A stretch of DNA of 32,970 nt from a virus (taxonomy: Duplodnaviria > Caudoviricetes): the IMG/VR virus record IMGVR_UViG_3300020365_000066, positions 1 through 32,970 of that record; one strand, written 5' to 3'. The notes under the pieces are model-generated. The model saw nothing but the letters and a program-made list of their open reading frames with translations, was not told where the DNA came from and did not search any database. The translations under genes were made by a program, and so were the position numbers. Shown one piece after another: positions 1 to 32,970 of the stretch (its first letter is position 1; every line of letters begins with the position of its first letter).

Positions 1-26
1 AATCCACCTGGATCGTCTAAGAAAAA

Positions 27-542
27 ATGAGAAAAGATCTCTTTGCTATTCCTGTATTTGAAACTCAGATCAAACTGAATAAAATCAAGACAATTGGTGG
101 CGAATTTCAACCCACTTGGGAGAGTGGTATCCTCACCACATTTGGTAGTGGGTTGACAGTTCGTCCTAGCACCTGGGAGTATCTAAAGAAAGTCATTCAA
201 CCATTTCTAGATGACTTAGGTGATCCATACAGACAAATTACCTTTACTGGTATGTGGCGTAACAAATACGACCCTAGATCATACCAAGGATATCACATTC
301 ACCCAAACTCTCAGTGGAGTTTTATTATCTACGAGGATGTGACATCCAGAACAGCATTTATGAATCCATCTTTTGCATTGATCCAAAATCAAATGAGTGA
401 TCATGTAAAATCATTTCCATTAGATTACAGACCTAATCTAGAACCAGGCAGCATGATTGTGTTCCCCTCCTTTATAGGACACGAGGTGCTCCCTGGTAAC
501 AATGGTACGACACTATCAGGAAACATTCTTGTGGAGTATTAA
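27..542 (+). CDS. 2OG-Fe(II) oxygenase-like protein (cyanophage family)
   Basis: HIH (HxH) motif, then SFIIY and the C-terminal PGSMIVFPSFIGHEV...LSGNI pattern typical of phage 2OG-Fe(II) oxygenases. Confidence 0.75.
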   Translation: MRKDLFAIPVFETQIKLNKIKTIGGEFQPTWESGILTTFGSGLTVRPSTWEYLKKVIQPFLDDLGDPYRQITFTGMWRNKYDPRSYQGYHIHPNSQWSFIIYEDVTSRTAFMNPSFALIQNQMSDHVKSFPLDYRPNLEPGSMIVFPSFIGHEVLPGNNGTTLSGNILVEY

Positions 543-555
543 AATATAATAAACT

Positions 556-569
556 GTATCGTATGTTAC
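556..569. promoter_or_regulatory. Candidate NtcA box (GTA-N8-TAC)
   Basis: GTA tcgtatgt TAC, directly upstream of the -35 box of the promoter for the riboswitch/DUF4278 island. Confidence 0.5.
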
Positions 570-572
570 CAT

Positions 573-601
573 TTGCATACACTATATAGTTATGGTATAA
601 T
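573..601 (+). promoter_or_regulatory. Sigma70-type promoter
   Basis: TTGCAT (573-578), 17 bp spacer, TATAAT (596-601) with extended -10 TG; predicted start ~608, just before the RNA motif. Confidence 0.7.
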
Positions 602-609
602 AACCACAT

Positions 610-842
610 CGTTCATCCTATGTTAGCAATGCTGCTAGCGATGACCCTCGCTCATCATGATGATGGCAACCCTTATGGGTGGCACATGAGTTGTGAAAGG
701 TTCCTACAGAAACGAGTTGAAATCCTTATGGATGACAACTTGGATCGTAGATCTAAATATAACTTGATAAGTTACTTTAGGTCTAAGGTGGAGGGTCAAT
801 GCAATCAGACTCTAACTTAGGACGCAAGTAAGTCGCGGAACG
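610..842 (+). ncRNA. Glutamine riboswitch-like unit 1 (glnA/Downstream-peptide type) with an ORF in the P2 loop
   Basis: P1 CGTTC (610-614)/GAACG (838-842); P2 TCCTA (616-620)/TAGGA (818-822); junction CGCAAGTA-AGTCG. Confidence 0.6.
620..820 (+). CDS. Small hypothetical protein with hydrophobic N-terminus and two Cys
   Basis: 66 aa ORF; signal-like N-terminus; MSC-x35-C pattern shared with the next ORF. Confidence 0.75.
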   Translation: MLAMLLAMTLAHHDDGNPYGWHMSCERFLQKRVEILMDDNLDRRSKYNLISYFRSKVEGQCNQTLT

Positions 843-845
843 GAG

Positions 846-1024
846 CGTTCACCCCATGTTTGAACTTCTATTATATTCATCGATGGCGTGTCCAGATGCT
901 GATGCTTTGATCTTTCGGATCAAAAAGCAAGAGCACTTGGAACCAGAGATCAGAATAGAACTGGTTGAAACCGTAAAGGAATCTGTACCAGAATGCTACT
1001 GGGGCGCAAACGACTGAAGGAACG
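846..1024 (+). ncRNA. Glutamine-II (Downstream-peptide) riboswitch-like unit 2 with an ORF in the P2 loop
   Basis: P1 CGTTC (846-850)/GAACG (1020-1024); P2 CCCCA (852-856)/TGGGG (1000-1004); CGACT (1011-1015) complementary to upstream AGTCG (831-835) as a pseudoknot; lies directly upstream of a DUF4278-like ORF. Confidence 0.65.
856..1017 (+). CDS. Small hypothetical protein (53 aa), probable distant paralog of 620..820
   Basis: Translated by hand: MFELLLYSSMACPDADALIFRIKKQEHLEPEIRIELVETVKESVPECYWGAND; GGAG at 842-845. Confidence 0.7.
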   Translation: MFELLLYSSMACPDADALIFRIKKQEHLEPEIRIELVETVKESVPECYWGAND

Positions 1025-1059
1025 GCACTAAACCGCCTAGTATTTCAGGAGCACCTACA

Positions 1060-1227
1060 ATGAACACACTTCAGCTTGTAAAGAAGCAGATCAACAAAGC
1101 ATCTGCCCTACATGATGCACAGATCTCTCACACTGCATACCGTGGTGTAGAGTATAATGTGTGTGATGTAAAGAGCATCGAAACTCACGGTACATACACA
1201 TACCGTGGTCGCACCTATACCAAGTGA
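1060..1227 (+). CDS. DUF4278-like small protein (55 aa)
   Basis: MNTLQLVKKQINKASALHDAQISHTAYRGVEY...TYTYRGRTYTK; two YRGxxY motifs; AGGAG SD upstream. Confidence 0.85.
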   Translation: MNTLQLVKKQINKASALHDAQISHTAYRGVEYNVCDVKSIETHGTYTYRGRTYTK

Positions 1228-1232
1228 TAGTC

Positions 1233-1328
1233 ATGGAAGCACTACAGGTAGTTGGATTAACATCCCTAGCATGTGTTGCCTTCATTGGTATGATTTATGG
1301 TGAGGTCCTTCTCTTAAAGAGGGGGTAG
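1233..1328 (+). CDS. 31 aa single-pass membrane peptide
   Basis: MEALQVVGLTSLACVAFIGMIYGEVLLLKRG, packed tightly between neighbours. Confidence 0.6.
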   Translation: MEALQVVGLTSLACVAFIGMIYGEVLLLKRG

Positions 1329-1333
1329 GATAG

Positions 1334-1495
1334 ATGCTGAAGGTCAGGTTTGAATACGACCTTCCAGAATACGATCCTTTGAAGCACGATCCAGATAAAA
1401 CCTTTGCGTTTTTGACTTATCGTGGAGTCCATTATGCAAAGTGGGTAAACTTAAAAGTAAATTTTGGGTTTCAAAACTGGAAAGTCAATAGATGA
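1334..1495 (+). CDS. Small protein with DUF4278-like LTYRGVHY motif (53 aa)
   Basis: MLKVRFEYDLPEYDPLKHDPDKTFAFLTYRGVHYAKWVNLKVNFGFQNWKVNR; AGGA SD; followed by a terminator. Confidence 0.7.
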   Translation: MLKVRFEYDLPEYDPLKHDPDKTFAFLTYRGVHYAKWVNLKVNFGFQNWKVNR

Positions 1496-1518
1496 GAGGG
1501 TTCGCCCTCTCTTTTTTT
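1494..1518 (+). terminator. Rho-independent terminator
   Basis: GAGAGGG-TTCG-CCCTCTC followed by a T run. Confidence 0.9.
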
Positions 1519-1663
1519 ATAGGTATTTACTCGTAGGCAATAATATTCGTTGCGTAACTAGTATAATCTAATACTTTTTGTGTAAATAGTAATAGAATTA
1601 TGCGAGGTGAAAAAATGAATCCTACCCTCCCTTATATTATGAATCAATTTATGGAGGTGAGTA

Positions 1664-1849
1664 ATGCACAATCTATTATCACGCGCTCAGTTGGACGAGT
1701 GGCGTCACCTTGAAAATACATTAGATGATATTGAAGTGGAGAATCAAAAACTTGATGACTACTTTGAATGTATTATTGAATGTGACGCACTAGGACAACA
1801 CGAGTGTAAAAAAATCTGTAGAGGTATTCTTATGTATCAGACGAGATGA
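1664..1849 (+). CDS. Conserved cyanophage/picocyanobacterial hypothetical protein, Cys-rich C-terminus
   Basis: GGAGG SD; DDYFECIIECD...ECKKIC (Cx3C...Cx3C). Confidence 0.75.
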   Translation: MHNLLSRAQLDEWRHLENTLDDIEVENQKLDDYFECIIECDALGQHECKKICRGILMYQTR

Positions 1850-1854
1850 AGATC

Positions 1855-1880
1855 AGGGGGGTTGCCGCCCCCCTTTTTTT
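1855..1880 (+). terminator. Rho-independent terminator
   Basis: AGGGGGG-TTGCCG-CCCCCCT followed by a T run. Confidence 0.85.
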
Positions 1881-1913
1881 ATGTTACCCTATATAATAAA
1901 AGGAAGTTTAACT

Positions 1914-2075
1914 ATGGATCGAGAGAGACTTAAACTAATCTACAAAAATTTAAAGTCCTTGTTGAATGCTCTTGAATCAGAAATATATTCTGATGTTGAT
2001 AGCTATACAAAAAGCAGCACTCGTGCTACAATAGAAACTATCTTTACCGATGATGATGATGGTTACCCAGACTAA
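1914..2075 (+). CDS. Conserved cyanophage hypothetical protein
   Basis: MDRERLKLIYKNLKSLLNALESEIYSD...DDDDGYPD; start moved to ATG 1914 after AGGA. Confidence 0.75.
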   Translation: MDRERLKLIYKNLKSLLNALESEIYSDVDSYTKSSTRATIETIFTDDDDGYPD

Positions 2076-2085
2076 TTAAAACTAT

Positions 2086-2340
2086 ATGACGCGCTTAAAA
2101 GATCAAATTAGATTAGCAAAACTAGCGTTAGAACAACCAGAGCTCTTCACTGATGCAGAGCTCATCTATATGAAGAGGCAACTTCGGCAAGCGAAGTTGG
2201 AGTTGAAGAAGAAAAAACAATTAAAGAAGAGAGGATTTGGTAATGAGTCAAGTGAAACTGGTGACAGTGACACCCGACGCAGAAAAGACGATGGGGTTCG
2301 TGGCACGAGTGAGCAACCCGAACAACCAGGAGAACCCTAA
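2086..2340 (+). CDS. Hypothetical basic protein; its tail overlaps thyX
   Basis: Helical K/R-rich ORF ending in a KRGFG motif, then a low-complexity tail within thyX. Confidence 0.65.
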   Translation: MTRLKDQIRLAKLALEQPELFTDAELIYMKRQLRQAKLELKKKKQLKKRGFGNESSETGDSDTRRRKDDGVRGTSEQPEQPGEP

Positions 2341-2881
2341 GGTCGCTGGTCTGCTAAAGTATTGCATCAAGCATCAGCATTGGTCTGTGTTTGAGCAAGC
2401 GCACATGACGCTAGAGATTGAGACTACCAGGGGACTGGCAGCTCAAATTTTACGTCATCGTTCGTTCACATATCAAGAATTTTCACAACGCTATGCTGAT
2501 AGTAGTCTGCTCAGTGAAACTATTCCTATGATTGAATTGCGATCTCAGGATCTCAAGAACAGACAGAATAGTATTGATGATGTAGATGAATTTAAAAAGC
2601 AACGCTTTGAAATTCTAATCCAGAAGCACTTTGAACGCAGCATGAAACTGTACCAACAGATGCTCAGAGAAGGAATCGCAAAGGAGTGTGCACGTTTTGT
2701 GCTTCCCCTCGCTGTTCCCACAAAAATCTACATGACGGGATCAGTTCGCTCATGGATTCATTATATTACTCTGAGGTCTGCTAACGGTACGCAGAAAGAA
2801 CACATGGATATCGCTCTCGCTTGTAGAGATATCTTCGTAGAACAATTCCCTATTTGTGCGGAGGCACTTGAATGGTCATGA
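2243..2881 (+). CDS. thyX: FAD-dependent thymidylate synthase
   Basis: HWSVFE, RHRSFTYQEFSQRY signature, ARFVLP, LRSANGTQKEH. Confidence 0.96.
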   Translation: MSQVKLVTVTPDAEKTMGFVARVSNPNNQENPKVAGLLKYCIKHQHWSVFEQAHMTLEIETTRGLAAQILRHRSFTYQEFSQRYADSSLLSETIPMIELRSQDLKNRQNSIDDVDEFKKQRFEILIQKHFERSMKLYQQMLREGIAKECARFVLPLAVPTKIYMTGSVRSWIHYITLRSANGTQKEHMDIALACRDIFVEQFPICAEALEWS

Positions 2882-3096
2882 AATCTATTACACTTGAAGA
2901 ATACGAAAAGGCAGGAGATGAATTCTGGCCAAAGTATGATTATGTTGCACGGCAATTGGGTGAGCAACCCAAACCAGAACAAGTCCTGAAAGTAATGGAA
3001 GCACTTGCTCAGGTTGTTATGAAAAACAGAGTCGAAGACAAACTTGCACCCTTTGGATTTAATAAGGAGAAAAAAGATGCCGACCTATCCAGTTAA
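2878..3096 (+). CDS. Hypothetical protein
   Basis: ATGA overlap with the thyX stop; operon packing. Confidence 0.7.
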   Translation: MKSITLEEYEKAGDEFWPKYDYVARQLGEQPKPEQVLKVMEALAQVVMKNRVEDKLAPFGFNKEKKDADLSS

Positions 3097-3340
3097 AAAT
3101 TTAAAGACGGGAGAGACTAAGGAACTTTCCATGACCATGAAAGAATACATGGCATGGAAGGAAGAGAATCCTGATTGGGATAAAGATTGGCAAGCAGGTT
3201 GCGCTAGTGCTGGCGAAGTTGGTGACTGGCGTGATAAAATGTCCAAGACACATCCTGGTTGGAAGGATGTAATGTCAAAAGTAAAAGAGGCTCCTGGTTA
3301 CGGGAAGTCAATCAAACACAAAGACGGTTATCAGTGGTAA
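3077..3340 (+). CDS. Conserved T4-like hypothetical protein upstream of phoH
   Basis: MPTYPVKN... start after AGGAG; GWKDVMSKVK motif; typical position before phoH. Confidence 0.8.
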   Translation: MPTYPVKNLKTGETKELSMTMKEYMAWKEENPDWDKDWQAGCASAGEVGDWRDKMSKTHPGWKDVMSKVKEAPGYGKSIKHKDGYQW

Positions 3341-3343
3341 ATT

Positions 3344-4093
3344 ATGGCTAGAGGTAGAGGAAAAGGACCCGTCCCACCTGGGATGTCCAGAAAGCAAATG
3401 AAGCGTAAGAAACCAATCAATGAGACTTACCTTCTTAACATTGAACCGCTGACTGAGACTCAAGAATCATTCTTTGAGGAGTGGGGCAGTAGTAAGAACA
3501 TCTTTGCTTATGGTGCAGCAGGCACGGGCAAGACATTCATTGCATTGTATCTTGCACTCCAAGATATTCTGGATGAGAATTCTCCATACGAGAAGTTGTA
3601 CATCGTTCGTTCTCTAGTTGCTACGAGGGAGATTGGTTTCCTTCCTGGCACACATGAGGACAAGGCATCTCTTTATCAGATTCCATACAAGAATATGGTG
3701 AAGCATATGTTTGAGATGCCTGATGACAATAGTTTTGAGATGCTCTATGAGAATCTCAAACATCAGGAGACAGTATCATTCTGGTCCACCTCGTTCCTTA
3801 GAGGAACTACACTTGACAATGCTATTATAATTGTAGATGAATGTCAGAACTTGAACTTCCATGAACTGGATAGTATCATGACTCGTATCGGACAGGACAG
3901 TAAGATCTGTTTCTGTGGTGATGTGAATCAGTCTGACCTTCAGAAAACAAATGAGCGTAATGGAATCCTAGATTTCCAACGCATCCTTCAGAACATGGAG
4001 GAGTTCTCCATGATTGAGTTTGGTGTCAACGACATCGTTCGCTCTGGACTAGTGAAGTCCTACCTTATCAGTAAAATGTCTCTGGGATATTAA
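3344..4093 (+). CDS. phoH: PhoH-like ATPase
   Basis: Walker A GAAGTGKT, IGFLPG, LRGTTLD, DECQN, GDVNQSD, IVRSGLV. Confidence 0.96.
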   Translation: MARGRGKGPVPPGMSRKQMKRKKPINETYLLNIEPLTETQESFFEEWGSSKNIFAYGAAGTGKTFIALYLALQDILDENSPYEKLYIVRSLVATREIGFLPGTHEDKASLYQIPYKNMVKHMFEMPDDNSFEMLYENLKHQETVSFWSTSFLRGTTLDNAIIIVDECQNLNFHELDSIMTRIGQDSKICFCGDVNQSDLQKTNERNGILDFQRILQNMEEFSMIEFGVNDIVRSGLVKSYLISKMSLGY

Positions 4094-4791
4094 TGAATTT
4101 GTTTAATCATGTTGGTGGTCTAACACCAGTTGAAATGGTAGCAGAGATGGTTGATGGCAAGCGTGTCTACAACACACCCTCTGGTCACCGTTACCCGTCG
4201 ATCACCACCGTGATTAGCAATAATGCTAAGAAGCAAGCAGGTCTTGCTAGGTGGCGAGCTCGAGTTGGTAAGGAGAAAGCGGCGAACATTACTTCTAGAT
4301 CCGCAGGTCGTGGCACAAAGTATCATTCTATTGCAGAGGATTACTTCAACAACGATCTAGATCTAAAAAAGTACAAGGAGTTTCCGCTGCCTGTGCTGAT
4401 GTTTAATCACAGCAGGCATATTCTTGACCGCATAAATAATATTTTACTGCAAGAAGCAGCACTCTATTCCGATCATCTAGAAGTTGCGGGTCGGGTTGAT
4501 TGTATCGCTGAGTATGATGGAGTTCTCTCTATCATTGACTTCAAGACTGCTGCTGAACCGAAGAAAGAATCATACCTTTACGACTATTTTGTACAGGAGA
4601 CAGCGTATGCCTGTTGCCTGCAAGAGATTTATGGTATCACTGTAAAGCAACTCGTAACTATTGTTGCTTGTGAGAATGGCGACACGCAAGTAAAGGTTGA
4701 ACCTCCTCGGAAAGAATATCTATTGCGGTTGATAGAGTACATCGACGAATACAAAACCAAGCATGGACAAATCACAACTACTAGAGGATAA
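4093..4791 (+). CDS. PD-(D/E)XK exonuclease
   Basis: YPSITTV, RGTKYH, AGRVDCIAE...IIDFKT, YFVQETAYA. Confidence 0.9.
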   Translation: MNLFNHVGGLTPVEMVAEMVDGKRVYNTPSGHRYPSITTVISNNAKKQAGLARWRARVGKEKAANITSRSAGRGTKYHSIAEDYFNNDLDLKKYKEFPLPVLMFNHSRHILDRINNILLQEAALYSDHLEVAGRVDCIAEYDGVLSIIDFKTAAEPKKESYLYDYFVQETAYACCLQEIYGITVKQLVTIVACENGDTQVKVEPPRKEYLLRLIEYIDEYKTKHGQITTTRG

Positions 4792-5017
4792 ATTTATGAC
4801 ACCTGCAAAATTTTCGCAGGAAGTTGAGAAGATTGCTATCCACAATGTAGATATGAATTACATTGATGCAGTTCTTCATTTCTGTGAAGTGAATGAAATT
4901 GAAGTAGAATCCGTACCGAAACTACTGTCCAAACCATTGAAAGAAAAGATTAAATATGAAGCACAGAGGTTAAACTACATGAAGAAAACTTCTCGCGCAA
5001 AATTGATGCTAGTCTAA
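4763..5017 (+). CDS. gp33: Late-promoter transcription co-activator (T4 gp33-like)
   Basis: FSQEVEK...YIDAVLHFCE.NEIEVESV.KLLSKPLKEKIKYEA; synteny before gp32. Confidence 0.88.
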   Translation: MDKSQLLEDKFMTPAKFSQEVEKIAIHNVDMNYIDAVLHFCEVNEIEVESVPKLLSKPLKEKIKYEAQRLNYMKKTSRAKLMLV

Positions 5018-5358
5018 TGGGTAAATTTTTTCAATCAGAAATGGTGCGGGGTGACATCCAAGAGATGGCAACCCTACAAGAATATTGTTTCAAGTGCGCC
5101 ATGAACATGGTACTCTTGAATAAAGAACAGAAGTTAGAGTATTTTGAAGCACTTGAAATGCTCATTGAAAAACAAAAACTATTTTACTTGAGGGTTCACC
5201 TCAGTGAAGATGAAGAAGCACAATCTGTTTGCGAGAACATGAAGCAAGCAGTCGTGATGTTAGGAGGAGACGCATCCATGTCAGTCTTGGACATGTTCGA
5301 CGACCTCCTGGGTAAACTAAAAGTTTTCAAACAACAACTAGAGGCGGAAGGAGATTGA
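5017..5358 (+). CDS. Conserved hypothetical protein (DUF1825-like)
   Basis: FFQSEMV...LIEKQKLFYLRVHLSEDEEA pattern; position between gp33 and gp32. Confidence 0.75.
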   Translation: MGKFFQSEMVRGDIQEMATLQEYCFKCAMNMVLLNKEQKLEYFEALEMLIEKQKLFYLRVHLSEDEEAQSVCENMKQAVVMLGGDASMSVLDMFDDLLGKLKVFKQQLEAEGD

Positions 5359-5383
5359 CTCCCAACCTCCCGCCTGTTATAAT
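5355..5383 (+). promoter_or_regulatory. Sigma70-type promoter for gp32
   Basis: TTGACT, 17 bp spacer, TATAAT with extended -10 TG. Confidence 0.8.
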
Positions 5384-5438
5384 GATCAAGTGATTGGGAG
5401 TCACACAGACCAAATCCAAACTAATCCGAGGTAATCTA

Positions 5439-6368
5439 ATGTCTTTTGCAGATCTTAAGCGTAAATCCCAGAGCAACTTTGACTTCCTTCAAAAGGAACT
5501 TGAAAAATCCGCCAGCGGTAAGCAGGTTGATGAGCGATTCTGGAAACCAGAGGTTGACGCTTCAGGAAACGGTTACGCAGTAATTCGTTTCCTCCCAGCA
5601 CCTGAAGGTGAGACGGTGCCCTGGGCAAAGGTGTACTCCCACGCATTCCAAGGCGTTGGTGGTTGGTACATCGAAAACTCTCTCACCACACTGGGTGAAA
5701 AGGATCCCGTAGGTGAAGTAAACCGCCGTCTCTGGAACAGCGGTAGTGATGAAGATAAAGAGACTGCTCGTAAGCAGAAGCGTAAGCTCCAGTATTACAG
5801 CAACATCTATGTCGTGAAGGATCCTAAGCATCCTGAAAACGAAGGTAAGGTATTCCTTTACAAGTACGGCAAGAAGATCCATGATAAGATCCTTGCTGCT
5901 ATGCAACCTGAGTTCCAAGACGAGACTCCTGTCAATGTCTTCGATCTTTGGGAAGGTGCCAACTTCAAACTGAAGATCAAGAAAGTTGCGGGATACTGGA
6001 ACTATGATAGTTCTGAGTTTGATAGTGTTAGTGCTCTGTCTGCAGATGATTCTGAACTTGAAGCAACCTGGAAACAGGAACACTCGTTAGAAGCATTCAC
6101 TTCTAAGGATCAGTTCAAATCATACGAAGATCTTGAGCGTCGTCTCAACCTTGTGTTGGGTGTCGGGTCGCGTCCTGCTGCCCGTGTTCCTGATGAGTCT
6201 TTCGAGGACGAGTCAGAGGGTCGTGGATCTTTCAACGATCCTGACATCACACCTCAGTCTTCGTTCCGTCAGCAGATGAGTGCTCCTGCACCGTCTCCTG
6301 TCAAGCAGGAAGCAGTCGTCGATGATGACGATGCGCTGTCCTACTTCGCTCGTCTGGCGGAGGAGTGA
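5439..6368 (+). CDS. gp32: Single-stranded DNA-binding protein (T4 gp32-like)
   Basis: MSFADLK, DERFWKP, GNGYAVIRFLP, GANFKLK, NYDSSEF, acidic tail; GAGGT SD. Confidence 0.96.
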   Translation: MSFADLKRKSQSNFDFLQKELEKSASGKQVDERFWKPEVDASGNGYAVIRFLPAPEGETVPWAKVYSHAFQGVGGWYIENSLTTLGEKDPVGEVNRRLWNSGSDEDKETARKQKRKLQYYSNIYVVKDPKHPENEGKVFLYKYGKKIHDKILAAMQPEFQDETPVNVFDLWEGANFKLKIKKVAGYWNYDSSEFDSVSALSADDSELEATWKQEHSLEAFTSKDQFKSYEDLERRLNLVLGVGSRPAARVPDESFEDESEGRGSFNDPDITPQSSFRQQMSAPAPSPVKQEAVVDDDDALSYFARLAEE

Positions 6369-6484
6369 TGGACTCAGCAGTACACGCATGGAACTCCATG
6401 TCCTACGGGGAGGGGTTCCTCTTCTCCCTCTGGGTCATCGGGATGTATTACATCAAACTTCGTATGGACAAGTTCATTAAGTGA
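6368..6484 (+). CDS. 38 aa membrane peptide
   Basis: MDSAVHAWNSMSYGEGFLFSLWVIGMYYIKLRMDKFIK; TGATG and GTGA overlaps with both neighbours; GGAGG upstream. Confidence 0.65.
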   Translation: MDSAVHAWNSMSYGEGFLFSLWVIGMYYIKLRMDKFIK

Positions 6485-6666
6485 ACAAAATTATCCAGGT
6501 CCTAGGGCATCCAGTCACACTGTTTAATCTGATGTTGGTTGGAACCCTAGGATTGATTGAGGTGATTCACACTAGGGCACATCATACTATGGAACTAGAT
6601 GTTCATGGTCATGTGCATCAGTATCTCAGGAAACATCCTGAGACCTGTGACTATATTGATTATTGA
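6481..6666 (+). CDS. Small membrane-anchored His-rich hypothetical protein
   Basis: Hydrophobic segment then HTRAHH...HGHVH. Confidence 0.65.
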   Translation: MNKIIQVLGHPVTLFNLMLVGTLGLIEVIHTRAHHTMELDVHGHVHQYLRKHPETCDYIDY

Positions 6667-6673
6667 ATTCTGT

Positions 6674-6718
6674 AAAACTGGAAAAATTTTTTCCGCAAAT
6701 TTTTTGCTCAAAAGGTCG
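6674..6718. repeat. 45 bp intergenic A-tract/palindrome element, copy 1
   Basis: 37/45 ungapped identity with 10324-10368; core palindrome GGAAAAA-T-TTTTTCC. Confidence 0.8.
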
Positions 6719-6738
6719 CGCTAGTCGTGACCTTTTTT
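6710..6738. terminator. Bidirectional terminator between convergent genes
   Basis: AAAAGGTCGCG-CTAGT-CGTGACCTTTTTT. Confidence 0.75.
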
Positions 6739-7390
6739 AATTGGATTCTTTTAGTCTGGAACTGATGTAACTGCTAGACTCCTTGTATCGATTACCTTCA
6801 ACAAAATCTTTCACGAAACTTTCTAGGTACTCTTTTCTCAGTAGATATATCTCTCGCTTCTCTTCATTCTTTTGGTATTCATACTCAATGTTAGTCACTG
6901 GTTTACTTAATTGATTTCCAGGTAAAGTTACAGCACCTACATCATGATTGAATGTGTGTGGTGTGTCGTAGTAATTTTTGTCTACAATAATACCTGCCTC
7001 TAATAATACAACACCGTTTGGTGTTTTATATTCGAGAGTTTCGTAGTGATGGATGCCACTGTATGCTCCGTCTAAACCGTAAGTTTTTTCAGCAAGTTTT
7101 CTAACAGTATCATCGTTAGTTGGCAAACCAAACAATGGATTGATTAGATTGTTTGTTAGAGCAATGACCCAATCATATGTTTCATTACCATATACATTGT
7201 ATGCAATGGTGTCGAGTCTCTCTCCTTCTTTAACAGAATATTTTTTAAAGTATACAGCAAACTCAAAGATATCTGGATTGATTTGATATCTTATGAAGAA
7301 GTTCTTTGCTGTGACATAATCAGATTCTGAGAAGGGAAACTTGATAGGTCTTACTGGTTGTTTAATGTCAGGTATTAATGAAAAGTACAT
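6737..7390 (-). CDS. gp53: Baseplate wedge protein (T4 gp53-like)
   Basis: MYFS.IP, GERLDTIAYNVYG...DWVIALTN, IHHYET, NEEKREIYLL. Confidence 0.9.
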   Translation of the reverse strand: MYFSLIPDIKQPVRPIKFPFSESDYVTAKNFFIRYQINPDIFEFAVYFKKYSVKEGERLDTIAYNVYGNETYDWVIALTNNLINPLFGLPTNDDTVRKLAEKTYGLDGAYSGIHHYETLEYKTPNGVVLLEAGIIVDKNYYDTPHTFNHDVGAVTLPGNQLSKPVTNIEYEYQKNEEKREIYLLRKEYLESFVKDFVEGNRYKESSSYISSRLKESN

Positions 7391-8499
7391 CAGTAAGACG
7401 CTCCATTGATTGTAATTTCTTCTGCAAAGACGAGTTTTGTTTCCAAGAAACTAACCTGTAGTTCTGTTGCTACTGGTGATCCATCTTCAAATGTTGCATA
7501 GACTCCATCAGGAGCATAGTTTACAGAAACTTTTGTGATAGCACATGTTTTATACTGTGGCAACCATGGATGCAAACCACTACCCATCATGAAGTTAACC
7601 TTACACATCTTTGGCACACCAATTGTTAGACCACCAACTAGGTCTTTGGTTTTACCATTGGTGTCTGTATAACTTGTGGATGGTGAGTTGAATACTGGTA
7701 GGGATGCCTTTCTAAATGTATTGCAGATAGCTCTGACACTAGCAGCCTCACCAGGATCATGTGGTGTCATCTTAAATTTAAGAGAGAACTCTCTTAGTTC
7801 AGGTGAGTCAAATAATATTTCGACATTCGGATTGATAATCACACCTCGTGTAGAAGAAGTAACATCATTGAGAGTTAGGTTACCACCAACACCAGGAATC
7901 ATGTTCAAAGTACCAGCAATCGCTGAGTCTAGAGCATTCCTTAGACCCTGAGTGACATTGTAGTCTCCAGCATTAATGTTTCCAGACTTTGCTTTTAAAG
8001 CAGCTCTACCAATGTTACTTACTGACTTACCGTTCCAGTTTTGTTTGATGTCAGACGATATGTCTTGAGGCATGTATAATATAATTGGAGACAGATCTGT
8101 GCTCCTAGTATCAATGTTTGCAGAGTTCATGTAACCATCATACTTTGATCTGCTACTCAAAGAACTAGCACTAGAGTATGGTGGTTTATATTTTCCAAAT
8201 TCAAACAGAACATAGTCTGTCATACTATCTTTGATAGTGTCAGGATATCTTAGAGAAGCTTCTTTCTTTGGAACTGCTGGCGTCCTTCTACCCATGTCAA
8301 GGGTAACTTTTTCTTGTACACTATCCCAATCAAGTATATCCCAACTCTTGTCTGGTTGTGCTGCGTCAAATTTGACCCAATTGTAAACTTTCTCACCGTT
8401 TACCGTGTTCATACGGAGCATCCAATACTGTCCAGCAGGATCTCGTGTTGTGGATCCTGCTGGGATGCCTTTAGTTTTTGTTGGTTTAAATGACTGCAC
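7390..8499 (-). CDS. gp48: Baseplate tail-tube cap (T4 gp48-like)
   Basis: LRYP, IILYMP, NPNVEILF..PELREF...KMTP, CAIT.VSVNYAPDG, F.ET. Confidence 0.85.
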   Translation of the reverse strand: MQSFKPTKTKGIPAGSTTRDPAGQYWMLRMNTVNGEKVYNWVKFDAAQPDKSWDILDWDSVQEKVTLDMGRRTPAVPKKEASLRYPDTIKDSMTDYVLFEFGKYKPPYSSASSLSSRSKYDGYMNSANIDTRSTDLSPIILYMPQDISSDIKQNWNGKSVSNIGRAALKAKSGNINAGDYNVTQGLRNALDSAIAGTLNMIPGVGGNLTLNDVTSSTRGVIINPNVEILFDSPELREFSLKFKMTPHDPGEAASVRAICNTFRKASLPVFNSPSTSYTDTNGKTKDLVGGLTIGVPKMCKVNFMMGSGLHPWLPQYKTCAITKVSVNYAPDGVYATFEDGSPVATELQVSFLETKLVFAEEITINGASY

Positions 8500-9188
8500 T
8501 ACTTCACCATCTCCCTGTCTCTAGAGTGACCATATCCTTGGATGATACGGCGAGCTTTGATTTTGTCATAGAATTTTTCGTTTGTTTCTTCCCAGACAGT
8601 CTCTTTATCATATGAGAATTGGTGACCACCTTTTACCTGAACAACAAAATCTTCAACAGGAAGGAGGATGGCGGTGTCCCATTCATCTGCATGTAAATCC
8701 AGCAGATATCCACCATCTATATTAGACTTCAAATATTTATGGAAGCAACTCTTAGGTAGGTCAATTCGACCACGCAAGAGTGCCCTCACTGCCATGATTC
8801 TTTTCTTAGGTGTCATGTAATGTAAGTTGGCACCAAAGAATTCTTTTGGCGTTGCTTTTATACAATATATGAGAGGGAACTTATCGTAATATGGTAGTCG
8901 TGATGTTGCTTTGTACTCAAACATGTACATGTGACCAGCGACAGCATATCGTCTCAGAATGTTGCCATCTTCATTAACTGTAGCGCCTGATCTATCACGC
9001 AACTCATCTCTAATATACTTTGAGTTGTCTTTTTTGAATGCGGAGATTTCTGATCTAACAGCGTTTCTGTACCATTGGTACGATTGCTTTTCTCCTCCAG
9101 TTCTTTCTGTTACTTTTTCAAAAATAGTTTGATAACCAGAGTCCTCTTTTACAGAGTTCCTCTGAATATCTGCGAATCCGCGTGCCAT
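8499..9188 (-). CDS. gp2: DNA end protector protein (T4 gp2-like)
   Basis: MYMFEY, LPYYDKFPL, GANLHY, FHKYL, EWDTAILLPVEDF. Confidence 0.88.
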   Translation of the reverse strand: MARGFADIQRNSVKEDSGYQTIFEKVTERTGGEKQSYQWYRNAVRSEISAFKKDNSKYIRDELRDRSGATVNEDGNILRRYAVAGHMYMFEYKATSRLPYYDKFPLIYCIKATPKEFFGANLHYMTPKKRIMAVRALLRGRIDLPKSCFHKYLKSNIDGGYLLDLHADEWDTAILLPVEDFVVQVKGGHQFSYDKETVWEETNEKFYDKIKARRIIQGYGHSRDREMVK

Positions 9189-9189
9189 T

Positions 9190-9624
9190 TTAGACTCCTA
9201 GATTTTCTTCGGTAAGGATTAAAAATTTCATCTGCCTGTCCTCACAGAAGTCCTGAGCAGCGTCCCATTTGGCACGGTTCTTGGCGAACGTCAGGGCAGC
9301 CCGTTTGTAGGCAGCAGTCCTTTTATTCTTATCATGTGGTGGTTTTGTTTGTTTCTTGGGTTTAATTTCAATGATATATTTCGCTACCTTCCCAGACTTC
9401 TCGCGTACCTTGATGTAAAAATCAGGGAAGTATCTATGCACTCGTCCGTCAGTCGGACAACGATATGGAATGATAGTTTCTTCACTGCCCCACTCCAAGA
9501 TAGAGGGGGTGCTGTCACAGAACACCATGAACTTCCGTTCCCATGACGATCGATAAATGATACGAGATGGATTGCCACGGTACTTTTTAGGATTGACTGG
9601 TTTGTACAGTCCTGAGTACGCCAT
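9190..9624 (-). CDS. gp4: Head completion nuclease (T4 gp4-like)
   Basis: MAYSG.YKP.NPKKYRG, YRSSWE, HRYFPDF, EIKP; real start is ATG 9624. Confidence 0.93.
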   Translation of the reverse strand: MAYSGLYKPVNPKKYRGNPSRIIYRSSWERKFMVFCDSTPSILEWGSEETIIPYRCPTDGRVHRYFPDFYIKVREKSGKVAKYIIEIKPKKQTKPPHDKNKRTAAYKRAALTFAKNRAKWDAAQDFCEDRQMKFLILTEENLGV

Positions 9625-9653
9625 AAATATAAAAGATCCACATTTATATTTAG
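9623..9653. promoter_or_regulatory. Overlapping T4-type late promoter candidates for the divergent genes
   Basis: ATAAATA on + (9623-9629) and CTAAATA on - (9653-9647) around a 30 bp intergenic gap. Confidence 0.55.
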
Positions 9654-9654
9654 A

Positions 9655-10317
9655 GTGGCAACTATAAGAGAAATCATGACTAAAATGGGAGTGCAAGGGG
9701 GCATGGCGCTCTCTAGCATGTACCAAGTTAAAATTATGGGTTCTTTTGATTTCCATCCAGAGTGGACTACGGACCAAGAATTTATTGAATTGATGTGTGA
9801 TGAAGCACAATTACCTAATGTTCAAGCGCAAACTGGTTTGATGACTGGTAGACATTTGGGAGAAGGTTCCTTCCAATATGCACACACCAGAGTATTTTCT
9901 GATTTGACTCTAAGTTTCATTTGTGATGCGGAAATGAGTCAGTTAAAGTTCTTTACATCATGGCATGACTACATTTTTGGAGCGCAGAACCAAGTAGCTG
10001 ATGGTAATGCACCTGCAAGAACCACCAGTAAAACAACGGCGGAAGTCTTTGGTGGTGATGCAGAGAACATGAACAAAGTCATTAGAGTTAAGTATCCTAA
10101 GGATTACACTCGTGACATTAAAATTGCTAAGATTGACCAGAGAAAGAGCACCACATCTCCATCTATTGTGTATAGTTTGAGAGATGCTTACCCATACAGT
10201 CTTGACACTGTTCCACTTGCTTATGGAACATCACAGTTGACAAAATGTACAGTCAACTTATATTATAAGAAACATGATGTTGTATATAATTCATCAAAAG
10301 CAAAAAAGGAAAACTGA
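9655..10317 (+). CDS. Tail tube-like protein (gp19/gp54 family)
   Basis: MCDEAQLP, DLTLSFICD, FFTSW, YPKDY, AYPYSL..VPL.YG..QL.K.TV; synteny between gp4 and gp26. Confidence 0.75.
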   Translation: MATIREIMTKMGVQGGMALSSMYQVKIMGSFDFHPEWTTDQEFIELMCDEAQLPNVQAQTGLMTGRHLGEGSFQYAHTRVFSDLTLSFICDAEMSQLKFFTSWHDYIFGAQNQVADGNAPARTTSKTTAEVFGGDAENMNKVIRVKYPKDYTRDIKIAKIDQRKSTTSPSIVYSLRDAYPYSLDTVPLAYGTSQLTKCTVNLYYKKHDVVYNSSKAKKEN

Positions 10318-10323
10318 TTCCAT

Positions 10324-10368
10324 AAAAGTGGGAAAATTTTTCCCGACAATTTTTGGGTCAAAAAGTCG
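10324..10368. repeat. 45 bp intergenic A-tract/palindrome element, copy 2
   Basis: Core palindrome GGGAAAA-T-TTTTCCC; same orientation as copy 1. Confidence 0.8.
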
Positions 10369-10370
10369 AT

Positions 10371-10381
10371 CTAAATAAATA
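10371..10381 (+). promoter_or_regulatory. T4-type late promoter candidate
   Basis: CTAAATAAATA about 20 nt upstream of gp26. Confidence 0.55.
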
Positions 10382-10401
10382 TACGATCTGAGGTTATTAT
10401 C

Positions 10402-11115
10402 ATGGCTTTGCCTAAGGTTGGGTATCCAACATATGAACTTGAATTACCATCTACGGGTAAAACTGTAAAATATCGCCCATTTTTGGTAAAAGAGGAAAAA
10501 GTGCTTTTGCTTGCACTTGAGTCTGAAGACGAAAAGCAAATTACTAACGCAGTTAAGGATTTGATCAAAAATTGCGTTGTTAGTAGAATTAAGGTAGATC
10601 AATTGCCTATTTTTGATCTAGAATACCTATTTCTGAATATTCGTGGAGCATCTATTGGTGAATCCATCAATTTGACCGTAACATGTCAAGATGACAATGA
10701 AACCAAGGTTGATGTAAGAATCCCTATTGGTGATATTAAGGTATTCAAACCAGAAGGTCATTCCGCCAAAATTGAGTTTGATGACGCATTTGGTGTTGTG
10801 ATGAAATATCCTAGTATGCAGAGATTCATTGAATTGGACTTTTTGCAGAAAAACTTGAATACTGACGAAGTTTTCAGTTTAATTGGTGAAAGTATCGATC
10901 AAATCTATCAAGGTGAAGAGGTATTTGACAGCACTACGACAACTAAGAAGGAATTCCGCGAATTTGTCGATAGTTTGACTACAAAGCAATTTGAGAAAAT
11001 TCAGCAATTTTATGAAACTTCTCCAAAGTTGAGACATACCTTCAAGGTGACAAATCCCAGAACTGGGGTTGAATCCGAATTTGTGCTTGAGGGTTTGCAG
11101 AGTTTTTTCGCGTAG
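10402..11115 (+). CDS. gp26: Baseplate hub assembly protein (T4 gp26-like)
   Basis: MALPK...YRPFLVKEEK, FDLEYLFLNIR..SIGE, MKYP, LEGLQSFF. Confidence 0.92.
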   Translation: MALPKVGYPTYELELPSTGKTVKYRPFLVKEEKVLLLALESEDEKQITNAVKDLIKNCVVSRIKVDQLPIFDLEYLFLNIRGASIGESINLTVTCQDDNETKVDVRIPIGDIKVFKPEGHSAKIEFDDAFGVVMKYPSMQRFIELDFLQKNLNTDEVFSLIGESIDQIYQGEEVFDSTTTTKKEFREFVDSLTTKQFEKIQQFYETSPKLRHTFKVTNPRTGVESEFVLEGLQSFFA

Positions 11116-11142
11116 CACTCTTCCAAAACAACCTGGAAGGGT
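11103..11142 (+). other. Candidate programmed -1 frameshift signal
   Basis: In-frame slippery heptamer T TTT TTC (11103-11109) with hairpin ACTCTTCCA/TGGAAGGGT (11117-11142); -1 frame open into gp51. Confidence 0.6.
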
Positions 11143-11165
11143 ACTTTAGGGTCAATTTTGCTTTG

Positions 11166-11288
11166 ATGCAGTACCATAAATATAGCTTGACTGAGATTGA
11201 AAATTGGATACCGTGGGAACGCGAAGTTTATGTTGCGTTCCTTATGCAGTATCTTGAAGAGGTCAAGCAAAAGAACCAGCAGAAATAA
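11166..11288 (+). CDS. gp51: Baseplate hub assembly catalyst (T4 gp51-like); protein-like frame extends upstream to ~11100
   Basis: (LFQNNLEGYFRVNFAL)MQYHKYSLTEIENWIPWEREVYVAFL; TAATG overlap with next gene. Confidence 0.8.
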   Translation: MQYHKYSLTEIENWIPWEREVYVAFLMQYLEEVKQKNQQK

Positions 11289-14200
11289 TGGCGGGTTATT
11301 CGACAACATATTCTGGAGATCTTACCACAACCATTGCTGGTAAGTTGATTGATGCTGTCAAAAAGAAAATTGAGGATAGAAACTCTAGTCAAGCGGAAAA
11401 AGAAGTAAAGGAGATCGAACGCGCAGCAAAAAAGCCTGATGACCCAGCTGCGGTTCCTGTTAAAGGTGATCTGCCTACTGTAATTACTAATATGCTTGGA
11501 ATCACTGTAGATTCCAAGTTGATGAATATTGAATCTAATGTTAACAAGTCATTAGATGAATTAACAGAGATAAAGACATCACATATCGCTAATATTGAGT
11601 TATTAGTAGAAAGAAACGATATGATGGCATCCAAGTTGGATGCTTTGACGGAAATTTTCTCGCAGCAATTAGAAAGACAAAAACAGAATCTAGATGCACA
11701 GGAAAGCATTGCAAAAATGCGTCTTGCTGCTGGAATGGAGAAACTTTCTGGAACTAGAGGTCTTACAGGAAAAAAACCATCTAAGACTTCTGCCAAGGAA
11801 AAAATTGATAATGCATTTGGTACAATTGGAAAGGTTTTATTCCAGAGGAAGGGTGGCGCAGCTGCAAAAAGTTTAACTGATAGAATCTCAAAGGCGAAAG
11901 GATTTGGTATTCGATCCGCTAGAGTTTTGTTTAACAAGAGAGCTAGATCCTTACAGAATGCTCTCGATTATAGAACTTCCTCAGCATTCAATGCTATGGA
12001 AATTCAGGAACTTGCTGATAACATGCAAGTTGATCTTAAAGATCTTCCAGATGAATTAAAAAAAGGTGGACTCAATGCAATTGAGGACATGTATAAAGAT
12101 GGTCTTATTGATGAAAAAGAATATAGGCGTCTGAAAAAAACTGCCGAGGGTATTCAGGGAAAGAAAATTGTCAAGGCAGCTGAAGGTAGGAAGATTGCCA
12201 AGAAAGTTGGTAAAAAAATTACATCAAGGTCTGGAGCAAAGATTCTTGCAAAAGGTACTTTAGGAACCAAACTGTTTGGTAAAGCGGGTAAATTTGTTCC
12301 TGGTATTGGTACTGGTATTGCGTTAACTGAATCTGCTTTTAGATTTGCTAGTGGTGATACTTTAGGTGGTATCATGAGTCTTGGATCCGCTATTCCTATC
12401 TTGGGTTGGGGATTCACAGCAGCAGATATGGCGAGAGACTTCGGTTTTGATCCATTAAACACTAAAAAACAATATGAGACTGGAACTAAACTAACATTAC
12501 CTGGAATGGCTGCTCTTCATGGAACTGAGCAACTAGACTTGATGGATAAGGAGTCCATGGTTCCTGTTAGGCAGATTGAGACAATTGGATCTGATATTGT
12601 CTCAACTACAATGAAAGTCGCTAAGGATGCTGGTATTGAGAGACAGATTTACTCAGATATCGTAAGACTGCCATTTAGCGTAGAGAATGTACCTATTCAG
12701 ACTGGTATTAAGAAAACAACATTAACAAGTACACCTGCATCTGCTCCATCATCTCAAACAATGGGTATGGATGTTCAGAGAGAAATAGCGAAAGCTGTAA
12801 ATGCTCAACCTGACGATAAAGGTGATGGTGGCAACCCAGTAGTTAATTTCATCAAAAACATACCTGGAAATCTTAGGGGACTGGTGAGTGGAATACAGAT
12901 TCCTGATAGATTTAGCTTCACTAATCCACTGGCGGGTCCAACTCAGATTCAGTTCCACAAAGAGCAGGGAATTGACGCATCAGGTGAACCTGGAGTTGAT
13001 TTCAGTTTTAATGACTTTAAGAATAACTATGCTGTATTTGACGGTATTGTTATGGAAACAGGTCCATTATATGGTGCTGCATATGGAAATGTGGTTGTCG
13101 TAAGAAGTATCGACCCTACTACTGGTAATGAATTTGATGCATTATATGCACACTTCCCTGATGGAGGAACTAAAGTCGCTGAGGGACAAGAAGTAAAAGC
13201 AGGTGACCTGTTGGGTGCAGTTGGATACAATGGAAAGAGAGGTCCGAACGGCGAACCAAGAATGCAGGGCAATGGTGCTGGTAACATGAGTGGATGGCAT
13301 ACCAGTCTTGATTTCTTTGAACCAAATACCGAAAGAGGTCAAAAAACTGGACCATATTCTAATGGTTCTTTCTTAGTCAACTCTCTTATTAAAATGAATG
13401 GATTCTCTGTCAAAAGAGATGAACCAAGTCAATCTAATGAAGATTCTGAGCAGGAAGGTGGTGAAGGTGGTAGTGGTGTAAGAACTGCAATCACTGCATT
13501 GAAAAAAGACGAAGCACTGTCATCACTGACACCAGGGAGAAACGATTATATCAGACCAAATCAGAGCAGCACCGTAAGTAATACTTCCTGGGATGATATT
13601 GATGACAACACTCTAATATATCCATATAGAACTGGAGTTCGTGGCGACAGAGCTACTATTGGGTGGGGATCTACTTTTTATGGTGATATTAGAAAGGGTG
13701 ACCAACCTGTAAGTTATAGTGACAAGCCAATTACTAAGGCGCAAGCTGATGCTATTTTGATCAATAATATCCAATTACTGTCTGATGAGTTTTCTCGTAT
13801 TGTTCCAACATGGAAAAAGATGAACGACTCTCAAAAAGCAGCTATGTTGGTTGTTGGTTACAATGCTCCATTTGCATACGGGACATATAAAAAATATACA
13901 GCAGCAATTGATCGTGGTGACATGGAAGCAGCTGCAATAGAAAGTAACAGAGGCGGTCCTAGTGCTGAGAGATTAGCGATGGAGAAAGAAATGTTTCGTG
14001 ATGGACCTCTAGATTTGAGTAAGATAGAGGCACCAAAGAAAAATAATAAACCATTTGGTGGATTATATGAGGAAGGAGATGATGGGAATTTCTATAACAT
14101 ATTTGATGGTACACCATTGCCATCTAATCTGATGTCTAAAAACATTGGACCTACTGATAACGGAATGTTTCAGAAGATTTCTAATATATCTACCGAAGAT

Positions 14201-14347
14201 CAAACTGAAAATGTCATAATTCAACCTTTACTATTAAATAGAGATATTACAACAGTTGCTGCTGGTAATCAGCAGATACAATCTAGCGATAGTAAATCTA
14301 CTAAATTTGATCCTATGGCGTTCCATATGGCAAGACTTTCTGCTTAA
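11288..14347 (+). CDS. Tape-measure/hub-like virion protein with M23-peptidase-like and lysozyme-like domains
   Basis: Coiled-coil N-half; hydrophobic Gly-rich segment; GVDF...YGNVVVV...YAH...VKAGDLLG (M23); DEAL...ATIGWG...ITKAQADAIL (lysozyme-like). Confidence 0.75.
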   Translation: MAGYSTTYSGDLTTTIAGKLIDAVKKKIEDRNSSQAEKEVKEIERAAKKPDDPAAVPVKGDLPTVITNMLGITVDSKLMNIESNVNKSLDELTEIKTSHIANIELLVERNDMMASKLDALTEIFSQQLERQKQNLDAQESIAKMRLAAGMEKLSGTRGLTGKKPSKTSAKEKIDNAFGTIGKVLFQRKGGAAAKSLTDRISKAKGFGIRSARVLFNKRARSLQNALDYRTSSAFNAMEIQELADNMQVDLKDLPDELKKGGLNAIEDMYKDGLIDEKEYRRLKKTAEGIQGKKIVKAAEGRKIAKKVGKKITSRSGAKILAKGTLGTKLFGKAGKFVPGIGTGIALTESAFRFASGDTLGGIMSLGSAIPILGWGFTAADMARDFGFDPLNTKKQYETGTKLTLPGMAALHGTEQLDLMDKESMVPVRQIETIGSDIVSTTMKVAKDAGIERQIYSDIVRLPFSVENVPIQTGIKKTTLTSTPASAPSSQTMGMDVQREIAKAVNAQPDDKGDGGNPVVNFIKNIPGNLRGLVSGIQIPDRFSFTNPLAGPTQIQFHKEQGIDASGEPGVDFSFNDFKNNYAVFDGIVMETGPLYGAAYGNVVVVRSIDPTTGNEFDALYAHFPDGGTKVAEGQEVKAGDLLGAVGYNGKRGPNGEPRMQGNGAGNMSGWHTSLDFFEPNTERGQKTGPYSNGSFLVNSLIKMNGFSVKRDEPSQSNEDSEQEGGEGGSGVRTAITALKKDEALSSLTPGRNDYIRPNQSSTVSNTSWDDIDDNTLIYPYRTGVRGDRATIGWGSTFYGDIRKGDQPVSYSDKPITKAQADAILINNIQLLSDEFSRIVPTWKKMNDSQKAAMLVVGYNAPFAYGTYKKYTAAIDRGDMEAAAIESNRGGPSAERLAMEKEMFRDGPLDLSKIEAPKKNNKPFGGLYEEGDDGNFYNIFDGTPLPSNLMSKNIGPTDNGMFQKISNISTEDQTENVIIQPLLLNRDITTVAAGNQQIQSSDSKSTKFDPMAFHMARLSA

Positions 14348-14350
14348 AAC

Positions 14351-16750
14351 ATGGCATCATATACCTCAACATATAGTGGTGATTTAACCACAACAGTAGC
14401 ATCTAAACTTGGTGAAGCAGTCGCAGCTGCTGCTACTAAAGGTGCTAGCGCGAAAGCACTTGCTGTGAAGTCTGCAGCTAAGTATGGTGTGGATCCCATG
14501 TTGAGGCGTGGTGAGTTCTTTGGAAAAGCACTCAAGTATCAGTTCACCCCTGGTTTCTTGAGGGGTGGTAAGAGTTTCACTGACCAGTTTGATTTTCCTG
14601 ATTATATTGCTAGAGGACAAAAAAGTGAACTTGCTTCACCATTACCATCTGATTATTTCAATCGTGGTCAGACTAGTTCTATCACAGCACAAGCAAGAGA
14701 GCGCAGAGCAGGTAATCCATTCCCGTTCCTTGCAGTTGGTGGTCCAGCAATGGCAGCACCAGCAGATACTCCTGGTGTAGAGAAAGAAACACCAATGCTG
14801 CCAAGTAGCAGTAAATATGGTGATACTGTCAACAGACCTGTTAAAGTAAAAGACGAGAAACTTATTTTACTTGTACAGAAGATAGCAGAGTCTTTAACTA
14901 GAACTGTAAATGCTATTGGTGAAAAGCAAGGTGAAATTGATGCTGAGATACAGAGTTCAAAGGAGTCATCTCTTGCTATAGCTAGAGGACTGTCTGTAAA
15001 TACAGACACCATCTCAGAGAAGTTAGATGCGATTGCTGAAATTCTCAATCAGCAACTGGCACTAGACAAGAAAGTCACTGACGATAAAGAGACTGAAGCA
15101 GTAAAAAGAGAGACTGCAGATGTTGACGACCTTTCTGATACAGATGCATATGTAAAACTTGGGGAGAAAACTGTTGAAGTTGCTGCTCAAAATGAAGCAG
15201 AAGATCAGGCAAGAGAACGACAGAATCAATCTGATGGTCCAGAAGCAAGGCAACTTGATATTCCAGATTTAGAAACAGGTGGTATTGTATCTGGTCCTGA
15301 TAGTGGATATTTGGTGAGACTTCATGGTGATGAAATGGTCACCCCACTTGATAATAATTACACTCAGGGTGAACCAAGTGCTGTAGATGGTAAGATCAGA
15401 CCAGTTCCTCAGTATGAGATGGGGACTTCTAAACCAACTGTTGCTCCTGCTCCAAAAACTCCTATAGTAAATGCACCAACTCTGAAAAGAACTGACGAGA
15501 GTGATGCAACTTCAGCAGATTTGATTGAGGCAATGAAGTTACCTAACAAGGTAGCTGGTCTTATTACTCTGACAAATGCAGCTAAAGCTGCGGCATCGAT
15601 GCCTGGTGGTGCTCCTGCAAGTGCCATTGCATCTACTGTTAGACCAATCACAAAAGCATTTAACATAACAGATCAAATATCAAACAAGATCAGCACTGCG
15701 GTGATGGGACCTAACACTGGCGGTGGTCAAGAACCAATGTCTGTCATGTCTCCTGCAGAGCAATTCTTCAATTCCATCATAGGATTTTTTGGTGGCGTTG
15801 GTAATGCTGTTGGATCATTCGTTGGATTCCTAACAGGTAAAGATGATGACAAGGGAGAAGGTGGAAAGAAAGGATACGGTGGTCTAGGTGGTGACCATGG
15901 TATCGGTGGTAAGATGGCAACTCAAAAAACTCCATCTAGTTATGGCACTGGTGGTCCTACTGGACTAGCACGCGGATTGAAAGGTGTTCGTGCTGGATTT
16001 ACTGGTATGAATTCTCAAGGATTCAATGCCATGATGCAGGGAGAGAGTTTCATACCATCTAACAAACCACAGATCCTTGGTAAAGGTGCATATTCTGCAC
16101 CTACTTTCCGTGGTGCTAATAGATATGCTGGAACAAGTGGATCTCTTGGTGGTAGGCAGATGCCAGGTGGTGTCGTTAATAGTATTGTCCCAGGAAACTC
16201 ACCTCGTATTAACTTCATCGAACCACAGTCGAAAGTATCTGCTGGAATGTTCAACAAAGGTAGAGACCTTGCTACTAAGTTGCAAGGTGGAGCATATCCA
16301 AATAGTGTCAGAGCAAACATGCTTAGATCTCAGATTACATCTGGTGGAGTTAGAGTTCCACCAAAAGCACCTCCAAAATTTGGAAATCCACTTGTTATGT
16401 TGATGGATATGATAGTTAATGATCTGATTAATCCACAACCAACAGCGGTATATGATCAGGTGACTGGACCTAATGCGATGTATAACAATCCAAAACTATC
16501 TGAAGAACAGAGAAGAGTTTTGTTTGAATCTGTTCATGGACCACAGAATGATACTGGTCTAGCACTGGAATCTTCATCGAAGGAAGTTAGGAACAACAAT
16601 GTCACAACTCTTGATCCAGTGGTTCTAAATAGCAATGTTGATGGACAGTCTTCCGAGCAAGTCGATACATACTATTCTGCCATCGACGCTGTAGGTGACC
16701 CTGGAACAGAAATCTATACTAAAGGATATACACCCTCCCAGTTCTTCTGA
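14351..16750 (+). CDS. Second tape-measure/hub-like virion protein, paralog of the previous gene
   Basis: Shared N-terminus YSGDLTTT; KLDAI.EI..QQL; ETGGIVSGP...LHGDEMVTPL motif. Confidence 0.7.
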   Translation: MASYTSTYSGDLTTTVASKLGEAVAAAATKGASAKALAVKSAAKYGVDPMLRRGEFFGKALKYQFTPGFLRGGKSFTDQFDFPDYIARGQKSELASPLPSDYFNRGQTSSITAQARERRAGNPFPFLAVGGPAMAAPADTPGVEKETPMLPSSSKYGDTVNRPVKVKDEKLILLVQKIAESLTRTVNAIGEKQGEIDAEIQSSKESSLAIARGLSVNTDTISEKLDAIAEILNQQLALDKKVTDDKETEAVKRETADVDDLSDTDAYVKLGEKTVEVAAQNEAEDQARERQNQSDGPEARQLDIPDLETGGIVSGPDSGYLVRLHGDEMVTPLDNNYTQGEPSAVDGKIRPVPQYEMGTSKPTVAPAPKTPIVNAPTLKRTDESDATSADLIEAMKLPNKVAGLITLTNAAKAAASMPGGAPASAIASTVRPITKAFNITDQISNKISTAVMGPNTGGGQEPMSVMSPAEQFFNSIIGFFGGVGNAVGSFVGFLTGKDDDKGEGGKKGYGGLGGDHGIGGKMATQKTPSSYGTGGPTGLARGLKGVRAGFTGMNSQGFNAMMQGESFIPSNKPQILGKGAYSAPTFRGANRYAGTSGSLGGRQMPGGVVNSIVPGNSPRINFIEPQSKVSAGMFNKGRDLATKLQGGAYPNSVRANMLRSQITSGGVRVPPKAPPKFGNPLVMLMDMIVNDLINPQPTAVYDQVTGPNAMYNNPKLSEEQRRVLFESVHGPQNDTGLALESSSKEVRNNNVTTLDPVVLNSNVDGQSSEQVDTYYSAIDAVGDPGTEIYTKGYTPSQFF

Positions 16751-16752
16751 TT

Positions 16753-18177
16753 ATGCAAGCAGGTAATTTTTCTTTCAAGAATATTAAAATCTGGAAGGTT
16801 GGAGAGGAGAATGGTGAACCTTATGCCTTTATCTACAAGCAGGGAATCGAAGAGAACCCTGTAGTTGCTTTTCAGTATCATGAGGATATATTTGATATTG
16901 GATATAAAGCAACTCTAGTTCTAACGGATAGAGGTGCCAATCTTCCTGGGACTATGCCTATCCAAGGATTCGAGAAGGTAACTGTAGAGGTACAAGACTA
17001 TAGGGGTGACACTTATGAGTATGCTTTCCGTGTGTGGAAAGTTGGTAATAGAGTTGAGACAGCTCAGAAAAGAATGTATACTTTGGGACTGGTTTCTGAA
17101 AGTATTCTAGTTAATGAAAGTGTCTTTGTAAACAAAGTGTTGGCAGGAACTCCTACTTCAATTGTTCGTAAGTTGCTTGTAGAGTATCTAAAAGTTTCTG
17201 GAGCAAGACTTGAATTGCAAGAGAGTATCAATAACATTAAACTGATTCCAGCTTCTAAAAGTCCATTTGCAATTATCAGGGAGTTGCAGGCAAAGTCTCT
17301 ATCTAAAGCGTCTGTGGAACCAGCAACTTCTACTAAGGTTGACACTAGTGCAGGGGAGAGTCCTGTTTCTTCTGACAGTCCTAAAGATGCATCTCAATTA
17401 AAAGGAACTGCTGGATTTTTCTTCTATGAAACTGCAACTGGATTTAAGTTTAAGAGTGTAGACTCTATCATTTCATCTGATGAAAATAAATTTGGTGGAT
17501 CTGGTCCTGTAGCTGTATATAAGTTTGGACCTAAGAATATTGACACTGATGAGGCATTCGATCCATTTAAAATTCAGGAAGTTGTATTTGGATCTGAAAT
17601 TGATCTATTCAAAAAATTAAGACAGGGGTCATACTCTTCATTATGCTGCTTTTTCAACATAAATACTGGCAAATACGAAGAATATGTCTATAAATTAAGT
17701 GACATGTGGGACAAAATGGCTCACTTAGGTAAACAATCAAAATTACCATACGGGCAATCCACAATCTCAAAATACCCCACACGTATTTTTTCGACTGTGA
17801 TCAATCACGAAAATTGGTATAATGGTACAGAAATCGCTTCTAACGAAGACGGTGACGCACCAGCGACCTTTACAGACTGCCAGAAACAATACTTACTTCA
17901 AGCGATTGCTAGAGCAGGAATCTTGTTCAATCAGCAATTGACAATCTCAGTTACTGGTAATTTGTCACTGATGGTAGGAGATAAGATAGATGTAAGACTT
18001 CCCAATCAAGTATCAGAGGCTGCTAAGGCAGAAGAAGGATCCTTAGATCCAGAGCACAGTGGCATCTATCTTATCAGGAAAGTCTCAAATATCTTTGACA
18101 ACTCTACTAAGAAGTGCGATACTGTATTGGAGTTAATTAGAGACTCTATAGGTCACGAAGAATCCAAAGTAAAGTAG
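16753..18177 (+). CDS. Baseplate hub protein (gp27-like)
   Basis: YHEDIF, PIQGFEKV, FFFYETATGFKFKSVD, VTGNLSL.VGD, SGIYLI, L.RDS. Confidence 0.7.
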   Translation: MQAGNFSFKNIKIWKVGEENGEPYAFIYKQGIEENPVVAFQYHEDIFDIGYKATLVLTDRGANLPGTMPIQGFEKVTVEVQDYRGDTYEYAFRVWKVGNRVETAQKRMYTLGLVSESILVNESVFVNKVLAGTPTSIVRKLLVEYLKVSGARLELQESINNIKLIPASKSPFAIIRELQAKSLSKASVEPATSTKVDTSAGESPVSSDSPKDASQLKGTAGFFFYETATGFKFKSVDSIISSDENKFGGSGPVAVYKFGPKNIDTDEAFDPFKIQEVVFGSEIDLFKKLRQGSYSSLCCFFNINTGKYEEYVYKLSDMWDKMAHLGKQSKLPYGQSTISKYPTRIFSTVINHENWYNGTEIASNEDGDAPATFTDCQKQYLLQAIARAGILFNQQLTISVTGNLSLMVGDKIDVRLPNQVSEAAKAEEGSLDPEHSGIYLIRKVSNIFDNSTKKCDTVLELIRDSIGHEESKVK

Positions 18178-18184
18178 GAGTTTT

Positions 18185-18412
18185 ATGGACAGCATCGAGC
18201 AACACATTAAAGCTGATAAAGAAATTCTAGACAATCCGATGACTTCTCCACAGAAGCGTCGTCATGTCGAAGAAGAGCTACATGAACTAGAAGTTTACGC
18301 AGAAAACCACAAAAAAGAAATCGAGGCAGGTGATCATCACGATCCTTCTCCACTCGAACTCTATTGTGAAGTAGAACCTGGAGCACCTGAGTGCAAAATT
18401 CACGATAACTGA
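18185..18412 (+). CDS. cp12: CP12 Calvin-cycle inhibitor (auxiliary metabolic gene)
   Basis: RRHVEEELHEL core, DPSPLELYCEVEPGAPECKIHD C-terminal Cys pair; AGGAG SD. Confidence 0.92.
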   Translation: MDSIEQHIKADKEILDNPMTSPQKRRHVEEELHELEVYAENHKKEIEAGDHHDPSPLELYCEVEPGAPECKIHDN

Positions 18413-18414
18413 TT

Positions 18415-21285
18415 ATGGATGCTTTTTCCTCATTATTCCCGATTAACCAAATCGGTTCCGATGGTTTTGCCTGGTGGATCGGTCAAGTTGAATCGTCTAC
18501 ATATCGGAGTGATGGAGGAAAAGATCCTAAGCGTTCAGGTCGCTACAAAGTTAGAATTGTAGGACATCACCCTAAAACATGCACAGCAGTACCAACTGAA
18601 GATCTGCCATGGGCAATCACTATGATGCCTGTGACAGATCCTTATGCTGCTGGTGCAACTAGATCCAAAACACCTAGACTGGAGTCAGGTGACTGGGTTG
18701 TTGGTTTCTTTTTAGATAGAGAGCAACAGCAACCAGTCATCATGGGGTCGATCGGTCAGGTAGCAAACGCAGGACCAGAACCTGTTGAGGATCCTAATCC
18801 TGGTGATGGATGTAAGAGTTTTACTACATTCAAGGATCCTGAAGTTAGGCAAGTTGATGCACCTGCAGATGATGGAGACTTCAACCCTTCTAATGCAGGA
18901 CACCCACTTGTGGGTGGAAACAGTGAGGATGTTGAAGAAGGTCCAAAACCATCTTTGATTACAAATCTGTCTGCTGCTAAGAGAGCAGATGCTTCTGATA
19001 CAAATAGGGCAGGTATCAACTTTAGTGTTGCTGTTGCCACAAACTGTGGTGAGGAGAGTGACTTGAACAGCACCTTCACGAGGTTGCTGAGCGAGATGCT
19101 CAGAGATGTACAGCAAAGTAATGGTAAGGTTGGTACATACCTAGTTGGTCAGTGGACTGGGCAGATTTATGATACTGTTGATATTGGAAGGAAGTATGTC
19201 AACAAAGCAATCCGCATCATGGAGACCTTTGTTGCAAAAGTCAAGGGATATATTATTGATAAGATCAAGGCAGGTATCGATGATCTAATCAAAATGATCT
19301 TGAGACCTGATGAGAATGGTAATGCTCTGACTCCATTGACTAAGTACCTCAATGAACTACTTGCTAATCTAGGATGTAGTATACAGGATCTAGGACTTAG
19401 ATTGCAATCATTCCTAGAAGATCTGTTGTTTGGATATCTATTTTCTATCTACAAAGCAGCAGCATGTCAGGTAGATAAACTTGTAGCAGGTATCCTTAAC
19501 AAAATCCAATCATTGATGGAGGAGTTGTTAAGTAAAATCCTTGGTCCTATTCAAGAAATTTTAGGTGCAGTTGCTTCTGCTCTCAATATCATTGGTGATG
19601 CAATTAACTATGTTCTCAATCTACTTGGTATTCAGTGTGATGGTCCTAGTAAAGGATGTAAGAAGACAACAGTTGTTACTACTAAGTGTAAGACAGATAA
19701 GAAAGAAGACTTCCTAGACAAACTGTTGAAAGATCTAGATGAACCATGGGATGGCACTGGAGCAGACTGGTCAACATATACTTGCGAAGAAGCATTTGAG
19801 GGAACTAAGTTAGAGAACACAGAAGTTGTGATCATTGGTGGTACTCAGAAACCACCTAAGAAGAGAAATCTAATTGAGTATGACATCACAGAGACTGAAG
19901 TAACAGAGGGTGAGATTGCTAAGATCACTGTGTATAGATTTGGTCTTACAAGTATTGCATCTAGTGTCAGTTTCTTCACTGTTAATGGAACTGCTGATCA
20001 GGAGGACTATCAGTCAACATCTGGTGTTTTAGGATTCTCTCCTGGTGAGACACAGAAAGAAATCGAGGTCCAGACATTTGTTGGACCTGATAGTGACCTA
20101 GGCAGAGAAGATTTCTTTGTTCGTCTTAGAAGAGAGACTCCTGGTCCTGAAATTTCATTCACTCAGTTTAGAAGTTCTTACGGAAGAATCATAATCAATC
20201 CTCTCAGAAGGACAACTGGTGGTGCTGGTAATCCACCATCAAATAGTGGTGCCACAAATATTGATAGAGATTTTACATTTGCATTCCCCGATGATGTGGT
20301 GGAGGACATTGTAACAAACAACAGTGATACAGAAGAATTGGTAGAAGTTGGAGAAGAGAAACCAACATACAGTGTGCGTGCTGATAGAGCTACTGTCAAA
20401 GAAAATGAGTTTGTAACTTATACAATCACCACTACTAATGTAGAGTCTGGAACTGAACTAGAGTATAGATTATTTGGTACAAACATCACTGGATCTGACA
20501 TTATAGGTGGTAACCTACAAGGATCTTTCGTTATCGAATCGAATTCAGCGAAGGTTGTTATTGGTATTGAGGAAGATGGGCAGTTCGAGGATGATGAAGT
20601 ATTGATCTTTGGTATTCAAGGAACTGGTGCCAGTGCATCTGTAATTATTCTTGGTGATATTGCAGATCTATCCCCAGAGGATCTACAGGATAGAGTGTTG
20701 GATGATCCAACACCTGATGATACTGAAGACGGAGAGACATTCACAGAACCTAGACCTCCAACAACAAAACCACCTATCACTGATGATAATGGTGGAATTA
20801 TTGATATTCCAATTGATGATCCTGGAGATCCGTATATCGAACCACCTACAGTCATTATTCCTGGGGCAGGAAGTGGTGCAACTGCGATTGCTTTATTGGA
20901 TGCTGATGATAGAGTAAGTGAAATTAGAGTTACAACTGCTGGTTCTGGATACAAATTAAATCTCCCAGCAGATAATGATGTGAGATGTATTATTGACAGT
21001 TACACCATGCTATCTCCTGGTGTCAATTATACCAGTGCTCCTGATGTATATGTTGATGGTGAGAAAGGAAAAGCAGAAGCTGTCATTGATGATCAGGGAT
21101 TTGTTGTAAGTATTAGAGTTCTTGATAGAGAGACTACCTATGAAAGGTATCCTGATGTTAGAATACTAGGTGGTGGAGGATTTGGCGCTAGATATATACC
21201 ATCCATAACATGTCTAGATACAGAAGCACTCGTCAAGGTTGGTTCTGCCAAGATTGGCACTGGTCGTTATATTGATTGTCCATAA
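18415..21285 (+). CDS. gp5: Baseplate spike gp5, N-terminal part (OB-fold) with Calx-beta/Ig-like insertions
   Basis: WWIGQVE, GRYKVRIVGHH, LPWA, GDWVVGFFLD...QQPVIMG; Calx-beta GTADQEDY...LGFSPGETQKEI; GSGY/GxNYTSAP repeats. Confidence 0.85.
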   Translation: MDAFSSLFPINQIGSDGFAWWIGQVESSTYRSDGGKDPKRSGRYKVRIVGHHPKTCTAVPTEDLPWAITMMPVTDPYAAGATRSKTPRLESGDWVVGFFLDREQQQPVIMGSIGQVANAGPEPVEDPNPGDGCKSFTTFKDPEVRQVDAPADDGDFNPSNAGHPLVGGNSEDVEEGPKPSLITNLSAAKRADASDTNRAGINFSVAVATNCGEESDLNSTFTRLLSEMLRDVQQSNGKVGTYLVGQWTGQIYDTVDIGRKYVNKAIRIMETFVAKVKGYIIDKIKAGIDDLIKMILRPDENGNALTPLTKYLNELLANLGCSIQDLGLRLQSFLEDLLFGYLFSIYKAAACQVDKLVAGILNKIQSLMEELLSKILGPIQEILGAVASALNIIGDAINYVLNLLGIQCDGPSKGCKKTTVVTTKCKTDKKEDFLDKLLKDLDEPWDGTGADWSTYTCEEAFEGTKLENTEVVIIGGTQKPPKKRNLIEYDITETEVTEGEIAKITVYRFGLTSIASSVSFFTVNGTADQEDYQSTSGVLGFSPGETQKEIEVQTFVGPDSDLGREDFFVRLRRETPGPEISFTQFRSSYGRIIINPLRRTTGGAGNPPSNSGATNIDRDFTFAFPDDVVEDIVTNNSDTEELVEVGEEKPTYSVRADRATVKENEFVTYTITTTNVESGTELEYRLFGTNITGSDIIGGNLQGSFVIESNSAKVVIGIEEDGQFEDDEVLIFGIQGTGASASVIILGDIADLSPEDLQDRVLDDPTPDDTEDGETFTEPRPPTTKPPITDDNGGIIDIPIDDPGDPYIEPPTVIIPGAGSGATAIALLDADDRVSEIRVTTAGSGYKLNLPADNDVRCIIDSYTMLSPGVNYTSAPDVYVDGEKGKAEAVIDDQGFVVSIRVLDRETTYERYPDVRILGGGGFGARYIPSITCLDTEALVKVGSAKIGTGRYIDCP

Positions 21286-22379
21286 TGGCATTAGCAGATG
21301 TAAACAAGGAAAAGGGTAGACTTCTAGATCAAGCTGCTCGAAAGAATTCCCAAGCAACCCCAGACGAGAAAGGACCTGAGGTTGTTGAGAAAATTAGTGT
21401 CATTTTTCAGAATGAAGAATATATTCTGAGAACTGATGGTGGTGACTTAGATGCCAGAAACAAGTTGACTGGTCATGGTTTTACTATCACTCAGAAAGGT
21501 GATTTTATCTTTGTATCTGGACCTGGAGGTAAGGGCAATCCTTGTGGTGGTCGATTCATGATCAACACCACTGGTGGAAAACTTGAGAAGCACGATGGAC
21601 CAGCAATTGCAGAGTATAATGCAAACTCTACCAATGCCACTGCGACTGAGGAAGGTGAGAGTGATGGATCTACCTCTGGTCTAGCAAAGTCTGAGATCTG
21701 TCATGGTGACAGTCGTGAAGAAGTTCATGGTGAGAAGCGTATCTCTGGCACTCATGTGGTCATAGAAGCGACAGGACTACTGAACTTGGTAGGACTGGGA
21801 GGAATCAACCTACAGGCGGGTGTGGGAGGCGGTGGCACCACCACAATTAACGCTGGTGTTCTCAAGATGATCACCAGAAATAAGGAAGAAATTGTATTTG
21901 GTCAGTCAACATCCTTGACAAGTGAGAAGAGCGATGTACAATTAGATCCTAGAGGAACTACCGCTATCGTTTCTGCTGGAAACAAGAGTGAAAAATTCTT
22001 GGGTGACATGAAGAAGCAGGTTGTTGGTAAGTACGAACTAGGTGTTGTTGGTTCAAAGGGTGGTCTAGTATACGACCCCAAGAGCGCCTTCAACTTATAT
22101 TCTTTGAATGGAGATCTAAAACTATCTACAAAGGTTGGTAGCATTTTAGGTTCTGCTGGAGTTGAGAAACCAGATTTTTCTGGAGCAACCCCAGGATCTA
22201 TGATCTTCACTGCCGCTAAAGACTTTAAGACAACATCTACTCTAGCAACTGAACTCACAGCAGTTACTTCAGTCAAGGTTAATGCAACCACAGATGTGAG
22301 CGTTGATGCCAAAGGACTGGTCAACATCACTGCTAAGGGTAATGTCAATATTACGGGTGCATTAATATATCTTAACTGA
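21285..22379 (+). CDS. gp5 C-terminal-like beta-helix spike protein
   Basis: Short periodic repeats (VKVNATTDVSVDAKGLVNITAKGNVNITG) ending IYLN; TAATG coupling. Confidence 0.7.
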   Translation: MALADVNKEKGRLLDQAARKNSQATPDEKGPEVVEKISVIFQNEEYILRTDGGDLDARNKLTGHGFTITQKGDFIFVSGPGGKGNPCGGRFMINTTGGKLEKHDGPAIAEYNANSTNATATEEGESDGSTSGLAKSEICHGDSREEVHGEKRISGTHVVIEATGLLNLVGLGGINLQAGVGGGGTTTINAGVLKMITRNKEEIVFGQSTSLTSEKSDVQLDPRGTTAIVSAGNKSEKFLGDMKKQVVGKYELGVVGSKGGLVYDPKSAFNLYSLNGDLKLSTKVGSILGSAGVEKPDFSGATPGSMIFTAAKDFKTTSTLATELTAVTSVKVNATTDVSVDAKGLVNITAKGNVNITGALIYLN

Positions 22380-22502
22380 TTGATCGGAAATCCGTATCGT
22401 AAACTGGCACAAGGGGGGTTGCTTTTTCCATCCAACCCTGATAAATTACTCGTGTGATTGGGAAACGACCCAATCGATCTACAACAAACGAGGTAAATTT
22501 CA

Positions 22503-22871
22503 ATGATCAAAACTGCTTTTGCTGCTGCCGCAGCTGCTACCGCTTTTGCTGCTCCCGCTGCATTTGCTGGTCCTTACGTGAATGTGGAAGCGAACTCTGG
22601 ATTCACTGGATCTGATTATACTGGTACGACGACAGACGCTCATGTGGGCTACGCTGGATCCGCTGGTGCTCTGTCCTATGGCGCTCAGGTCGGTCCTTCT
22701 TTCGTCGTAACTGACGGTGGTGAGTCTGATACTGTTCTGTCTGGTAAGGTCTATGGCAGCGTTGCTGCTACCGAGGCGCTCGATATCTATGGCGAACTCT
22801 CCTTCGCTGGTGGTGTTGATGATGCAGATAACGGATATGGTACTAAGGTGGGTGTTACCTACTCTTTCTGA
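22503..22871 (+). CDS. Small outer-membrane beta-barrel-like protein, host-like
   Basis: Ala-rich signal peptide ending AFA, amphipathic beta-strands, C-terminal GVTYSF; GAGGT SD. Confidence 0.8.
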   Translation: MIKTAFAAAAAATAFAAPAAFAGPYVNVEANSGFTGSDYTGTTTDAHVGYAGSAGALSYGAQVGPSFVVTDGGESDTVLSGKVYGSVAATEALDIYGELSFAGGVDDADNGYGTKVGVTYSF

Positions 22872-22891
22872 AGATAATATAATATAATATT

Positions 22892-22919
22892 TGGGGGTGC
22901 TTGACACCCCCATTTTTTT
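22892..22919 (+). terminator. Rho-independent terminator overlapping the next promoter
   Basis: TGGGGGTG-CTTGA-CACCCCCA followed by T7. Confidence 0.85.
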
Positions 22920-22929
22920 GTCTTATAAT
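22901..22929 (+). promoter_or_regulatory. Consensus sigma70 promoter
   Basis: TTGACA, 17 bp spacer, TATAAT. Confidence 0.88.
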
Positions 22930-22952
22930 GCAAGACATATATCTGCTATATC

Positions 22953-23147
22953 ATGCACTACAAACCATACTCCCCAGAGTGGCATAGATATAGGTATTTG
23001 AAAGAAGCACTCGACAAGTACCTTGATGACTATGTTGAAAACGAAATCATTCTGAATGATATTCTAAATATTGTGTGTGAGCGTCAGGACGCTGCACATA
23101 CAGAGTTTACCAAACTTTCTGACCTAGAAACAAAACTGCGAGAGTAA
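22953..23147 (+). CDS. Hypothetical protein
   Basis: YKPYSPEWHR motif; first gene after the promoter. Confidence 0.75.
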   Translation: MHYKPYSPEWHRYRYLKEALDKYLDDYVENEIILNDILNIVCERQDAAHTEFTKLSDLETKLRE

Positions 23148-23148
23148 T

Positions 23149-23463
23149 ATGCTTTCTACTCAATATCGCCTTCGCCTAGAAGGCATCTGTAGCAAGATTG
23201 CGAAAAAAGAGCAAGTATCTTTAGACGACATGATGTGGGCAGAGAAACTGTCCAAAGCAAACACCACCGCTAGAAACTGGTTACAGCAAGCACGACGCCA
23301 TGCTGCCCAAGATATTCAAGATGGTAGTATGGATGATTTTATGAATAGGATGGGACTTGGCGACCCCGACCCATCCAATCACAGAACGGGGTTCAAAGGT
23401 GCAGACGAAATCGTTGACTGGTTTCAGAGGGACAAACCTGATGACTGGAGGCAGCGTGATTAA
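23149..23463 (+). CDS. Conserved cyanophage hypothetical protein
   Basis: MLSTQYRLRLE...GLGDPDPSNH...DDWRQRD. Confidence 0.8.
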   Translation: MLSTQYRLRLEGICSKIAKKEQVSLDDMMWAEKLSKANTTARNWLQQARRHAAQDIQDGSMDDFMNRMGLGDPDPSNHRTGFKGADEIVDWFQRDKPDDWRQRD

Positions 23464-23704
23464 TACAGTTGTAATCTACAGTAACGGTAGTCAAGAATGT
23501 GAACGAATGGCAGCGTTACTTAAAACTCTCCCAGATGTGAAAGAATTTCTTGAATATAAACTGGGAAAACATTTCGAGAAATACCAGTTTGAAATGGAGT
23601 TTGGTGGTGATGCAACATATCCACAAATCGCTATCGATTCTAAACATATCGGTAGCATGAAGGAAGCACTACAATATATGAAAGACAGTGGTCTCTTTAC
23701 ATGA
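23456..23704 (+). CDS. Glutaredoxin-like protein (single Cys)
   Basis: VIYSNGSQEC, TYPQI, HIG; GTG start after GGAGG. Confidence 0.75.
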   Translation: MINTVVIYSNGSQECERMAALLKTLPDVKEFLEYKLGKHFEKYQFEMEFGGDATYPQIAIDSKHIGSMKEALQYMKDSGLFT

Positions 23705-24159
23705 ATGCTGAAGAATTTTGTGATAAACTAGAAGGATATTACGATAGTTGGAAGCAGGCATCTGCTGATCCTGCCAGATACGCTCATGTCAAAATTCGCT
23801 GGACTAGACTAGGACCCAAACAACTAGAGTCTAAACAATGGTATCACTATCTTGGTGAGGAAAAACCATACAGAAAGCGGTGGCATAAAGTTTATACCGA
23901 AGGTGATCACATCCGTGTTGAAAACTGGGGAGTAAATTGGCAGGGACATCGTAATTGTTGTGATATGATATTCACTCTAGAGAACGGTATCTACAAAGGT
24001 AAAGTTGCTACAGATGAGTGTATTGTGAATGGCGGATTTGTCGAAAGTATGGTAGAATTCGACGGTACTAGATACAAGAGTCGTGACCGAGGATGGACCG
24101 CGAACCGCAGTAAAAAAATGTGGGGCAGCGATGTGATTTATGAATTTTTGGGAGTGTGA
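23701..24159 (+). CDS. cpeT: CpeT/CpcT-like phycobilin lyase, copy 1
   Basis: W.QA..DP..YAH, PYR, CDMIF, SRDRG, WGS..YEF. Confidence 0.8.
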   Translation: MNAEEFCDKLEGYYDSWKQASADPARYAHVKIRWTRLGPKQLESKQWYHYLGEEKPYRKRWHKVYTEGDHIRVENWGVNWQGHRNCCDMIFTLENGIYKGKVATDECIVNGGFVESMVEFDGTRYKSRDRGWTANRSKKMWGSDVIYEFLGV

Positions 24160-24233
24160 CGGAATCGGTAGACGTATCGGACTTAAAATCCGCTGATGGT
24201 AACATCGTGGGGGTTCAAGTCCCCCCACTCCTA
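24150..24233 (+). tRNA. tRNA-Leu(TAA)
   Basis: Acceptor GGGAGTG/CACTCCT, anticodon loop CTTAAAA, long variable arm, GTTCAAGTC; CCA not encoded. Confidence 0.93.
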
Positions 24234-24254
24234 TTTTGTTCTCATACGCTGACA

Positions 24255-24262
24255 TATAAATA
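24255..24262 (+). promoter_or_regulatory. T4-type late promoter
   Basis: TATAAATA 22 nt upstream of ATG 24285. Confidence 0.7.
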
Positions 24263-24284
24263 ATCCAGTGTGACATAGAAACTT

Positions 24285-24581
24285 ATGTCTTTCAAGGGAT
24301 ACTCAATTAGTTCAAAGTATGTGTTTTGCACATTCCCTGGAGATTACGAGACTATAGTCAAAATGTACTTCATTGATGGTATGCCCTTTTCATTTGATAC
24401 CATTGATAAGCAACAGTTAGAAGATGTCTGGATCAAATCTGAGGCAGCTTGTAATCCAGAGTTTTCATTAGATCAAATTGACAGGTGTTCTGATTATCTA
24501 ATTGCAGAAGAATTACACCCACTTTTATTCAATGTAGAAGTTCAGAATCCTGAACTCATGCCCGATGACACTCTTTCATGA
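24285..24581 (+). CDS. Conserved cyanophage hypothetical protein
   Basis: VKMYFIDGMPFSFD...YLIAEELHPLLF...NPELMP. Confidence 0.75.
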   Translation: MSFKGYSISSKYVFCTFPGDYETIVKMYFIDGMPFSFDTIDKQQLEDVWIKSEAACNPEFSLDQIDRCSDYLIAEELHPLLFNVEVQNPELMPDDTLS

Positions 24582-25050
24582 CTATCTAGAAGGAACTTTT
24601 GACAATCGTCTACAAGCATTAAAGCATCCTACCCGCTACGCTAGGATCATCATTAAACATGAATGGATCGGTGGTGATTGGTTTGAGGGATCTCAAGCAT
24701 ACTATCACTCACAGGACAGACCCTACAGGCAATTTCGTATGCGTGTTTTCCCAGATGGAGAAAAATTTCGCATCAAAAATTTTGATCTGTCAGGTCAGCA
24801 ATACAAGGAAGGATGTGATACAATCTTTGAATATGATGAAAAGCATGGAAAATTTTTCGGTCACAACACTGACTGTAACTGCTGGGTCGTCTGGCAAGGC
24901 ATCAAAACTTACTTGACGAATGACATAGTTCTCGGGTATAATACATACAATGTCATGGACTCGGGGATCGATCCTGAGACAGGACAAAAAGTCTGGGGAT
25001 CCAATTGGGGACACCTAGAATTCATACGCCACTTTAGCTCAGCTGGATAG
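24565..25050 (+). CDS. cpeT: CpeT/CpcT-like phycobilin lyase, copy 2
   Basis: GTFDNRLQA..P..YA, PYRQ, GCDTIF, DSGIDPETGQKVWGS.WG...F. Confidence 0.85.
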   Translation: MTLFHDYLEGTFDNRLQALKHPTRYARIIIKHEWIGGDWFEGSQAYYHSQDRPYRQFRMRVFPDGEKFRIKNFDLSGQQYKEGCDTIFEYDEKHGKFFGHNTDCNCWVVWQGIKTYLTNDIVLGYNTYNVMDSGIDPETGQKVWGSNWGHLEFIRHFSSAG

Positions 25051-25101
25051 AGCAACGGTTTTGTAAACCGTAGGTCGTCGGTTCAAGTCCGACATGTGGC
25101 T
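25028..25101 (+). tRNA. tRNA-Thr(TGT)
   Basis: TAGCTCAGCTGGATAGAGC D-arm, ACGGT-TTTGTAA-ACCGT, GTCGG-TTCAAGT-CCGAC; one mismatch in acceptor stem. Confidence 0.92.
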
Positions 25102-25365
25102 TTCCACTTTTGTGGAATAGGTGACGCCACCTACATTTCGGACAGGGGTTCGATTCCCCTCACTTCCATTCACGGGGGTGCCATGGTTTCGACGGGGTAC
25201 AAGGAGCGTGACTGAAACCTGCTTGGATAAGCACCCAATAGATGCAAACACATCTGATGTCGCAGCGAACAACATCGTTGCATTCTCCCGTCAAGCAGCC
25301 CCTGTTGCTGCCTGACCTATAAGGAGATCGGGGTCAAGTTAGCCTTGTTACCCAAGTAACTCACT
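25102..25365 (+). ncRNA. ssrA: Permuted two-piece tmRNA, marine cyanobacterial type (outer ends approximate)
   Basis: Acceptor piece first (T-arm AGGGG-TTCGATT-CCCCT, CACTTCC-A ending 25168), 5 nt spacer, coding piece starting GGGGGTG (25174) with GGTTTCGAC; G3.U70 pair; tag ANNIVAFSRQAAPVAA* (25265-25315). Confidence 0.92.
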
Positions 25366-25389
25366 GGGGGTGGAATGCCCCCTCTTATC

Positions 25390-25914
25390 ATGCAAATATT
25401 CGATAACTTTCTAAAACCTGAAGAGCATGAAAAACTGCAGTCTTACATGATTGCTGGTCCATTACCATGGATTCTATGTAAGAAAGCAGGAGATGATGAC
25501 TCTATGATGAATTATCAGTTCATTCATCCATTTTTCAGGCAAGAGAGTCAATATCATTATGACATGACAAAATCTCCACACTTTGACACAATTACACCAA
25601 TTCTAGACAACCTAAATATTCTCGCTTTGCATCGAGTGAAGGCAAATCTAGAACCAATCAAACCAGAAAGATATTACAGTGATTTTCATCATGACTATAG
25701 AGGTAGTGATGGAAAACCCAGTAAGAAAATGACAACTGGCATATATTATGTCAATAGTAACGATGGTTATACTGAGTTTGAGGATGGTAAAACTGTCAAC
25801 TCCATTGCAAATAGGATGATTTTGTTTAGATCTGACAGACTTCACAGAGGAGTTAGTCAACTGGACGCTCAGGTCAGATGTGTGATAAACTTCAACTTCT
25901 TTATGGGGAATTAG
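25390..25914 (+). CDS. 2OG-Fe(II) oxygenase
   Basis: IFDNFL, HHD (HxD), TTGIYYVN, NRMILF...HRG, RCVINFNF. Confidence 0.85.
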   Translation: MQIFDNFLKPEEHEKLQSYMIAGPLPWILCKKAGDDDSMMNYQFIHPFFRQESQYHYDMTKSPHFDTITPILDNLNILALHRVKANLEPIKPERYYSDFHHDYRGSDGKPSKKMTTGIYYVNSNDGYTEFEDGKTVNSIANRMILFRSDRLHRGVSQLDAQVRCVINFNFFMGN

Positions 25915-25977
25915 CTCAGTTGGTAGAGCGCCTGCTTTGCAAGCAGGATGTCAGGAGTTCGAGTCTCCTATTCTCCA
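25905..25977 (+). tRNA. tRNA-Ala(TGC)
   Basis: GGGGAAT/ATTCTCC with G3.U70, CCTGC-TTTGCAA-GCAGG, GTTCGAGT; CCA not encoded. Confidence 0.95.
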
Positions 25978-25988
25978 TTTAATAGTGG

Positions 25989-25996
25989 TATAAATA
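25989..25996 (+). promoter_or_regulatory. T4-type late promoter
   Basis: TATAAATA upstream of the giant structural gene. Confidence 0.7.
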
Positions 25997-26037
25997 ATCG
26001 AAGATCGGATCTTATACCTCAGCAGGTTAGGAAAAAT

Positions 26038-29000
26038 ATGGCTTTGACAAGACTTGATAATCTTATCAGCTCTAAGACTGGTAAGTATCTTTATGTCTCA
26101 CCTGACGACTTTAACGCGACAGATGAGCTGAATAATAGAGGCAACTCGCCCATCAGACCCTTCAAGTCGATTCAGCGTGCATTCTTAGAAATTGCCAGGT
26201 ACTCATACTTACCTGGACCAGACAATGATAGGTTTGACCAGTTCACCATCATGTTGATGCCTGGTAACCACTACATTGATAACCGCCCTGGTATTGTAGA
26301 TACGAATGGCATCGATCCTTTCGCCTTTGATCAGGCGATGAATCTGTGGACCGATAATTCTAACTTAGATATCTCGGACCCTAACAATGTTCTCTATCTT
26401 TTCAACAACACCGAGGGTGGCGCTATTCTTCCTCGTGGTTCATCTCTGGTTGGTTACGATCTGCGCCGTACTGTTGTTCGCCCCCTCTATGTTCCTGACC
26501 CTGCTGACAGGCTAGAGAAAAGATCTGCTATCTTTAATGTAACAGGTGCTTGCTACTTCTGGCAGTTTACTATTAAGGATGGTGACTTAGAACCATCTTC
26601 CCCACTATTTGATCAGAATGATGGTATTGGTAAAGTATACTATCAGAATGGTTATTGGGACCAGAAAGCAGTTCCTAACTACTCTCACCACAAACTAACT
26701 GTATTTGAATATGCAGACAAAGAAGAACTAGGTCTGTATTATCAAAAGATTGCTAAGGCATTCTCACAATATCAACCAACTATTGATGATCCTCGTGAAT
26801 TCAGCGAGAGAATTGAGGAGAACAGAATTGTTGGACCTCTGTCTGACTTCCGTTCTATTGAGAGCATCAAACTAACAGACTCCAGTCCTGCTGGTACTAT
26901 TAGTGTCGAAGTTACTTCTAAAGTCAACCACGGTTACTTTAAGAACCAGTTTGTTGCTATTGAAAACAATGGTCTTGATGATCAACTCAACGGTGCCTTC
27001 TCTATCAGTGAGATTGACCTAGTTGACCAGCGTAAGTTTACTTACAAAATTCCTGGAACTGTTGCTGCACTAGGAACCAGTGTTAATCTTGTAAGTGGTA
27101 CAACATACACAGCACAGAATGGTTTAAGTTCTAATGCTATCGTCAAGGCAGAAGTTGACTCTGTTGAGTCTGCATCTCCATATGTCTTCAACTGCTCCAT
27201 CCGATCTACCTGGGGTATTTGTGGTATCTGGGCAAATGGTCTGAAGGCGACTGGATTTAAGTCGATGGTTATCGCGCAGTACACGGGTGTGTCACTGCAG
27301 AAAGACGATAGAGCATTCATTCGTTATGACGAATACTCTAACACATTCAACCAAGCATCTCTAGCAGATGCTTTTGCAACCACTCCATATCATACAAAGG
27401 GTGATGCATTCTGGAAAGATGATTGGAGAAACTTCCATGTTCGTGCATCCGAAGATGCATTCATCCAGAACGTTTCTATCTTCGCTGTTGGTTTCGCTGA
27501 TCACTTCCTAATGGAAAGTGGTGGTGACATGTCGATCACCAACTCCAACTCTAACTTTGGTAACACCTCACTGCACGCAATTGGTCATAAAGGATTTGCG
27601 TTCAGTCAGGACAAAGGTGGTTATGTTACAGACATTATTCCACCAAAGGTTGTTGATACAACTTCTGGCAACATCAAGCGTTCTGCTTACTACACTCTTG
27701 ATGTACCTGCAACTAAGAACCAGAACACAGCAACTGATCAAACCAAGATCTACCTTGGTGATGATGAAGGATACAATCCTAGAATTCGTCCTGCTGCATC
27801 TATTGATGGTTTCCGTCTAGGTGCTAGAAGTGATGAAAAACTATTTGTTAAACTGATTCCTAGAACTGCTGGTGGCAGCAATATCTTCAATGCAACTCTG
27901 TCTCCAAATGGATTCAAGAAGTTTACTGCATCTGCGGATATTCTCAATCCTTCTGGCATCACTATTAACCATAAGAATCTAGATGCTGCTGATAGAATTG
28001 AAGATAACAAACTCTTCATTGCAGAAGAAGCATATGGTTATATTACTAACAAGTATCCATACCTGTTAGATAAGCAAGGCATTACTATTGAGAAGTGCCG
28101 TCGTGACATCGGTTATCTAATCGATGCTACTGTACAAGACTTGAGACTTGGTGGTAACATCAACACCATTCAAGCAGCAGAGTCTTACTATGTTGGTAAC
28201 AGTCTGTCTTACATCATTGGTGAGCTGACAGAAACTCTAGAGGGTTATGACTACGCTAGAGACCTAGCAATCGCAGCAATGCGTAACTTCTCCTACTTGC
28301 GTACAGGAGCAGCTACATCAGGTGGTACTGCTATTGTTGACATCGGTGATACATCTGGTGTCGTTCAGGGTATGCGTGTCGCAGACTATGACCCATCAGA
28401 GTTTACTGATGGTAAGCTCAACAATGGTGCAACTCGTCCTGCATCTCCAGTTATTCCTGATGACACATATGTTAAGCGTGTCATTAGTTCTACTGAGATT
28501 GAACTTGGACAGAAAGCAACCTATTCTACTAAGAAACTAGTTGGCGACCGTAATGGTGATGCTCGCAACTTGATTCTAGCAAACAAGAACTTCATTGCTA
28601 ATGAAGCATATGACCGCATGGTTCTTGACTTCCCTGGATTTGTTACTCCTACTGGTAATCCACAGGACTGTAAGGATGACATCGTAGATGTTGTTGAAGC
28701 TGTTGCTGAGAACCTTGCTTATGGTGGTAACGATGAAGTATGGGATGCAGCATATCTGTATGAATCTGGAGCACATGTTGCTGGTGAAGAAGCTCAGACT
28801 GTCAAGGCATTCGAGTATGCACGCGACATGGCAATTCAGGTCATGCGTAATGAGGATGTATTCATCTTTGGCACGCATGGTCTAACTCAGACTAAGGATA
28901 CATCTATCACTTATGTTGCACCAGAACTGGTACAAGACCGTAATGGTGACGCTCGTGATCTAATTCTTGCTAACAAGAACTTGATTGCTAATGAAGCAGT

Positions 29001-32000
29001 CGAGAGAATGCTTGCTAAGTATCCTACATTCACTGTTGCTGGTGGTAACCAGAACTGTATTGATGATGTTGTGGATCTGCTAGAAGCAGTTGGAGACAAC
29101 ACTGCATATGGTGGCAATGATAAAACATGGGATGCAGCATATTCTTATGTCAAGGGAGCACATGTAAGTGGTGAAGAACTAGAGACACTCTATGTGTTTG
29201 AACAAGCAAAGATCATGGCAGCTCAGGTAATGAGGAACCAGAAGGTTCTAATTACTGGTGCTCATGGTCTATCTCAGACATTTGACTCTACTATTACATA
29301 CAATGCACCTGATTCTGTAACAGATCGTGGTGGTGATGCTCGCAACTTGATTCTTGCTAACAAGACAATGATTGCGAACGAGGCATACGCTCGTATGATC
29401 GCAAACAATCCTAGTTTTGTTCCTCCTACTGGTAACACTCAGGACTGTGTTGATGACATTGCAGATCTAGTAGAAGAAGTTGCATACAACACTGCATTTG
29501 GTGGTAACGATAGAGTATGGGAAGTTGCTGATCTATATCTAACTGGCGCTCATGTTGCTGGTGAAGAATCTCAGACTATCGAAGCATTTAATCATGCCCG
29601 TGACATCATGGTAGATGTCATGAGAAACCAGAAGGTTCTCTTGATTGGTGCTGGTGGTTCTAACCGCGCAGCTGATGCTAAGAACTTGATGATTTCTAAC
29701 AGAAATCTGATTGCTGCTGAGGCATATGCAAGAATGCTTGCAGAAAATCCTGGTTTCACTACACCAACTGGTGACCCACAAGATTGTATTGATGACATTG
29801 TAGATTTCGTTAATGAGATTTCTTACAATGTGGCATACGGTGGTAATGATAAGACTTGGGACATGGCAAACCTGTATGTTCAGGGTGCTCATGTTGCTGG
29901 TGAAGAAGCTCAGACTGTTAAAGCATTTGAATTTGCTCTCAGTCTAATGACTATGGCAATGAGGAATGAGGAGATTCTAATCCTTGGAACTCATGGTTTC
30001 ACTCAGGTGTATGATACTTCTATCACTGTCAACCCTGCAACTCCTATCAACAATAAAGCAGGTGATGCTCGTAATCTAGTTCTATCAAACAAAGATTTCA
30101 TTGCAGAGATTGCACTGGGCAGAATGCTCGCTCAGTATCCTTCATTCAATGTTCCTACTGGAAACAATAATGACTGCCTAGATGACATCAAAGATGTTAT
30201 CGATGTTGTTGCACATAACCTAGCATACGGTGGCAACGACAGAACATGGGATGCTGCTAACTACTACGCAACTGGTGCTCATGTAACTGGTGAAGAAACT
30301 GAGACTATCTACGCTTTCAACCAAGCGAGAGATATGATGATTCAGGCAATGCGTAATGAGACTATCACTGTTGGTGGTCACACAGGTCTGACTCAGGTAA
30401 TTGACAGTTCAATCACAACTGATACTAACTCTCCTCGCTGTGCAAATGAGGCTGCTAGTATCACTACCCTAGTCAATATTCTTACATCTAGTATTACAAG
30501 TCAGGGCACTTACCTATACAATGTAACACGCACTAACTCTGTCAGCTCTTGTGATGACATCCAGTCTAGTATTGCTACTCTTGGACAGATTGTAGTTGAT
30601 GCTGTCACTACACCATCTAGTCTAGGTAGTGTAACTAAGACTGCATCACAGTACAGACATGGTTACACTCAGTCATTTGATAATACTATTACATATGATC
30701 TACCAGATCCACTCGTAGATCGTAATGGTGACGCTCGTAATCTAATCGTTGCTAACAAGTCATTCATTGCAAACGAAGCATATGCAAGAATGCTTGCAGA
30801 GAACCCTGGATTCACAACTCCTACTGGTGATCCACAGGACTGCATCGATGACATCATTGACTTTGCAGAAGAGATCTCTTACAACCTAGCATTTGGTGGT
30901 AACGATCGTACATGGGATATGTCCAATCTCTATGTCACTGGCGCTCATGTTGTCGGTGAAGAGAGTGAAACTGTACAGGCATTTGAGTATGCTCGTGACC
31001 TAATGATTCAGGTGATGAGAAACGAGGATGTTCTAGTCACTGGTTCACATGGTCTATCTCAGACTAAGGACACCACGATCACATACAACGAACCAACTCC
31101 TGTTAACAATAAGTTAGCTGACGCTAAGAATCTAATTCTTGCTAACACCAACTTCATTGCAGAGATTGCGTTCGGTAGAATGCAGGCAAACAATGCTGGT
31201 TTCGCTGTTCCAACTAACAACAATGCAGACTGCATTGATGATATCAAAGACATCATTAAAGTTGTTGCACACAACCTAGCATTTGGTGGTAATGATCGTA
31301 CATGGGATGCCGCAAATCTATATGCAACTGGTGCTCATGTAGCAGGCGAAGAGACTGAAACCATTGAAGCATTCAACGAAGCTCGTGACATCATGATTCA
31401 GGTCATGAGAAATGAAGATGTAACCGTTGGTGGTCACACATCTCTAACTCAGACTAAGGATCTAACTATCACTGTTGATCAGGCAAGTCCAACATGTCAG
31501 CAGGCAGAAGCATCTATCACATCGCTAGTTCTTCTACTTACTAATACAATCACCACTGGATCTTCACTCTATGCTATCCCTAGAACATTCTCTCAGGGAC
31601 CATGTGATGATGTAAGATCTGCTATCACTACACTTGCTGATATTCCTATCAATGCAGTAACAACTCCAGCATCTCTTGCTGGTGTAACTAGAACTGTTTC
31701 TGCTGGTTCTTGTGAAGATGTAAGATCTTCCATCACCACACTGACTCAGATTGTAACTGATACTATCGCAGGTAACATCACACTATATGATCTTGCGAAG
31801 ACTGCATCTGTTGGATCATGTGAAGACACCAGAGTTACTATCAACACTCTATTCAAGATTGTAGAAGATGCTATTGCAACTCCTACTTCTCTAAGCAGTG
31901 TACCTAGAACTATCTCTAACGGTTCTTGTCAGGACATTGCATCTGGTATCACTACGCTGTTCAAACTCGTCACTGATACTATTGAGAACCCTGGATATAT

Positions 32001-32970
32001 TGACAGTGTTGCTAGAAATCCAGTTCCTCTGGGTCTAGAATTCGGTCCTTCTATCAATGCAAACAGCACTAGCACCAATGCTTATCTGTATTTCACACTA
32101 GATGCTGGTGTATACAGTAGCACTACACCTACAACTGACGAGACAATTACTCAGCATACCACATATCCTGAGTGTGTTGATCAAGCAGCTACTATTCGTC
32201 AGTATTTTGCAAACATCTCTACTATCATTCAGACTGGACTAGCATCTGTTGCTCGTACTGAACCATCACAGTTAACTACAGAACTTGCTGCTAGAGCAAC
32301 TGTATGGACTCTGGATAACAATGGATCTAATCCACATAACCTAGAGACTGGTACTCCTGTAAGACTTGTACCTCGTCCACGATATGATACTGTAACTAAT
32401 CAGTATGTCGATGTTGACAAGCGTCTTGTCAGACTACCAAATGGTTTTGAAACTAACGAACTGTACTATGTAATTGCTCCTGGCAGAAAGACTAGACCAG
32501 AAGATTACTCTAATATCGGTGCGTTTGATGGTTCAGATCAAACTAAGATCATGCTCGCAAGCAGCAAAGAGAATGCTGCTGCTGGTATCTACATTCACTC
32601 TGCTGAGGTTGAGGATATTCATCCTGATGTTGAGATTGACATCTACAACTTTGTTCTTGATGATAGATATGATCTACACCAGTATAAGTGTGAACTGGAT
32701 GGAGTCAGCAACACTAACATCAGAACAGATGTACCACACATCTTTGATGTACCATTCCCCAACATCACTGGTCACACAGTATTCTTCAAACCAAATGAAG
32801 GTGGTGACCTGCCACTAGTAGGTTCTGCATATGCATCTGATCCTACTGTTGCTGATAGCAATGGTAGACTCCGTGACAATGTATACTTCTTTGCTCGTTA
32901 TATTAACGCAAAGGTATTCACCATCTATAAGACTAAGGCAGATGCTGAGGGTGGTGTAAATGAAATCACA
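26038..32970 (+). CDS. Giant virion structural/tail-appendage protein, partial (at least 2311 codons, runs off the window)
   Basis: MALTRLDNL...YLYVSPDD.NATD...RPFKSIQRA start typical of cyanophage giant structural proteins; frame open wherever spot-translated, including the last line; AGGA SD; late promoter. Confidence 0.88.
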   Translation, partial: MALTRLDNLISSKTGKYLYVSPDDFNATDELNNRGNSPIRPFKSIQRAFLEIARYSYLPGPDNDRFDQFTIMLMPGNHYIDNRPGIVDTNGIDPFAFDQAMNLWTDNSNLDISDPNNVLYLFNNTEGGAILPRGSSLVGYDLRRTVVRPLYVPDPADRLEKRSAIFNVTGACYFWQFTIKDGDLEPSSPLFDQNDGIGKVYYQNGYWDQKAVPNYSHHKLTVFEYADKEELGLYYQKIAKAFSQYQPTIDDPREFSERIEENRIVGPLSDFRSIESIKLTDSSPAGTISVEVTSKVNHGYFKNQFVAIENNGLDDQLNGAFSISEIDLVDQRKFTYKIPGTVAALGTSVNLVSGTTYTAQNGLSSNAIVKAEVDSVESASPYVFNCSIRSTWGICGIWANGLKATGFKSMVIAQYTGVSLQKDDRAFIRYDEYSNTFNQASLADAFATTPYHTKGDAFWKDDWRNFHVRASEDAFIQNVSIFAVGFADHFLMESGGDMSITNSNSNFGNTSLHAIGHKGFAFSQDKGGYVTDIIPPKVVDTTSGNIKRSAYYTLDVPATKNQNTATDQTKIYLGDDEGYNPRIRPAASIDGFRLGARSDEKLFVKLIPRTAGGSNIFNATLSPNGFKKFTASADILNPSGITINHKNLDAADRIEDNKLFIAEEAYGYITNKYPYLLDKQGITIEKCRRDIGYLIDATVQDLRLGGNINTIQAAESYYVGNSLSYIIGELTETLEGYDYARDLAIAAMRNFSYLRTGAATSGGTAIVDIGDTSGVVQGMRVADYDPSEFTDGKLNNGATRPASPVIPDDTYVKRVISSTEIELGQKATYSTKKLVGDRNGDARNLILANKNFIANEAYDRMVLDFPGFVTPTGNPQDCKDDIVDVVEAVAENLAYGGNDEVWDAAYLYESGAHVAGEEAQTVKAFEYARDMAIQVMRNEDVFIFGTHGLTQTKDTSITYVAPELVQDRNGDARDLILANKNLIANEAVERMLAKYPTFTVAGGNQNCIDDVVDLLEAVGDNTAYGGNDKTWDAAYSYVKGAHVSGEELETLYVFEQAKIMAAQVMRNQKVLITGAHGLSQTFDSTITYNAPDSVTDRGGDARNLILANKTMIANEAYARMIANNPSFVPPTGNTQDCVDDIADLVEEVAYNTAFGGNDRVWEVADLYLTGAHVAGEESQTIEAFNHARDIMVDVMRNQKVLLIGAGGSNRAADAKNLMISNRNLIAAEAYARMLAENPGFTTPTGDPQDCIDDIVDFVNEISYNVAYGGNDKTWDMANLYVQGAHVAGEEAQTVKAFEFALSLMTMAMRNEEILILGTHGFTQVYDTSITVNPATPINNKAGDARNLVLSNKDFIAEIALGRMLAQYPSFNVPTGNNNDCLDDIKDVIDVVAHNLAYGGNDRTWDAANYYATGAHVTGEETETIYAFNQARDMMIQAMRNETITVGGHTGLTQVIDSSITTDTNSPRCANEAASITTLVNILTSSITSQGTYLYNVTRTNSVSSCDDIQSSIATLGQIVVDAVTTPSSLGSVTKTASQYRHGYTQSFDNTITYDLPDPLVDRNGDARNLIVANKSFIANEAYARMLAENPGFTTPTGDPQDCIDDIIDFAEEISYNLAFGGNDRTWDMSNLYVTGAHVVGEESETVQAFEYARDLMIQVMRNEDVLVTGSHGLSQTKDTTITYNEPTPVNNKLADAKNLILANTNFIAEIAFGRMQANNAGFAVPTNNNADCIDDIKDIIKVVAHNLAFGGNDRTWDAANLYATGAHVAGEETETIEAFNEARDIMIQVMRNEDVTVGGHTSLTQTKDLTITVDQASPTCQQAEASITSLVLLLTNTITTGSSLYAIPRTFSQGPCDDVRSAITTLADIPINAVTTPASLAGVTRTVSAGSCEDVRSSITTLTQIVTDTIAGNITLYDLAKTASVGSCEDTRVTINTLFKIVEDAIATPTSLSSVPRTISNGSCQDIASGITTLFKLVTDTIENPGYIDSVARNPVPLGLEFGPSINANSTSTNAYLYFTLDAGVYSSTTPTTDETITQHTTYPECVDQAATIRQYFANISTIIQTGLASVARTEPSQLTTELAARATVWTLDNNGSNPHNLETGTPVRLVPRPRYDTVTNQYVDVDKRLVRLPNGFETNELYYVIAPGRKTRPEDYSNIGAFDGSDQTKIMLASSKENAAAGIYIHSAEVEDIHPDVEIDIYNFVLDDRYDLHQYKCELDGVSNTNIRTDVPHIFDVPFPNITGHTVFFKPNEGGDLPLVGSAYASDPTVADSNGRLRDNVYFFARYINAKVFTIYKTKADAEGGVNEIT
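27979..32240 (+). repeat. Intragenic nested helical repeat array (8 opening units, 8 closing helices)
   Basis: DA.NLILANK.FIA.EA...DC.DDI...GGND..W units and C.D..S.ITTL units; see finding. Confidence 0.85.

Follow-up and report, generated by a model that had tools for sequence, protein, structure and literature searches.

Two small genes in the P2 loops of a probable cyanophage class I glutamine riboswitch with a permuted second core in its P3 loop

Group I introns carry ORFs, including homing endonuclease genes, in their peripheral loops. The usual layout of a riboswitch is a compact, non-coding aptamer with the gene behind it. At the cyanophage locus described here, genes lie inside the probable sensor and share bases with it. 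In the leader of gifB/DUF4278 genes, the glnA aptamer is a translational ON switch, according to the accessible part of PMC6212724. For glutamine-II RNA, the accessible part of PMC6698751 describes a structure in which C1, G18, C39 and G40 contact the ligand and C19 pairs with G41, and reports that a core built from two separate strands still binds glutamine; the roles of the bases equivalent to the junction at 823-827 below are taken from the same text.

The window, meaning the whole stretch of DNA that we analyzed, is a 33-kb fragment (32,970 nt) of the viral record IMGVR_UViG_3300020365_000066, and the features of the locus given below lie on its plus strand. On balance, we favor a reading in which two genes sit within the P2 loops of a class I riboswitch, likely a functional one, that is predicted to hold a permuted core in its P3 loop, with glutamine likely turning on translation of the gene that begins at 1060. 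The letters and coordinates behind the original prediction, which described two interlocked aptamers, were all correct when the window was reread.

The outer core begins with the P1 5′ strand CGTTC and A615 (610-615; invariant in alignment A2). It resumes after the first insert with the P2 3′ strand (which includes a TAG), the C-GCAA junction (G824, linchpin C825) and the E-loop strand GTA (818-830; A2 and RF01739 alignments of empty alleles), followed by the P3 5′ strand AGTCG (831-835), which pairs with 1011-1015 and is common to both cores. Next come CG and the inner P1 hairpin (838-842/846-850) with its loop G843-A844-G845 (836-851; linker covariation) and, beyond the second insert, the inner P2 3′ strand, a C-GCAA junction (G1006; linchpin C1007 with G843) and A1010 (1000-1010; A2). 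The outer core then closes with the P3 3′ strand CGACT, the E-loop GAA, G1019, the P1 3′ strand GAACG and linchpin G1025 (1011-1025; empty-allele alignments and A2).

Several features point to class I. The outer core has the P1 CGUU[CG]/[GC]AACG, the A, P2 and the C-G[GC]AA junction, and its E-loop (GTA 828-830, GAA 1016-1018) and P3 are both present. AAA replaces GAA in about one third of alleles, and P3 shows two-sided changes among 177 alleles (AGTCA/TGACT in 3, AGTTG/CAACT in 2, counted with a parser that required four of five pairs). The outer linchpin bases C825 and G1025 can pair and do not vary in A2; among the phage riboswitches with a single unit that were examined, GGAA goes with AACGC and GCAA with AACGG. 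The equivalents of the ligand-pocket bases are invariant in filled and empty alleles alike (A2). The locus is likely a class I glutamine riboswitch of the glnA type (RF01739) in a cyanomyovirus, and a second core is nested in it. The inner core contains the pocket bases, P1 and P2 in permuted order. It departs from the linear order with its own E-loop and P3 hairpin, as A1010 and C836 replace the E-loop and P3 is shared; in filled alleles its 3′ bases double as codons. Its linchpin lacks covariation support because the pair never varies. The inner core would work like a class I core, though it is no regular member of RF01739. Glutamine binding is quite probable in filled alleles and rather probable at the inner core.

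The window itself yields no glutamine riboswitch match in Rfam, whether at the gathering threshold or with E relaxed to 10. Of 11 natural alleles in which both loops are empty, 8 reach the RF01739 gathering score (35.2-43.6 bits), and in 7 of these the match spans both units, with the inner unit as a 38-48-nt insert in the P3 loop. Of 10 alleles in which one or both loops are filled, none reaches that score, and 8 of them have no glutamine match at E up to 0.5. Thus, the predicted glutamine riboswitch cores held up in the empty alleles, as did the expected blindness of covariance searches to the filled ones. This is a blind spot of covariance scans, as cultured phages such as Syn9 (gp196-198) carry the layout unannotated. 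A deletion allele lacking inner P1 and the start of the second gene (L117:1359-1470) retains an outer core that scores 41.6 bits.

Region 540-1500 matched 423 phage records, all Synechococcus or Prochlorococcus phages or cyanophages by name, including Syn9, Syn19, S-CAM1 and S-TIM5, and we estimate that about 2300 stored IMG/VR stretches contain the central-linker pattern. We fetched 160 viral loci with the proteins of the second nested gene (ORF2) and the 1060 gene, a sample biased to filled alleles, and a further 120 loci with the central-linker pattern. With the window, this gave 281 sequences, of which 266 had the linker, 215 could be fully parsed and 177 were unique. P2 lengths fell into two size classes, of 12-47 and 199-408 nt in the outer P2 and of 12-27 and 140-245 nt in the inner, and the search for empty and ORF-filled alleles that had been suggested for this locus found both: among the unique alleles, 104 were empty/filled (outer/inner), 60 filled/filled, 10 empty/empty and 3 filled/empty. 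The loops in the window span 621-817 (197 nt) and 857-999 (143 nt). Changes between the empty and filled states number at least 16 and 9 on the tree, from which no polarity of ORF gain versus loss could be obtained; all tree counts are of low resolution, since the genes are short and probably recombining.

Covariation of the P1 strands shows how the two cores are joined. Of 267 inner P1 linkers, 236 have GAACG with CGTTC and 31 have CAACG with CGTTG, while none is mixed; neither the search pattern nor the parser linked these positions. The variant arose in at least 7 changes on a 127-tip tree, with 10 carriers. In the 15 fully parsed variant alleles, the first CGTTC and the last GAACG still pair with each other, and 2 of the 15 also alter the outer P1 pair to T-A (in place of C-G, at the pair with 1020; 2 of 177 alleles). 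In 27 hand-picked alleles (5 variant), the nested pairs form in 646/646 cells, compared with 32-52% for slid registers, and the tandem structure leaves 10 broken cells. Unconstrained folding gave the nested inner P1 a mean probability of 0.70-0.80 and the tandem P1 helices 0-0.14; for the window itself, the values were 0.33 for inner P1 and 0.21 for inner P2. Since the P1 covariation implies that 610-614 pairs with 1020-1024 and 838-842 with 846-850, it shows, at the level of sequence, a nested double core, in which the second core is circularly permuted in the P3 loop of the first and shares P3 with it head to head. The proposed pseudoknot between AGTCG and CGACT is the ordinary shared P3 helix of this fold. 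The proposed analogy with class II, a pseudoknot with upstream sequence, also gives way, as the accessible part of PMC6698751 places the glutamine-II partner strand downstream.

The P2 stems hold across the inserts. Their 5′ strands, both supported by covariation, are TCCTA (616-620) and CCCCA (852-856), ending in the A of the ORF1 ATG (A620) and of the ORF2 ATG (A856), respectively; the 3′ strands in the window are TAGGA (818-822) and TGGGG (1000-1004). In 160 inner-filled alleles, collected without requiring pairing, pair 1 of the inner stem is always Watson-Crick (T-A 136, C-G 23, G-C 1; 74% in shuffles) and pairs 2-4 form in 99-100% of them. The 60 outer-filled alleles, collected through their ORF, have pairs 1-3 of the outer stem paired in every case and pair 4 in 53%; pair 3 is C-G in 38, T-A in 21 and T-G in 1 (54% Watson-Crick in shuffles). 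Slid registers pair in 9-50%, and on the tree these substitutions arise repeatedly (10 and 27 changes). The P2 covariation that had been anticipated among homologs is thus seen in both stems, across inserts of 140-245 nt. As to the five-base-pair outer stem of the original prediction, its letters are present in the window, but only the first three pairs are conserved, so that the stem is partly incidental.

Both predicted genes within the P2 loops are borne out. ORF1 (620-820; 66 aa, phrog_6471) has a 12-nt leader without a Shine-Dalgarno sequence (SD), ends on the TAG in the P2 3′ strand and has a pN/pS of 0.18. ORF2 (856-1017; 53 aa, phrog_504; pN/pS 0.25) stops on TGA at 1015-1017, and its last codons, W-G-A-N-D-stop, are aptamer bases. 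The start codon is at stem position 5 in 157/164 inner and 51/63 outer alleles, and the inner stop lies within P3/E-loop in 156/164. GGAG at 842-845, 10 nt 5′ of the ATG, is the likely SD of ORF2; this GGAG is found in the inner P1 loop of 147/164 filled and 0/13 empty inner loops (raw counts, related alleles included). Both ORFs belong to a two-cysteine family: each of the 224 nested ORFs longer than 40 aa encodes exactly two cysteines, and the inner and outer profiles align with 97% probability (E 6.6e-11). The result for the inner profile, 50/51, may be inflated because the inner set includes an outer-type ORF of L238; with the outer profile, which is free of such contamination, 20/154 inner ORFs were recovered at E<0.001, rising to 61 when the limit was E<0.01. 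These comparisons show that the nested ORFs are, by their sequences, real genes under selection and of one family.

The family profile matches 1608 database proteins. The nested protein has no Pfam family, its Atlas matches are only viral hypothetical clusters (below 0.9), and Foldseek found only uncharacterized cyanophage proteins and nothing in the PDB at E<=0.001. ORF2 is predicted to form a two-helix hairpin (pLDDT 80). The hydrophobic N-terminus and the cysteine pair suggest an exported miniprotein closed by a disulfide.

The original prediction regarded the loops as slots for gene cargo in general. Since one two-cysteine family occupies both slots (224/224), the inserts are not arbitrary cargo. 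The only second kind of cargo, which is rare, appears to be homing endonuclease genes. One outer P2 loop holds an antisense HNH endonuclease gene (PF13392) with the stem kept (L118:843-1283, minus strand), and a putative homing endonuclease gene of 191 aa, without a Pfam match and so annotated in phage Sf-CH5, occupies the inner P1 loop in others (L086-L090:639-1250; L289:830-1445, Sf-CH5). In L086-L090, the ATG of this gene lies 7 nt past the linker GGAG, as if the SD had been taken over.

Further arrangements were found among the homologs. In seven proteins (P0001-P0005, P0038, P0099), the end of ORF1 reads in frame through the linker into ORF2; these could be fused alleles or artefacts of assembly or gene calling. 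Locus L238:644-1020 has three cores, a stand-alone unit followed by a nested pair with an outer-type ORF in its first P2. A divergent interlocked pair of the GGAA/linchpin-C type (L329:501-779) carries a two-cysteine-family ORF in its second P2 (TTACTATC/GATAGTGA). This ORF matches the inner profile at E 1.6e-9, and the pair thus represents the same layout in a second sequence lineage. Splicing of the ORFs was considered and rejected, as RNA-contig joints between 851 and 1005 hold other hairpin letters and are the empty alleles of other phages.

The gene at 1060-1227 (55 aa, phrog_545; pN/pS 0.19) is the likely regulated gene. It had been called a DUF4278 peptide: the ORF does match PF14105, weakly (E 0.0011), and has YRG motifs, but the score of 19.8 bits is below the cut-off of 25.3, and we call it DUF4278-like. 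An alternative, ligand-free helix between CTGAAG (1014-1019) and TTTCAG (1043-1048) overlaps the first bases of the SD AGGAG (1047-1051) and is supported by covariation. Across 138 unique 3′ regions, base 1016 and its partner are G-C in 61, A-T in 47, G-T in 27 and G-G in 3, and never A-C; the tree requires at least 23 changes here. The next three pairs hold in 135/138; the count excludes 20 of 177 alleles without the AGGA anchor, which fixed the first two pairs. Because this helix excludes P3, the E-loop and outer P1, it is as expected of a translational ON switch. From the sequence and by analogy, it is quite likely that glutamine turns the 1060 gene ON.

Nearest-neighbor folding does not support SD release by glutamine. 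When the bound fold was forced in ViennaRNA at 22 C, the downstream SD opened in 9 and closed in 24 of 45 runs, in a model without tertiary energy and with the window counted twice. The whole ribosome binding region changed little (from 0.51-0.55 to 0.56-0.58). Because this model already forms inner P1 and both P2 helices in the absence of ligand, the nested starts may be covered whatever the glutamine level, and the case for their silencing by glutamine is weaker for it.

Upstream of the locus is a sigma70-type promoter pattern (573-601; TTGCAT-N17-TATAAT) with a predicted start near 607-608, and the pattern fits 152/164 homologous upstream regions. An NtcA-type box, GTA-N8-TAC (556-569), lies just 5′ of the -35. 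Its consensus follows the accessible part of PMC6212724, and NtcA sites occur in cyanophages generally, according to what is accessible of PMC3037559. Within 70 nt, 98/164 unique upstream regions have GTA-N8-TAC, compared with 3-9 regions when the spacing differs and 3 on average in shuffles. Since the box lies 5′ of the -35, unlike repressive gifB-like sites, activation under nitrogen starvation is possible.

RNA-library contigs from several studies cover 602-1460, although they are silent on strand, level and whether there is a single transcript. Three contigs (two studies) stop at 602, 609 and 610, while contigs of two other runs continue upstream; one contig runs from 602 to 844, through ORF1, and contigs of three runs end at about 1370-1460. 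A predicted terminator-like hairpin (1494-1519) is the likely transcript end, and two further small ORFs (1224/1233-1328 and 1334-1495) precede it. Together, these data hint weakly at a transcript that starts around 608 and runs to the terminator at 1494. The ORF at 1334-1495, predicted to be on the same transcript, carries a YRGVHY motif; past the terminator, the ORF at 1664-1849 has a C-terminal cysteine cluster and is presumably CP12-like.

The locus appears to belong to phages. The two-cysteine family with the linker was found in 1 of 401 genomes of the family of the Synechococcus MAG, and this match sits on a 194-kb viral-looking contig; all 7 GTDB matches are in phage-type context. Phage-type loci also occur in contigs from assemblies labeled Nonlabens, Synechococcus, Rhodospirillaceae and Euryarchaeota (L285, NZ_RMVE01000006.1; L281, L282, L286, L287); these contigs are probably misassigned cyanophage. 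Single class I glutamine riboswitches (L291-L410) are common in viral contigs, in an estimated 1400 or so stretches; the short basic peptides encoded behind them are of many kinds, and several contain YRG motifs. The window also has a cyanobacterial-type permuted tmRNA (25086-25381) and two tRNA genes (24150-24233, 25905-25977). Phage Melnitz likewise combines a two-piece tmRNA with a glutamine riboswitch (PMC9004378, as far as accessible).

We propose the following mechanism. Without glutamine, 1014-1019 would pair with 1043-1048, masking the first bases of the SD that serves the 1060 gene. Glutamine, probably bound at both cores, that is, the outer core of P1 (610-614/1020-1024), P2, the E-loop and P3 (831-835/1011-1015) and the inner core of P1 (838-842/846-850) and P2, would steady P3, the E-loop and P1, withdrawing strand 1014-1019 and exposing the SD. 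We infer this step because of the covariation and the gifB precedent. In the bound fold, both nested starts would be locked in P2, with the entire leader of ORF1 in P1 and the GGAG of ORF2 in the inner P1 loop and linchpin, so that the nested genes would be made mainly at low glutamine. Ribosomes ending on the nested stops, which sit within the cores, would reset the fold, and competition between translation and aptamer folding is plausible from the anatomy. The NtcA-type box would supply a transcriptional nitrogen input. Control of the nested genes in the OFF sense, deduced from this anatomy, is possible but somewhat doubtful. The full scheme, a reciprocal cooperative switch in which high glutamine silences the two nested genes and releases the downstream IF17-like gene, and in which low glutamine with an NtcA-driven promoter yields the two-cysteine proteins of the nested genes, probably for export, we offer only tentatively.

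Other explanations differ in what they ask of the nested genes. The riboswitch might control the DUF4278-like gene only, with the nested genes as passengers, translated at any glutamine level, in loops that are free space on a strong nitrogen-linked transcript. Since an HNH gene sits in outer P2 and a putative homing endonuclease gene in the inner P1 loop, the loops are tolerant; the persistence of empty alleles beside filled ones (at least 16 and 9 changes of state) also fits this view, as does the formation of inner P1 and P2 without ligand in the folding model. Nevertheless, we consider passengers unlikely, as starts and stops are placed more tightly (157/164, 51/63, 156/164) than tolerance requires, and frequent ribosome passage would need to be squared with folding. 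The conserved ORF2 stop (156/164) lies inside the covarying anti-SD helix, and a stop codon survives whichever variant base 1016 takes (TGA/TAA), as would be expected if a ribosome ending there melted the helix and licensed the 1060 gene; ORF2 would then be leader-peptide-like, with glutamine sensing modulated or bypassed in filled alleles. Such coupling is quite improbable, given that alleles without ORFs also have the anti-SD helix and the cores and that the products are selected as folded two-cysteine proteins. A classical glutamine attenuator leader was rejected because Gln codons are few (one in ORF2, three in ORF1).

The remaining explanations concern the fold. Two independent tandem cores (610-842 and 846-1024) joined by an AGTCG/CGACT pseudoknot, the topology originally predicted, are compatible with the sequences of 236/267 alleles, including the window, whose identical P1 strands would allow tandem pairing as an alternative conformer. 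The Weinberg 2010 glnA alignment has such left halves as stand-alone units, and a right half by itself sometimes passes the Rfam threshold (L148, L271). This arrangement is nonetheless very improbable: both tandem P1 helices are broken in 31/31 variant alleles, where the P1 covariation fits the nested fold, the E-loop halves GTA and GAA flank P3 solely in that fold, and in true tandem riboswitches of phages every unit has a complete P3 and E-loop of its own. Hardly credible is a relic that does not fold in double-filled alleles, its bases kept by coding and start/stop constraints. The long loops and ribosome traffic speak for it, as do inner 3′ bases that are codons and an outer P2 with only three firm pairs, but two-sided P2 changes persist across filled loops, the non-coding core bases 610-615, 823-851 and 1018-1025 are invariant in filled alleles, and the anti-SD helix covaries.

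If the reciprocal switch proposed above operates, a riboswitch would control genes within its own aptamer, in a sense opposite to that of the gene behind it. The same letters are codons and parts of a switch that would link translation to the nitrogen state of the host. The natural, circularly permuted and nested core offers a testable design for cooperativity between two ligands and for opposite outputs from one RNA. The locus also provides direct, testable evidence for a still open proposal, namely that cyanophages sense the nitrogen status of their hosts (NtcA sites; PMC3037559) and perhaps influence the control of glutamine synthetase by means of DUF4278-like peptides. New here are the anti-SD helix over the ribosome site of the 1060 gene, the GGAG linker found only with an inner-loop gene, and the NtcA-type box. 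In the literature, as far as its text was accessible, we found no description of a nested glutamine core or of ORFs in P2, and older accounts of the tandem form may lie outside this coverage.

As in group I introns, a structured RNA tolerates a gene in a peripheral loop. Unlike those introns, this RNA is a probable regulatory mRNA sensor, with no splicing indicated, its cargo is mainly one small two-cysteine family, and the start and stop of the cargo gene lie within stems. Tandem glnA RNAs (PMC2864571; phage loci L307, L312, L338 and L368) similarly have two cores in one leader, which suits a sharper response; in these conventional tandems the cores are consecutive, each with its own P3 and E-loop, whereas here P3 is shared and one core is nested and permuted. 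Glutamine-II RNAs (RF01704) have the same ligand-pocket bases, no E-loop (like the inner core) and a small downstream peptide gene, as described in the accessible part of PMC6698751. Their extra helix uses the strand 3′ of GGAACG, while the cyanophage AGTCG/CGACT helix is nested and forms no pseudoknot; inspection of alignment A2 by eye found no complement for a helix of that type, with strands 5′ and 3′ of GGAACG, and only 2/19 sources reached the RF01704 cut-off. Glutamine riboswitches are also present in the marine myovirus genomes of S-CREM1 (PMC9964418) and phage Melnitz (PMC9004378), reported as single Rfam hits, with no nested core or loop genes mentioned in the accessible parts of these papers. 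With the Synechocystis gifB/IF17 leader (RF01739), as described in the accessible text of PMC6212724, the cyanophage RNA shares P1, P2, the G[GC]AA junction with its linchpin, the E-loop and P3, as well as the position before a DUF4278-like gene, an NtcA-type site in the promoter and the anti-SD helix with the 3′ side of the aptamer. It differs from that leader in having a second, permuted core in P3 and whole genes in the P2 loops, a start, a stop and an SD made of aptamer bases, invisibility to Rfam when filled, and an NtcA box 5′ of the -35, where that of gifB lies over the -10 and transcription start site.
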